Source: Calcarisporiella thermophila CBS 279.70 (taxonomy: Eukaryota; Fungi; Calcarisporiellomycota). Taken from it: a stretch of DNA of 64,000 bases. Positions 1-64,000 of the stretch are shown here, piece by piece. The stretch lies in NCBI RefSeq assembly GCF_041956535.1, contig NW_027192195.1, forward strand, positions 1,199,347 through 1,263,346, written 5' to 3'. The position numbers were made by a program, and so were the translations under genes. Below the pieces are notes generated by a model. That model saw only the letters and a program-made list of their open reading frames with translations, did no database searches and was not told the origin of the DNA. Positions within the stretch are counted from its first letter, which is position 1. Each line of letters opens with the position of its first letter.

Positions 1-42
1 GAGAGGCAATGGGAATTTCATTTAGATTATCTCGCTGCTTAC

Positions 43-275
43 AATACGAGAAGAAGGTCGAGCCAGGATGCATAACGATACAACTGGAAATAGGAAATCT
101 TCTTCGTCTTCTCTTTGACAGGGGTTGGGGCCGTGCGCTTCTCCTTTTTCTTCGCTAGCCGCCAGAAAGGCTTCTTCTCCTTCTCGTTCCGTTCCAATTC
201 AACGCCCTCTGACGTTTCCATTGGCTCATCCTTGCTCACGGTAAGCGTAGTTTCTATTTTTTCAGCGTTGTTCAT
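43..275 (-). CDS. ABCB/MDR-type ABC transporter, first coding exon (gene runs off the window start)
   Basis: ATG at 275; charged N-tail then KKISYFQLYRYASWLDLLL, typical of the ABCB1/MDR N-terminus; GTAAGC donor at 42-37. Confidence 0.75.
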
Positions 276-1264
276 TTCAAATTCCTGCCCTTCAAAAGTA
301 AAAAAAAAAATTGAAATGAATGACACCGCCTTGCAGTTAGAGTGGGAAAGCATGCGTACCGATATCTTTGCGATGAACGATGAATAGCTAGAGTGGGGAG
401 TACACACAATTGAAACTTGCAATGATTGCAATGAAGTTGAATGGAGAAAAACAGGACAAAGAAATATAATGAGTATGGCTGCCGAGTCGCGCAAGTTTTA
501 TAAGTCGTACTTATCGATATATATCGATATATGAATGACAAGAAAGGAAATTGCATGAAAGAGCCCACTCTTTCCATGTCACCCTCCCAGCGCCACTTAT
601 TTTACTCGGCGGGGTTTACATGTCAAGTTTTCATTAAGGCCACTGGAGAAGAACGTGGGCCATAAAGGAAGGATTTAAGAAATCTTCAGAATCTATACAT
701 ATCATAATAAGGGTTGTGTTCAATGCAAACCGGCCTAAGGTTTGGATCCTACTCATTCCTCCTTGATTCCAATTCCAGATTCTGGTAAGCAAGAGTAGGA
801 TGACTCAAAGCTTGGGTCTCAAGAGCCGTGATTCTAAATAGAAAATTGCCCTTTTCCCCAGAAGTTTTTCCGAACTCACTATCGAGTTTGTGCATTTTGA
901 ACATAATCGCGCTTTTTTCCTGATACAAAAGAAGCAACCTTTGTCAATTCCTTAGAATCGTAGTCAACCCCGAGAGCGAATAGCTAGTTCAAAGACTTCA
1001 CCTATATGACTTGTCCAGTGTCCGGTCACTATAGCGTTGGCCATGAAAATGTTGATCTCATTCGGATTCGCCCATCTCTATATTTCTGGTATTCGATGTA
1101 AGAAGTCCCTAGTCGGAAAGAGCCAGAATTTTCCAAGCTGTCACCGTTGGTTACTCATCTAAAATAGAGTCTAATTTCAGAAATTGGATGTATAAATCGT
1201 ATCAGAGTGTCACCCATAAATACCTATTTCACTACTTCTTCCCAAGAAGATGAAAAAAAATCGA

Positions 1265-1336
1265 TGGACATTCTGGGAATTGAACCCAGGGCCTTCTGTA
1301 TGCGAAACAGACGTAATACCACTATACCAAACGCCC
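1265..1336 (-). tRNA. tRNA-Ala (anticodon CGC), intronless
   Basis: Reverse complement GGGCGTT-TGGTATAGTGGTATTAC-G-TCTGT-TTCGCAT-ACAGA-AGGCC-CTGGG-TTCAATT-CCCAG-AATGTCC-A folds as a cloverleaf; G3:U70 Ala identity pair; T8 Pol III terminator at 1253-1260. Confidence 0.95.
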
Positions 1337-1425
1337 TTGAAAGCGACGGTTTTGTTACGACGAGAATAGGGTAATGTGGAGCATAAGGTTGTGATGGCTT
1401 TTTTGGGATTCGATATCTTTCAAAG

Positions 1426-2431
1426 ATGCCCTGTTACAGGGTATACCACAGATTGAAGGACCATGTACGTTCCCGCTAGGTAAATGTGTGCTAGCTGGCA
1501 CAAAGATCAAGAACTTCCGTACAAAAATCGGGAGGCTCTACAAGACAAGCAAAGGAGAGAATATCACTCCGGAATGTAAAGAGACCTCAAGCGATTCCAT
1601 CAATTGGGAGGTAGCTTGGATGTACTGAAAAAAGCGGCTGAGCGAACCCAAGCATAAGACACTAAGATGGAGACTCTTGAAACACAGATTGGTGACGAAC
1701 ATCATCACTAGTAAGTGGACAGGAGAACCTAATATTTGCAAGCGATGCAGAACCAACGCAGTGGAAACCATTAGCCATGCTTACCTGGAATGCCTGGCCA
1801 TAAATCGGTTATGGCAAACGGTAGACAACTTCGTATGCCGCATTCTTGGAGTGAGAACCCACGAGTCAACCAAGGAAGACAGACTATTTGGAACAGATTA
1901 CAAAACCATGGGCTACCAACGGGAAGTAGTGTCAACGGTCCATGATGCAGCAATTTGGATCATCTATCGATCAAGATTATCGATGATAATGGATAACGCA
2001 CAACCAAGTGAAATAGCGCTCGCTGAACAACTAGGTCACGAAATGCAAAAAATCGTGAGATCCAAATGGTGGTCATCGTCCATAAAGGATAAGAAAGAAG
2101 ATTTCCAAGAGCTTTGGTGTAAGGGAAGTTGGATACAAGTCCAAGGAGACGAAATATCCTTCAACCAAAACACTTAGCTCCAATACGACCCTGCCGAATA
2201 CCCTACCACCCGCATTCTAGTTTTTCTTTTTTTTCCATATTAGTCCATATTCTTTTCCTCTCTTGTATAATACCGTCCTTGAAAAATAGGATGGTATTCA
2301 TACGATCAACCACTACTTACATGTATTTCTCCTGACAATTTTTTTTTTTTGAGAGTATTTCTCCTGACAAGGCACTATACTAACTTAAAAGGATACTTTA
2401 CAATAAAGATCCATAAATCCCAAAAAAAAAA
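1426..2431 (+). mobile_element. 5'-truncated L1/Tx1-like non-LTR retrotransposon (ORF2 C-terminus, 3' UTR, poly(A))
   Basis: Frame 1428-2177 with one stop (1626-1628) encodes a zf-RVT-like CKRC..ETISHAYLEC motif; AATAAA at 2402; A-tail 2422-2431; 18-bp TSD ATTCGATATCTTTCAAAG at 1408-1425 and 2432-2449. Confidence 0.9.
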
Positions 2432-2584
2432 ATTCGATATCTTTCAAAGGAAGTTGGATACATTATTTCATTGTAATCATTAAACTCTTGTAAGCTACGG
2501 AAACTAATAAAAGTCTCTGTTGATTGATCAAAAAAAAACTGTCTTCTTAGTGTATATATATATTAAAAAAAAACACGACGCAAG

Positions 2585-3309
2585 TTCCCGCGTCCTTAGA
2601 GGAAAAAAAAATATTTCATCTTAGTTTATGAGAATTTTGCTGGGTTTTTCTCAGTACTCAACCGCTATCAATAGTATAATAATAAGCAAGTAATATCAAG
2701 CGGCTACAAAAATAGTTAGCAAAATTACTTAGGAGAAATCCAACTACAAAAATGGGAGCCCAGGGGCAGTACCTGGATGATTTTGACGTAGAAGTCTACC
2801 CCTCCATCCCTTCAGATAAATATCATCAAGTGGATGTAAAAAAATACACCCCAAGGGAGAAAAAAAAAGTCATCTCAGTTTATCTAAGCACGGAACTCTC
2901 TAAATTATATCCCATGTTTTCTAGTACTTAATAAAATTTTTCGGAAGCATATCTCACATTTGTTATATATTAAATAAACCACAGGATGTAAATTCCCGCG
3001 TCCTTAGAGGGAAAAAAGTCATCTTAGTTTACAGAACGTTCCTCTACTTCCCGTAGGCGACACCCGTCCATGAGAGTTTGCCGGGTTTTTTCAGGACTCA
3101 ACCGCTATCAATAGTATAGCAATAAGCAAGTAATATCAAGCGACTACATAAGTAGGTGGCAAAAGTCCTTAGAAGAAATCCAACCACAAAAATGGGAGGC
3201 CAGGGGCAGTACCTGGATGACTTTGACATAAAAGTCTACTCTCCCATTCTCTTCAGATAAAAAATCATCAAGTGAATGTAAAAAATACATTCAAAGGGAG
3301 AAAAAAAAG
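2585..3309. repeat. Two diverged ~290-315 bp direct repeats (2585-2869 and 2993-3309)
   Basis: Shared blocks TTCCCGCGTCCTTAGAGG, ACTCAACCGCTATCAATAGTATA, CCAGGGGCAGTACCTGGATGA, ATCATCAAGTG, AAGGGAGAAAAAAAA. Confidence 0.9.
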
Positions 3310-3322
3310 GCGTCTTTTAAAG

Positions 3323-4700
3323 ACGTTACATATATTGGCTATATTGAGGATTTCTTAGTTTTATTGAATATTGAGCTAATTTTTTTTTATTAACAGTCGT
3401 AGTTTTATCTGAGGACAATCGAGAGCTTAAGGATAGCAAGAGGATTGTCGAGATAGACCTTATTAGACTTATATCCGACACAACAGTGGTGGTTCTACTG
3501 AGAAACTGTAAACTCCTATCGTCCCCGAATTCAGTTAATTCATTTTGATATATCGATACTTTTCGTTTTGTTGTTACTGTTGTTTCGTTTAATAACGCCC
3601 GAAAATGACTATTAACAACGAAGGAAGATCATGGGTACGACCAAAATTCTTTCATGGTGACATGAACGAGGATCCAGTTGAATGGATCGAAGAACTGGAT
3701 AATATCCGTCGAGTTAATCATTTGACTGATGAAACTCTCATCGATATAGCTGGATATTACTGCAGAGATAAGGCATCTACTTGGTATCGTACGAATGAAA
3801 CCAAGTTTGCGATCTATGAGGATTTTGAGGGGTGCATCATGTCCAAATTTAGGAGAGGCGAATTGAGCGCTGGCGCCAGGAGTCAGATGGCCGTTGTCAG
3901 GAGCTAATTTGGTGGAGAAGTTGGTACATTCGGTTAAAAAGCTGATCGATAGAGTTGGGGTTTCTGACGAGAGTGAAAAGATCAGATACCTGATAAGAGC
4001 GTTGAAGCCGATATATCAAACAAATTTCAGACGAGCGAAACCAGATATATCCGAGGTGATAGAACTTGTCCAAGTTGAGGAAAAGGCTTTCGAACAGGGT
4101 AAATTCGAAGCACCGCAGTCAAAAGGTTCAAGGAGAATAGCAAGCCAAGAGGCATTCGAGAAAGGCAACGCCAAGTGAAAGGAAGATATCTCAGCAGCAC
4201 CCAATCGAGGACATATCAAGCAAGGAAACTTAGCGAAATCTCAATCTGTCGATGAAAAACTTGGTTGGTTGGTCCACGAATTTAGGAAGCTAAAAATCAA
4301 CCTCTTGAATGGAAACAGACGACTACAATCAATGATCTGCTTTGCGTGCCAGAAAGAAGAACACATTAGGCGCAACTGTCTTTACAACATGGATGGGCAA
4401 GGCAGTACTCAAGGCGAATCTGGGAGTCGGGATAAGAGTAGCGGCGTCTCAGGAGGGAGGTTCGGGCGCCCGCATAAGTTCAAATCCTCCAGTGGCCAGG
4501 GTGAATTGCATGGAGACAACGGGAATTGGAAAGGAGATTGAAGCAGAAAGGAATAAAGAGGTGGATGGAGAAGAAGCAAGTGACAATGAGTATGATGAGG
4601 GAGTTTTTCAATACAGAAGAAAGGTTGGACGAAGAAGTAGCAGCATTAAGGTTGGCTAAACTGTTGTTGGTGGAGAAGCGGAAGTCGGTTGGGAGAGACC
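3323..4700 (+). mobile_element. Degenerate Ty3/Gypsy LTR retrotransposon 5' part (partial LTR, PBS, frameshifted gag)
   Basis: LTR end ..CAACA at 3485; PBS TGGTGGTTCTACTGAGA at 3487 (resembles a tRNA-Val 3' end); gag pieces PKFFHGDMNEDPVEWI, GYYCRDKASTWY and zinc knuckle CFACQKEEHIRRNC; left boundary approximate. Confidence 0.8.
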
Positions 4701-5430
4701 TACCGTCTCATTCGACTTGCCGACGGCACTCCAACTCCTGACGCCAACGCCCAATTCGCCTCTCTGTCCTAAATTTAGACAGGAAGCACTCCTGGAACTC
4801 TCCATAGGCGTTAAAATCTGGCTTCGTTCATGCGATACCCCGTAGATTCCTCATCTCTAGAGTAATACCCGGACATCTCGATGACAGTTTCTTCCATCCG
4901 ACGATTTACTCTGCGGATATTAACCAGTTCATTGATGCATTCTACTGGGTCCTCGTTTATGTCACCGTAGAAGTACTCTGGGCGCACCCATCTTCTTCCT
5001 TCGTCGTTAACAGTCATTTTCAAGCGTAATTAAACGAAACAATAACAAAAATACAAAATAAATAATAACGGTATAACGAAATAAACAAACTTAATCCGGA
5101 GACGATAGGTTACAGTTTCTCAGTGGAACCACCACTGTTGTGTCGAATATAAGGCTAATAAGGTCTATCCTGACGATCCTCTAGCTGCCCCTAAGCTATT
5201 GATCGTACTTCCCTTAGGAGGGCTAATAAACGACACAAGGTGGTGGATAAGTATTCCGGTTCTATCTCCAAAACAAAATAACACACGTATACAAAAACGT
5301 CTCCCTTTTATACTAAATATAACGTATCACAAAAGTCAATAAAATATAGTAAGTATACCAATAAAATCATCCCAACAAATATATCAATCTAATATCATAT
5401 AGAAAAATAAGCCACCACACTCTCTGTACA
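4700..5430 (-). mobile_element. Second Ty3/Gypsy relic of the same family, inverted (LTR ~5430-5136, PBS, gag start)
   Basis: ORF 4811-5023 (MTVNDEGRRWVRPEYFYGDINEDPVE) is homologous to 3605-3907; PBS TGGTGGTTCCACTGAGA from 5134; TGTACA..CAACA candidate LTR termini. Confidence 0.8.
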
Positions 5431-5644
5431 CCCCCCAATTCTTGCATAGATTTCTTGTTTACTGAAGACTAGCGATATCCGATATTAAGAACAAAAAAGG
5501 GTACTTTTTAATAAAGATCCTCCTAACAAACAAAGATTCGGGAAGTGAAATGACTTTTATAGTAGGGCGGTTCACCCGAAGACATCATATGTGTTGGGGA
5601 CGACCGGGCGTGACCTAAGCCTGAAATTGTCTAGATAATCTTTG

Positions 5645-5871
5645 TGTAACGACGATTGATATCATATTTATACAAGCATGTATCTCACCATCATTATTAC
5701 GCCTTATCTCTTTTATCTCCTATCCTCTTCTATCATATATATAGGCTGTGCTCTATCTCTCTTGAGTTCTTTGGTGTGTTTGTGTTGTGTTATCCCTTCT
5801 GCCTGTCTTCTTTCCTTTTTATCAATATATTCTTAATAAAATCCAACAATATGACAGGAGATAAAGTTGCA
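5645..5871 (+). mobile_element. Probable solo LTR
   Basis: TGTAAC...GTTGCA termini, internal TATATATA and AATAAA; no TSD found. Confidence 0.4.
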
Positions 5872-5939
5872 TAATACTCTATCATTGATTCTTTGTAGTT
5901 TCTTTTTGATCATTTGTTTTGAAAAAAAGCATTTTTAGG

Positions 5940-6810
5940 TGGTTCGATCCTGCTCCGAGGTTGGAGTTACCTCCAATAATTTGGGGAATGTCTGGACCTC
6001 CGTCCACAAGTGATCCACCCTCCCAAAATACCTTGCGCTACGATGTTGAATTTACGTAGAGCGAGTTATTACTAACTCGACATATCCTGCTCACGACCCG
6101 AAGTGTAACCGCTGTAGCACTTCGAGGGACACATTCTGTCACACTTTTTCGAATGTCCCGAACTAACGCCAGCGTGGCAGTGGGAGGAAAGGTGTATCAA
6201 CACCATCGCAGACTCCCAGAATACTATGCTGACTGCTCATAATCCAATACTAGGAGGCTTATCTGATGCTCCTTGAAGTGTTATGCATGTGGCCCAAATG
6301 ACTTTCGACTCATAATATAGAGTCGAAAGTCATTTGGGCCACATGGCAAATACATCGGGATCGTATTGCCTTCTATTATGAAAACATCAGGCCTTCATCC
6401 GAAACCATCATCAACCGTGCACTGGATATTGAGGAGGCTATGGGAGCCGAGTAAATATGAGCACGAAGAAAATGACAAATTGAACAGTTTTGAAGCAAGT
6501 GGTGCAAATGGGGTGCGGTTAAAGAAGGGGCTATCCGAGCGGTACAGGTACTGGTATGAAGCAGCAGACTCTATTTCTACTCCTCCTAACCCCTCTTCCT
6601 CTTTCACCCTTCACTACATTTCCTGATTTCCAGAGTTAGTTGGGTTTTACCACCCCACTTCCTATATCGTCATGTCCACCGTGCCACCCCGAACTCCTGA
6701 ACCGCCTTAATTCTTAACTTTTCTTTCATTTTATTCCTTTCACTTGTGTAGCTATTGTGCTTTATTGGGGAGCTTCTCAAACAAAATAGACTCACTAATG
6801 ATAAAAAAAT
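5940..6810 (+). mobile_element. Older, heavily degenerate L1/Tx1-like LINE 3' fragment related to 1426-2431
   Basis: Translation through stops and frameshifts gives WGNVW..PKYLALR..RVITN..CNRC..DTFCH.FFECP..W, then VIWATWQIHRDRI..SKWCK, colinear with the young element; pyrimidine-rich 3' UTR and short A-run near 6803. Confidence 0.7.
6286..6345. repeat. Perfect 26-bp inverted repeat with 8-nt loop
   Basis: CATGTGGCCCAAATGACTTTCGACTC-ATAATATA-GAGTCGAAAGTCATTTGGGCCACATG. Confidence 0.95.
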
Positions 6811-6875
6811 ACATGGATTCCGATAAGAAGAAACAATTCTGTAAAAACCAGATTATATCAGATTCTCTCCATCAA

Positions 6876-6988
6876 TTTGTTTAACTTTTCTTGTCGAGTT
6901 TACAAAAGGACCAAGAGCAATCGTTAAACTAATAAAGGAAATTCTTGTCTTGGTCCTTTTGTAAACTCGACAAGAAAAGTTAAACAAA
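6876..6988. repeat. Perfect 41-bp inverted repeat with 31-nt spacer (MITE-like or fold-back)
   Basis: 6876-6916 is the exact reverse complement of 6948-6988. Confidence 0.9.
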
Positions 6989-6997
6989 AATATAGAA

Positions 6998-7187
6998 CGG
7001 CGAAAGGCTTTGACTGAATCCTACGGTTCGCATACACGGTATTGTAGGGAAATTACCTCTATCCTCAACGAGAATGGCTATGTACGAATTCAGCAGAGCA
7101 TATTCGGCATCAGGGTGGATGCCTGCTTGCATAAGTAGTAATTCCTCTTAACGATATTCGTAATTTACAACGGATAAGTGGATAAAC
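6998..7187 (+). pseudogene. VapD/Cas2-like nuclease pseudogene, copy A (5' and 3' truncated)
   Basis: RRKALTESYGSHTRYCREITSILNENGYVRIQQSIF, frameshift, RHQGGCLLA*VVIPLNDIRNLQ. Confidence 0.6.
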
Positions 7188-7500
7188 GAGCATATCAACT
7201 CCACGAACAAATGGAGCAAAACCCATATACACTGCGTCCTGAATAGATACTAGAACGTTTAAAAGATGAGGCTCTCCGTTTGGAGCCTGGCCGTTTATCC
7301 ATTGTAAATTACGAATATTGTTACCACTTGTGCAAGCAGACATCCACCCTGATGCCGATATGCTCTGCTGAATTCGTACAAAGCCATAATCGTTGAGTAT
7401 AGAAGCAATTTCCCTATAATACCTTGTATGCGAGCCGTAGGATTCAGTTAAAGCCCTAGGTCATATTGGATTATCCAATGTCCAACACTAGCAAGATCTT
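7188..7500 (-). pseudogene. VapD/Cas2-like nuclease pseudogene, copy B (inverted relative to copy A)
   Basis: GHWIIQYDL, frameshift, ALTESYGSHTRYYREIASILNDYGFVRIQQSI, frameshift, RHQGGCLLAQV, deletion, NNIRNLQWING; fits the VapD pattern hhh[FY]DL-x4-L-x3-YG-x(5-6)-Y-x2-I-x3-L-x3-GF-x3-Q-x-S. Confidence 0.65.
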
Positions 7501-9744
7501 CTCTACACAGCTTACATATTGTTATTTCTATGTATATGCAAAAAATGATACTAGTATGAAACCACGTTGAGCTTGAATCCTCACAGAATTTATCCTTGGT
7601 TTATATACGGCGAATACAATATTTATTATCATTAGATTAAAGCATGAGAACGAATGAATTTCTATCGCACACAAAGAGCATAAATCAAACTTAGAGATTA
7701 TTCTAAATTCGTGACCACAATGACTCAGGATGGGGTGTGAGTTATCCTGTCCAAACATTCAAGCGATATGCCTTTGTCTAAAGAGAGATTAGAGCGATAG
7801 TGGGTTGCTATGTAGCACTCTAATGGTCACAACGATTTGTTTAATGTTTTTAACAGCTTTGGGTTGTTATGAATTTTAATCAGTTTGGTTATAGTTATTT
7901 ACGTCTCCTTTGTTTCCTATCTGACCTCAATTGGGTTTTTCATGAACCCACATCAATTAGATCAGGCTTTATTGCAGTTTATTGAGGACAATGTATAGGT
8001 TATGGGGGGCGTAGACCTTGTAGTTACTTGATTGATATCAATTACTACCTTGTTGTTTTATCTATCTCATCTTTGAACACCAATGAGAGTTATTCTCCTT
8101 TGTTCACCATCCTATTTAAACTCTTTGGTTTATTTTAATGTTCCACACCAATTCCCTGAATTAGAATGATAAATATTTTATTTTTAGCGAGGTCCGGACA
8201 CCCCTCCACACAAATCTCCTTTCACCCGTAACAATGCAGCACAAACATCCAAGGTAACAATAGACCAATGCTGGTATTTTCTTATGGATAGAGTGCCGCA
8301 TCGCCGCCGCCCTTTAGCAGACGGGTAATAGGGGGTTCTCTCAGGCCTCAATGGCTATCAAAAGGGTAGTAAAATGCAATAATAGTAAGTAAACTCCATG
8401 TGGGAAAGGTCGGGAGAAGCGCCTTAATGGTCCTGATATTGAATTTGGCCCTTCCCATTTCCTTTGGATGTCATTTCAATTAGACTTTAAAATTCTTGCA
8501 TCTCAAGCAGAAATAATAAAAACGCCTCGGCTTTTTTAAAGGCGAGACGGTTCGGTGATATGGGGGCTTCGGAGCCAGTTTGCTAGATAACGGGCTCAGC
8601 CTCCATTGACGATGCGGCACAAGGGCATGAGAAGACTTCACGGCTCAAGTGGCCCCCACCATATTGCAATTGTCAAATTAAAATGGCCACCAACGGAGAC
8701 CGCAAATTGAAACCAAAATGGATCCAATATACGAGACACGATAAGGATCACATAGTTTCGTTCAACTTTCCATATTACTCAGGATTATTATAAAAACTGT
8801 AGAGTCGAAATTTAGTCTGAAGATCTCTCTAAAAGCAGACTATCAGGAGAAAAGGGCCGAGGCACGCGCTGTTTAGACTTCAAATGGGTAATCTACATTT
8901 GACTGAATTCACACTGCCACATTTGTTATCCTCTGTTTGCTGTAATTTTATGGAGTTAAGGAGTCGGAGATTTCGGCTGTTCTAGTCCAACTTGGTTTAG
9001 AGGGATTTTGAATGACGGAGATCAACAGATCCATCTAGAAAGTACTCTTATAAGAGATAAACAGCACACAAATCTAGCAATACTTTCCCCGTGCAGTCCG
9101 CCACAAGTGTGACGGATCGGCACCTCCCCCGATCATCCTAGCTTAATTCAATACAAACACGAACGATACTCCGCTAGAGAAACGAGAGGCGAGATGATAA
9201 CATCATCCAATATATATATTCCTGCGTCGAAAATTCATATGGACGTTATTGCCTCTCCAGTCCATTTTTTCTATACCATCTCAGTATGGTTCTAGAAGAG
9301 GTTAGAAAGAGTGGCCCTTGGATAAAGATCTATATGATGAAGTTAGGTAAACACTATGGTAATGGGTGGTCTTGTAGATGCTGGAAAAAGAGGGTAAGTC
9401 ACTATTAGTAACCTTTTGATTTTGATTTTTTTTTTGGGGGGGGGGGGACGACTTTCTATAGCACGGCCAAGCTTGCCTATGGATGTCAAGGTTTTAACCA
9501 AACGAGGGTTACTTAATTGCGTTATTTTTTGTATACGTTTCTCATCTGTGGAGGGGTCCTCTTAAAATTGAGAGCATTCCATATCAACCGACACACTAGA
9601 AAAACATTTTAGTATTTTCCCACATTAAATAGGAAAAACCACAAGGAGAGCTTGAAAAAAACAAAAATGTCCATCAAAGGGAAATGATAAAAAGTGGCAA
9701 AGTAGAGTAGAACAGATTAAAATATTCTCAAAAAGCTGATATAC

Positions 9745-9792
9745 AAAAGAAAAGAAAAGAAAAGAAAAGAGAAGAGAAGAGAAGAGGAGAAG
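9745..9792. repeat. Compound (AAAAG)n/(AGAAG)n microsatellite in the PPZ 3' region
   Basis: Seen directly in the sequence. Confidence 0.9.
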
Positions 9793-9847
9793 AAACAAGT
9801 GCTAAACCAAACCAATTAAACGAATCAAAAGAGCAGGAAAACAATTG

Positions 9848-11319
9848 TCAAGCGCTCTGCGGCATGTTAATCAGAGGCGGGCTCGCTCGCCGACCCTTCT
9901 TTCGCCACTCTTTGCGTGTCGCAGCTTGATCCACTGGGGCAAGTAGTTCAAAGCTACAGAGTAGCTCCTCGTTCACGTACATCACAGAGCCATAGTTGTT
10001 GAATTCATTACAGTAATTTGGCGCGGAAAACACGGTGACCAGGGTGCGGTCATTAAAGAATTCATATCCTAACCGATATAAGAGGGAATTAGCATAGAGT
10101 GACAAGGGTTGGCGAAATCAACGAACTGCGGTGATTTGTTTGAAGATAAGGAGGGAAGGGGAGGGGGAGGGGGGGCTTACCATCTTCAACCACCATGTGC
10201 GCCCTCGCCACGAGATCGAACCCGTATCTGGATAAAAATTGGTCGACTTGCGGCTTTCCAAAGCAATAGCTCACCCCGCGCTCATTGTCTTCCCAACTTT
10301 GCGCGGTATCGCTTGGGTCCGACCACAGAAGGTCACTTAGCAATCCATAATCTGGAACGTCGGTCGGCCGCGAGATGTTACGGATTTCATCCATGGAGCG
10401 CAACGAGGGCGAGAGGCCACCATGGACACAGAAGATCTTAGAAGCCACTGTCGCAGCAATAGGGAGGGTATTGAAGACGTCGACAAACGTTTTCCAAATC
10501 TTGACGCTGCACCGACGCTTACACTCATCATAGAATCCATATACTTCAAGATAACAAAGGGGAGGCAAGGGGTCAATTAGCATTCGTCATAGCCGGAAGA
10601 GGCGGATGTGGGGGGGGGGAGGGCTTACCTCGAGTCACGTTGGCGCACTCGTGGTTTCCTCGCAATAAAAAGAAATTTTCGGGCCACTTGATCTTGTAAC
10701 AGAGCAAGAGACAGATCGTCTCCAAACTCTGTTTGCCCCTGTCCACGTAATCGCCTAGAAACAGATAGTTGGCGGCGGGGGGAAAGCCGCTCATCTCAAA
10801 CAAGCGCATCAGATCGGTATACTGTCCATGGACATCGCCCACAATCTTCACGGGTGGCGAAAGCTCGATCAAGGCCGGCTGTGATAGGAAGATTTCACGC
10901 GCAGTACGGCATATCGCGACGATTTCCGAGTTTTTCAGGGGGAAGTTCTTAGCGATGCGGCCCGAGAAGCCCACGGCGAGCAAGCGGGAAATCAGGTCGT
11001 CGATGTTTACATTGTTGGGGAGGCGCTCTATCGAGGAGAAAGACGTGGTGGTCATCTGATTCTGCTCTTCAAAGTTGGCGTCATCGAGATTAAATGAGCC
11101 AGCACTTGGCGATGAGGGCGAGTTGTTGGCAGCAGAGGTGAACACGCTCCCGGCGCTAGCCGGGACCTGCTGCTGGTAGTGAAGGAGGATGGAATTGACA
11201 GACGAGGCGGTATTTGTAGAGTGTTCATTGTCGGGGATCTCGGCTACACGCACCGGGGGTGTGATCGACTCCCGCTTATTCTTTTTCGACACAGAGAGAT
11301 TAGAGGGATGGTTTCCCAT
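9848..11319 (-). CDS. PPZ1: PPZ-type Ser/Thr protein phosphatase (PP1-like); exons 11319-10629, 10543-10181, 10068-9848
   Basis: GDVHGQ, GDYVDRG, LRGNHE, HGGLSP and SAPNYC motifs; MG-starting Ser/Asn-rich N-extension and LLCSFELL C-terminus typical of Ppz; in-phase GT-AG introns. Confidence 0.88.
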
Positions 11320-12479
11320 GATTAAACAAGAAGCTGCAAGATGGAGGCAAAGTAAGCAAGCCGTTAGTGAGAGCTCAGGCTCTATGGCCCAATAAAGGGA
11401 CGGCCGAATTCCGGATCAATCTGATTAGAAGAGGGCCAAATGGGCGTACTCCACCTCTAATCAAAGACTCACCACTGAAATGATAATGAAGATTTGTAGT
11501 CTCAAATACGGAATGGATCGCGAGGAGGGATCTCTACGGCATGAAGCGAGAGGATGCGGGTGGAAGGGGGCGGGCGGAGCGTGTTTATCAAATAGGTAAA
11601 AGAAAATCGGGAGAGAAAGGATGAAAATACAAGAAAACAGGCGGAAGGCGCTTGGGATCAGGAGATTTCGGCTCAGAGTCAGAGCAATTCTTTCATCAAA
11701 CAATCGGCAGCCGGGGGGGACGGGTGTGGATATTAGCGCATCCTTCTTTTATTCGCAGAGGTGAGAGCCCTCGTTCAGGATGCGCAATTAAGTGATCAAA
11801 GAGAGAAAATAAGAAAAACGGAGTGAATTGACCGCGTACAAGGTGGCTTGTTCGGAGGGCAGTTAATACTTCCGCTCGCGCACAGGCTACCCAACTCAGC
11901 TGCTAACAGCTGAACCTTATTAGCGCGAGCGCTCCTTTAAACCGCTCGCTTCGTACGAGACGAATCATTCGCCTCGGCGGACAGTAAGCCAGGGCACGAG
12001 GGCGACGCAGCCCACCCATAGGAGAGCGGGCCGATTTCTCGCGCGGCGTCACGCCCGCTGTTGCGGCGGCCGCAGCCCGCCCGCCCGCATTCGAAAATAG
12101 CGGGCTGATTCGGGCCCAAGGAGATCACGAGCAGCCTCCAGCGCAACCTGAAAGAAGGTTACAGGAGATGAGCCTGCTTTCAGACTCGCTTGCAAAATAG
12201 GGTGGCCGGCCTGAATTAGGATCATGCGAGGAGGACCCGGTATTTTCGGGCGGCTGGATGCATCTCACGAGAACGTGAGCTCTAAATGGATGCGTGATGC
12301 TGGGGGAGAGTCTGTTTTCGAATCGGAAATCTGCACAAATACATGGCCTTGTTCATTATTCATTAACAAAAACAAGCTAGGCAAGGCATGCCAATGAAGC
12401 GGCCTATCCGCCTCCCCATTTATTTTGCCCGGTTTTTCCTCTCTCCCTCCCCCCGTCGTCATCGGCTAGATGAGCAATA

Positions 12480-12710
12480 ATGCCGGCCCACTACTACCTA
12501 TTCCAGTGCTCCCTTTGCAATGCTCTCTATGAAAACGAGACCCTGTGTCTCCACCATAAAATCGTCGACCATCCTACCCAACGAGCGCCCCCGTTGCCCA
12601 CGAAATTCTCGCGTCCTTTGACATCATTTCTGACATGTGAGCTTTGTGGTGTTCGATTTATAGATGAATTGGCACGCTGTGAGCACGCCAGGGTTAAACA
12701 TGGCGTGTGA
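12480..12710 (+). CDS. 76-aa protein with two C2H2 zinc fingers
   Basis: FQCSLC-x12-H-x4-H and LTCELC-x12-H-x4-H; ATG to stop, no intron needed. Confidence 0.65.
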   Translation: MPAHYYLFQCSLCNALYENETLCLHHKIVDHPTQRAPPLPTKFSRPLTSFLTCELCGVRFIDELARCEHARVKHGV

Positions 12711-14182
12711 ATATCGAAGCCATCGCTCTACCATGGCATAGATGAGTAATAAAGTAGGCCGATTAGCTTTGTGGATAGGATGAATGAGTTCACGAAAGAT
12801 TCTAATGTGTGCTAAGCCACACACCATGAGAATAAATTAGGCGTCCATATGGCAGAGTTTGTGAAAAAGAGACCTGCAGGCTCGGCAGGCCGAGGCTCCT
12901 AGTGGGATGAACTCTTCTTCTTACTTACTCCGAAGCCATCGGCCGCTCGGTAAAATCGGCAGATAATCATTGTCTAAGAAACTGTACAACCCCAGGTCTG
13001 GTACAAAGCCCGAAAAGAGTAGGGCATACTATCTCTAATAAAACATGGTCGAGAGGGTATGTCTACAATATCGAGCGCAGGACTAGGTTCCAGGAAAAGC
13101 TCACTCGAGATTGCCGATAGTTCTTAGTTGACCTTTGCCGCTCCACAGTCGAGCCAATATGGCTCTCCCCCACCAGAACATACTTTGTATCCTTAGCATA
13201 GCTGCGACGAATTTATCCCAAAACTACTCGATGATCTTGTGGCATGATAGGGTACTCCTCGCGAGATCCTCGATCGGGTTGCTTAGGGTGGTGTTCCCTC
13301 TCTTGAGTTTTAAGCCCTCCAGGGCGGGAGGAAGCCGATTGTTTTCCCGGCTGCCCCTGGTGATACTCTCCCCGCTTTGCCACTTAAATTGGGTTGTCAA
13401 TCCTTAACATAGCTGAGCGGGAGCTTGAATTGTCCTCTATAATTGGGTAATACCAGGCCAAAAGCTCTCGGAAGTCAGCCGTTGAGTAGAGGAGTATTGG
13501 GGCGATGCGAATTCTCATCCTATGAATAGAGTAGTAATTTATGGCAGGCGCTTTGGCAGTGGTTATTTATTTTGGTTCTGCCTTTGGAAAGAGGATAAAG
13601 CAAGAGGGAAGCACAAAGGAAGAGTAAAAGGAATTGATTAGAATACAATAATGAAAAGGTATTAATCACGAAAAAATGGCTTGAACAAGTACAAAGAAAT
13701 GGCGGGAATAACTACAAAAAAATCACATCTTCGCTCACAAAGGGCGAGGAGGATAAAAGACAAATAAGATACTTCAGGTAGAATGTGCTCAAAGCCGATA
13801 TTCACCATCACTCGCTTCGCCTTCCTCCTCATCCTCAGGATCCCCCGCATCCTCCACATCGTCTTCCTCACCCGAAGAAAGATCCTCATGGCCGCGCTTA
13901 AACACAACATCGAAAGACTCGTCTGCAGACGAGTCATAGTCCAGCAGCACGGGCGGATCATAGCTCTCGCTCTTTGTTCTAGAGGTGAGTTTTGTTCCCT
14001 TACCCTTGCGGTTTCGGGATTTCGAATACAATGCAGGCGATGGGCGCGCGATCCTTCGCGATTGTCGCGATTTTCTAACTCTATCGCCGCTCATGGTAGC
14101 ATGGCGTGGCGATATTTCATGTAATTTTGGCTTAGAGCCCTTGCTCGAGCGTTCCGGTCCAAGCACGAGCACAACGTCCTCC

Positions 14183-17100
14183 TCATCCCCCTCCCTCCTC
14201 CTCCTCCTCCTCCTCCTCTCCTTCTCCTTCCTTCCGTCCGCTCATTTCTTTTTCGGGGCACTCGAAATCTTCACTTCCTCCATCACTATAATGAGGCGCC
14301 CGCGGCATAATCGAGACCACCGGGGTGCAATGGCTCGCTACTTCTTCAACCTGCGAACAAAACAGTTTGAAATCCGCGCTATCCCGAATATAGAAACCTA
14401 GCAGCATGGATGGGTCAATTTGCGAGATAGGAATCGCTCGCGGCTCTCCATGGTGGAAGGTATGCAGGATGGAGTCTTCGGTGGAGGTGGCAGCGGGTTG
14501 CGCCAAGTGCGGGTCGATGTAGAGCAGCTCTCCGCCCTGGTAGCCCACAAAATACAGCGATGCAGAAGGGCGGCCTCCAGCAATTCCAACCGATTGAGGA
14601 AAACGGAAACAGGCCATGATGCCCTGATAGTACACGGGATTAACGCCCTCGACACCCAAGCGAGTTGCCGCGAGAACAAGCACAGGGCGGGGAAGTACTT
14701 CGTCATCGAGGTTGTCATCATCTCGCTCCGAGGTTTTGCTCGAGGAAGGTTGAGTCGAAGGCACAGCCTCGTGCGAGCATCGCACGACTTCATCCCGATA
14801 GATGACGCCGTCTCCCGCAACAACCACTCCCATTCCGACAGAGGCACCCAACTTGTCACACTCTTTCAACATCGCTTTAATTGCAAGGGAGGTCGTTGAG
14901 GGCCCAAACCATTCACCCAGATTCTTGCCCAGTTCTTGGCCCCGCTGTGTCATACGGTGGATGGAAAAGGGGGCATCTGGGACGTCCAAAAACCAGGATA
15001 CTATCTCCACATACTTGCGCCAATTCTCAGAATCCTTCTTATCCCGGTCGACAGCCAAGTGGCGCCGCCAGCCTCGGCCCAAGAAATGGTGCAGCAGAGC
15101 GTTGGCCAGCATCGATTGGCTAGTCCGATGCATACAGCCCCATCCAATATCCGTGGTGTAAAAAGAGGTGGGACAAATACGAGAGAAATCTTTGCGATAG
15201 GTGAGGCCGATACGAGAGCGAAAATCGGCAAGAAAGTCTAGGAGCACTCCCTGGTTAGGTGTCATCTGAGGTGGTTGCGGGCCGGTTGGAGGTTTAGGAG
15301 GCTTGGCCAAGGTAACAGAGGCAGACATGTATGTAGAGGAGGGAAGGGGTGGGGGAGAGGAGATGCTACGTTGACGGCCCAATTCGGGTAAAGAAGGGAC
15401 CGGGTCATGGCTCTTCTTCTCCTCGTCTCCTTCCTTTTCTATCAATTCCACTTCAACTCGTCCGTCCAATTCGGGCGGCTCCCACTCCTCTTTTTCCTCT
15501 TCCGCCAACATTCCCATCGATTTTCGGGGAGAAACACCCCCCCATGATCCCTTGCCCTCACCCGATTCCGGCTCGTAGTGTTCTGCTCTTGGCTGGTTTC
15601 CTTTGCCCCGATAAAATATTTCCACAATCGACTCATTTTCCTTCAAAGTCTGCGAGAGGGTCTCCTCGGCTTTCCGCTCTTTCCCCGAGGACATAGGTTT
15701 ATCCACGATCACCGGAGGCGTCTCCTGCTCTTCCATTTCTGTTGGCATGAGCTCCATTTCAAAATTGACTTCCTCATCTGCCTCGTTGCTAAAATCGCCA
15801 ACCGACCACATCTCCACGCCACCGTTGGCATACTCCTGCGGTGAGCCTCTATTGTTGACGTCGTCTGCCGCTCCGGTGTTCATATTTTCCCGACGCTGTC
15901 GCAATTTTCCGTCGGCCAATGACACAATTATTGCAGGTGTTCCGGGGGTTGGCACTGCCTCGGCGTCATCAGCTCTGGTTCGCCGGTTTAGTCGGGGAGA
16001 ATAGTTCAATTCCTCAAAATCTTCGTCGGAAAGATATTGGTTGCGGGAGGGTAGGGGGATATCAATAGGAGAAGGAGAAGAGGCGCCCGACGTAGAACGA
16101 GTTGCGTTAGCGCTGACATTAGGGGTGGCATCGGGGGTGGAGGAAAATGACTGATGTGCAGTTGAATTCCCACTATATTCTGAGGGTAATCGGTCGCTCA
16201 TCATAGAGTCGGTCAGGTTCGGGACATGGCTATCCATATTAGAGGTTGACGAGGCGAGGGTCACTTGCTTGTTTCTCACCCGATTTCGCAAACTTTCGAA
16301 TGACAGCTTATGAGTGATTCTCTGGGGTTCGTCGGTCGACGAAGACACTTCACTGTCGGACCCGTTCGCTTTTTTCGTAAGTGATAGAGACCGTAGTCTA
16401 CTTAGCATGCTAGTTGAGGTTTTCGGTCTCTCATTCCCGCCTGCGTAGTCAAGGTGCAGTGGTACCAGCGCACGGGGGCTGCTAGGGCGCTGGAGGGCGA
16501 GTGCAAGCTGAGTGAATGAACGGGATCGCTTTTTGAGAAAGGAGCTATCCTTTTCGTGCGATTTTCCAACGCCTGAATCGCTGGCCATCGCATCCTCCGA
16601 CGTCGACATAGAAGTACTATAGCTTGCGGCCCACGGCGCAGAAAATCCAAAGAGCCGCCAGGTATCTCCCCCGCGTGGCAGATTAACTTCTCCGCCCTGC
16701 TCCTCGTCAAAACGGTAGCACACGCCCAAAAGCCAAATCGACTCGGTTGAATAGCTGGTTTTCAGCCGGAAATGATCTTCAGCTCGGGCAATGTACTGGA
16801 CAACTCGCGAACTATATAACCATATGGACATGCGCTGGATCAATTCCGAGGGTGTATTTCTGAGAGTGTCCGGAGGGATCGGAGCGGTGAGGGGATAAGC
16901 GTTACCACGTGCTGCATCCGAATTAGAACGCCGCTTAGTTTTCTTGGGCGATAGCAAAGGGATAGTTGGAGAAGCCTTTTCTTCTTCCTTCTCTTTTGAG
17001 AGTTTACGGGACTCATTGCTCCCCCTACGATTCGTCCCAAAAGACTTCAATAAAAACAATATGAACGACGGCCCATATCTTCAAAACGTTTCAAAGAAAA

Positions 17101-17495
17101 CTTACCCGCCGCAAATTGGGTATCATGGTATGATCTTTTCGCGGATATATCCGTTCTTTACTCTCCTCTCTTCCTTCGTCGGCTCTATTGCTCTTTGAGG
17201 GGCCATTGAGAGATGGCAAAGATTTTTTCTTTTCGCCTTCAATCAACTCGGACTCTGCATGGCTAGACGGCTCAGATTTTAGTGGGCTTTTCCAGGAAAA
17301 TCGGCGAGGCCTTTTCTTTTGAGTTTTGGGATCCCGGTCAAGATCTTGATTAGGACTATTAAGATTAGGGTTGGAAGATGTGTTGAAAGCTAATGGATAG
17401 ACTCCAATCAATGGTATAGGAACTGGACTATTGGAAAGAAGCGATGATGTATTATCTGCGACGGCAGACTGACTCTCCATCACTGGTTTCTGCAT
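14183..17495 (-). CDS. ATG4: Autophagy cysteine protease Atg4 (peptidase C54); exons 17495-17106 and 17044-14183; probably extends to 13789 via a 1-nt frameshift
   Basis: IWLLGVCY, FRSRIGLTYR, TDIGWGCMHR (catalytic Cys), WFGPS, GIAGGRP, YIDPH (Asp/His), IDPSMLLGF. Confidence 0.92.
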
Positions 17496-17880
17496 TGGCC
17501 AATTGAGATTAAAACAGGTCAGGTCAAAAATGGGAGAGAATTAGCTTAGGTCTCACTTTTGAATTTGAGCTGGTGTGCCCAGTCATCACCACAATAATCC
17601 GCTCATTAAACTGATAGTTAAATTCCTTTTAACGTGTTTGATGGACAAATGGCGAAATGGAATCTCTGCATCCAGGCGTGGTTGAAATCCTAACGAGTGA
17701 TCGCGTGAATGCATAGAGAATAGGAGGTTAAAAAAAATTACATGCCAAGCCACAGATACTTTCTGTATTCTTGTAGGTTCACTTATGTTTTAAATCTCCT
17801 GATCTCTTGATCTACAATCCTTGTGACATTTTTTTTTTTCTTTCCTCTTTTGCTTCGATTTAGCCTATATCTCTTCACCA

Positions 17881-18436
17881 ATGACATTTGCTGCAGTAGT
17901 GAAGAAAGCTGCAGTACAGTCTGCAACTAAACTTCGTCCAACAAAAGCCGCTATGACATTGGTATGTCTATGGACAAGTCCATTTCAGTTCTGTAATTTG
18001 ATTCCACTGGGTATAGAATTCATTTGTATGGACTAATTTTTTTCTTCTCTATGAATTAAATAGACACCAGCAGCTGTTGAACGACTTAAACAACTTTCTA
18101 CATTAGAAGGTCAGAGCAAAATGATTCGCGTTGGCCTTCGCACCAAAGGGTGTTCAGGCAATCAATATCATCTAGAATTCACAGACAAGAAAAATAAATT
18201 TGACGAGGAGGTTACCCAAGACGGTGATTATTGGAACTTTGTTTGGTTACAGGTTGCCATCTTCCTAATGAAATTTTACTTGTATAGGCGTGACGGTCCT
18301 CATCGACTCGAAGGCACTTTTTTCCGTTCTCGGTTCCGAGATGGACTATGTGGAGGATAAACTTGCAACCCAGTTCGTCTTCCACAATCCCAATGTTAAG
18401 GAGACCTGCGGATGTGGAATGAGTTTTATGACATAA
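17881..18436 (+). CDS. ISA1: Iron-sulfur cluster assembly protein Isa1 (A-type), 3 exons
   Basis: KAAMTL|TPAAVERL, RTKGCSG, GSEMDYVED and NPNVKETCGCGMSF. Confidence 0.92.
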
Positions 18437-18736
18437 TACCTACGACTATATTTATTCTGCTGCTTATAAATTCTTCCCTTGTAACATAATAAACCCTCAA
18501 TACACTTATTTGTCTCATTCTATTAGATTTGCTCAGCATTGTGTCCATGGAATAGTTGTGGTTTTCTTCTCTGCTCACAATTCTAATAGAATATTCAATA
18601 GATTTTAAGCAACTTGCTTGTCAATGTCTGTTTTATTCTTTTCACTTCGATTGAAATTCAATTTCAGAAATTTGAAAGAAGCCAAATAAATAATACTGTT
18701 GATCTTCCAAACACTAATTTAACGAAAACAACCGCC

Positions 18737-19688
18737 ATGTCTTCCACCGACAAAAGTTATGATGAAATGACGCCAGAAGAGCGCAAGGAGTACGACCAGA
18801 AGCAGCGAGAGAAGGAGCAGGCAGAGCAGGATGGTGATTATACCGATTGAAATTAAGCATTCTTGCGCGATCACACTCAAATCTCTATACTAGCTCTCCC
18901 TTATAAGTGGAAGCAGACATTGCAGGATGTGGACATAACCGTCCCGGTGCCTAAGGGTACGCGTGGACGTGATGTTGTGGTAGAATTCAAGCGAAAATCG
19001 CTCAAAGTTGGCTTGAAAGGCAAAGAGCCAATTATCGAGGTATTACCCATATTTTTTCTCGGACTTGTTGATTGGACACATGACGAAGAATTTTCCTATA
19101 ATGATTAGGGCGAATTATGTAAAGAAATAAAAATGGAAGAGTCGACTTGGACATTGGGTAAATTCACTTTGTTCTAGTTTAGATCTGGTGTGGAAAATGG
19201 TGCGCTAATAGCTTATTTGCTCTGTGTAGAGGACCAACGCGAAATCGCAATCCATCTTGAAAAGGTGAATCGCATGGAGTGGTGGCAAAATGTAATTACT
19301 ACCCATCCCGCCATTGACACTACGAAGATCGAGCCCGAGAATTCTAAGCTTGCGGATTTAGACGGCGAGACGCGCAGCATGGTGGAGAAAATGATGGTGA
19401 GTATAAGCATATCGATGGAAAGCTTGTCTTATTTCGCGATCGTTTGCTACGCGACCTCTGTTACGAAATACTGAGACCATTTATTTGTAGTTTGATCAGC
19501 GGCAAAAGGCGATGGGCCAGCCTACCAGCGACGAATTGAAAAAGCAAGAGATGCTCAAGAAGTTCCAGGCACAGGTAAGAAACTAGGACTAATATGAAAT
19601 GGCCTCTCCACGGGCAGCTAACGCCTGGATTTCTCCTCTATCATGGCAGCACCCTGAGCTCGACTTTAGCAAAGCCAAGATGCTCTAG
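18737..19688 (+). CDS. nudC: Nuclear movement protein NudC (CS domain), multi-exon
   Basis: [41 protein letters not shown]|[16 protein letters not shown]. Confidence 0.92.
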
Positions 19689-20179
19689 CCCTGCTCGATA
19701 ACCCATATGAAAGCACTTGATCTCTATGTAATTAGCACTTTGTCAATAAACTTCTCTCCCTGCTTCAAACTTGCTCCCTTAGAGGGTCGGAAGGTTACTG
19801 AATCCTTTCGCTTGAAACTGTTGCTTGAACCTCCTCATGGCCTGAATCCGTACTTTTGGGTTTCAGCTCTTCAACAAGGCCTCTAGGTTGCGTCGCGTGT
19901 AGGCTTTCTTTTTTTGTAACTGGGACGAGCCACTAGAGTCTGCCGGTGATTGGCTGGACTGATGATTTCAATCAAATAGAAAACGCGCGAAAGTGCCTTG
20001 TTACTCAAAATAGCTAACAGACAAGTTACGCGTTTCTCTATTTCATTCAGTCTTGGCCTTAGTTTTGGTCGTTGTTTGGGTTGCTTACTATCGCGGATAG
20101 AAGAGTCGAATTTCTCTTCGATTATTCCTCGCCTTTTTTCTCCTCACGTCTTTTCCCCCTCCTCCATCAGTTCATCGTA

Positions 20180-22502
20180 ATGGTCTTCAATGAAGATGCT
20201 CGATCTAAGCGCCGCCAAAAGACTAAATCGCTCCAGCTTACCGCTGCAGGGCTTGCTTCAGTCATAGGCCTAGTCCCTGCATCGAAGGAGCGAAGGCCCA
20301 TTTCTACCATGGTTGCGCCATCGCCGGTGCTGAGCGAGGGAAATGATTTTTATTCCAGTTCTGGAGACTGGAGAGATTCACCCGATGCAGAAATGGATGG
20401 GGAAACATTAGTGAATTATTTATGCGACTTAGATGTAAGTGGGGCCTTTGTTCTTATGCACAATGGAGAGATGCAACTAAATCCTTTTAATAGTGTGGAC
20501 TTCAGGTTCTGTTGTCACACGTCAAGTTGGATATGCTAGCATGCAAGGTAGGAATTAGAGTCTACTCTAAAGATCAAAGACATTCTCATACTTAAAATTC
20601 CTATTTACGGAATAGGACGCGATGACATTTTTAAAGAAACGCGCAGCCATCGAGGAAGAATACGGTCGCTCTATGTTGAAACTTTCACAGAGCATGTATG
20701 ATTTAGCCGAAAAGAATGGCTACAGAAAAAATGGGTAAGAGCGCTTTTATCGATACCCCAATAAAATGAAAGAATCATTCAGATACCACTTTTCTCTTTT
20801 CTTAGAACATACGGTGAAGCATGGAGTGAAATCTTAAAAGTGCACGAGAAAATCGCAGAACAACGCATTAAATTCTCAAAAGATATTGGGGAAGTTGCCG
20901 ATGAAGTGCAGGCCCTGTTTAAGCAAACAGATCGCTCACGAAAACAGGTAGATTCCATGGCATTTTACTTGGTTAGTCCCTACTGACATGAGTCGATTTG
21001 GAATGCTTCTATTATCGTCTTTTAGCTAAAGGATACAGGGCAAAAGCACGAGAGACTACTGCAGGACGCCGAGCAATCATTGGATAAAGTAATTTTATTT
21101 TGCCGCATTTTCCCCTTGATCGCCCATATGGATCCGCTCACACTATGTCTTTAGGCAAAGTTGAAGTACGAATTATGTAGCGAGGACTGGGAGCGCAGCA
21201 TTCTTCAAAAGAATGGCGAGCCTGTCCAGCCCAGGCGTTCCAAGTCCGTGAGCTTGTTCAAGCAACCCAAAACACCCGGCCAGCTTGTAAAGCTTGAGGA
21301 AGAGGCACGTATGAAGGCGGCGCTCGCAAATGAAAACTACAAAGCTCAACTAACCCGGACAAATCAGGCCCGACACGAGTTTTATTCCACCCACTTGCCT
21401 CGCATTCTGACGGTGAGCCTACATCAAACATTCTGTAATGAAATTCCTCCTACCTAACTCTGTCGCATAATAGATGTTAAAAGAAACCGAGGACGAGTGT
21501 AGTGTTGCCCTTCGATACCAACTCGCACGATATGCCTTTATTTATGAGCAATCTCTAACTTCCGAGGCTATCATCATCGACGATGATGACGGCCACGGGC
21601 TCCGTTCCATCACCGAGCGCATCAATTACCAGGCAGACTTGCAGGAATATGTGAAGCGCTTTGCGGGATCAACGCGGAATAAGGGCGCACCAGAACGACT
21701 CTATAGCGAATATGCATCAGTAAATACATCCCTAATTTTTCGTTGTGGCGCCATTTTGTCTCATACAATTCTATTCTGTTCATAGCAATCTCAGCCCCAG
21801 CTCCATCTTCAACAGCCCGTTTCTAACCCTAAGCCTATCTTTGGTATCGACCTTTCGGTGCAACTAGAGCGCGACCAGCGAGATGTTCCATTAATTCTGG
21901 CAAAATGCGCCCAGGCGATCGAGCAATATGGGCTCACGTCTCAGGGGATATACCGGGTGTCTGGGACAAATACTCAAGTCCAAAAACTGCGGCAAGCATT
22001 CGATCGCGACGCTGAGGCGGTTGATCTGAACACAGAGGAATACTTGTCGGATATCAACATCGTGGCCGGGGTTCTTAAACAGTGGTTCCGCGAGCTGCCA
22101 GATCCGCTTTTGACGAGAGGCATGTATGCGGATTTCATACACGCTAGTAAACTGGAGGACGAGCGGTCCCGTGTGATTGCCACCCACGAGGCTGTAAATC
22201 GTCTTCCAGACGCCAACTACGCAACGCTAAAGTTTTTGATGTGCCACCTTGACAAGTAAATAGCAATGGCCACTGTTTTTATCTGACCCATAGTAATGCT
22301 TACATGAATGGTCCCACTCTTTAGGATACAGCAAAATCAACGGCACAATAAAATGGGCATTTCGAATTTGGCGGTCATATGGGGTCCAAACCTGTTGGGC
22401 GCGACCGGCGAGGAGGCACTTGCCGACATGGGCAACCAGTGTCGAGTGGTGGAAATTATATTAGAAAACTACGCAGTCATATTTGAAGCAGATGATGAAT
22501 AG
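20180..22502 (+). CDS. F-BAR plus RhoGAP protein (Rgd1/Rga7-like), multi-exon
   Basis: FLKKRAAIEEEYG (FCH), IFGIDL, GIYRVSG, VLKQWFRELPDPL, NKMGISNLAVIWGPNLL. Confidence 0.88.
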
Positions 22503-22896
22503 GTATCCCCATTTAAGTAGAAGAATCGACTTCTCATAGTGAATTATCTCGTATATATATCATATTATCTCGCGTTTCTCGTTTATTTTCTTTTTTTTTT
22601 TGTTCCCTTCTTCATTCCCCCCTTACTTCCCTCAGAACAATAACTTTATTCTTTTCCGCTCATTTCCTTATCTTCTTTTCTATTTCTAATTTTTTGTGAT
22701 GTTCTTTGCGAAAAATTGATTTTTTATAAATTCATCTGTAATCAAAGTCCAAAATTTATATAGAGTTGGTAAAAATAAGGGTGGTGTTGGAAATAGAAGA
22801 ATGATGATGCAAAAAAAAAGGGGAGCAATGTTTTTTCTTTCACAGAGTAATATTACACATTAAACACGGGGACAAATAGACACTATAAATACTCGA

Positions 22897-23436
22897 CTAT
22901 TTTCTGCTCCATAGTATTAGCCAATAAATGACAATGAATGCACCCACTGCACATGCCACATAATAGCACATCATCTTTTTATGCCGTGCTGATGTCATGG
23001 CGGAGAGTCTGCGTACCGTGCCAGAGAAAAGACTGCCAAAACCACCCATATTGTTTTGCTGCAGGAATACATTGGTAAATTATAAGAATTGGGCAGAACA
23101 GATAAAGAGAATTATTACCATTCCATCAAGGTATCGATTTTGCTCTTCCACATCACGGTGGATGTCAATGGTAACATGCTTGAGGGCGCGGACCTTGGCA
23201 TCTAGCTCCTGCATCCGCAGATCATTTTGCTGTTCAAAGAGGTATTCGGTGTTTTCTTGGCGTATCCGTGAGGAAGATGAATTGGATCCGTTCCTACCAG
23301 TGGAATAGAGGGGTTCAGCATAAGGATCAATGTCCAAGAAGAAGGCCGTCTAATTACCACATGATCCCACTGATGATTTATAAAGGTAGCGACCGCAGAC
23401 GTTAAAGTTTAACCACTTCGAATATGGACTGGTCAT
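22897..23436 (-). CDS. BET1: Qc-SNARE, Bet1/BET1L-like, 3 exons (first exon tentative)
   Basis: EQQNDLRMQELDAKVRALKHVTIDIHRDVEEQNRYLD SNARE coil; C-terminal TM YYVACAVGAFIVIYWLIL. Confidence 0.75.
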
Positions 23437-23550
23437 TGAAGGCCAAGCCACCCATTATCAAATTGAAGGGATTGCGCGTCCTTTCCTTTTCTCGTCTTAA
23501 TCGCTCCGAATATTTAGAAGAAAGAAGAAGAGTGTTAAGATTTGCACAAA

Positions 23551-25520
23551 ATGGAGAACAAAATGGACGTTGAGGTGGAGATCCCCGAAGAGAAGCGGAA
23601 AGAAGAAACCGACGCACTGGTCATTGCTGGTACTTGATGTGAATTCCTAGCCTACTTTCAAGTTTGATTAATTCTTTTTTTTTTTTTACTTTCCTCCTTT
23701 GACCAGACATCAAGGCTAATTTCTCCCACTTGGAGCGCGCTGTTCAATCGCTTGAAACCCGTTTCACCGCACGTGCTCTGCGATCCAATGCTTCTATTCG
23801 GCGGCGATTAAATGCCGAGGTGCTAGAACGCGTGATAAAAGACACTCATTCGAAGAGTACGTTGGATTTGTTATGGTTACTATGAAATCTATGGTTCACA
23901 GTGCATTAATGTGTCTAGGTAACGATGTGAAGACTTTATTATCCTACATAGACAAGGTTAATTTCAATACCACGTTTTTGCTGTGGATCCTATTCTAAAC
24001 TTATTCGTTCTATTTTTATTCTAGGATGTTGAGTCAATGGATCTCGAGACACCCAATTCCGACCAGCAAGTGTTGCCTGAAGTGGATATTTATTTGCGAC
24101 TGTTAGTGCTGTTATATCTGCTTGACAAGGAGCAGTATGATAAAGTAATGTCGACGGTTTCTTCGAAATAACTCTTTCCTGCTAATACAAGCGTAATGAC
24201 AATATTAGGGTATTAAACTGGCCGACGAGACAGTTGCTAAGGTGCAAGCGCTTAATCGACGCACGATGGACTTGCTCCAGGCACGCGTCTACTTCTACTA
24301 TGCACGCTTCCACGAAATCAAAGGACAACTGGATCAGATTAGACCGTAAGCCTGCGAGATAGAACCATTCTTCTCCGAATCGGAAGTTTAGACTATTTCA
24401 CTTTAATAGAACCCTGTTGGCTGCCCAACGCACTACTGCACTTAGACGCGATGACGAGTCTCAAGCCACCCTCTTGAATTTGCTACTACGCAACTATCTC
24501 CACTATAATCTCTATGACCAAGCCGATAAGATAGTCTCTAAAGCAACCTTTAGCGATCAAGTTGCCAATGCACAGCTTGCCCGCTATGCATACTATCTCG
24601 GTTTGTTACATTATCGACTAGGTTAGGATTTTCTGAGCTAATTTTTTTTTGTATTAAGGTCGAATCAAGGCTATCCAGCTGGAATACAGCACAGCACACA
24701 CGCAATTACTGCAAGCAATTAGGAAGGCGCCCCAGACACCGGCTGCTACTGGATTCCTTCAAACAGTAAGAAGTCATTTTACTCGCTTTTCATCGCGACA
24801 TTTCTCACTATCTGACCGTGTCCTCTCTCATCATCAGGTTCATAAGCTGTTTGTCATTGTGCAGTTGTTGATGGGTGATATTCCTGAGCGCTCGATCTTC
24901 AGACAACCGACCCTGCGAAAAGCCTTGACACCCTATCTCCATATTGTGCAAGGTAAACCTCCAAACTCACTCTTCGACCTTTTGTTAACGTGGCTAATGC
25001 AAATGGATGGGTTTTAGCGGTAAGAGTGGGTGACCTTGCCAAATTCCAGGATACACTCCAAGCGCACAGTGTGACTTTCCGTGCCGACAAAAACTACACA
25101 CTTATCCAGCGGTTGCGTCACAATGTTATCAAGACCGGAGTGCGTATGATCTCGCTCTCCTACTCACGCATTTCTCTGCGAGATATTGCGGTTAAGCTGC
25201 GGCTGGATAGTGAGCAGGACGCGGAGCATATCGTGGCCAAGGCAATTCGCGACCGTGTCATTGACGCCGCGCTTGATCACGAGCGGGGCTTCATGTGGTC
25301 GCGTGAGAATCCTGACGTATACTCGACAAATGAGCCTCAGGCAGCGTACCATCACAGGATACGGTTTTGCCTGGACCTGCATAATGATGCAGTGCGGGCC
25401 ATGCGGTTCCCTCTGAATGCTCACCGCAAGGAGCTTGTGAGTGCAGAGGAGGCACGGGAGCGGGAGCGGGAGCTAGCCAAGGAAATCGAGGACATTGAGG
25501 ATGAGATGGACGAATTTTAA
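23551..25520 (+). CDS. RPN3: 26S proteasome regulatory subunit Rpn3, multi-exon
   Basis: [40 protein letters not shown] domain, DVYSTNEPQ. Confidence 0.95.
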
Positions 25521-25745
25521 GATAGACGGGCGTGTGAGGGTGCAGCTTGTGAGATATATTATTACTCGTCTTACTACACATCAGTAAAAACATGGATACA
25601 ATAAAAAAAACATGGTTATATGTTTAAGAGAGAGCATGTTCCCGCTTGCAAAGCTGAATCTGGGAACCATAGGAGAGAAAGGGAAAAGGAAGAATCTTCA
25701 CGTGTCTAATGAATTGGGGGAATAAATTAACTCGATATGAATGAA

Positions 25746-26824
25746 TCAAGGAGAATATACAAAATGGGCTCCTATCCCGGCGGTCAAAAACGCAGTGAGC
25801 AGCGATGAAATAAAGTTGATTTGGTGGCCATCTAATATGTTGACCCCATTCACCTTCTTAACTCCCTCAGCCTTGGTCAGGGTGACTTTTCCTTCTTTCT
25901 CGAGGTAGAGCGATTCCTCGAGCGTCGCTCCCAGTAGTGAGTCGATGAGGGATCCCATGAGTCCCGCGAGAGCACCAATCCAAACAAGATTTAAAGTGGG
26001 TAACCACCCCACTCTCGCATAGCAAAGAGGTTGACTAAACAGTAGCGAGACCGATGCAACCAGCCCAATTAAGGAGCCTCCTATTAAAGAAGCTGCAAGG
26101 CCGAGAGGTGAAACCGCGCCGTTGGTGCCGGGAGGAACCTAATACATTAAAAAAATTCCTTGAGCGTGAGTCGAAATGAGAAAAATAGGAGAACATTCGT
26201 ATATACTCTGCGAAGAGTTGTGATGAGGATTGGCCAGCCTTTGTTAAGGACACCAATCTCACTGGACCATGTGTCTCCATTACAGCAAGCATAGTGACTA
26301 AATATTCAACCGTGAATAAGTAGGTGGATAGAGATCCGGCAAAATAACCATGTCAGCGTTACCCAAGGTAAAAAAGTATGATATTGCATGCTAGTGGATC
26401 AAAGGCAAAGCAGTCGGTCGAAATGCTACCCCGATAATGAGAATAGGTGTAAATGAGGGCAGCGGCCGTACCAGTAGCTCCATTAGCAAGTACTTGTATC
26501 CAATTTCTTTGTCCGCCTATAAGACATTTTCATCCCCGCATTATTCCAATAATTCAAAAAATAAAACATCGACTAATGCTTTAGCAATTTACCTTCAACG
26601 TAATCTGCATCTAACTCTTTCTTTCGCGCAGCCTTTAATTTGGTTAATCGGGAACTCGAGAAGAAAAATGTAAGTAACACGGTGGTGAATAGACTAAGAG
26701 GAGAAGTGAAGGTCGCAAATCCAACGAGTGATGCAAAAATAATCCCGCTAGTGGAGAGGGAGCGTTTTCGATAGCCATGATAGGCTATAATGGCCACAAA
26801 GATGAGGGCAAGTAGAATGTGCAT
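25746..26824 (-). CDS. TMEM19/DUF92 integral membrane protein, multi-exon
   Basis: RKRSLSTSG, FFFSSSRLTKLK, GGQRNWIQVLANG, GSLIDSLLGATLE. Confidence 0.88.
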
Positions 26825-27074
26825 GCCTATTCAATAGAGTAATTGGAAAACTAGAGTCGCGATTTTCCTAAACGGAAATCGCATTTAGAAAGAGGCTCAG
26901 CAAACCCAAATGGGAGGTTCAACAAAGTAGCAGCCCGAATCAAATACGAATTTGAATTATGATTAAATAAATCATTTAGAAATAATAGGTATTACTTCAT
27001 AAACAACTCTTATTTATAAAACATTAATATAGTAGAAAAACCTAATCACTCAGCTATTCCTCCGTAAATACCAA

Positions 27075-28903
27075 ATGGACGATGCTGGGGCGTTAAAATT
27101 GCTACTTAGGAAAGAAGAGATAAATGAAGACTCTGATCCTGACGCTCTCAAGCTCGTAAAACAGCTCAATTTTCTGCCTCTTGCAATCGAACTAGCCGGT
27201 GCGGTCTTGAGAAATGATCCTAAACTCACAGCTGGAGAATATCTTTACGGTAATCAGAATCCTGGTATTCTTGAAGACCAAATTATGGAACTTCAAAAGT
27301 GTATTAGCCCCGAAGCTGTGAACCAGCACACACTTTCGAATACTCAAAGACCGTCTTGACTGCATGTAAACGCATGTTCGACCGAATCGAACCACAAAAA
27401 TTGGCCCTTTTTCGATCTATTGCATTGCTACATCAGGATGATATTCTTATTTCGCTATTTGACAACCATTCTGACCTGATCCTTGGTCTCGATAGTAGAC
27501 TATGCTCCAGTGTATTAATCATTTACATTTTGCAATTGTCTAAATACTCGCTCATCAATCCGTTAAAAGACGAGGGAAGAGATATTACCGCCGCTGATAG
27601 CTTTTCTATTCATCGCTTAGTGCAGAAAGTCATGCTTTATGAAATGTGCCCATCAGAAAAATTGCAACAATGTGAAAAGCTTATCATAGCATTGAAGTAG
27701 AGAAACAGGAGGTATGGAGGTAGAGAAACAGCTTCCCAAGAATTACGTTCCTTCAAACCACCAATTTCGAAGGATTATGCAATTATATGCGTCCCATATG
27801 CAACATGTCATTCAAATAATGGAAACGTATAAAGAGAATAAATTCTCCTATAATAACGACTTATTAGACCTTCTCTCGCCAACAGTGATCTTTCTTGCGA
27901 GTAGAGTGCAGTTTGCGGAGGCCAGTAATCTAACTAAACTAGCCATTGATGCTTCGGAAGCAACAAATGGTAAGGGTCACCATTTGACGGCGAAAGCCGA
28001 GAGCAATTTGTTTTATCTCTTCTTCATGAAGTGTGATTTCGGATCCTCGGAAACCCATTGTTATAATGCATTCACTATTCGCAAGTGGAAATTAGGTATA
28101 AAACACAAGCTTACGCGGTCATCCCTTCATTATCTTGCGTTCATTTATTACAGGGTAGAAAAACGCGAGAGTACTTTGGCCCCTAGGAAAGAAAGAAAGA
28201 AAAGAAAAGAATAAAAAGAAAGAAGCGGCAAACCACGACGATTATATTGCAATGCGATATTTAGTGGATCGCTTAAAGGAATAGGCCGGAAGAAAATTAT
28301 GGAAAAGGAAATACAAAACACGTATAATAGCCGAAGTGAAGTAAGTTATGTATGAGTATGGCAGAATCGATCAGACATCTCTTCACCAATCTGTTCAGAA
28401 TGGCGATGTTGATAGTGTAAGAGCTTTTGCCAGAAATTTCGAGCAATTTATTAATACCGGCGATAGATACGGTCTAATGCCCCTCCACTATGCAACGAAG
28501 GATAATCTCATCCATATGGCTAGATTGCTTGTTACCGAATTGCGTGCTAAAGTGAACAGTATGGACGACGGAGGAAAAACTCCACTACACGTTGCAGCAG
28601 AAAACGGACATTACAATATGTTTACGAAGTTGGTAACATGGGGAACAGAGGTGAAGATGTGTGACAAATATGGACTGGCGTCAATGCATTTTGCAGCAGC
28701 AGGTGAGAAGTGTAAGTTGGTAAAGAGGCTGAGTAAACATTGTGATGCTGATGCAAATGCAAGGACCGAGGTGAGTGGACGCCGTTGCATTATGCTACGA
28801 GAGGAGGACACTTGGATTTGGTGAAGCTGTTGGTAGAGCAATATGGTGCGGATGCGAACGCCCAGGATGGGGGATGGACCTCGCTGCATTCTGCGACGAA
28901 AGG
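27075..28903 (+). pseudogene. Disrupted NLR-like gene: NB-ARC C-terminal half, TPR, first ankyrin repeats
   Basis: LNFLPLAIELAGA (GxP-like), SIHRLVQ (MHD-like), TPR LGIKHKLTRSSLHYLA, ANK GKTPLHVAAENGH; frameshifts or stops near 27350, 27700, 28212 and 28775; no P-loop upstream. Confidence 0.75.
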
Positions 28904-29146
28904 TGTAACACGACCAAACCTCTACCTCTTTTTATAATTAATATCACTTTCCTTTTATATACGTACTGACCACATGCTCATGAAACGAGTTTTTTTAAGG
29001 TTTTTTCCCCAGAGAATCATCTTTATTTAATACTCGATGTATTTTTCATTATTTCCTCACTGTTCTCTTGAATTCATTATTCATTCTGTTGAATTGAATT
29101 CATTATTAATTAAGAATCCGAATCAATGAGTCTCAGAACTGTTACA
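28904..29146 (-). mobile_element. Solo LTR inserted in an ankyrin repeat
   Basis: TGTAACA...TGTTACA termini; splits WTSLHSATK|DGH; TATATAAAAGG on the minus strand; TSD only imperfect (AAAGG/GATGG). Confidence 0.7.
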
Positions 29147-30007
29147 GATGGGCATATAGAGCTCGAAAATATTTTGCTAGAGAATTACGGAGCGTATGCT
29201 AACCCGACCGAACATGGATGGACCACTTTGCATTCCGCGGTGAAAAGTGGGCACATAGAGCGCGTGAAGCTGTTGGTAGAGCAACACAATGCTGATGTGA
29301 ACGACAAGGATGATGGAGGGTGGACATCATTGCATATTGCGGTGTATTATGGGCATGTGGAGTTGGTGAAGCTGTTGGTAGAGCAATGCAATGCTGATGT
29401 GAAAGCCAAGAACGATAGGAGGTGGACATCATTGCATATTGCGGCGAATCGTGGACATGTGGAGTTGGTGAAGCTGTTGGTAGAGCAATACAAAGCTAAT
29501 GTGAACGCCAAGAATAATAAAGGGTGGACATCATTGCATAATGCGGCGTATCATGGGCATATGGAGTTGGTGAAGCTGTTGGTAAAGCAATACAATGCTG
29601 ATGTGAACGCCAAGAATGATGGAGGGTGGACATCATTGCATATTGCGGCGAATCATGGGAATGTGGAGTTGGTGAAGCTGTTGGTAAAGCAATGCAATGC
29701 TGATGTGAATGCCACAACTAAGGATAGATGGACACCATTGCATATTGCGGCGAATCATGGGAACGTGGAGTTAGTGAAGCTGTTGGTAGAGCAATGCAAA
29801 GCTGATGCAAACGTTAAAACCCAGTACGGATGGCCGGCACTGAGGCTTGCTGAGAAAAAAAGGCACGGCATTGTTATTAAACTGTTGGAGAAAGTAACGA
29901 AGATTTCATATCGTCGCTACAGAGGAAATTTTAGCGCAAGTATACATTACAATACTTTGCTGATTCTTGGAAATTTAATGAAACTATTTCTCTATATAGC
30001 ATCGTAG
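29126..30007 (+). CDS. Ankyrin-repeat ORF (3' part of the NLR-like gene; ATG lies inside the solo LTR)
   Basis: Six near-identical 34-aa ANK repeats GWTSLHIAAxxGHVELVKLLVEQxNADVNAK. Confidence 0.7.
   Translation: MSLRTVTDGHIELENILLENYGAYANPTEHGWTTLHSAVKSGHIERVKLLVEQHNADVNDKDDGGWTSLHIAVYYGHVELVKLLVEQCNADVKAKNDRRWTSLHIAANRGHVELVKLLVEQYKANVNAKNNKGWTSLHNAAYHGHMELVKLLVKQYNADVNAKNDGGWTSLHIAANHGNVELVKLLVKQCNADVNATTKDRWTPLHIAANHGNVELVKLLVEQCKADANVKTQYGWPALRLAEKKRHGIVIKLLEKVTKISYRRYRGNFSASIHYNTLLILGNLMKLFLYIAS
29219..29830 (+). repeat. Tandem 102-bp coding repeats (6 units)
   Basis: TGGAC unit starts at 29219, 29321, 29423, 29525, 29627 and 29729. Confidence 0.95.
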
Positions 30008-30639
30008 TTGGGATTGGAAATTGGGTATTTAATAGTCCTCTAATGAGCTGTCAGATATCAGTATTCTGTTTTTTTTTTCCGGTGTTTTATGAGATTTTCG
30101 CATTTTTGTTATGTTTGTTAGTATCAGACCGTCTTGATTAATATCCCAAGATGGTCTGTTACTAATAATTTCTAAAATTTTTAGATCAAATATTTGATCC
30201 GAGATCTTATATTCTTTTTGATTGTCTATTCTGATTTAAAAACTATTTCTCTTTGTTCCACATCTATATTTTACCTGTCTATCATACGAACCCTGTTATA
30301 TCATACATTCCCTTAGTTAGCTTAATTGGTATTACACCATTTTTTATAAAATCAATTGAAACTCCTGTAAGGTTACCATTACAAATCAATATCGTATATT
30401 TTGTTAAAGCAAATTATACAAGCTCCACCACCAGACATATCAGGGAGTATTGTTTGTAACTTTTCACTGATAAAGGCGTATCAAAAAGAAAAATTTCGTG
30501 GGATATTTTTGCATCAATAAGCAAAGGTAGGCACATACCTTTGTAACTAAACAAGAAAATGCATTTATGGTCTGAAAGTCGTTCCAAGTTTTCTGTCAAC
30601 CTAACCCTTTATTATATAATAATATATTCACTAGCCTCG

Positions 30640-31655
30640 CAACATATCTGTTCAACGCGCTCGTGTATCCGTCCTTCTCGAAGAAGGTCATTCCACTCGT
30701 GAAATTGCCGCTCGTGAGGGCACCAGCAGAACAACTGTATCAAGAATACACCAAGATGAAGAGAATGATCCAGAGAGTTCATCAAGAAAGAAATGGGTCG
30801 CCCGCGCAAGTTATCCCGGCGTGATGAAAATAGACTATCCAGGAGCTTGACGACCGGAGAATGTAAGAACGCAGTCAAGACACAAGAACTTTGGAACGAG
30901 ACGATTGATCAGGATATCTCCGTTAATACTGTTCGCCAGACACTCCATCGCAATGATTTTGTTGCAAGGGTTCGAAGAAAAAGGCCTCTTCTCACAAAAA
31001 AGCATCGCCTCAGGAGATTGAAGTATGCAAGAAATAATAAGGATTGGACCACTGAAGATTGGAGTTGAGTCATCTTCTCGGATGAGTGCCAAATTCGTAT
31101 CTTTGGGGATGAGAGGCGAGAGTGGTACTGGAAGAAGTGTGACGAACCTCTTCAAGATCGCCATATACAATCCGTGATAAAATATGGAGGCGGAAGCATA
31201 ATGATGTGGGGTTTATGAGCTATTATGGCATCGGATTTTTATGCCGTATTATAAAAACTCTCGATGCCGAAGTTTATTCGCAAATCCTTGATGATGAATT
31301 GATGGCGACAATCTAGTGGTACAATCTTGACAAGAAAGAAATAATCTTTCAGCATGATAACGACCCAAAGCATAAAACAAAACTCGTCGAACGATGATTC
31401 CAAGGCAACCAGATCCAAGTTCTTGATTGGCCTTCACAATCGCCTGACCTTAATCCCATAGAACATCTATGGGATGAGGTAAAGAGACCACTGCGGGACA
31501 GATTCCCACAGATATCGGGAAAGGATGACCTGTGGGAAAAGGTGAAAGCCGTCTGGGAGTCGCTCACAAAGGACGATTGTGTTAAGTTGATAAATACGAT
31601 GCCAAGGCGGATTCAATAAGTTATCAATGCTAGAAGTGGATAAACTGAATTGTAG
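30640..31655 (+). mobile_element. Tc1-family (DD34E) transposase, degenerate
   Basis: GRPRKLS, WTTEDWS*VIFSDE, GGGSIMMWG, IFQHDNDPKH, WPSQSPDLNPIEHLW with 34 residues between D and E; several stops and frameshifts; TIRs not resolved. Confidence 0.9.
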
Positions 31656-32194
31656 TTAGAGCATACTTTATTTATCTTAAATATTGACTATTTGTTATAA
31701 TGAGTCTTTGGAGAAAGAGAATAAAAAGTTGAAACCATGAGATTTTCAATTTGATAAAATATGAAATTTCCCGAAATATATTAATATTCTTGAAAGGAGA
31801 GTTAGCAATGGGTATTCCACGGGGAATTAGGGGGATTAGCAGAGGGTTTTCAATTATACAAGTGCTAAGTATATAGGGGTTTTCTATGAAGAAATATTTG
31901 GGTTGAATGTAAAAATAATAGGGTGGCATGAAACTTTTAAGAGGCTCTTTAAGTTTACACACACTAGTTTAATTCACCTTTTACTTCGATATCATATTGG
32001 AAAAAAACCCGACTCTATCGAGATCCCTGCGCCTAGCGGATTCTTTGCATCATGCTCAATGACCTATTCTTAAACTCCCAGTCACAAATTAGGGCTAATC
32101 TCAGTTGTGTTCCCCAAATCTCGCCTTTTTTTCCTTCCGCTCTAAAATCCCCATTCGACTTTAGGGGTTAAAGGGGCATTAATTTTTGGTCACC

Positions 32195-34432
32195 ATGAGC
32201 TTGGAGATTATAATCAACTCGGCGCACAGTACCACACAGCAGCCCCCAACTCCACCGTCGGAAGACGATGACCGCCAACGTTATGTCATTCCTTCCATTT
32301 CCTCCTCGGGCCAATTTGCCTCCTTGTCATGTGAGGAAAGCGGTATCCAGCCTCCTACATTCCCCGAGGCGGATATATGCCAGGCCCTAACCTATGAATT
32401 GACCCCCCTGAAGACCATGGTGGAGCGCTTTCGACGCGGGGCGGAGGCGGTGCATCTCTGCACCCATTTCATTGGCGCCGCACTAGCCGCGGAGCAGTCC
32501 AAGAGGGGCGGGAAATTGGAGACAGTGGAGACCTGGATATATCGTTTTGGGGTCTATTTAGAGCTTCTCTCTGAACTTGCCCGACTTGCTAAGCTCCGTG
32601 GTGCTTGCGTCGACTCGGAGTTGAACTCTGTGCAACAAGAATGGAAGGAAATGCTGGCGCGCGTGGACGAGGCCAAACGTGGGATGCAGGGCAATAAGCA
32701 GCGTAAAGATATTGAAAACCGAATGAATGCAATCGAGGCACAGCTGCATGGGTTGGAAGAGACGATGGGCTTATTTCGGGAGAACCGCCGCGAGATACTA
32801 CCCCATTCTCCAACCTCGACCGAAGGCAATAGCCATCACGAGCTGCGGAGATCGCGGGATGATTTATGGCTCATGCATATCGATGAGAAGGCGGAGCCCC
32901 TCTATTCTCTGATTGATTATGTTTACTCGTGTTTGACGGCCCCGGATGCTCCCTCTGATCCGGAGGGAGTTCTGGCGCAGCGCTACACAAGCATTCAGAA
33001 GCGGTGGGAACTTATGAAGCAGGACCTTGACGAGCTCAGAGAGCGGCTCAAGGAGGATAGATGGGTCGAGTTTTTCTTTCATGTTACTCATCAGGTCGAT
33101 GTGATGATGGACTCGGTGCAAGCCTCCGTGGATCGCTTCAAACGTATGCTAAGAACAAAGGAGCGAGGGGAGTTTAGCAAGGAAGCGGCCTATGCATTTG
33201 TGAAAGGGTTCGATGCGAAGCGCTGCTTTTATTCACCGGCTATTGAGAGGATGGTTGTGGCTATAGGAAGTAGCATTAATGCGAAAGGAATCAAACATGC
33301 TGAGATTTTGAGGAGAGAGCGTGCGGTTTGTGAGAGATGGCGGCAATTGAAGAGCACCCTTGACGAGATTCAGATGCAAGTACCCAAATTGGCCTCAGAG
33401 CTGAGTGAGCCGATGACGCCCTCTCCACCACGCCATCTTCGATCCGGGCTTTCCCACCTGTCCCCCAATACCCAAGGGGACAGCCGACTTTTGTCCCCCT
33501 CCCTTCTGCGCCCCAGGGCCTCCACCATACCGCAGTATGAGCGCGCGCTGTCTGCTTGCTCTTTGAGTCGCTCAGAGTCTCGCTCCTCCATGTCCAGCGT
33601 CACTTCGACTGCCTCTACAACCAGACCACGGCTCAGATCCAGGGCATACACCTCTATCCATGACCGTCCCCGCTGGAACTCGTCTACTAAAATCGATGCG
33701 CCTCCAAAGATATCACTTCCAGATCGACCAGTGGAAACCTCCCGGTGTAAGACTCCAACTCAGGCGAGGGTGAATAGCAGAGCGAGAACTCCCACCCCGC
33801 GTACCCCAACTCGCACCTCTAAGGGAACGGATAAAGGGTGCACCACCCCAAAAGACGCCATTCCCTCCCTTTCGGTCACTCCAACGGCAAGCAGTCCTTC
33901 CTCCCGAGCGACCACGCCCACCTTGGGTGACGGGAGAGTTACTCCAACGCCCTCCTATACATCTCGGTCGCGAGTTAATTCAAACGGTAAAATTTCCATG
34001 ATTCCACGGCCCGTACGCAGGGTTTCCACATGCAGCACTGCAAGCGAAAGTAATGATGATAAGCCGGCCTTCAGTTCAAACGGCAAAAACCAGACCTCGA
34101 ATGCCTCGAATAAGCCCACTCAACCGTTCTCGGGTTCAGCGCCTGCCACGCCTCCTCACCTTCAAATGCCCGACCTTGACCGAGAGGTAACCCGTATCCT
34201 TCAATCTTTGCCCATCACTGTCCCATGCACGCGTGTCACCCCTGTCAATGACGGCGAGGCCCGCTACCAATTTTCAGAAAATGGGCGCAGTATGCTGTGC
34301 CGGCTCGTGCACAGGAATAACCGAGTTCTGGTGCGCGATACCATTGGTTGGATGGAGCTGGAGGGGTGGCTGCTACAAAAGGGACGCGGCATTGTCAAAG
34401 ATATACGAAATCAGAGTATGAATATTGGATAA
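32195..34432 (+). CDS. KAR9: Kar9-like karyogamy/spindle-positioning protein with C-terminal GAR (Gas2)-like domain
   Basis: Helical N-half with LKEDRW, Ser/Thr/Pro/Arg-rich middle with RPRWNSS and SxIP (SMIP), C-terminal RYQF..LCRLV..RVLVR..GWMELEGWL; single exon. Confidence 0.75.
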   Translation: MSLEIIINSAHSTTQQPPTPPSEDDDRQRYVIPSISSSGQFASLSCEESGIQPPTFPEADICQALTYELTPLKTMVERFRRGAEAVHLCTHFIGAALAAEQSKRGGKLETVETWIYRFGVYLELLSELARLAKLRGACVDSELNSVQQEWKEMLARVDEAKRGMQGNKQRKDIENRMNAIEAQLHGLEETMGLFRENRREILPHSPTSTEGNSHHELRRSRDDLWLMHIDEKAEPLYSLIDYVYSCLTAPDAPSDPEGVLAQRYTSIQKRWELMKQDLDELRERLKEDRWVEFFFHVTHQVDVMMDSVQASVDRFKRMLRTKERGEFSKEAAYAFVKGFDAKRCFYSPAIERMVVAIGSSINAKGIKHAEILRRERAVCERWRQLKSTLDEIQMQVPKLASELSEPMTPSPPRHLRSGLSHLSPNTQGDSRLLSPSLLRPRASTIPQYERALSACSLSRSESRSSMSSVTSTASTTRPRLRSRAYTSIHDRPRWNSSTKIDAPPKISLPDRPVETSRCKTPTQARVNSRARTPTPRTPTRTSKGTDKGCTTPKDAIPSLSVTPTASSPSSRATTPTLGDGRVTPTPSYTSRSRVNSNGKISMIPRPVRRVSTCSTASESNDDKPAFSSNGKNQTSNASNKPTQPFSGSAPATPPHLQMPDLDREVTRILQSLPITVPCTRVTPVNDGEARYQFSENGRSMLCRLVHRNNRVLVRDTIGWMELEGWLLQKGRGIVKDIRNQSMNIG

Positions 34433-34842
34433 GCATACGAACGAATCGGACACTCCATGGAAACATTTCAATATAGAAAACTAATTTTGTATGATATTTA
34501 TTTTGGTATAATTTTTTTTTTATTTCACTATTATTTTCTCGTACACTTGCCTTTATTTCCTTGTTCATATTCGTTGACATCTTTATTCATGTAACGTATT
34601 CTCTCTATTCCTTTGACTCCTGTATTTTCCTTTTCATTTTTTGGCTCTCTATTTCGGTATTTCAAAACATGGACAAGAATATCTATTACGATGCTTTGAT
34701 TGAACTCTGCTGCTCCTCCCATTATTGGCGGCTTGGAATTTTCTGCAGAGCTCTTATTTTTAGATCCATATATTGATATCAACCATAGGCATCTCATATC
34801 TTCCTCCCAATTAATACGGCATAATTCACCCCAATATAATAG

Positions 34843-36877
34843 ATGATTATGTCATCGCGATTTTGCGCGATACTCGCGCTTTTCCTCGCTTTAGCTTTAG
34901 TAGTGCGGTGTGACGAGCATTCCCATACGGTTTGTCCATGTTAGCCACTGAATCCCATCGGTACCCTATTTGCTTAAACGATCTATTTTAGTATCTGCCA
35001 GGGGAGGAGGTGGTTATCTGGGTCAATACGGTCGGTCCCTATAGTAATCGCCAAGAGAGATACAAGTATTCCCAACTCCCTTACTGCTCAGGCGATGCTG
35101 CCGTGCAGCATCACCACGAGACCCTCGGAGAGTCTCTCATTGGTATGGAGCTTACTAGCTCTGGTATGGATGTGAAATTCAAGCAGGACAAGGATAATGC
35201 AGTGCTATGCCGTGCGAAACTGTCTAGCCAGGATATCCATTTATTCCGCTTCGCAATAGAAAACTATTACTGGTATCAGATGTACCTGGATGATCTTCCT
35301 ATATGGGGTACGTGCAAGTCCATTTCGTAAATGGAATCCATTTGTGAATTAATTTAGTTAATGGCACTATTTATTGACAGGTTTTGTTGGGGAGCATGAT
35401 AAAGTTAGGGATGAACGCTATCTTTATACTCATCGCAATTTCGATATCGGCTACAATGATGACAAGGCAAGTTGATCGGACCGGGAAATGGGCGGTAGTG
35501 AACAGCAATCCATTCATACTTCTTTACTTTATCTAGATCATTGAGGTTAATTTGACAAGCGGCAAGCCGGTGCTCCTGCAGCTTAATGACCAGCCGGTCG
35601 ATGTCGAATTTACGTATACCGTGCGTTGGGTGCAGTCGGACAAGAAGTTCGAGGATCGCTTCGAAAAGTATTTGGATTCTGATTTCTTCGAGCATAAGGT
35701 ATATGGTGTATTCTTTCGGGATGCCACGGCTACCCTAGTTCATTGCTCACCATTTCCATTTGCTTAGATTCATTGGTTCTCCATCTTCAACTCGTTTATG
35801 ATGGTGCTATTCTTGACCGGATTGGTGAGCGTGATTTTATTGCGGACTCTTCGACGTGATTACGCACGCTACGATAAAGAAGAAGGCCTAGGAGATTTGG
35901 ATCACGATCTTGTCGACGATTATGGATGGAAACAGGTGCACGGCGATGTTTTCCGCGCTCCCCCTCGCCTCATGCTCTTCTCTGCGATATACGGCACCGG
36001 CCATCAGCTGACCATTCTTGCTTTTGCCGTCATCTTATACACGATCTTGGGAGACCTATACTTGGAGCGTGCCACCATTCTCACTGCCACCATTTTCCTG
36101 TACGCGTTGACATCCGCATTTGCCGGATATACAAGCGCAAGCACCTATGCCCGTTATGGTGGTCGCGACTGGATCCGCAATGTGCTCCTGACGGCCAGCC
36201 TGTGGCCAGGTGTGGTCACCGTGCTGTGTGGCTATGTGAACACGGTGGCCTTCTATTACAATAGCACTCGCGCAGTGCATTACACCGCCATTCTTGCCAT
36301 GATTGCGATCTGGCTCTTCCTCGTGTTTCCCCTGACGCTGTTGGGCGCCATCATTGGCCGGAACTGGAACGGACAGCCGGACTTCCCGTGCCGAGTCAAC
36401 CCGATCCCACGCCCCATTCCGGACAAGCCGTGGTACGCGGAGCCCCTGATGGTGATCGCGGCGGGCGGCATCCTTCCGTTTGGCTCCATTTTCATCGAGA
36501 TGTACTTCATCTTCTCCTCCTTCTGGGAGTACAAAATCTACTACGTGTACGGGTTCATGCTGCTGGTGTATATGATGTTGCTGGTGGTCTCCGCGTGTGT
36601 CACGATTGTCAGCGTCTACTTCCTGCTGAATGCAGAAGACCATAGGTGGCACTGGATGAGTCTGTTGACGTGTGGATCGGCGGCCATCTATGTGTACCTG
36701 TATTCCGTTTACTACTTCTTCAACAAGACCACCATGAACGGGATGTTCCAGACCAGCTTCTACTTCGGGAATACGGCCGTCGTGTGCTTTGCTCTTTTCG
36801 AGGTGCTGGGGTATGTAGGTCACACTGCGGCCAACTTGTTCGTAAGAAAAATCTATAAGGATGTAAAGTTAGATTAA
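34843..36877 (+). CDS. TM9SF3: Transmembrane 9 superfamily protein, TM9SF3-like, multi-exon
   Basis: Signal peptide, DEHSHT|Y, VNTVGPYSNRQE, IHWFSIFNS, YGWKQVHGDVFR, GGILPFGSIFIE, C-terminal VKLD. Confidence 0.92.
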
Positions 36878-37168
36878 AAAAGAATAACTCTTGTGTATGT
36901 TTCTATTTTTTCCTCCCCTCTATTATCTATCATTGTTGATTATTATTATTCCGTTTCCTATTGCAATTGCAGAGAAAATATTGTGCTTTTTTCTTTATTT
37001 CTCATATTCCTCTGTTTCTTTTTTGTTTCCACTTTGACATACTAAAGAATCCATCGGGGCAACTTGGGATGCCTCCAAGTGTCTAAATGCATGATTGTGA
37101 CGTTATTGATGACGCAACGCTGGTTTAAATGGATTGCCACCGTGCTCTCGTAGAATCCAGAGAGAATC

Positions 37169-37928
37169 ATGTCCAATAATCCACCACCTCCGTCAAGGAG
37201 GCTCTCACGTCGCCCATCCCTTCCTCTCATTGGCGCACGTTCCGTCAGTGGGCCGATGCCTTCTGTACGGCAACGCACGATTTCCGCTACGTCGGCACGA
37301 TCGCTCGACTTTACCAATGTGAATCGAGGGGGATATTACCCGGCCCAATCGGCGTCGATGTTGACAGCAAACACGGGTGGGACGATTCAGGAAGGAAATA
37401 CCGATAAAGAGGCGATGGAGGGACTGGCCAGAGAAACGTTTGAGCGTGTCAACAATTATATTCAAGCAGAAATCTTAGGTTGACATTATTGGTGTTTTCT
37501 TTTTTTGCTTGACATGAAAACTCTAACAGATTTGGCATGCTTTAGCGGCCGGCGAAGACTATAAGCTATTGGAGACGATGAACTTAGTGACACGGGATAG
37601 GTATTCCGCGATGAGGGAGCAGGCCCTGCATATTACCAAGGAGATGAATCGCGTCGGCTCCAACTGTGGGTGGATGAACTTTTTCACTGTGAATAAGAAC
37701 TAATAGACCCTCCTTTGAATCCCCTAGTTGAGCAAATGCGGGCCTATATCCAGCAGATAGACGAGGTGTGTAAACAGGTTGACTATCTAGAGGCGGTTGC
37801 CATTGAGCTAGACGACTACACGAAATATCTGGGTAGGTCGATTTGTGTGGTTCGCAGCTACTAGGAGGAACACTGACCCTACCGCCCTGCAAATAGAGAG
37901 CAAGCTGAAGCTGCTGGTCTCCAAATAG
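37169..37928 (+). CDS. BLOC1S2: BLOC-1 subunit 2 (BLOS2), 4 exons
   Basis: EDYKLLETMN..RYSAM, YIQQIDEV..QVDYLEAVAIELDDYTKYLESKLK. Confidence 0.85.
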
Positions 37929-38289
37929 TCATCCTGGCATTTGTAATATAGAAATGCTAATAATATATTGTATCAATGTATATGTTCTCAAACAAAAGAA
38001 ACGGGACGACGGCTTCCACTTTCCTCGCTACCACCCCCTCCCCCCAATTGTGAGAAAAATATAAGAGGCTATGAAACAAAGAAGCGGGAGGAGAGGGTTA
38101 CCATGGAAGAGGGGAGAGAGAAAGAGAGCGCGCGAGAGAGACGACGTAGAAAGAAGGAGAAGGAAGAAAGTGAAATGAAGGAAAAATTACAAAAGAATAT
38201 TACAAAGGCATAAACAGATAAACATAGTAATGCTACAAACTAATGATGACCTAACGAAAAATGTATATCTCATCGTCCCATTTCTACAG

Positions 38290-39057
38290 CTACACTTTTC
38301 CAACAGTCTTGGCACCTTCTACCTTGCGCGGCCCACAGTTGACCGGCTGTTTACTGTTGGTTGCATTTAGAATTGATTTTTCCTCATTGCCCAGATGGAT
38401 CTCCATCGAGAGATGGCTCTTGTTTCCCTCTGTGCCGTGATGCGTCAGGGCGCCGCTGGAGGGAAGGGGGGATGAGAGCTGCCGCTGCAAGGGTGGCGCA
38501 ACGGGATGGCGCGAGTTGTACACAAATTGGTCAAGCCATGGCTTGGTTGGGCTAAGCACAGGGGAGATTTGGGGGCTGCAGTGGTGGTGTTGGGGATCGT
38601 ACACGGCGGCGGGGAAAACTTGCTTGACATGTCGTAGCAGTGCGGAGGGATGCTGGTGCGGGCCGTGCTCCGCCTGCGGTGGTTGCTGCTGTTCCGACTG
38701 CTGTTGCGGAGGAAGATTAAGCAAGGGTGGGGTGATGGGGGTGAGGCCATCCGGCAAATGGTTTTGTGGTTGGTGGGGGGTGATCACCGGCGACGAGGAG
38801 TTGGAGGAGCTGGAGTGATCATCGCGATGCCATGCATGAAGAAGGCCATGCACGACATTGCGGATGCCGGACTCTTCCGGGTGGGGATTTCTAGAGGGTG
38901 ACAGCTGCGCTTTTGGAGCGTCTGTGGCTGTGGGGGACGAGGTGACGGAGGAATCTATGGGGCTTGGGGAATGGCCAGGCGAGGGCGAGCGCGACTTCTT
39001 CTCGTGGCGCTGGCGGAGCGAGTAGCACTCATTGTGCACGCCAAAGATAGTCTCCAT
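38290..39057 (-). CDS. Hypothetical His/Pro/Ser/Gln-rich disordered protein, 255 aa
   Basis: ATG-initiated ORF with AT- and purine-biased 3' flank and GC-rich upstream region; no recognisable domain. Confidence 0.55.
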   Translation of the reverse strand: METIFGVHNECYSLRQRHEKKSRSPSPGHSPSPIDSSVTSSPTATDAPKAQLSPSRNPHPEESGIRNVVHGLLHAWHRDDHSSSSNSSSPVITPHQPQNHLPDGLTPITPPLLNLPPQQQSEQQQPPQAEHGPHQHPSALLRHVKQVFPAAVYDPQHHHCSPQISPVLSPTKPWLDQFVYNSRHPVAPPLQRQLSSPLPSSGALTHHGTEGNKSHLSMEIHLGNEEKSILNATNSKQPVNCGPRKVEGAKTVGKV

Positions 39058-40399
39058 TTGTCATCAATGGGGGGATGGCGGAGGATTTTTGTTCAATTGA
39101 CCTTTAAGGTGTGTGGAGCGTGCGACTTATCTAAAAAAATTCACATTTCAGCGTGACTACGCAAAGGCCCAATCCACAGTTTTGTCAGCAGGGGGCAAAC
39201 CGCTTGCCTGCAGCAAAAGGGAAAAAAGTAAAACCCGAAAGAAACCGAGAGCTTGTGCTGGCGAGCCTTTCCGTTTTTCCCGCGGCCCCGCCTCCCTCGC
39301 GCTCCTCTTCAGCTGCCCGCTTCTCCCAAAGGGCAAAGGCGTGCGGAGAAGTTCTAGAAGAGAAGGATACTCCCTCTTTAGGAAGCAGGCCCTCAGGACT
39401 CCGATAGCTGCGGCGTCGGCTGATCTTTCGGGAGCCCACCTCTGCGGATGCGGCTGTGGCGGGCGCGAGCAAGGCTAAAAGACGCAGCGCAGGTTGCTTA
39501 GTGTGCTGACCGTCCTGAATGAGCAGAGCAGAAAGAGCGCAGCAAATGGGGAAGGTATTTCCCCATCGCCGTTTGGCAGCTTGCTCCGCTCGATATGTTG
39601 GTGGGTGGCGTTTTGAGATCTTGGGGATGGCAGCCGAATTGAATAGGCCAGCTTACAAAGTCGGGCCATTTCGGTTTGCCAAACTAAGCAGCTTGAGATA
39701 AGTCAAGATCCCCCCCGCCCAAGGCTTGCTTTTTCCCGAAGCACTTTCACGCTCCGGTTTTCACCACAGGACCACCCTAGTATGAAAAAGGAATGTGCAA
39801 GGCAAGCTTGTTCTTCAACAATTATCTCCTTCAAATCATTTATTATTTCTCTAAGACCGCGGCCAGTAAACCGAATATGTCGTGAGATCCTAAAGATCTT
39901 AAGCCTTATAGCACTCTGCTCGTGCATCTGGAGAAACTGACGGTTGAGGCTACAGAGCAGTCGGCGATGGCCAATCTCCCTTTGCCCAAGAGATTCGGCC
40001 GAGCAATGTAAACAGGCTAGCTGCAGCCATATTCGTGTGCTAGAAAACAACATCGGTTCTGAGCCTAACTAGCTGCAAGAGGTTTGAGAATGTTCAATGG
40101 AAAAGAGATTTATGAAGCCCTCATCGCATTGTGCCCGACAGCAATTAGTAAAGTATTGGCAGAGTCATTATGCCACCTATATGAATTTTGTGTTAAAGAT
40201 ATTACCACTTTTGCTATCGAACCCAATGCTGCCGCTATCTGATGCCCGTGAAATCTGACCCATTGATTCTCCAGTTTCCAAATTCTCCAAGTCTAATCAA
40301 AATCGGAACCACGCAATATCAAAATTAAAATGCGCCCCGTCATTAATGTAAAAAAGTGAAATTTTATCTACACTTCGTGTTTACGCGACTTTTTATACC

Positions 40400-42324
40400 A
40401 TGACCACTACTTCGCTTAGATTAAGGACTTCCACACGTAGGCGTATCAACTACAATGAACAGTCTGATGACGAGAACATCAAACATCGAGATACCAAGTG
40501 CCTCTCTAATGACGAGCTTTCATCCGAGAATGAGCTCTGCATGACTCCCTCGAGGCGCGCTAAAAGATCGGAAAAGAATGCTACACCGCGTCCCACTACT
40601 AGCAAACGACAGAATCCCGCTTCGTCTACAGGGAAAAAAAGAACAAGGAAGCGTAGTAATAGCGATGGATCGGATTATTCCTCGGATGCCAATTCGGAGA
40701 GTGACCGAGATTTTGAGCCGGTAAAGAAAACTCCAACAAGATCGCGAGTTTTACGAACACCTTCAAGAAAGGGATTGCTTACCACTCCTCGAACCATACG
40801 GTATAAGAATTTGTGTTTCATTTTCAATTCAGTAAGGCGATTTTAATTTCATTTATTTCCACTTAGAACCAAGTCCATCCCTCTGACCCCGTTAGCCCAC
40901 CGACACACCCCTTCAAAAGCTCCTTCCACGCCATATGAACATGCCCGTCAGCGTTTACATGTCGCTGCTGTTCCCGATTCGCTTCCTTGTCGTGAGAATG
41001 AATTCACCGAGGTTTTAAGTTATCTAGAGGGGGCCATTCTTGAGGGAACGGGCTCATGTATCTACATATCTGGGGTCCCCGGAACCGGCAAAACCGCAAC
41101 CGTGCATGAAGTAATAAGGACTCTGCATTCAAAACTAGAGAAGGGGGTAAATAGCCACGGTGATTGCATTGGATATCTTGGGCCATCTATATTCACTTAT
41201 TTTGTATTTCCTCTGGTGTACAGGAGTTGCCCCCTTTCAAGTTTGTCGAAATCAACGGGATGCGGATCACGGAACCCTCGCACGCATACGTTGTGCTATG
41301 GGAGGCGCTTTCGGGCGTTCGTGTCACTGCTAATCACGCCCTCCAGCTGCTGGAATCCCAGTTTGCCCACCCCTCTAAGCAGAGAGGAAAGCTTCGCGAA
41401 CTGTGTGTAGTGTTGATGGATGAGTTGGACCTGCTGGTAACAAAGAAGCAAACAGTCATGTATAACTTCTTCGAGTGGCCAAATAAACTGGGGTCACGCT
41501 TGATTGTGATCGCTGTGGCCAACACCATGGACTTGCCGGAGAGGATGTTAACAAATAAGATATCGAGCAGATTAGGTAATCCATCGGCTGCATCCCGTCC
41601 CTCTCGTATCTTGGGTGTCTTACTCTTCAGGTTGCTTTATTTTTTGGCAGGTTTGACGCGAATCAATTTCCAACCCTACACCTACCAGCAGCTCACTCGC
41701 ATTGTCGAGTCTCGCCTACAAGGCATCAATACGTTTGAGAGTGATGCCGTTGAGTTTGCTGCGCGAAAGGTAAGCGCGGTCTCGGGAGACGCTCGACGAG
41801 CGCTCGACATTTGCAGGTATGGGCGTCACCCCTAGTAGAGCTAGTTCGTTTATTCTGATGTGCTGAGTTTGGATATCTTCCCTTGTGATAGACGGGCAGT
41901 GGAAATGGTGGAGGATGCGACCATGGCCTCCCCCGGTGGTGAGCCCAAGCAAGTGACTATAGCCGAGATTGACCGGGCGATCAAGGAGATGTTTGCTACC
42001 CCCGCAGTTGCCTTTATCCGTAACGCTTCATTGCACCAAAAGCTCTTTCTTGTGTCCACGCTGCATCGCATACGCCGACGCGGAATAGGCGAGGCGGAGT
42101 TTGCCGAGGTGTGCGAGACGCACTTGCAACACTGCCGTCTTAACAATTTGGAGCCCCCGGGGATTTCAGAGCTGGCGGCCATTTGCGCGGGGTTGGGGGC
42201 CGCACGCTGTTTGCTGGTGGAGGCAGGAAGGCTCGACCTGTGCTTGCGGATACGGCTGAATGTTGCTGAAGAGGATGTGGTGATGGCATTAAAGAAAGAT
42301 ACCTTTTTCAAGAAAATGGTGTAA
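40400..42324 (+). CDS. ORC1: Origin recognition complex subunit 1, multi-exon
   Basis: LHVAAVPDSLPCRENEF, YISGVPGTGKT, VEINGM, LMDELD, ANTMDLPER, SGDARRALDICRRA, winged-helix C-terminus. Confidence 0.93.
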
Positions 42325-42703
42325 ATAAGGAGTGATCGTGTTGTTATGGTCTCAGAAAGATGTATGCTTCGCATTTTTTAGTGTTCAACTTGTTTTTTTG
42401 TGTAAAATATAAATACTGCGAGAAGAGAGCCGATATTATGTAGAGAAAGGAAAGAAAAATAAGGGGGGTGCCTTCCTTTAGTAGACAGAGAACAAGACCC
42501 GAAACAAAAGAGTGACTTATTTCGCATATCAAACTGAAACATCCAACCCTATATCCCAGAGTTTGGAAGAGGAAAACAACAACAACAAAAAAAAATAAAG
42601 GAGCGGTGAAAGCTCGTCCAAAGTGGATCGTGGATTGATTTCAAATAGCGGAAAAAGAAAGGTTTGTTTTTTATTGAATTAATTAAAATGACATTGGGTT
42701 GAA

Positions 42704-45700
42704 TTACCAGATGGGCACGCCGGCTTGGATTTCCTTTGGCTTCCGGTTCTCTCCAAGCAACGCCTTGCTCAGAAGAGTGAACTGTTCTTGCAGATGCTGT
42801 TTCTTGTTGCCTGTGGCGACGGATGAAGAGGGTTTGCGACCAGCATAGAGCGGCTCATGCTGACCCTTGTGGTGTTCGGTGTGACGCAGGGTGGTTGCAA
42901 GACGCGGATGTACGTGGCCCCATCCGCCAGCATTCAGCGGCTCCTCCTGGCACCAAATCAACTCGGCATTCGGGTAGACGTCCAAGTGCTGGCGGATCTT
43001 CTCGAATGGGAAGGGATTCAGCTGCTCGACGCGGGAGATGGCCACATCGTTGAGCCCGTTTTCGTCACGGGCCTTCAACAGGTTGTAGTATACCTGGCCA
43101 GTGCAGAGGATGTGGCGGCGGATCTTGCTTGGGGAGACGAGGTGGTCCGGGTGTGACTCTGGAATGTAGGTGGCGAAGCGGGTATCGCCTTGCATTTCCG
43201 CGAGGGAGGACCGTGCTAGTGGGTGGCGGAGAAGTGATTTGCTGAAGAAGAGGATGAGAGGCTTGCGGAATTCGCGGTGGATCTGGCGACGCAGAACGTG
43301 GAAATAGTTTGCGGGGGTGGAGGGGTACACGATTTGCATGTTGCAGTCTTGGTGTTGGCGAGCGATCTGCTCGGGGGTGGGGTAGCGGTAAGGATGCTCG
43401 TCGCACATCTGCAGGAAGCGCTCAATACGTCCCGAGGAGTGCTCGGGGCCTTGGCCGTCGTATCCGTGGGGAAGGGACATGACAAGGCCAGTACGCTGGA
43501 GCCATTTCTTCTCTCCCGAGGCAATGAACTGGTCGATGATGCACTGTGCGTTGTTTGCGAAGTCTCCGAATTGTGCCTCCCACATCGTAAGCGAGTTGGG
43601 GTTGACCAGCGAGTAACCCAATTCGAAGCCAAGGACGCCGAATTCGGAGAGGGAGGAGTTAGAGACGGTGAATGCTGCCTGGTTGTGGCCGAGGCTGTTC
43701 AAAGGAACGTGCTGTGCCTCTGTCTTTTGGTCGTGGAGAACGGCGTGGCGTTGAGAAAAGGTACCTCGTTCCACATCCTGGCCAGACAAGCGCACGTGCT
43801 TGCCTTCGAGAAGCAGAGTGCCAAAAGCCAGGGCTTCTGCGGTGGCCCAGTCGATGTTTTCGCCCTCATCAATGGTCTTCTTGCGCGCCTCGATGATACG
43901 TGCAAGCGAGCGGTGCACGTTGAAGCCCACGGGGGTGGAGCAGATCGCCTCGCCCACGGTCTTAAGACTCTCTGCGGTGGCTCCAGTGGGGTAGGTCTTC
44001 ACGGTCTCTTCGGCAAGCTCCTTGGGCGATTTGAATCCTAGAATACAAGTGTCAGTTGAGTATCAATGGTGTCGGAAGTTGAGTTTGTTGACGAGATAGG
44101 TTACCTGGCCATGAGCTAGACAGCCATTCCCGGCTGGTCGGCTTGTAATCTTTGCTTTTAGAATAGCTCTCCTCCAACAATTGCCAGACGCGCTTCTTGT
44201 TGGCTTCGATTTCTTCCTTGGTGAAGGTGCCCTCATTGAGGAGTTTTTCAATGTACTTCTCGAGGATCGGCTTCTGCTTGCGAATCGCCTCGTACATACG
44301 CGGCTGCGTAAAGCTGGGCTGATCGGTTTCATTGTGACCGTGCTTACGATAGCAAACCAAATCAATCACGCAGTCGCGGCGGAAGGTTTGGCGCCACTCT
44401 GCAGCCAGCTGGCAGACAAAAGTTACGGCCTCAACATCATCGCCATTGACGTGGAAGATAGGTGCACTGATAAACTTGGCGATATCCGTGCAGTAGGGGG
44501 TAGAGCGTGCAAATCGAGGATCGGTCGTAAAACCAATTTGATTGTTCACAACAATGTGGATAGTGCCTCCGGTCGTGTAAGCAGGAAGTTGCTGGAAGCC
44601 CATGGTCTCGTAGACGACGCCTTGAGCGGAGAATGCAGCATCACCGTGAAGCAACAGACCCATGGAGTGCAAGCGCTCCTTCTCGTCGTTCATGTAGAAC
44701 TGCTGTGCACGCGTCTTACCCAATACAACAGGATCGACGGCTTCTAAGTGAGAGGGGTTGGCGACGAGGGAGAGATGGACCTTTTTGCCGGATGGTGTAG
44801 GTCGCACGTAGTTCATGCCAAGATGGTATTTTACATCGCCCGACCCTTCCACTGAAGGTTCCATGGATCCGCTGAATTCACAAAAGATGGATTCGTTGGG
44901 TTTGCGAACAACATTACTAAGTACGTTCAAACGTCCACGATGCGGCATGCCCATAACAATGGATTCAATGCCCATATCGACCGAGCGGTCGATCTAAATT
45001 ATCATGGTCAATGAATAGGTTACACGATTGGCTGGTGATAGCATGGAATAAAACCTAAAACTTACCAAGGCCTTCATACCAGGGATGAGGGATTCCGCAC
45101 CCTCCAAACCGAAGCGCTTCTCACTGGGGTATTTTGTGGCAACAAAACGCTCAAAAGAGTCGGACCAGATTAGACGGTCAAGAATCATGCGTTTTTCCTC
45201 AATAGTGAAATTGTACGGCACGGGAATCTCAATCCGTGAACGGATCCAGTCGCATTGTTCGCGATCAGGGATATGGATATATTCAGTTCCGATGGAACCG
45301 CCTTGAAAAGTAAAAAGGTTAGACCCATTAGAAAAGCCAATGAGAGACGAATGCACTCACAATAAATTTTTCTAAGGTGATCTAAAATCTCGCGCAATGT
45401 CATAGTTTTTGCCACCTCCATGAAACCCGGAATAATGCCCGGGCCGAGGTTGAAGCTACGATCGAGATCCTTATCTGTGAAGCCATAGTGGGAGAGTTCA
45501 AGTTCAGGTGGAATGGTGGGATCGAGATCCGCTTCCATAAGGCCGAGGGGGTCAAGCTTGGCAATATGGTGGCCCCGAACCTGATAGGCGCGAACGAGGA
45601 GCTGGATCTTAAGATGATCGATGACATCAGACGATCCTGCCTGTGCTCCAGGAACCATCTGTACACCCGCGCTCTGGACAGGAACGATATTGGGGGGCGG

Positions 45701-46015
45701 TTGATAGGCTAGTTGTGGAGCTAGTCCAGCTTGCATATTCTTAAAATACACTTGCCACGAGAGATGAACCGATTCCGGATTCTTTAGCCAGGCAGCATAC
45801 ATCTCCTCAATGTAGTTCGCGGCATTTCCTTGCATAAACACGTCATTAGGAGCAGGACCTCCGTTAGCAGAGCGAGAAGAAGCATAGCCGCGGAGTTGGT
45901 TGACAGCAATGGCTGGCGTCAACATGCGAGTGCGGACATGCGCGCTCTGGAAAACAGATGCAGGAGTCCTGCTGCAATATTTTGCAGGATTCAGGCGAGA
46001 TATGGATCTAAGCAT
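42704..46015 (-). CDS. KGD1: 2-oxoglutarate dehydrogenase E1, mitochondrial, 4 exons
   Basis: Basic presequence, [50 protein letters not shown]. Confidence 0.97.
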
Positions 46016-46319
46016 GGCTAACAGTTGCGGTGGAGCAGAACAAATTACTAAAATGTCCTCTCTCTATCGACCATATATCGGTCTTGTATTTCAAAATAAG
46101 AAAAGAGTGTTAAATTACTAAAATTTAAACAGTCAACAATACAACACCAGGGGCTAGGATGACCAGTGTACCAATCGCTGGCCTGTGAAATGCGTGATTA
46201 TTTCTGACGACGTCATCCCTCGAAATCGATTGCTAGTTCGCGACAATTTTTATATGGTTTTTATCCTTTTTTTTCATCTAGTAAGTAATTAGTTTACAAC
46301 TTACAAACGTTATTCGATA

Positions 46320-47520
46320 ATGTCTGGAGTAAGTGCTCTTTCTTTTTTGTCATTTGAAGCCTTTCCTTGAGTTTGTATCTAATCCACAATGAATGAGGAT
46401 CGATGGATGAGAAAATGCACTGGGGATAATGTACATTTATATATTACCCCTGATTTGCTTCCATCCGTCTGCATGGAGAATAATCTGGCAATTCCCAGTT
46501 TAATCGAATAACTAACCTTTCTTTCTTTTATATTTCTATTTTTCTCTCTGAAAGGAACGTGAAAACCAGGTAGGGTTATGGGCCTTTTTGGCATATAGCC
46601 TTCCTTTAATTATATACTCACTGTACTCCCTCTCTGCAGGTCTACCTTGCCAAGATCGCCGAGCAAGCCGAGAGATACTCGGAGATGGTCACGTATATGA
46701 AGGAGGTTGCCAAGGTAATGCGATTTCTGGTCCATCGAATCTATTCGATTTTCTTTATTTCAATATTGCCTCTTGCTGATTAGCTCGGCGTGGACTTGTC
46801 TGTGGAGGAGCGCAATCTCCTTTCCGTTGCATTTAAGAATGTAATCGGCGCGCGCCGTGCTTCGTGGCGCATTATTTCCTCCATTGAGCAGAGGGAGGAA
46901 CATAAAGGCAACACGTCACACGTGGAGATGATCAAGGATTATCGCAAGCGGGTCGAGAAGGAGTTGAGTGATATCTGCAACGATATCCTCGAGGTTCTCG
47001 ATAAGAACCTGATTCCGGTCGCGGAAGCTGGGGAGTCCAAGGTGTTCTACTACAAGATGAAGGGTGATTATCATCGCTACCTCGCCGAATTCGCAACAAG
47101 TGATGAGCGGAAAGAGGCAGCAGCCAAGGCGAACGATGCTTACAAGCAAGCAACAGACATTGCGCAAACTGCTCTTCCTCCCACGCATCCAATCCGTCTT
47201 GGACTTGCTTTGAACTTCTCAGTCTTCTTCTATGAAATTCTCAACTCACCCGATCGCGCCTGCCATCTCGCAAAGCAGGCCTTTGACGATGCGATTGCCG
47301 AGCTTGACACTCTGAGCGAAGATTCCTACAAAGACTCCACGCTTATCATGCAGCTGTTGAGGGACAATCTCACATTGTGGACCTCCGACATACAGGGTAA
47401 AGTTGGCATTTTATAAACTACTCGGTCAATCGTTACTCATTAAATCCTTATACTACCTCTTTAGACACCGAGAAACCCTCAGAACAGACTGAGGATATGG
47501 AGGAAACCAAGCAGGAATAA
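46320..47520 (+). CDS. 14-3-3 protein (Bmh/Rad24 type), 5 coding exons
   Basis: MSG|ERENQ|[59 protein letters not shown]. Confidence 0.97.
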
Positions 47521-47979
47521 AAGAATAGTCTCTTCTATTTTCTCTTTATAGGTCTTTGGTTGTTAGTTAAAATCACTTATCGTTTTTAAGGATATTATAT
47601 TCTTTCATGATAAAGAATAAATTTATAAACATACGCCATATGCTCAATAGCGACAGTACATGTGTTTGGTAGCGTGGTTGGAAAAGAAAAAAAAGTGCTC
47701 GGCGATAGAGGAATTTTTTTTATTGGGGGCGGGGTGGAAGTTTATTATTTAGGAGGTGAAAATACAATGTATCTGTTCATTTACAAGGGTAGAGGGTGCC
47801 GAGCTGGGAAATATGCTTTATGCCGACGTGAAATATTTCAAGTACTGATCCATATGATCCATTGTAATCCCGAACCTGGAGATGACTTCCCGGAAACGGG
47901 TATAGTTACCCTGTTGCCCACCCAGCTGCGAGTTTAGAAGTGGGATGGCCGTTGATAATCTAAAACAAAGCAAGAGAGA

Positions 47980-64000: not shown

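Follow-up and report, generated by a model that had tools for sequence, protein, structure and literature searches.

A disabled, rearranged gene copy in the fungus Calcarisporiella thermophila points to a divergent VapD-like nuclease family with a predicted binding partner

Positions 6999-7517 of a 64-kb stretch of genomic DNA from Calcarisporiella thermophila (the window; contig C5:1199347-1263346 of a 28-Mb assembly) contained two inverted copies of one small coding sequence, with differing damage. The segment is what remains of a fungal VapD-like nuclease gene, in a copy that is dead and rearranged and has lost its partner gene. In the same genome intact members of this family were found, each paired with a second gene. 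We consider it very probable that the window holds a dead VapD-like relic, and a toxin/antidote-like module is the likeliest role of the living nuclease-partner pairs. On its own the window copy is unremarkable genomic debris; its worth lies in pointing to the family. The original prediction for this DNA concerned the relic and its possible paralogues; the pairing of the nuclease with a partner gene is a new finding that goes beyond it.

The inverted repeat was made up of three pairs of arms, 7006-7103 with 7358-7455 (98 nt, 90% identity), 7104-7141 with 7321-7358 (92%) and 7149-7177 with 7295-7323 (93%). When aligned with gaps the arms covered 161 nt at 90.7% identity. The lesions of both copies were read by gapped alignment to the closest intact paralogue, which lies on contig C2 (Table 1). 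In the minus-strand copy we found a stop at codon 2 (position 7514), one inserted base (7506) and deletions of 7, 2, 7 and 3 nt, five indels in all; the HMM match to the family within this copy was located at C5:1206525-1206833. The plus-strand copy carried a 1-nt deletion and a stop at codon 66 (7132). It is joined to the 3' end of the minus copy, whose middle third it duplicates, and the 117-nt "loop" of the fold-back (7178-7294) is therefore simply codons 81-120 of the minus copy. Both halves are disabled by stops and frameshifts, and the window copy is dead as a gene. Inverted pseudogene copies with different lesions had been predicted from the letters of the sequence, and the two sets of lesions did differ in the alignment to the C2 paralogue. 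The peptide pieces quoted at that time were recovered by six-frame translation on the minus strand, in shifting frames, and also on the plus strand. The interval proposed then, 6998-7500, does hold the relic, but its end was 17 nt short.

Table 1. Features of the window locus (positions in the window) and locations of the intact paralogues (contig and approximate position).
Feature	Position	Strand	Basis
Minus copy, near-full-length pseudogene of a 121-codon VapD-like gene	7177-7517	-	CDS nt 1-359, 83% identity to C2 paralogue
Plus copy, inverted partial duplicate of the VapD-like gene	6999-7176	+	CDS nt 62-240 (codons 21-80), alignment to C2 paralogue
Right fold-back arm, a minus-copy segment complementary to the plus copy	7295-7455	-	Inverted-repeat search, gapped alignment
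Remnant of the ~500-nt intergenic (shared promoter) region, the divergent spacer between nuclease and partner	7518-7969	-	Alignment to locus L042
Downstream flank common to the C2 (and C3) loci	6145-6846	-	Window 6846-6145 against L042 4916-5609, 77%
113-nt fold-back with perfect 41-nt arms	6876-6988	.	87-90% identity to the middle of the VapD-like palindrome on C32
Intact intronless 121-codon ORFs	C2 ~217 kb; C18 ~7.5 kb; C34 ~225, 229, 237 kb; C110		

Window 7187-7969 aligned to L042 4855-4038 at 79%. The homology upstream of the window copy ended just short of the expected start of the partner gene, and no trace of the partner protein was detected in the window by tblastn with E values up to 1. 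The downstream flank is held in common with the C2/C3 loci, so that the window locus is a segmental paralogue of these; relative to them, ~330 nt of inverted material has been inserted after the gene in the window.

A length of ~450 nt and long inverted arms are also what a MITE-like non-autonomous transposon would present, with the arms being non-coding terminal inverted repeats (TIRs), and the original prediction had itself named a non-coding TIR as one outcome that would speak against it. Both arms, however, aligned codon for codon to the coding sequence of the intact paralogues, the other genomic matches were gene copies and not 450-nt elements, the intact units had no TIRs, and no target-site duplication was present. 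The arms are thus coding-derived, and on these grounds the MITE or TIR transposon was rejected as almost certainly wrong. The unit of ~2 kb formed by nuclease and partner was likewise rejected as a transposon, because TIRs were absent and the similarity ended close to the gene boundaries.

To place the family we used profile searches. A profile made from the six intact paralogues matched VapD of Haemophilus influenzae over its whole length in the PDB (E 7e-6), and all five matches obtained were VapD. With an 11-member profile six VapD chains in the PDB were matched at E 3.7e-6 to 4e-3, followed by Cas2 at E ~0.3. The NCBIfam VapD model NF041506 was matched by 11 of 11 members (best E 3.8e-6), at scores far under its curated cut-off (18.5 bits for the first member against 100); the Pfam model PF09827 also stayed under its cut-off (14-22.9 bits against 23.8). 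Single sequences matched weakly, Cas2 in Pfam at E ~0.01, which is below threshold, and VapD in the PDB at E 0.02. Pieces of the window searched against Pfam gave Cas2 as the only match, again sub-threshold (E 0.056). A six-frame scan of the whole genome with PF09827 returned no match, the members having diverged too far for this model to pick them up in six-frame searches. The top neighbours found with a protein language model were VapD families or clusters.

The residues Asp19, Ser54 and Asp105 were invariant. Asp19 and Ser54, present in all 11 full-length members, aligned with the catalytic Asp7 and Ser43 of H. influenzae VapD (6zn8_A); the roles of Asp7 in the H. influenzae and Helicobacter pylori proteins and of Ser43 have been described (PMC11980593). 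As the members scored below the curated cut-offs while the reverse profile search was significant, we concluded that these proteins form a diverged eukaryotic branch within the VapD family and, by the curated thresholds, are not an equivalog.

An AlphaFold (AF2) model of the nuclease was obtained from a 19-sequence alignment with a pLDDT of 91.2 and a pTM of 0.84 (an alignment of 6 sequences gave a pLDDT of 38). The top 10 PDB matches to this model in Foldseek were all VapD, with a probability of 0.99-1.00. In VIA-align, comparison with VapD of H. influenzae, H. pylori and Campylobacter jejuni resulted in Z scores of 10.6, 9.6, 9.5 and 9.3 at an rmsd of 2.5-2.6 Å over 74-85 residues, the best Z corresponding to 2.6 Å over 82 residues. 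Against Cas2 the Z score was 7-8. The predicted fold is ferredoxin-like, beta-alpha-beta-beta-alpha-beta, and closest to the solved VapD structures. Cas2 as the closest match was rejected, as it ranked below every VapD in both the profile and the structure searches. The VapD/Cas2 homology that had been proposed for the relic thus holds on sequence profile, predicted structure and catalytic residues, with VapD nearer than Cas2. Among the checks proposed together with it, the structure search favoured VapD over Cas2, while the profile check was divided: PF09827 remained below cut-off, the VapD profile was matched under its cut-off as well, and the VapD chains of the PDB were matched significantly.

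Searching the genome we found ~16 VapD-like copies, six of them intact, two with a single TGA and ~eight fragments; intact paralogues, as had been predicted, do exist. The intact copies were 61-73% identical in protein. For the pairs of paralogues with estimable dS the dN/dS was 0.05-0.3, dS being mostly saturated, and third codon positions held 911 of the 1631 differences among the paralogues. By these substitution patterns the intact paralogues are shown to be old genes under purifying selection. The last 17 kb of contig C34 (C34:225000-241882; L034, L040, L041) consisted of an array of VapD-like/partner units, in which three nuclease genes are intact, several others are fragments and the partner gene is present in five or more copies; stretches reading as N interrupt the array.

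None of the six intact copies was called by the genome annotators, and no intact paralogue was present in the protein collections searched. A word-index protein search with an intact paralogue gave no match, the same search with the family alignment returned only three of its own sequences, and metagenome locus scans gave no match. The only annotated VapD-like model of the genome was P0002 (VTP21DRAFT_1498, 79 aa; L013, C107:1-2149). This model sits on a copy with an in-frame TGA and is without ~40 residues of the family alignment at that place.

Every well-preserved nuclease copy with readable flanking sequence lay head-to-head with a conserved, intron-containing partner gene ~500 nt away; several stretches beside copies on C34 and C18 read as N. 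Similarity between the copies extended ~1.65 kb upstream of the nuclease gene and stopped no more than ~15 nt after the nuclease stop codon; on the other side, the similarity between units ended ~100 nt past the partner stop. On the partner strand the codon periodicity was strong (0.08-0.15 differences per site, compared with 0.41), and at least eight copies showed conserved peptide blocks or exons, between which lie short introns with GT donor sites. A protein search with the contiguous ORF of the C3 copy returned three annotated, spliced partner products, P0021, P0022 and P0023, of 218, 231 and 208 aa, all of which are named "uncharacterized". Partner exons searched singly gave no Pfam family, and for P0021-P0023 no relatives were found in Pfam, PDB, Atlas or PADLOC. 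On L042, P0022 occupies 4006-2961 on the minus strand and the start codon of the nuclease gene lies at 4507 of the plus strand, hence the two genes stand head-to-head with a spacer of 500 nt. Genome-wide we counted 11 occurrences of the last exon of the partner; most of them lay as far from a nuclease copy as the pairing would predict, or belonged to tandem units. The middle region of the partner is basic and could bind nucleic acid.

The arrangement on contig C18 (L037, C18:1-10000) differed in its spacing. The first exon of the partner was located ~490 nt from the intact nuclease gene and the last exon ~7 kb away (C18:15110-15298), the DNA between them reading as N and the model P0023 starting after this gap. 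The gap between the exons probably marks a large insertion in the first intron of the partner.

The same divergent pairing was seen outside C. thermophila at three of the five foreign loci that were read, in Rhizophagus clarus, in Funneliformis caledonium and on the metagenome contig L050. At the R. irregularis locus and on contig L049, the other two, it was not recognisable. From gene order and alignment the pairing is shown to be conserved across two fungal phyla.

We predicted the complex of P0022 with the C2 nuclease and obtained a score of 0.76, the best of three controls reaching 0.30. The same mark was reached in calibration by 51 of 78 solved complexes, by 2 of 108 mismatched pairs and also by 7 of 44 blind neighbouring pairs, and the score is to be read as model confidence. 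The prediction runs agreed in at least 48% of contacts, and the pLDDT of the partner was at least 79. The confident interface was predicted between partner residues 33-113 and nuclease residues 6-11, 42-47, 58-78, 115 and 118. On the side of the partner this is the N-terminal helical part, which includes the exon most conserved between the phyla, and on the side of the nuclease the contacts fall on the conserved extension at the N terminus, where helix 1 ends, in the loop that follows strand 3 and on helix 2. Catalytic residues were absent from the confident predicted contacts. The model supports binding of the partner to the helical face of the nuclease.

In such a pair a tightly linked binder would hold the nuclease in a harmless state, much as a type II antitoxin does its toxin, and genetic conflict would be the setting in which the unit acts, as a selfish toxin/antidote, in allorecognition or in defence. 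Nuclease activity, toxicity and neutralisation by the partner are inferred properties of the pair. A role in genetic conflict fits the patchy distribution, the many pseudogenes, the clustering of copies and their position in repeat-rich DNA.

The family could also be a regulated nuclease, acting in defence against viruses or transposons or in RNA processing, with the neighbouring gene as a cofactor or as an unrelated gene that shares the promoter. For bacterial VapD the in vivo targets are unknown and half of the vapD genes stand alone (PMC11980593), which would agree with such a role, as would the predicted interface that spares the catalytic residues and the basic, potentially nucleic acid-binding middle region of the partner. 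The patchiness, the numerous pseudogenes and the presence of arrays close to contig ends and within transposon-rich DNA, on the other hand, fit conflict better than housekeeping, and the pairing is conserved across phyla with binding predicted. We therefore hold a regulated nuclease to be a real but clearly less probable explanation than the toxin/antidote-like module.

Eukaryotic toxin-antidote selfish genes, such as the spore killers of fungi, are multi-copy, lineage-restricted and pseudogene-rich, lie in repeat-rich DNA and have their two functions tightly linked. In those traits the VapD-like family resembles, by analogy, selfish genes of the spore-killer type. The known eukaryotic toxin-antidote genes use proteins unrelated to this family.

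A profile search of 1.84 billion representatives resulted in only 18 matches. They comprised fragments or mis-modelled genes of R. clarus, R. irregularis and F. caledonium, a fragment from C. thermophila and a few unlabelled metagenome proteins, one of which had been named "VapD" automatically by the JGI pipeline. The three Glomeromycotina loci that were read are pseudogenes, and one metagenome contig carried an intact 121-aa gene with the partner pairing alongside. Whether fungal homologues were already catalogued had been left undecided by the original prediction: one metagenome member bears the automatic VapD name, but the intact fungal genes are unannotated, and a literature search found no publication on them.

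The best non-fungal matches were two longer proteins at E ~6e-4, and no close bacterial relative was found among the 1.84 billion representatives. P0017 (L051:710-1711), the nearest non-fungal relative, has 233 aa, with a VapD-like domain and an acidic C-terminal extension. Its gene follows directly after one of 99 aa and precedes genes for ParA, ParB and a sortase on a bacterial plasmid-like contig. The 99-aa gene and that of P0017 probably form a toxin-antitoxin pair of bacteria, belonging to a divergent branch of VapD.

The original prediction had taken the family as perhaps gained horizontally, for example from endobacteria. Recent acquisition from a bacterium, for example an endosymbiont, would account for a gene without introns whose fold and family are otherwise prokaryotic and whose nearest non-fungal relative resides on a plasmid-like bacterial contig with ParA/ParB. 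Against this, a search of that size gave nothing non-fungal better than E ~6e-4, and the lack of a close bacterial relative makes a recent transfer unlikely. The gene furthermore lies on megabase fungal contigs beside an intron-bearing partner, occurs in Calcarisporiellomycota and in Glomeromycotina in the same order with that partner, and shows saturated dS between paralogues. We consequently regard a recent transfer as very improbable, and as a recent gain the proposal was not supported. Since the gene and its intron-bearing partner are common to Glomeromycotina, any transfer would have to be ancient; a horizontal origin, if there was one, was ancient.

Two further VapD-like fold-backs were detected in the genome. 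One, at C32:45034-45454 (L045:5035-5455), was arranged tail-to-tail with arms of ~170 nt at 84-100% identity. The other, at C34:232214-232761 (L040:4215-4762), was head-to-head and had 157-nt arms at 98%. Palindromic rearrangement hence recurs in this gene family (window, C32, C34). Homology between the small hairpin at 6876-6988 and the central part of the C32 palindrome shows that the structures in the window and on C32 have a common past, and the one on C34 stands apart. Within the same transposon pile, window 3566-5056 formed a long imperfect inverted repeat, with 243-nt arms at 77% that are ~1 kb apart. All long local inverted repeats of the 64-kb window were confined to 3.5-7.5 kb.

In some animals inverted-repeat pseudogenes suppress selfish genes. 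The window fold-back could similarly be a functional hairpin-RNA locus, whose dsRNA or small RNAs would silence the VapD-like paralogues. If transcribed, it is predicted to fold very stably (-279 kcal/mol, z -27.5); it shares an exact match of 28 nt with the intact C2 paralogue, and the C32 and C34 (~232 kb) fold-backs would add two more structures of this kind. The other five intact paralogues, though, share exact matches of only 11-16 nt with it, local fold-backs are frequent across this transposon pile generally, and the window and C32 structures, having their centre sequence in common, were not independent events. We judged the hairpin-RNA locus to be improbable, and a small-RNA role of the window fold-back is possible but unsupported. 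Equally doubtful in our view is the wider scenario in which a chromosomal toxin/antidote two-gene unit, made of a bacterial VapD nuclease and a binder specific to eukaryotes, spreads in early-diverging fungi and the fold-back pseudogenes in the window, on C32 and on C34 (~232 kb) are hairpin-RNA suppressors by which the nuclease family is silenced.

For comparison with characterised systems we used the bacterial VapXD of H. influenzae (6zn8/6zi0), HP0315 of H. pylori (3ui3) and VapD-VapW of C. jejuni (9kan). The fungal family shares with these the size of the core and the predicted ferredoxin-like fold (Z 9.3-10.6), the catalytic Asp that ends strand 1 and the Ser after strand 2, the conserved Trp after helix 2, the C-terminal D-F/V-T motif and a tightly linked small binding partner, in the fungal case a predicted binder. 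It differs from them in being encoded by a eukaryote, in having ~12 additional conserved residues at the N terminus and a conserved C-terminal tail rich in Gly and Pro, and in scoring under the curated family cut-offs. The fungal partner has no detectable relation to VapX, VapY or VapW. In contrast to the bacterial partners it is longer (208-231 aa), contains introns, is divergent to the nuclease gene and not in an operon with it, and its predicted contact is on the helical face and not in the catalytic cleft. With Cas2 (PF09827) the family has the superfamily and the fold in common, as well as weak profile matches to strand 1, helix 1 and strand 2. It is more distant from Cas2 than from VapD (profile E ~0.3 against 3.7e-6; Z 7-8 against 9.3-10.6), and in a fungal genome there is no CRISPR or Cas1 setting for it.

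VapD and Cas2 are generally seen as proteins of prokaryotes. A recent census of VapD makes no mention of eukaryotic members (PMC11980593). The family described here is, by its profiles and its predicted structure, a divergent VapD branch that is under selection in a fungus, where it has gone unannotated. Its genes stand beside a new partner gene whose product is predicted to bind the nuclease, and arbuscular mycorrhizal fungi have the same two genes as a unit. If the unit is a true toxin/antidote, it would be a rare case of bacterial-type toxin-antitoxin logic run from a eukaryotic chromosome, and beside VapX, VapY and VapW there would be a fourth class of VapD partner, unrelated to those three. 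The unit would then also give experimental access to genetic conflict, incompatibility or defence in fungi of the Mucoromycota grade.
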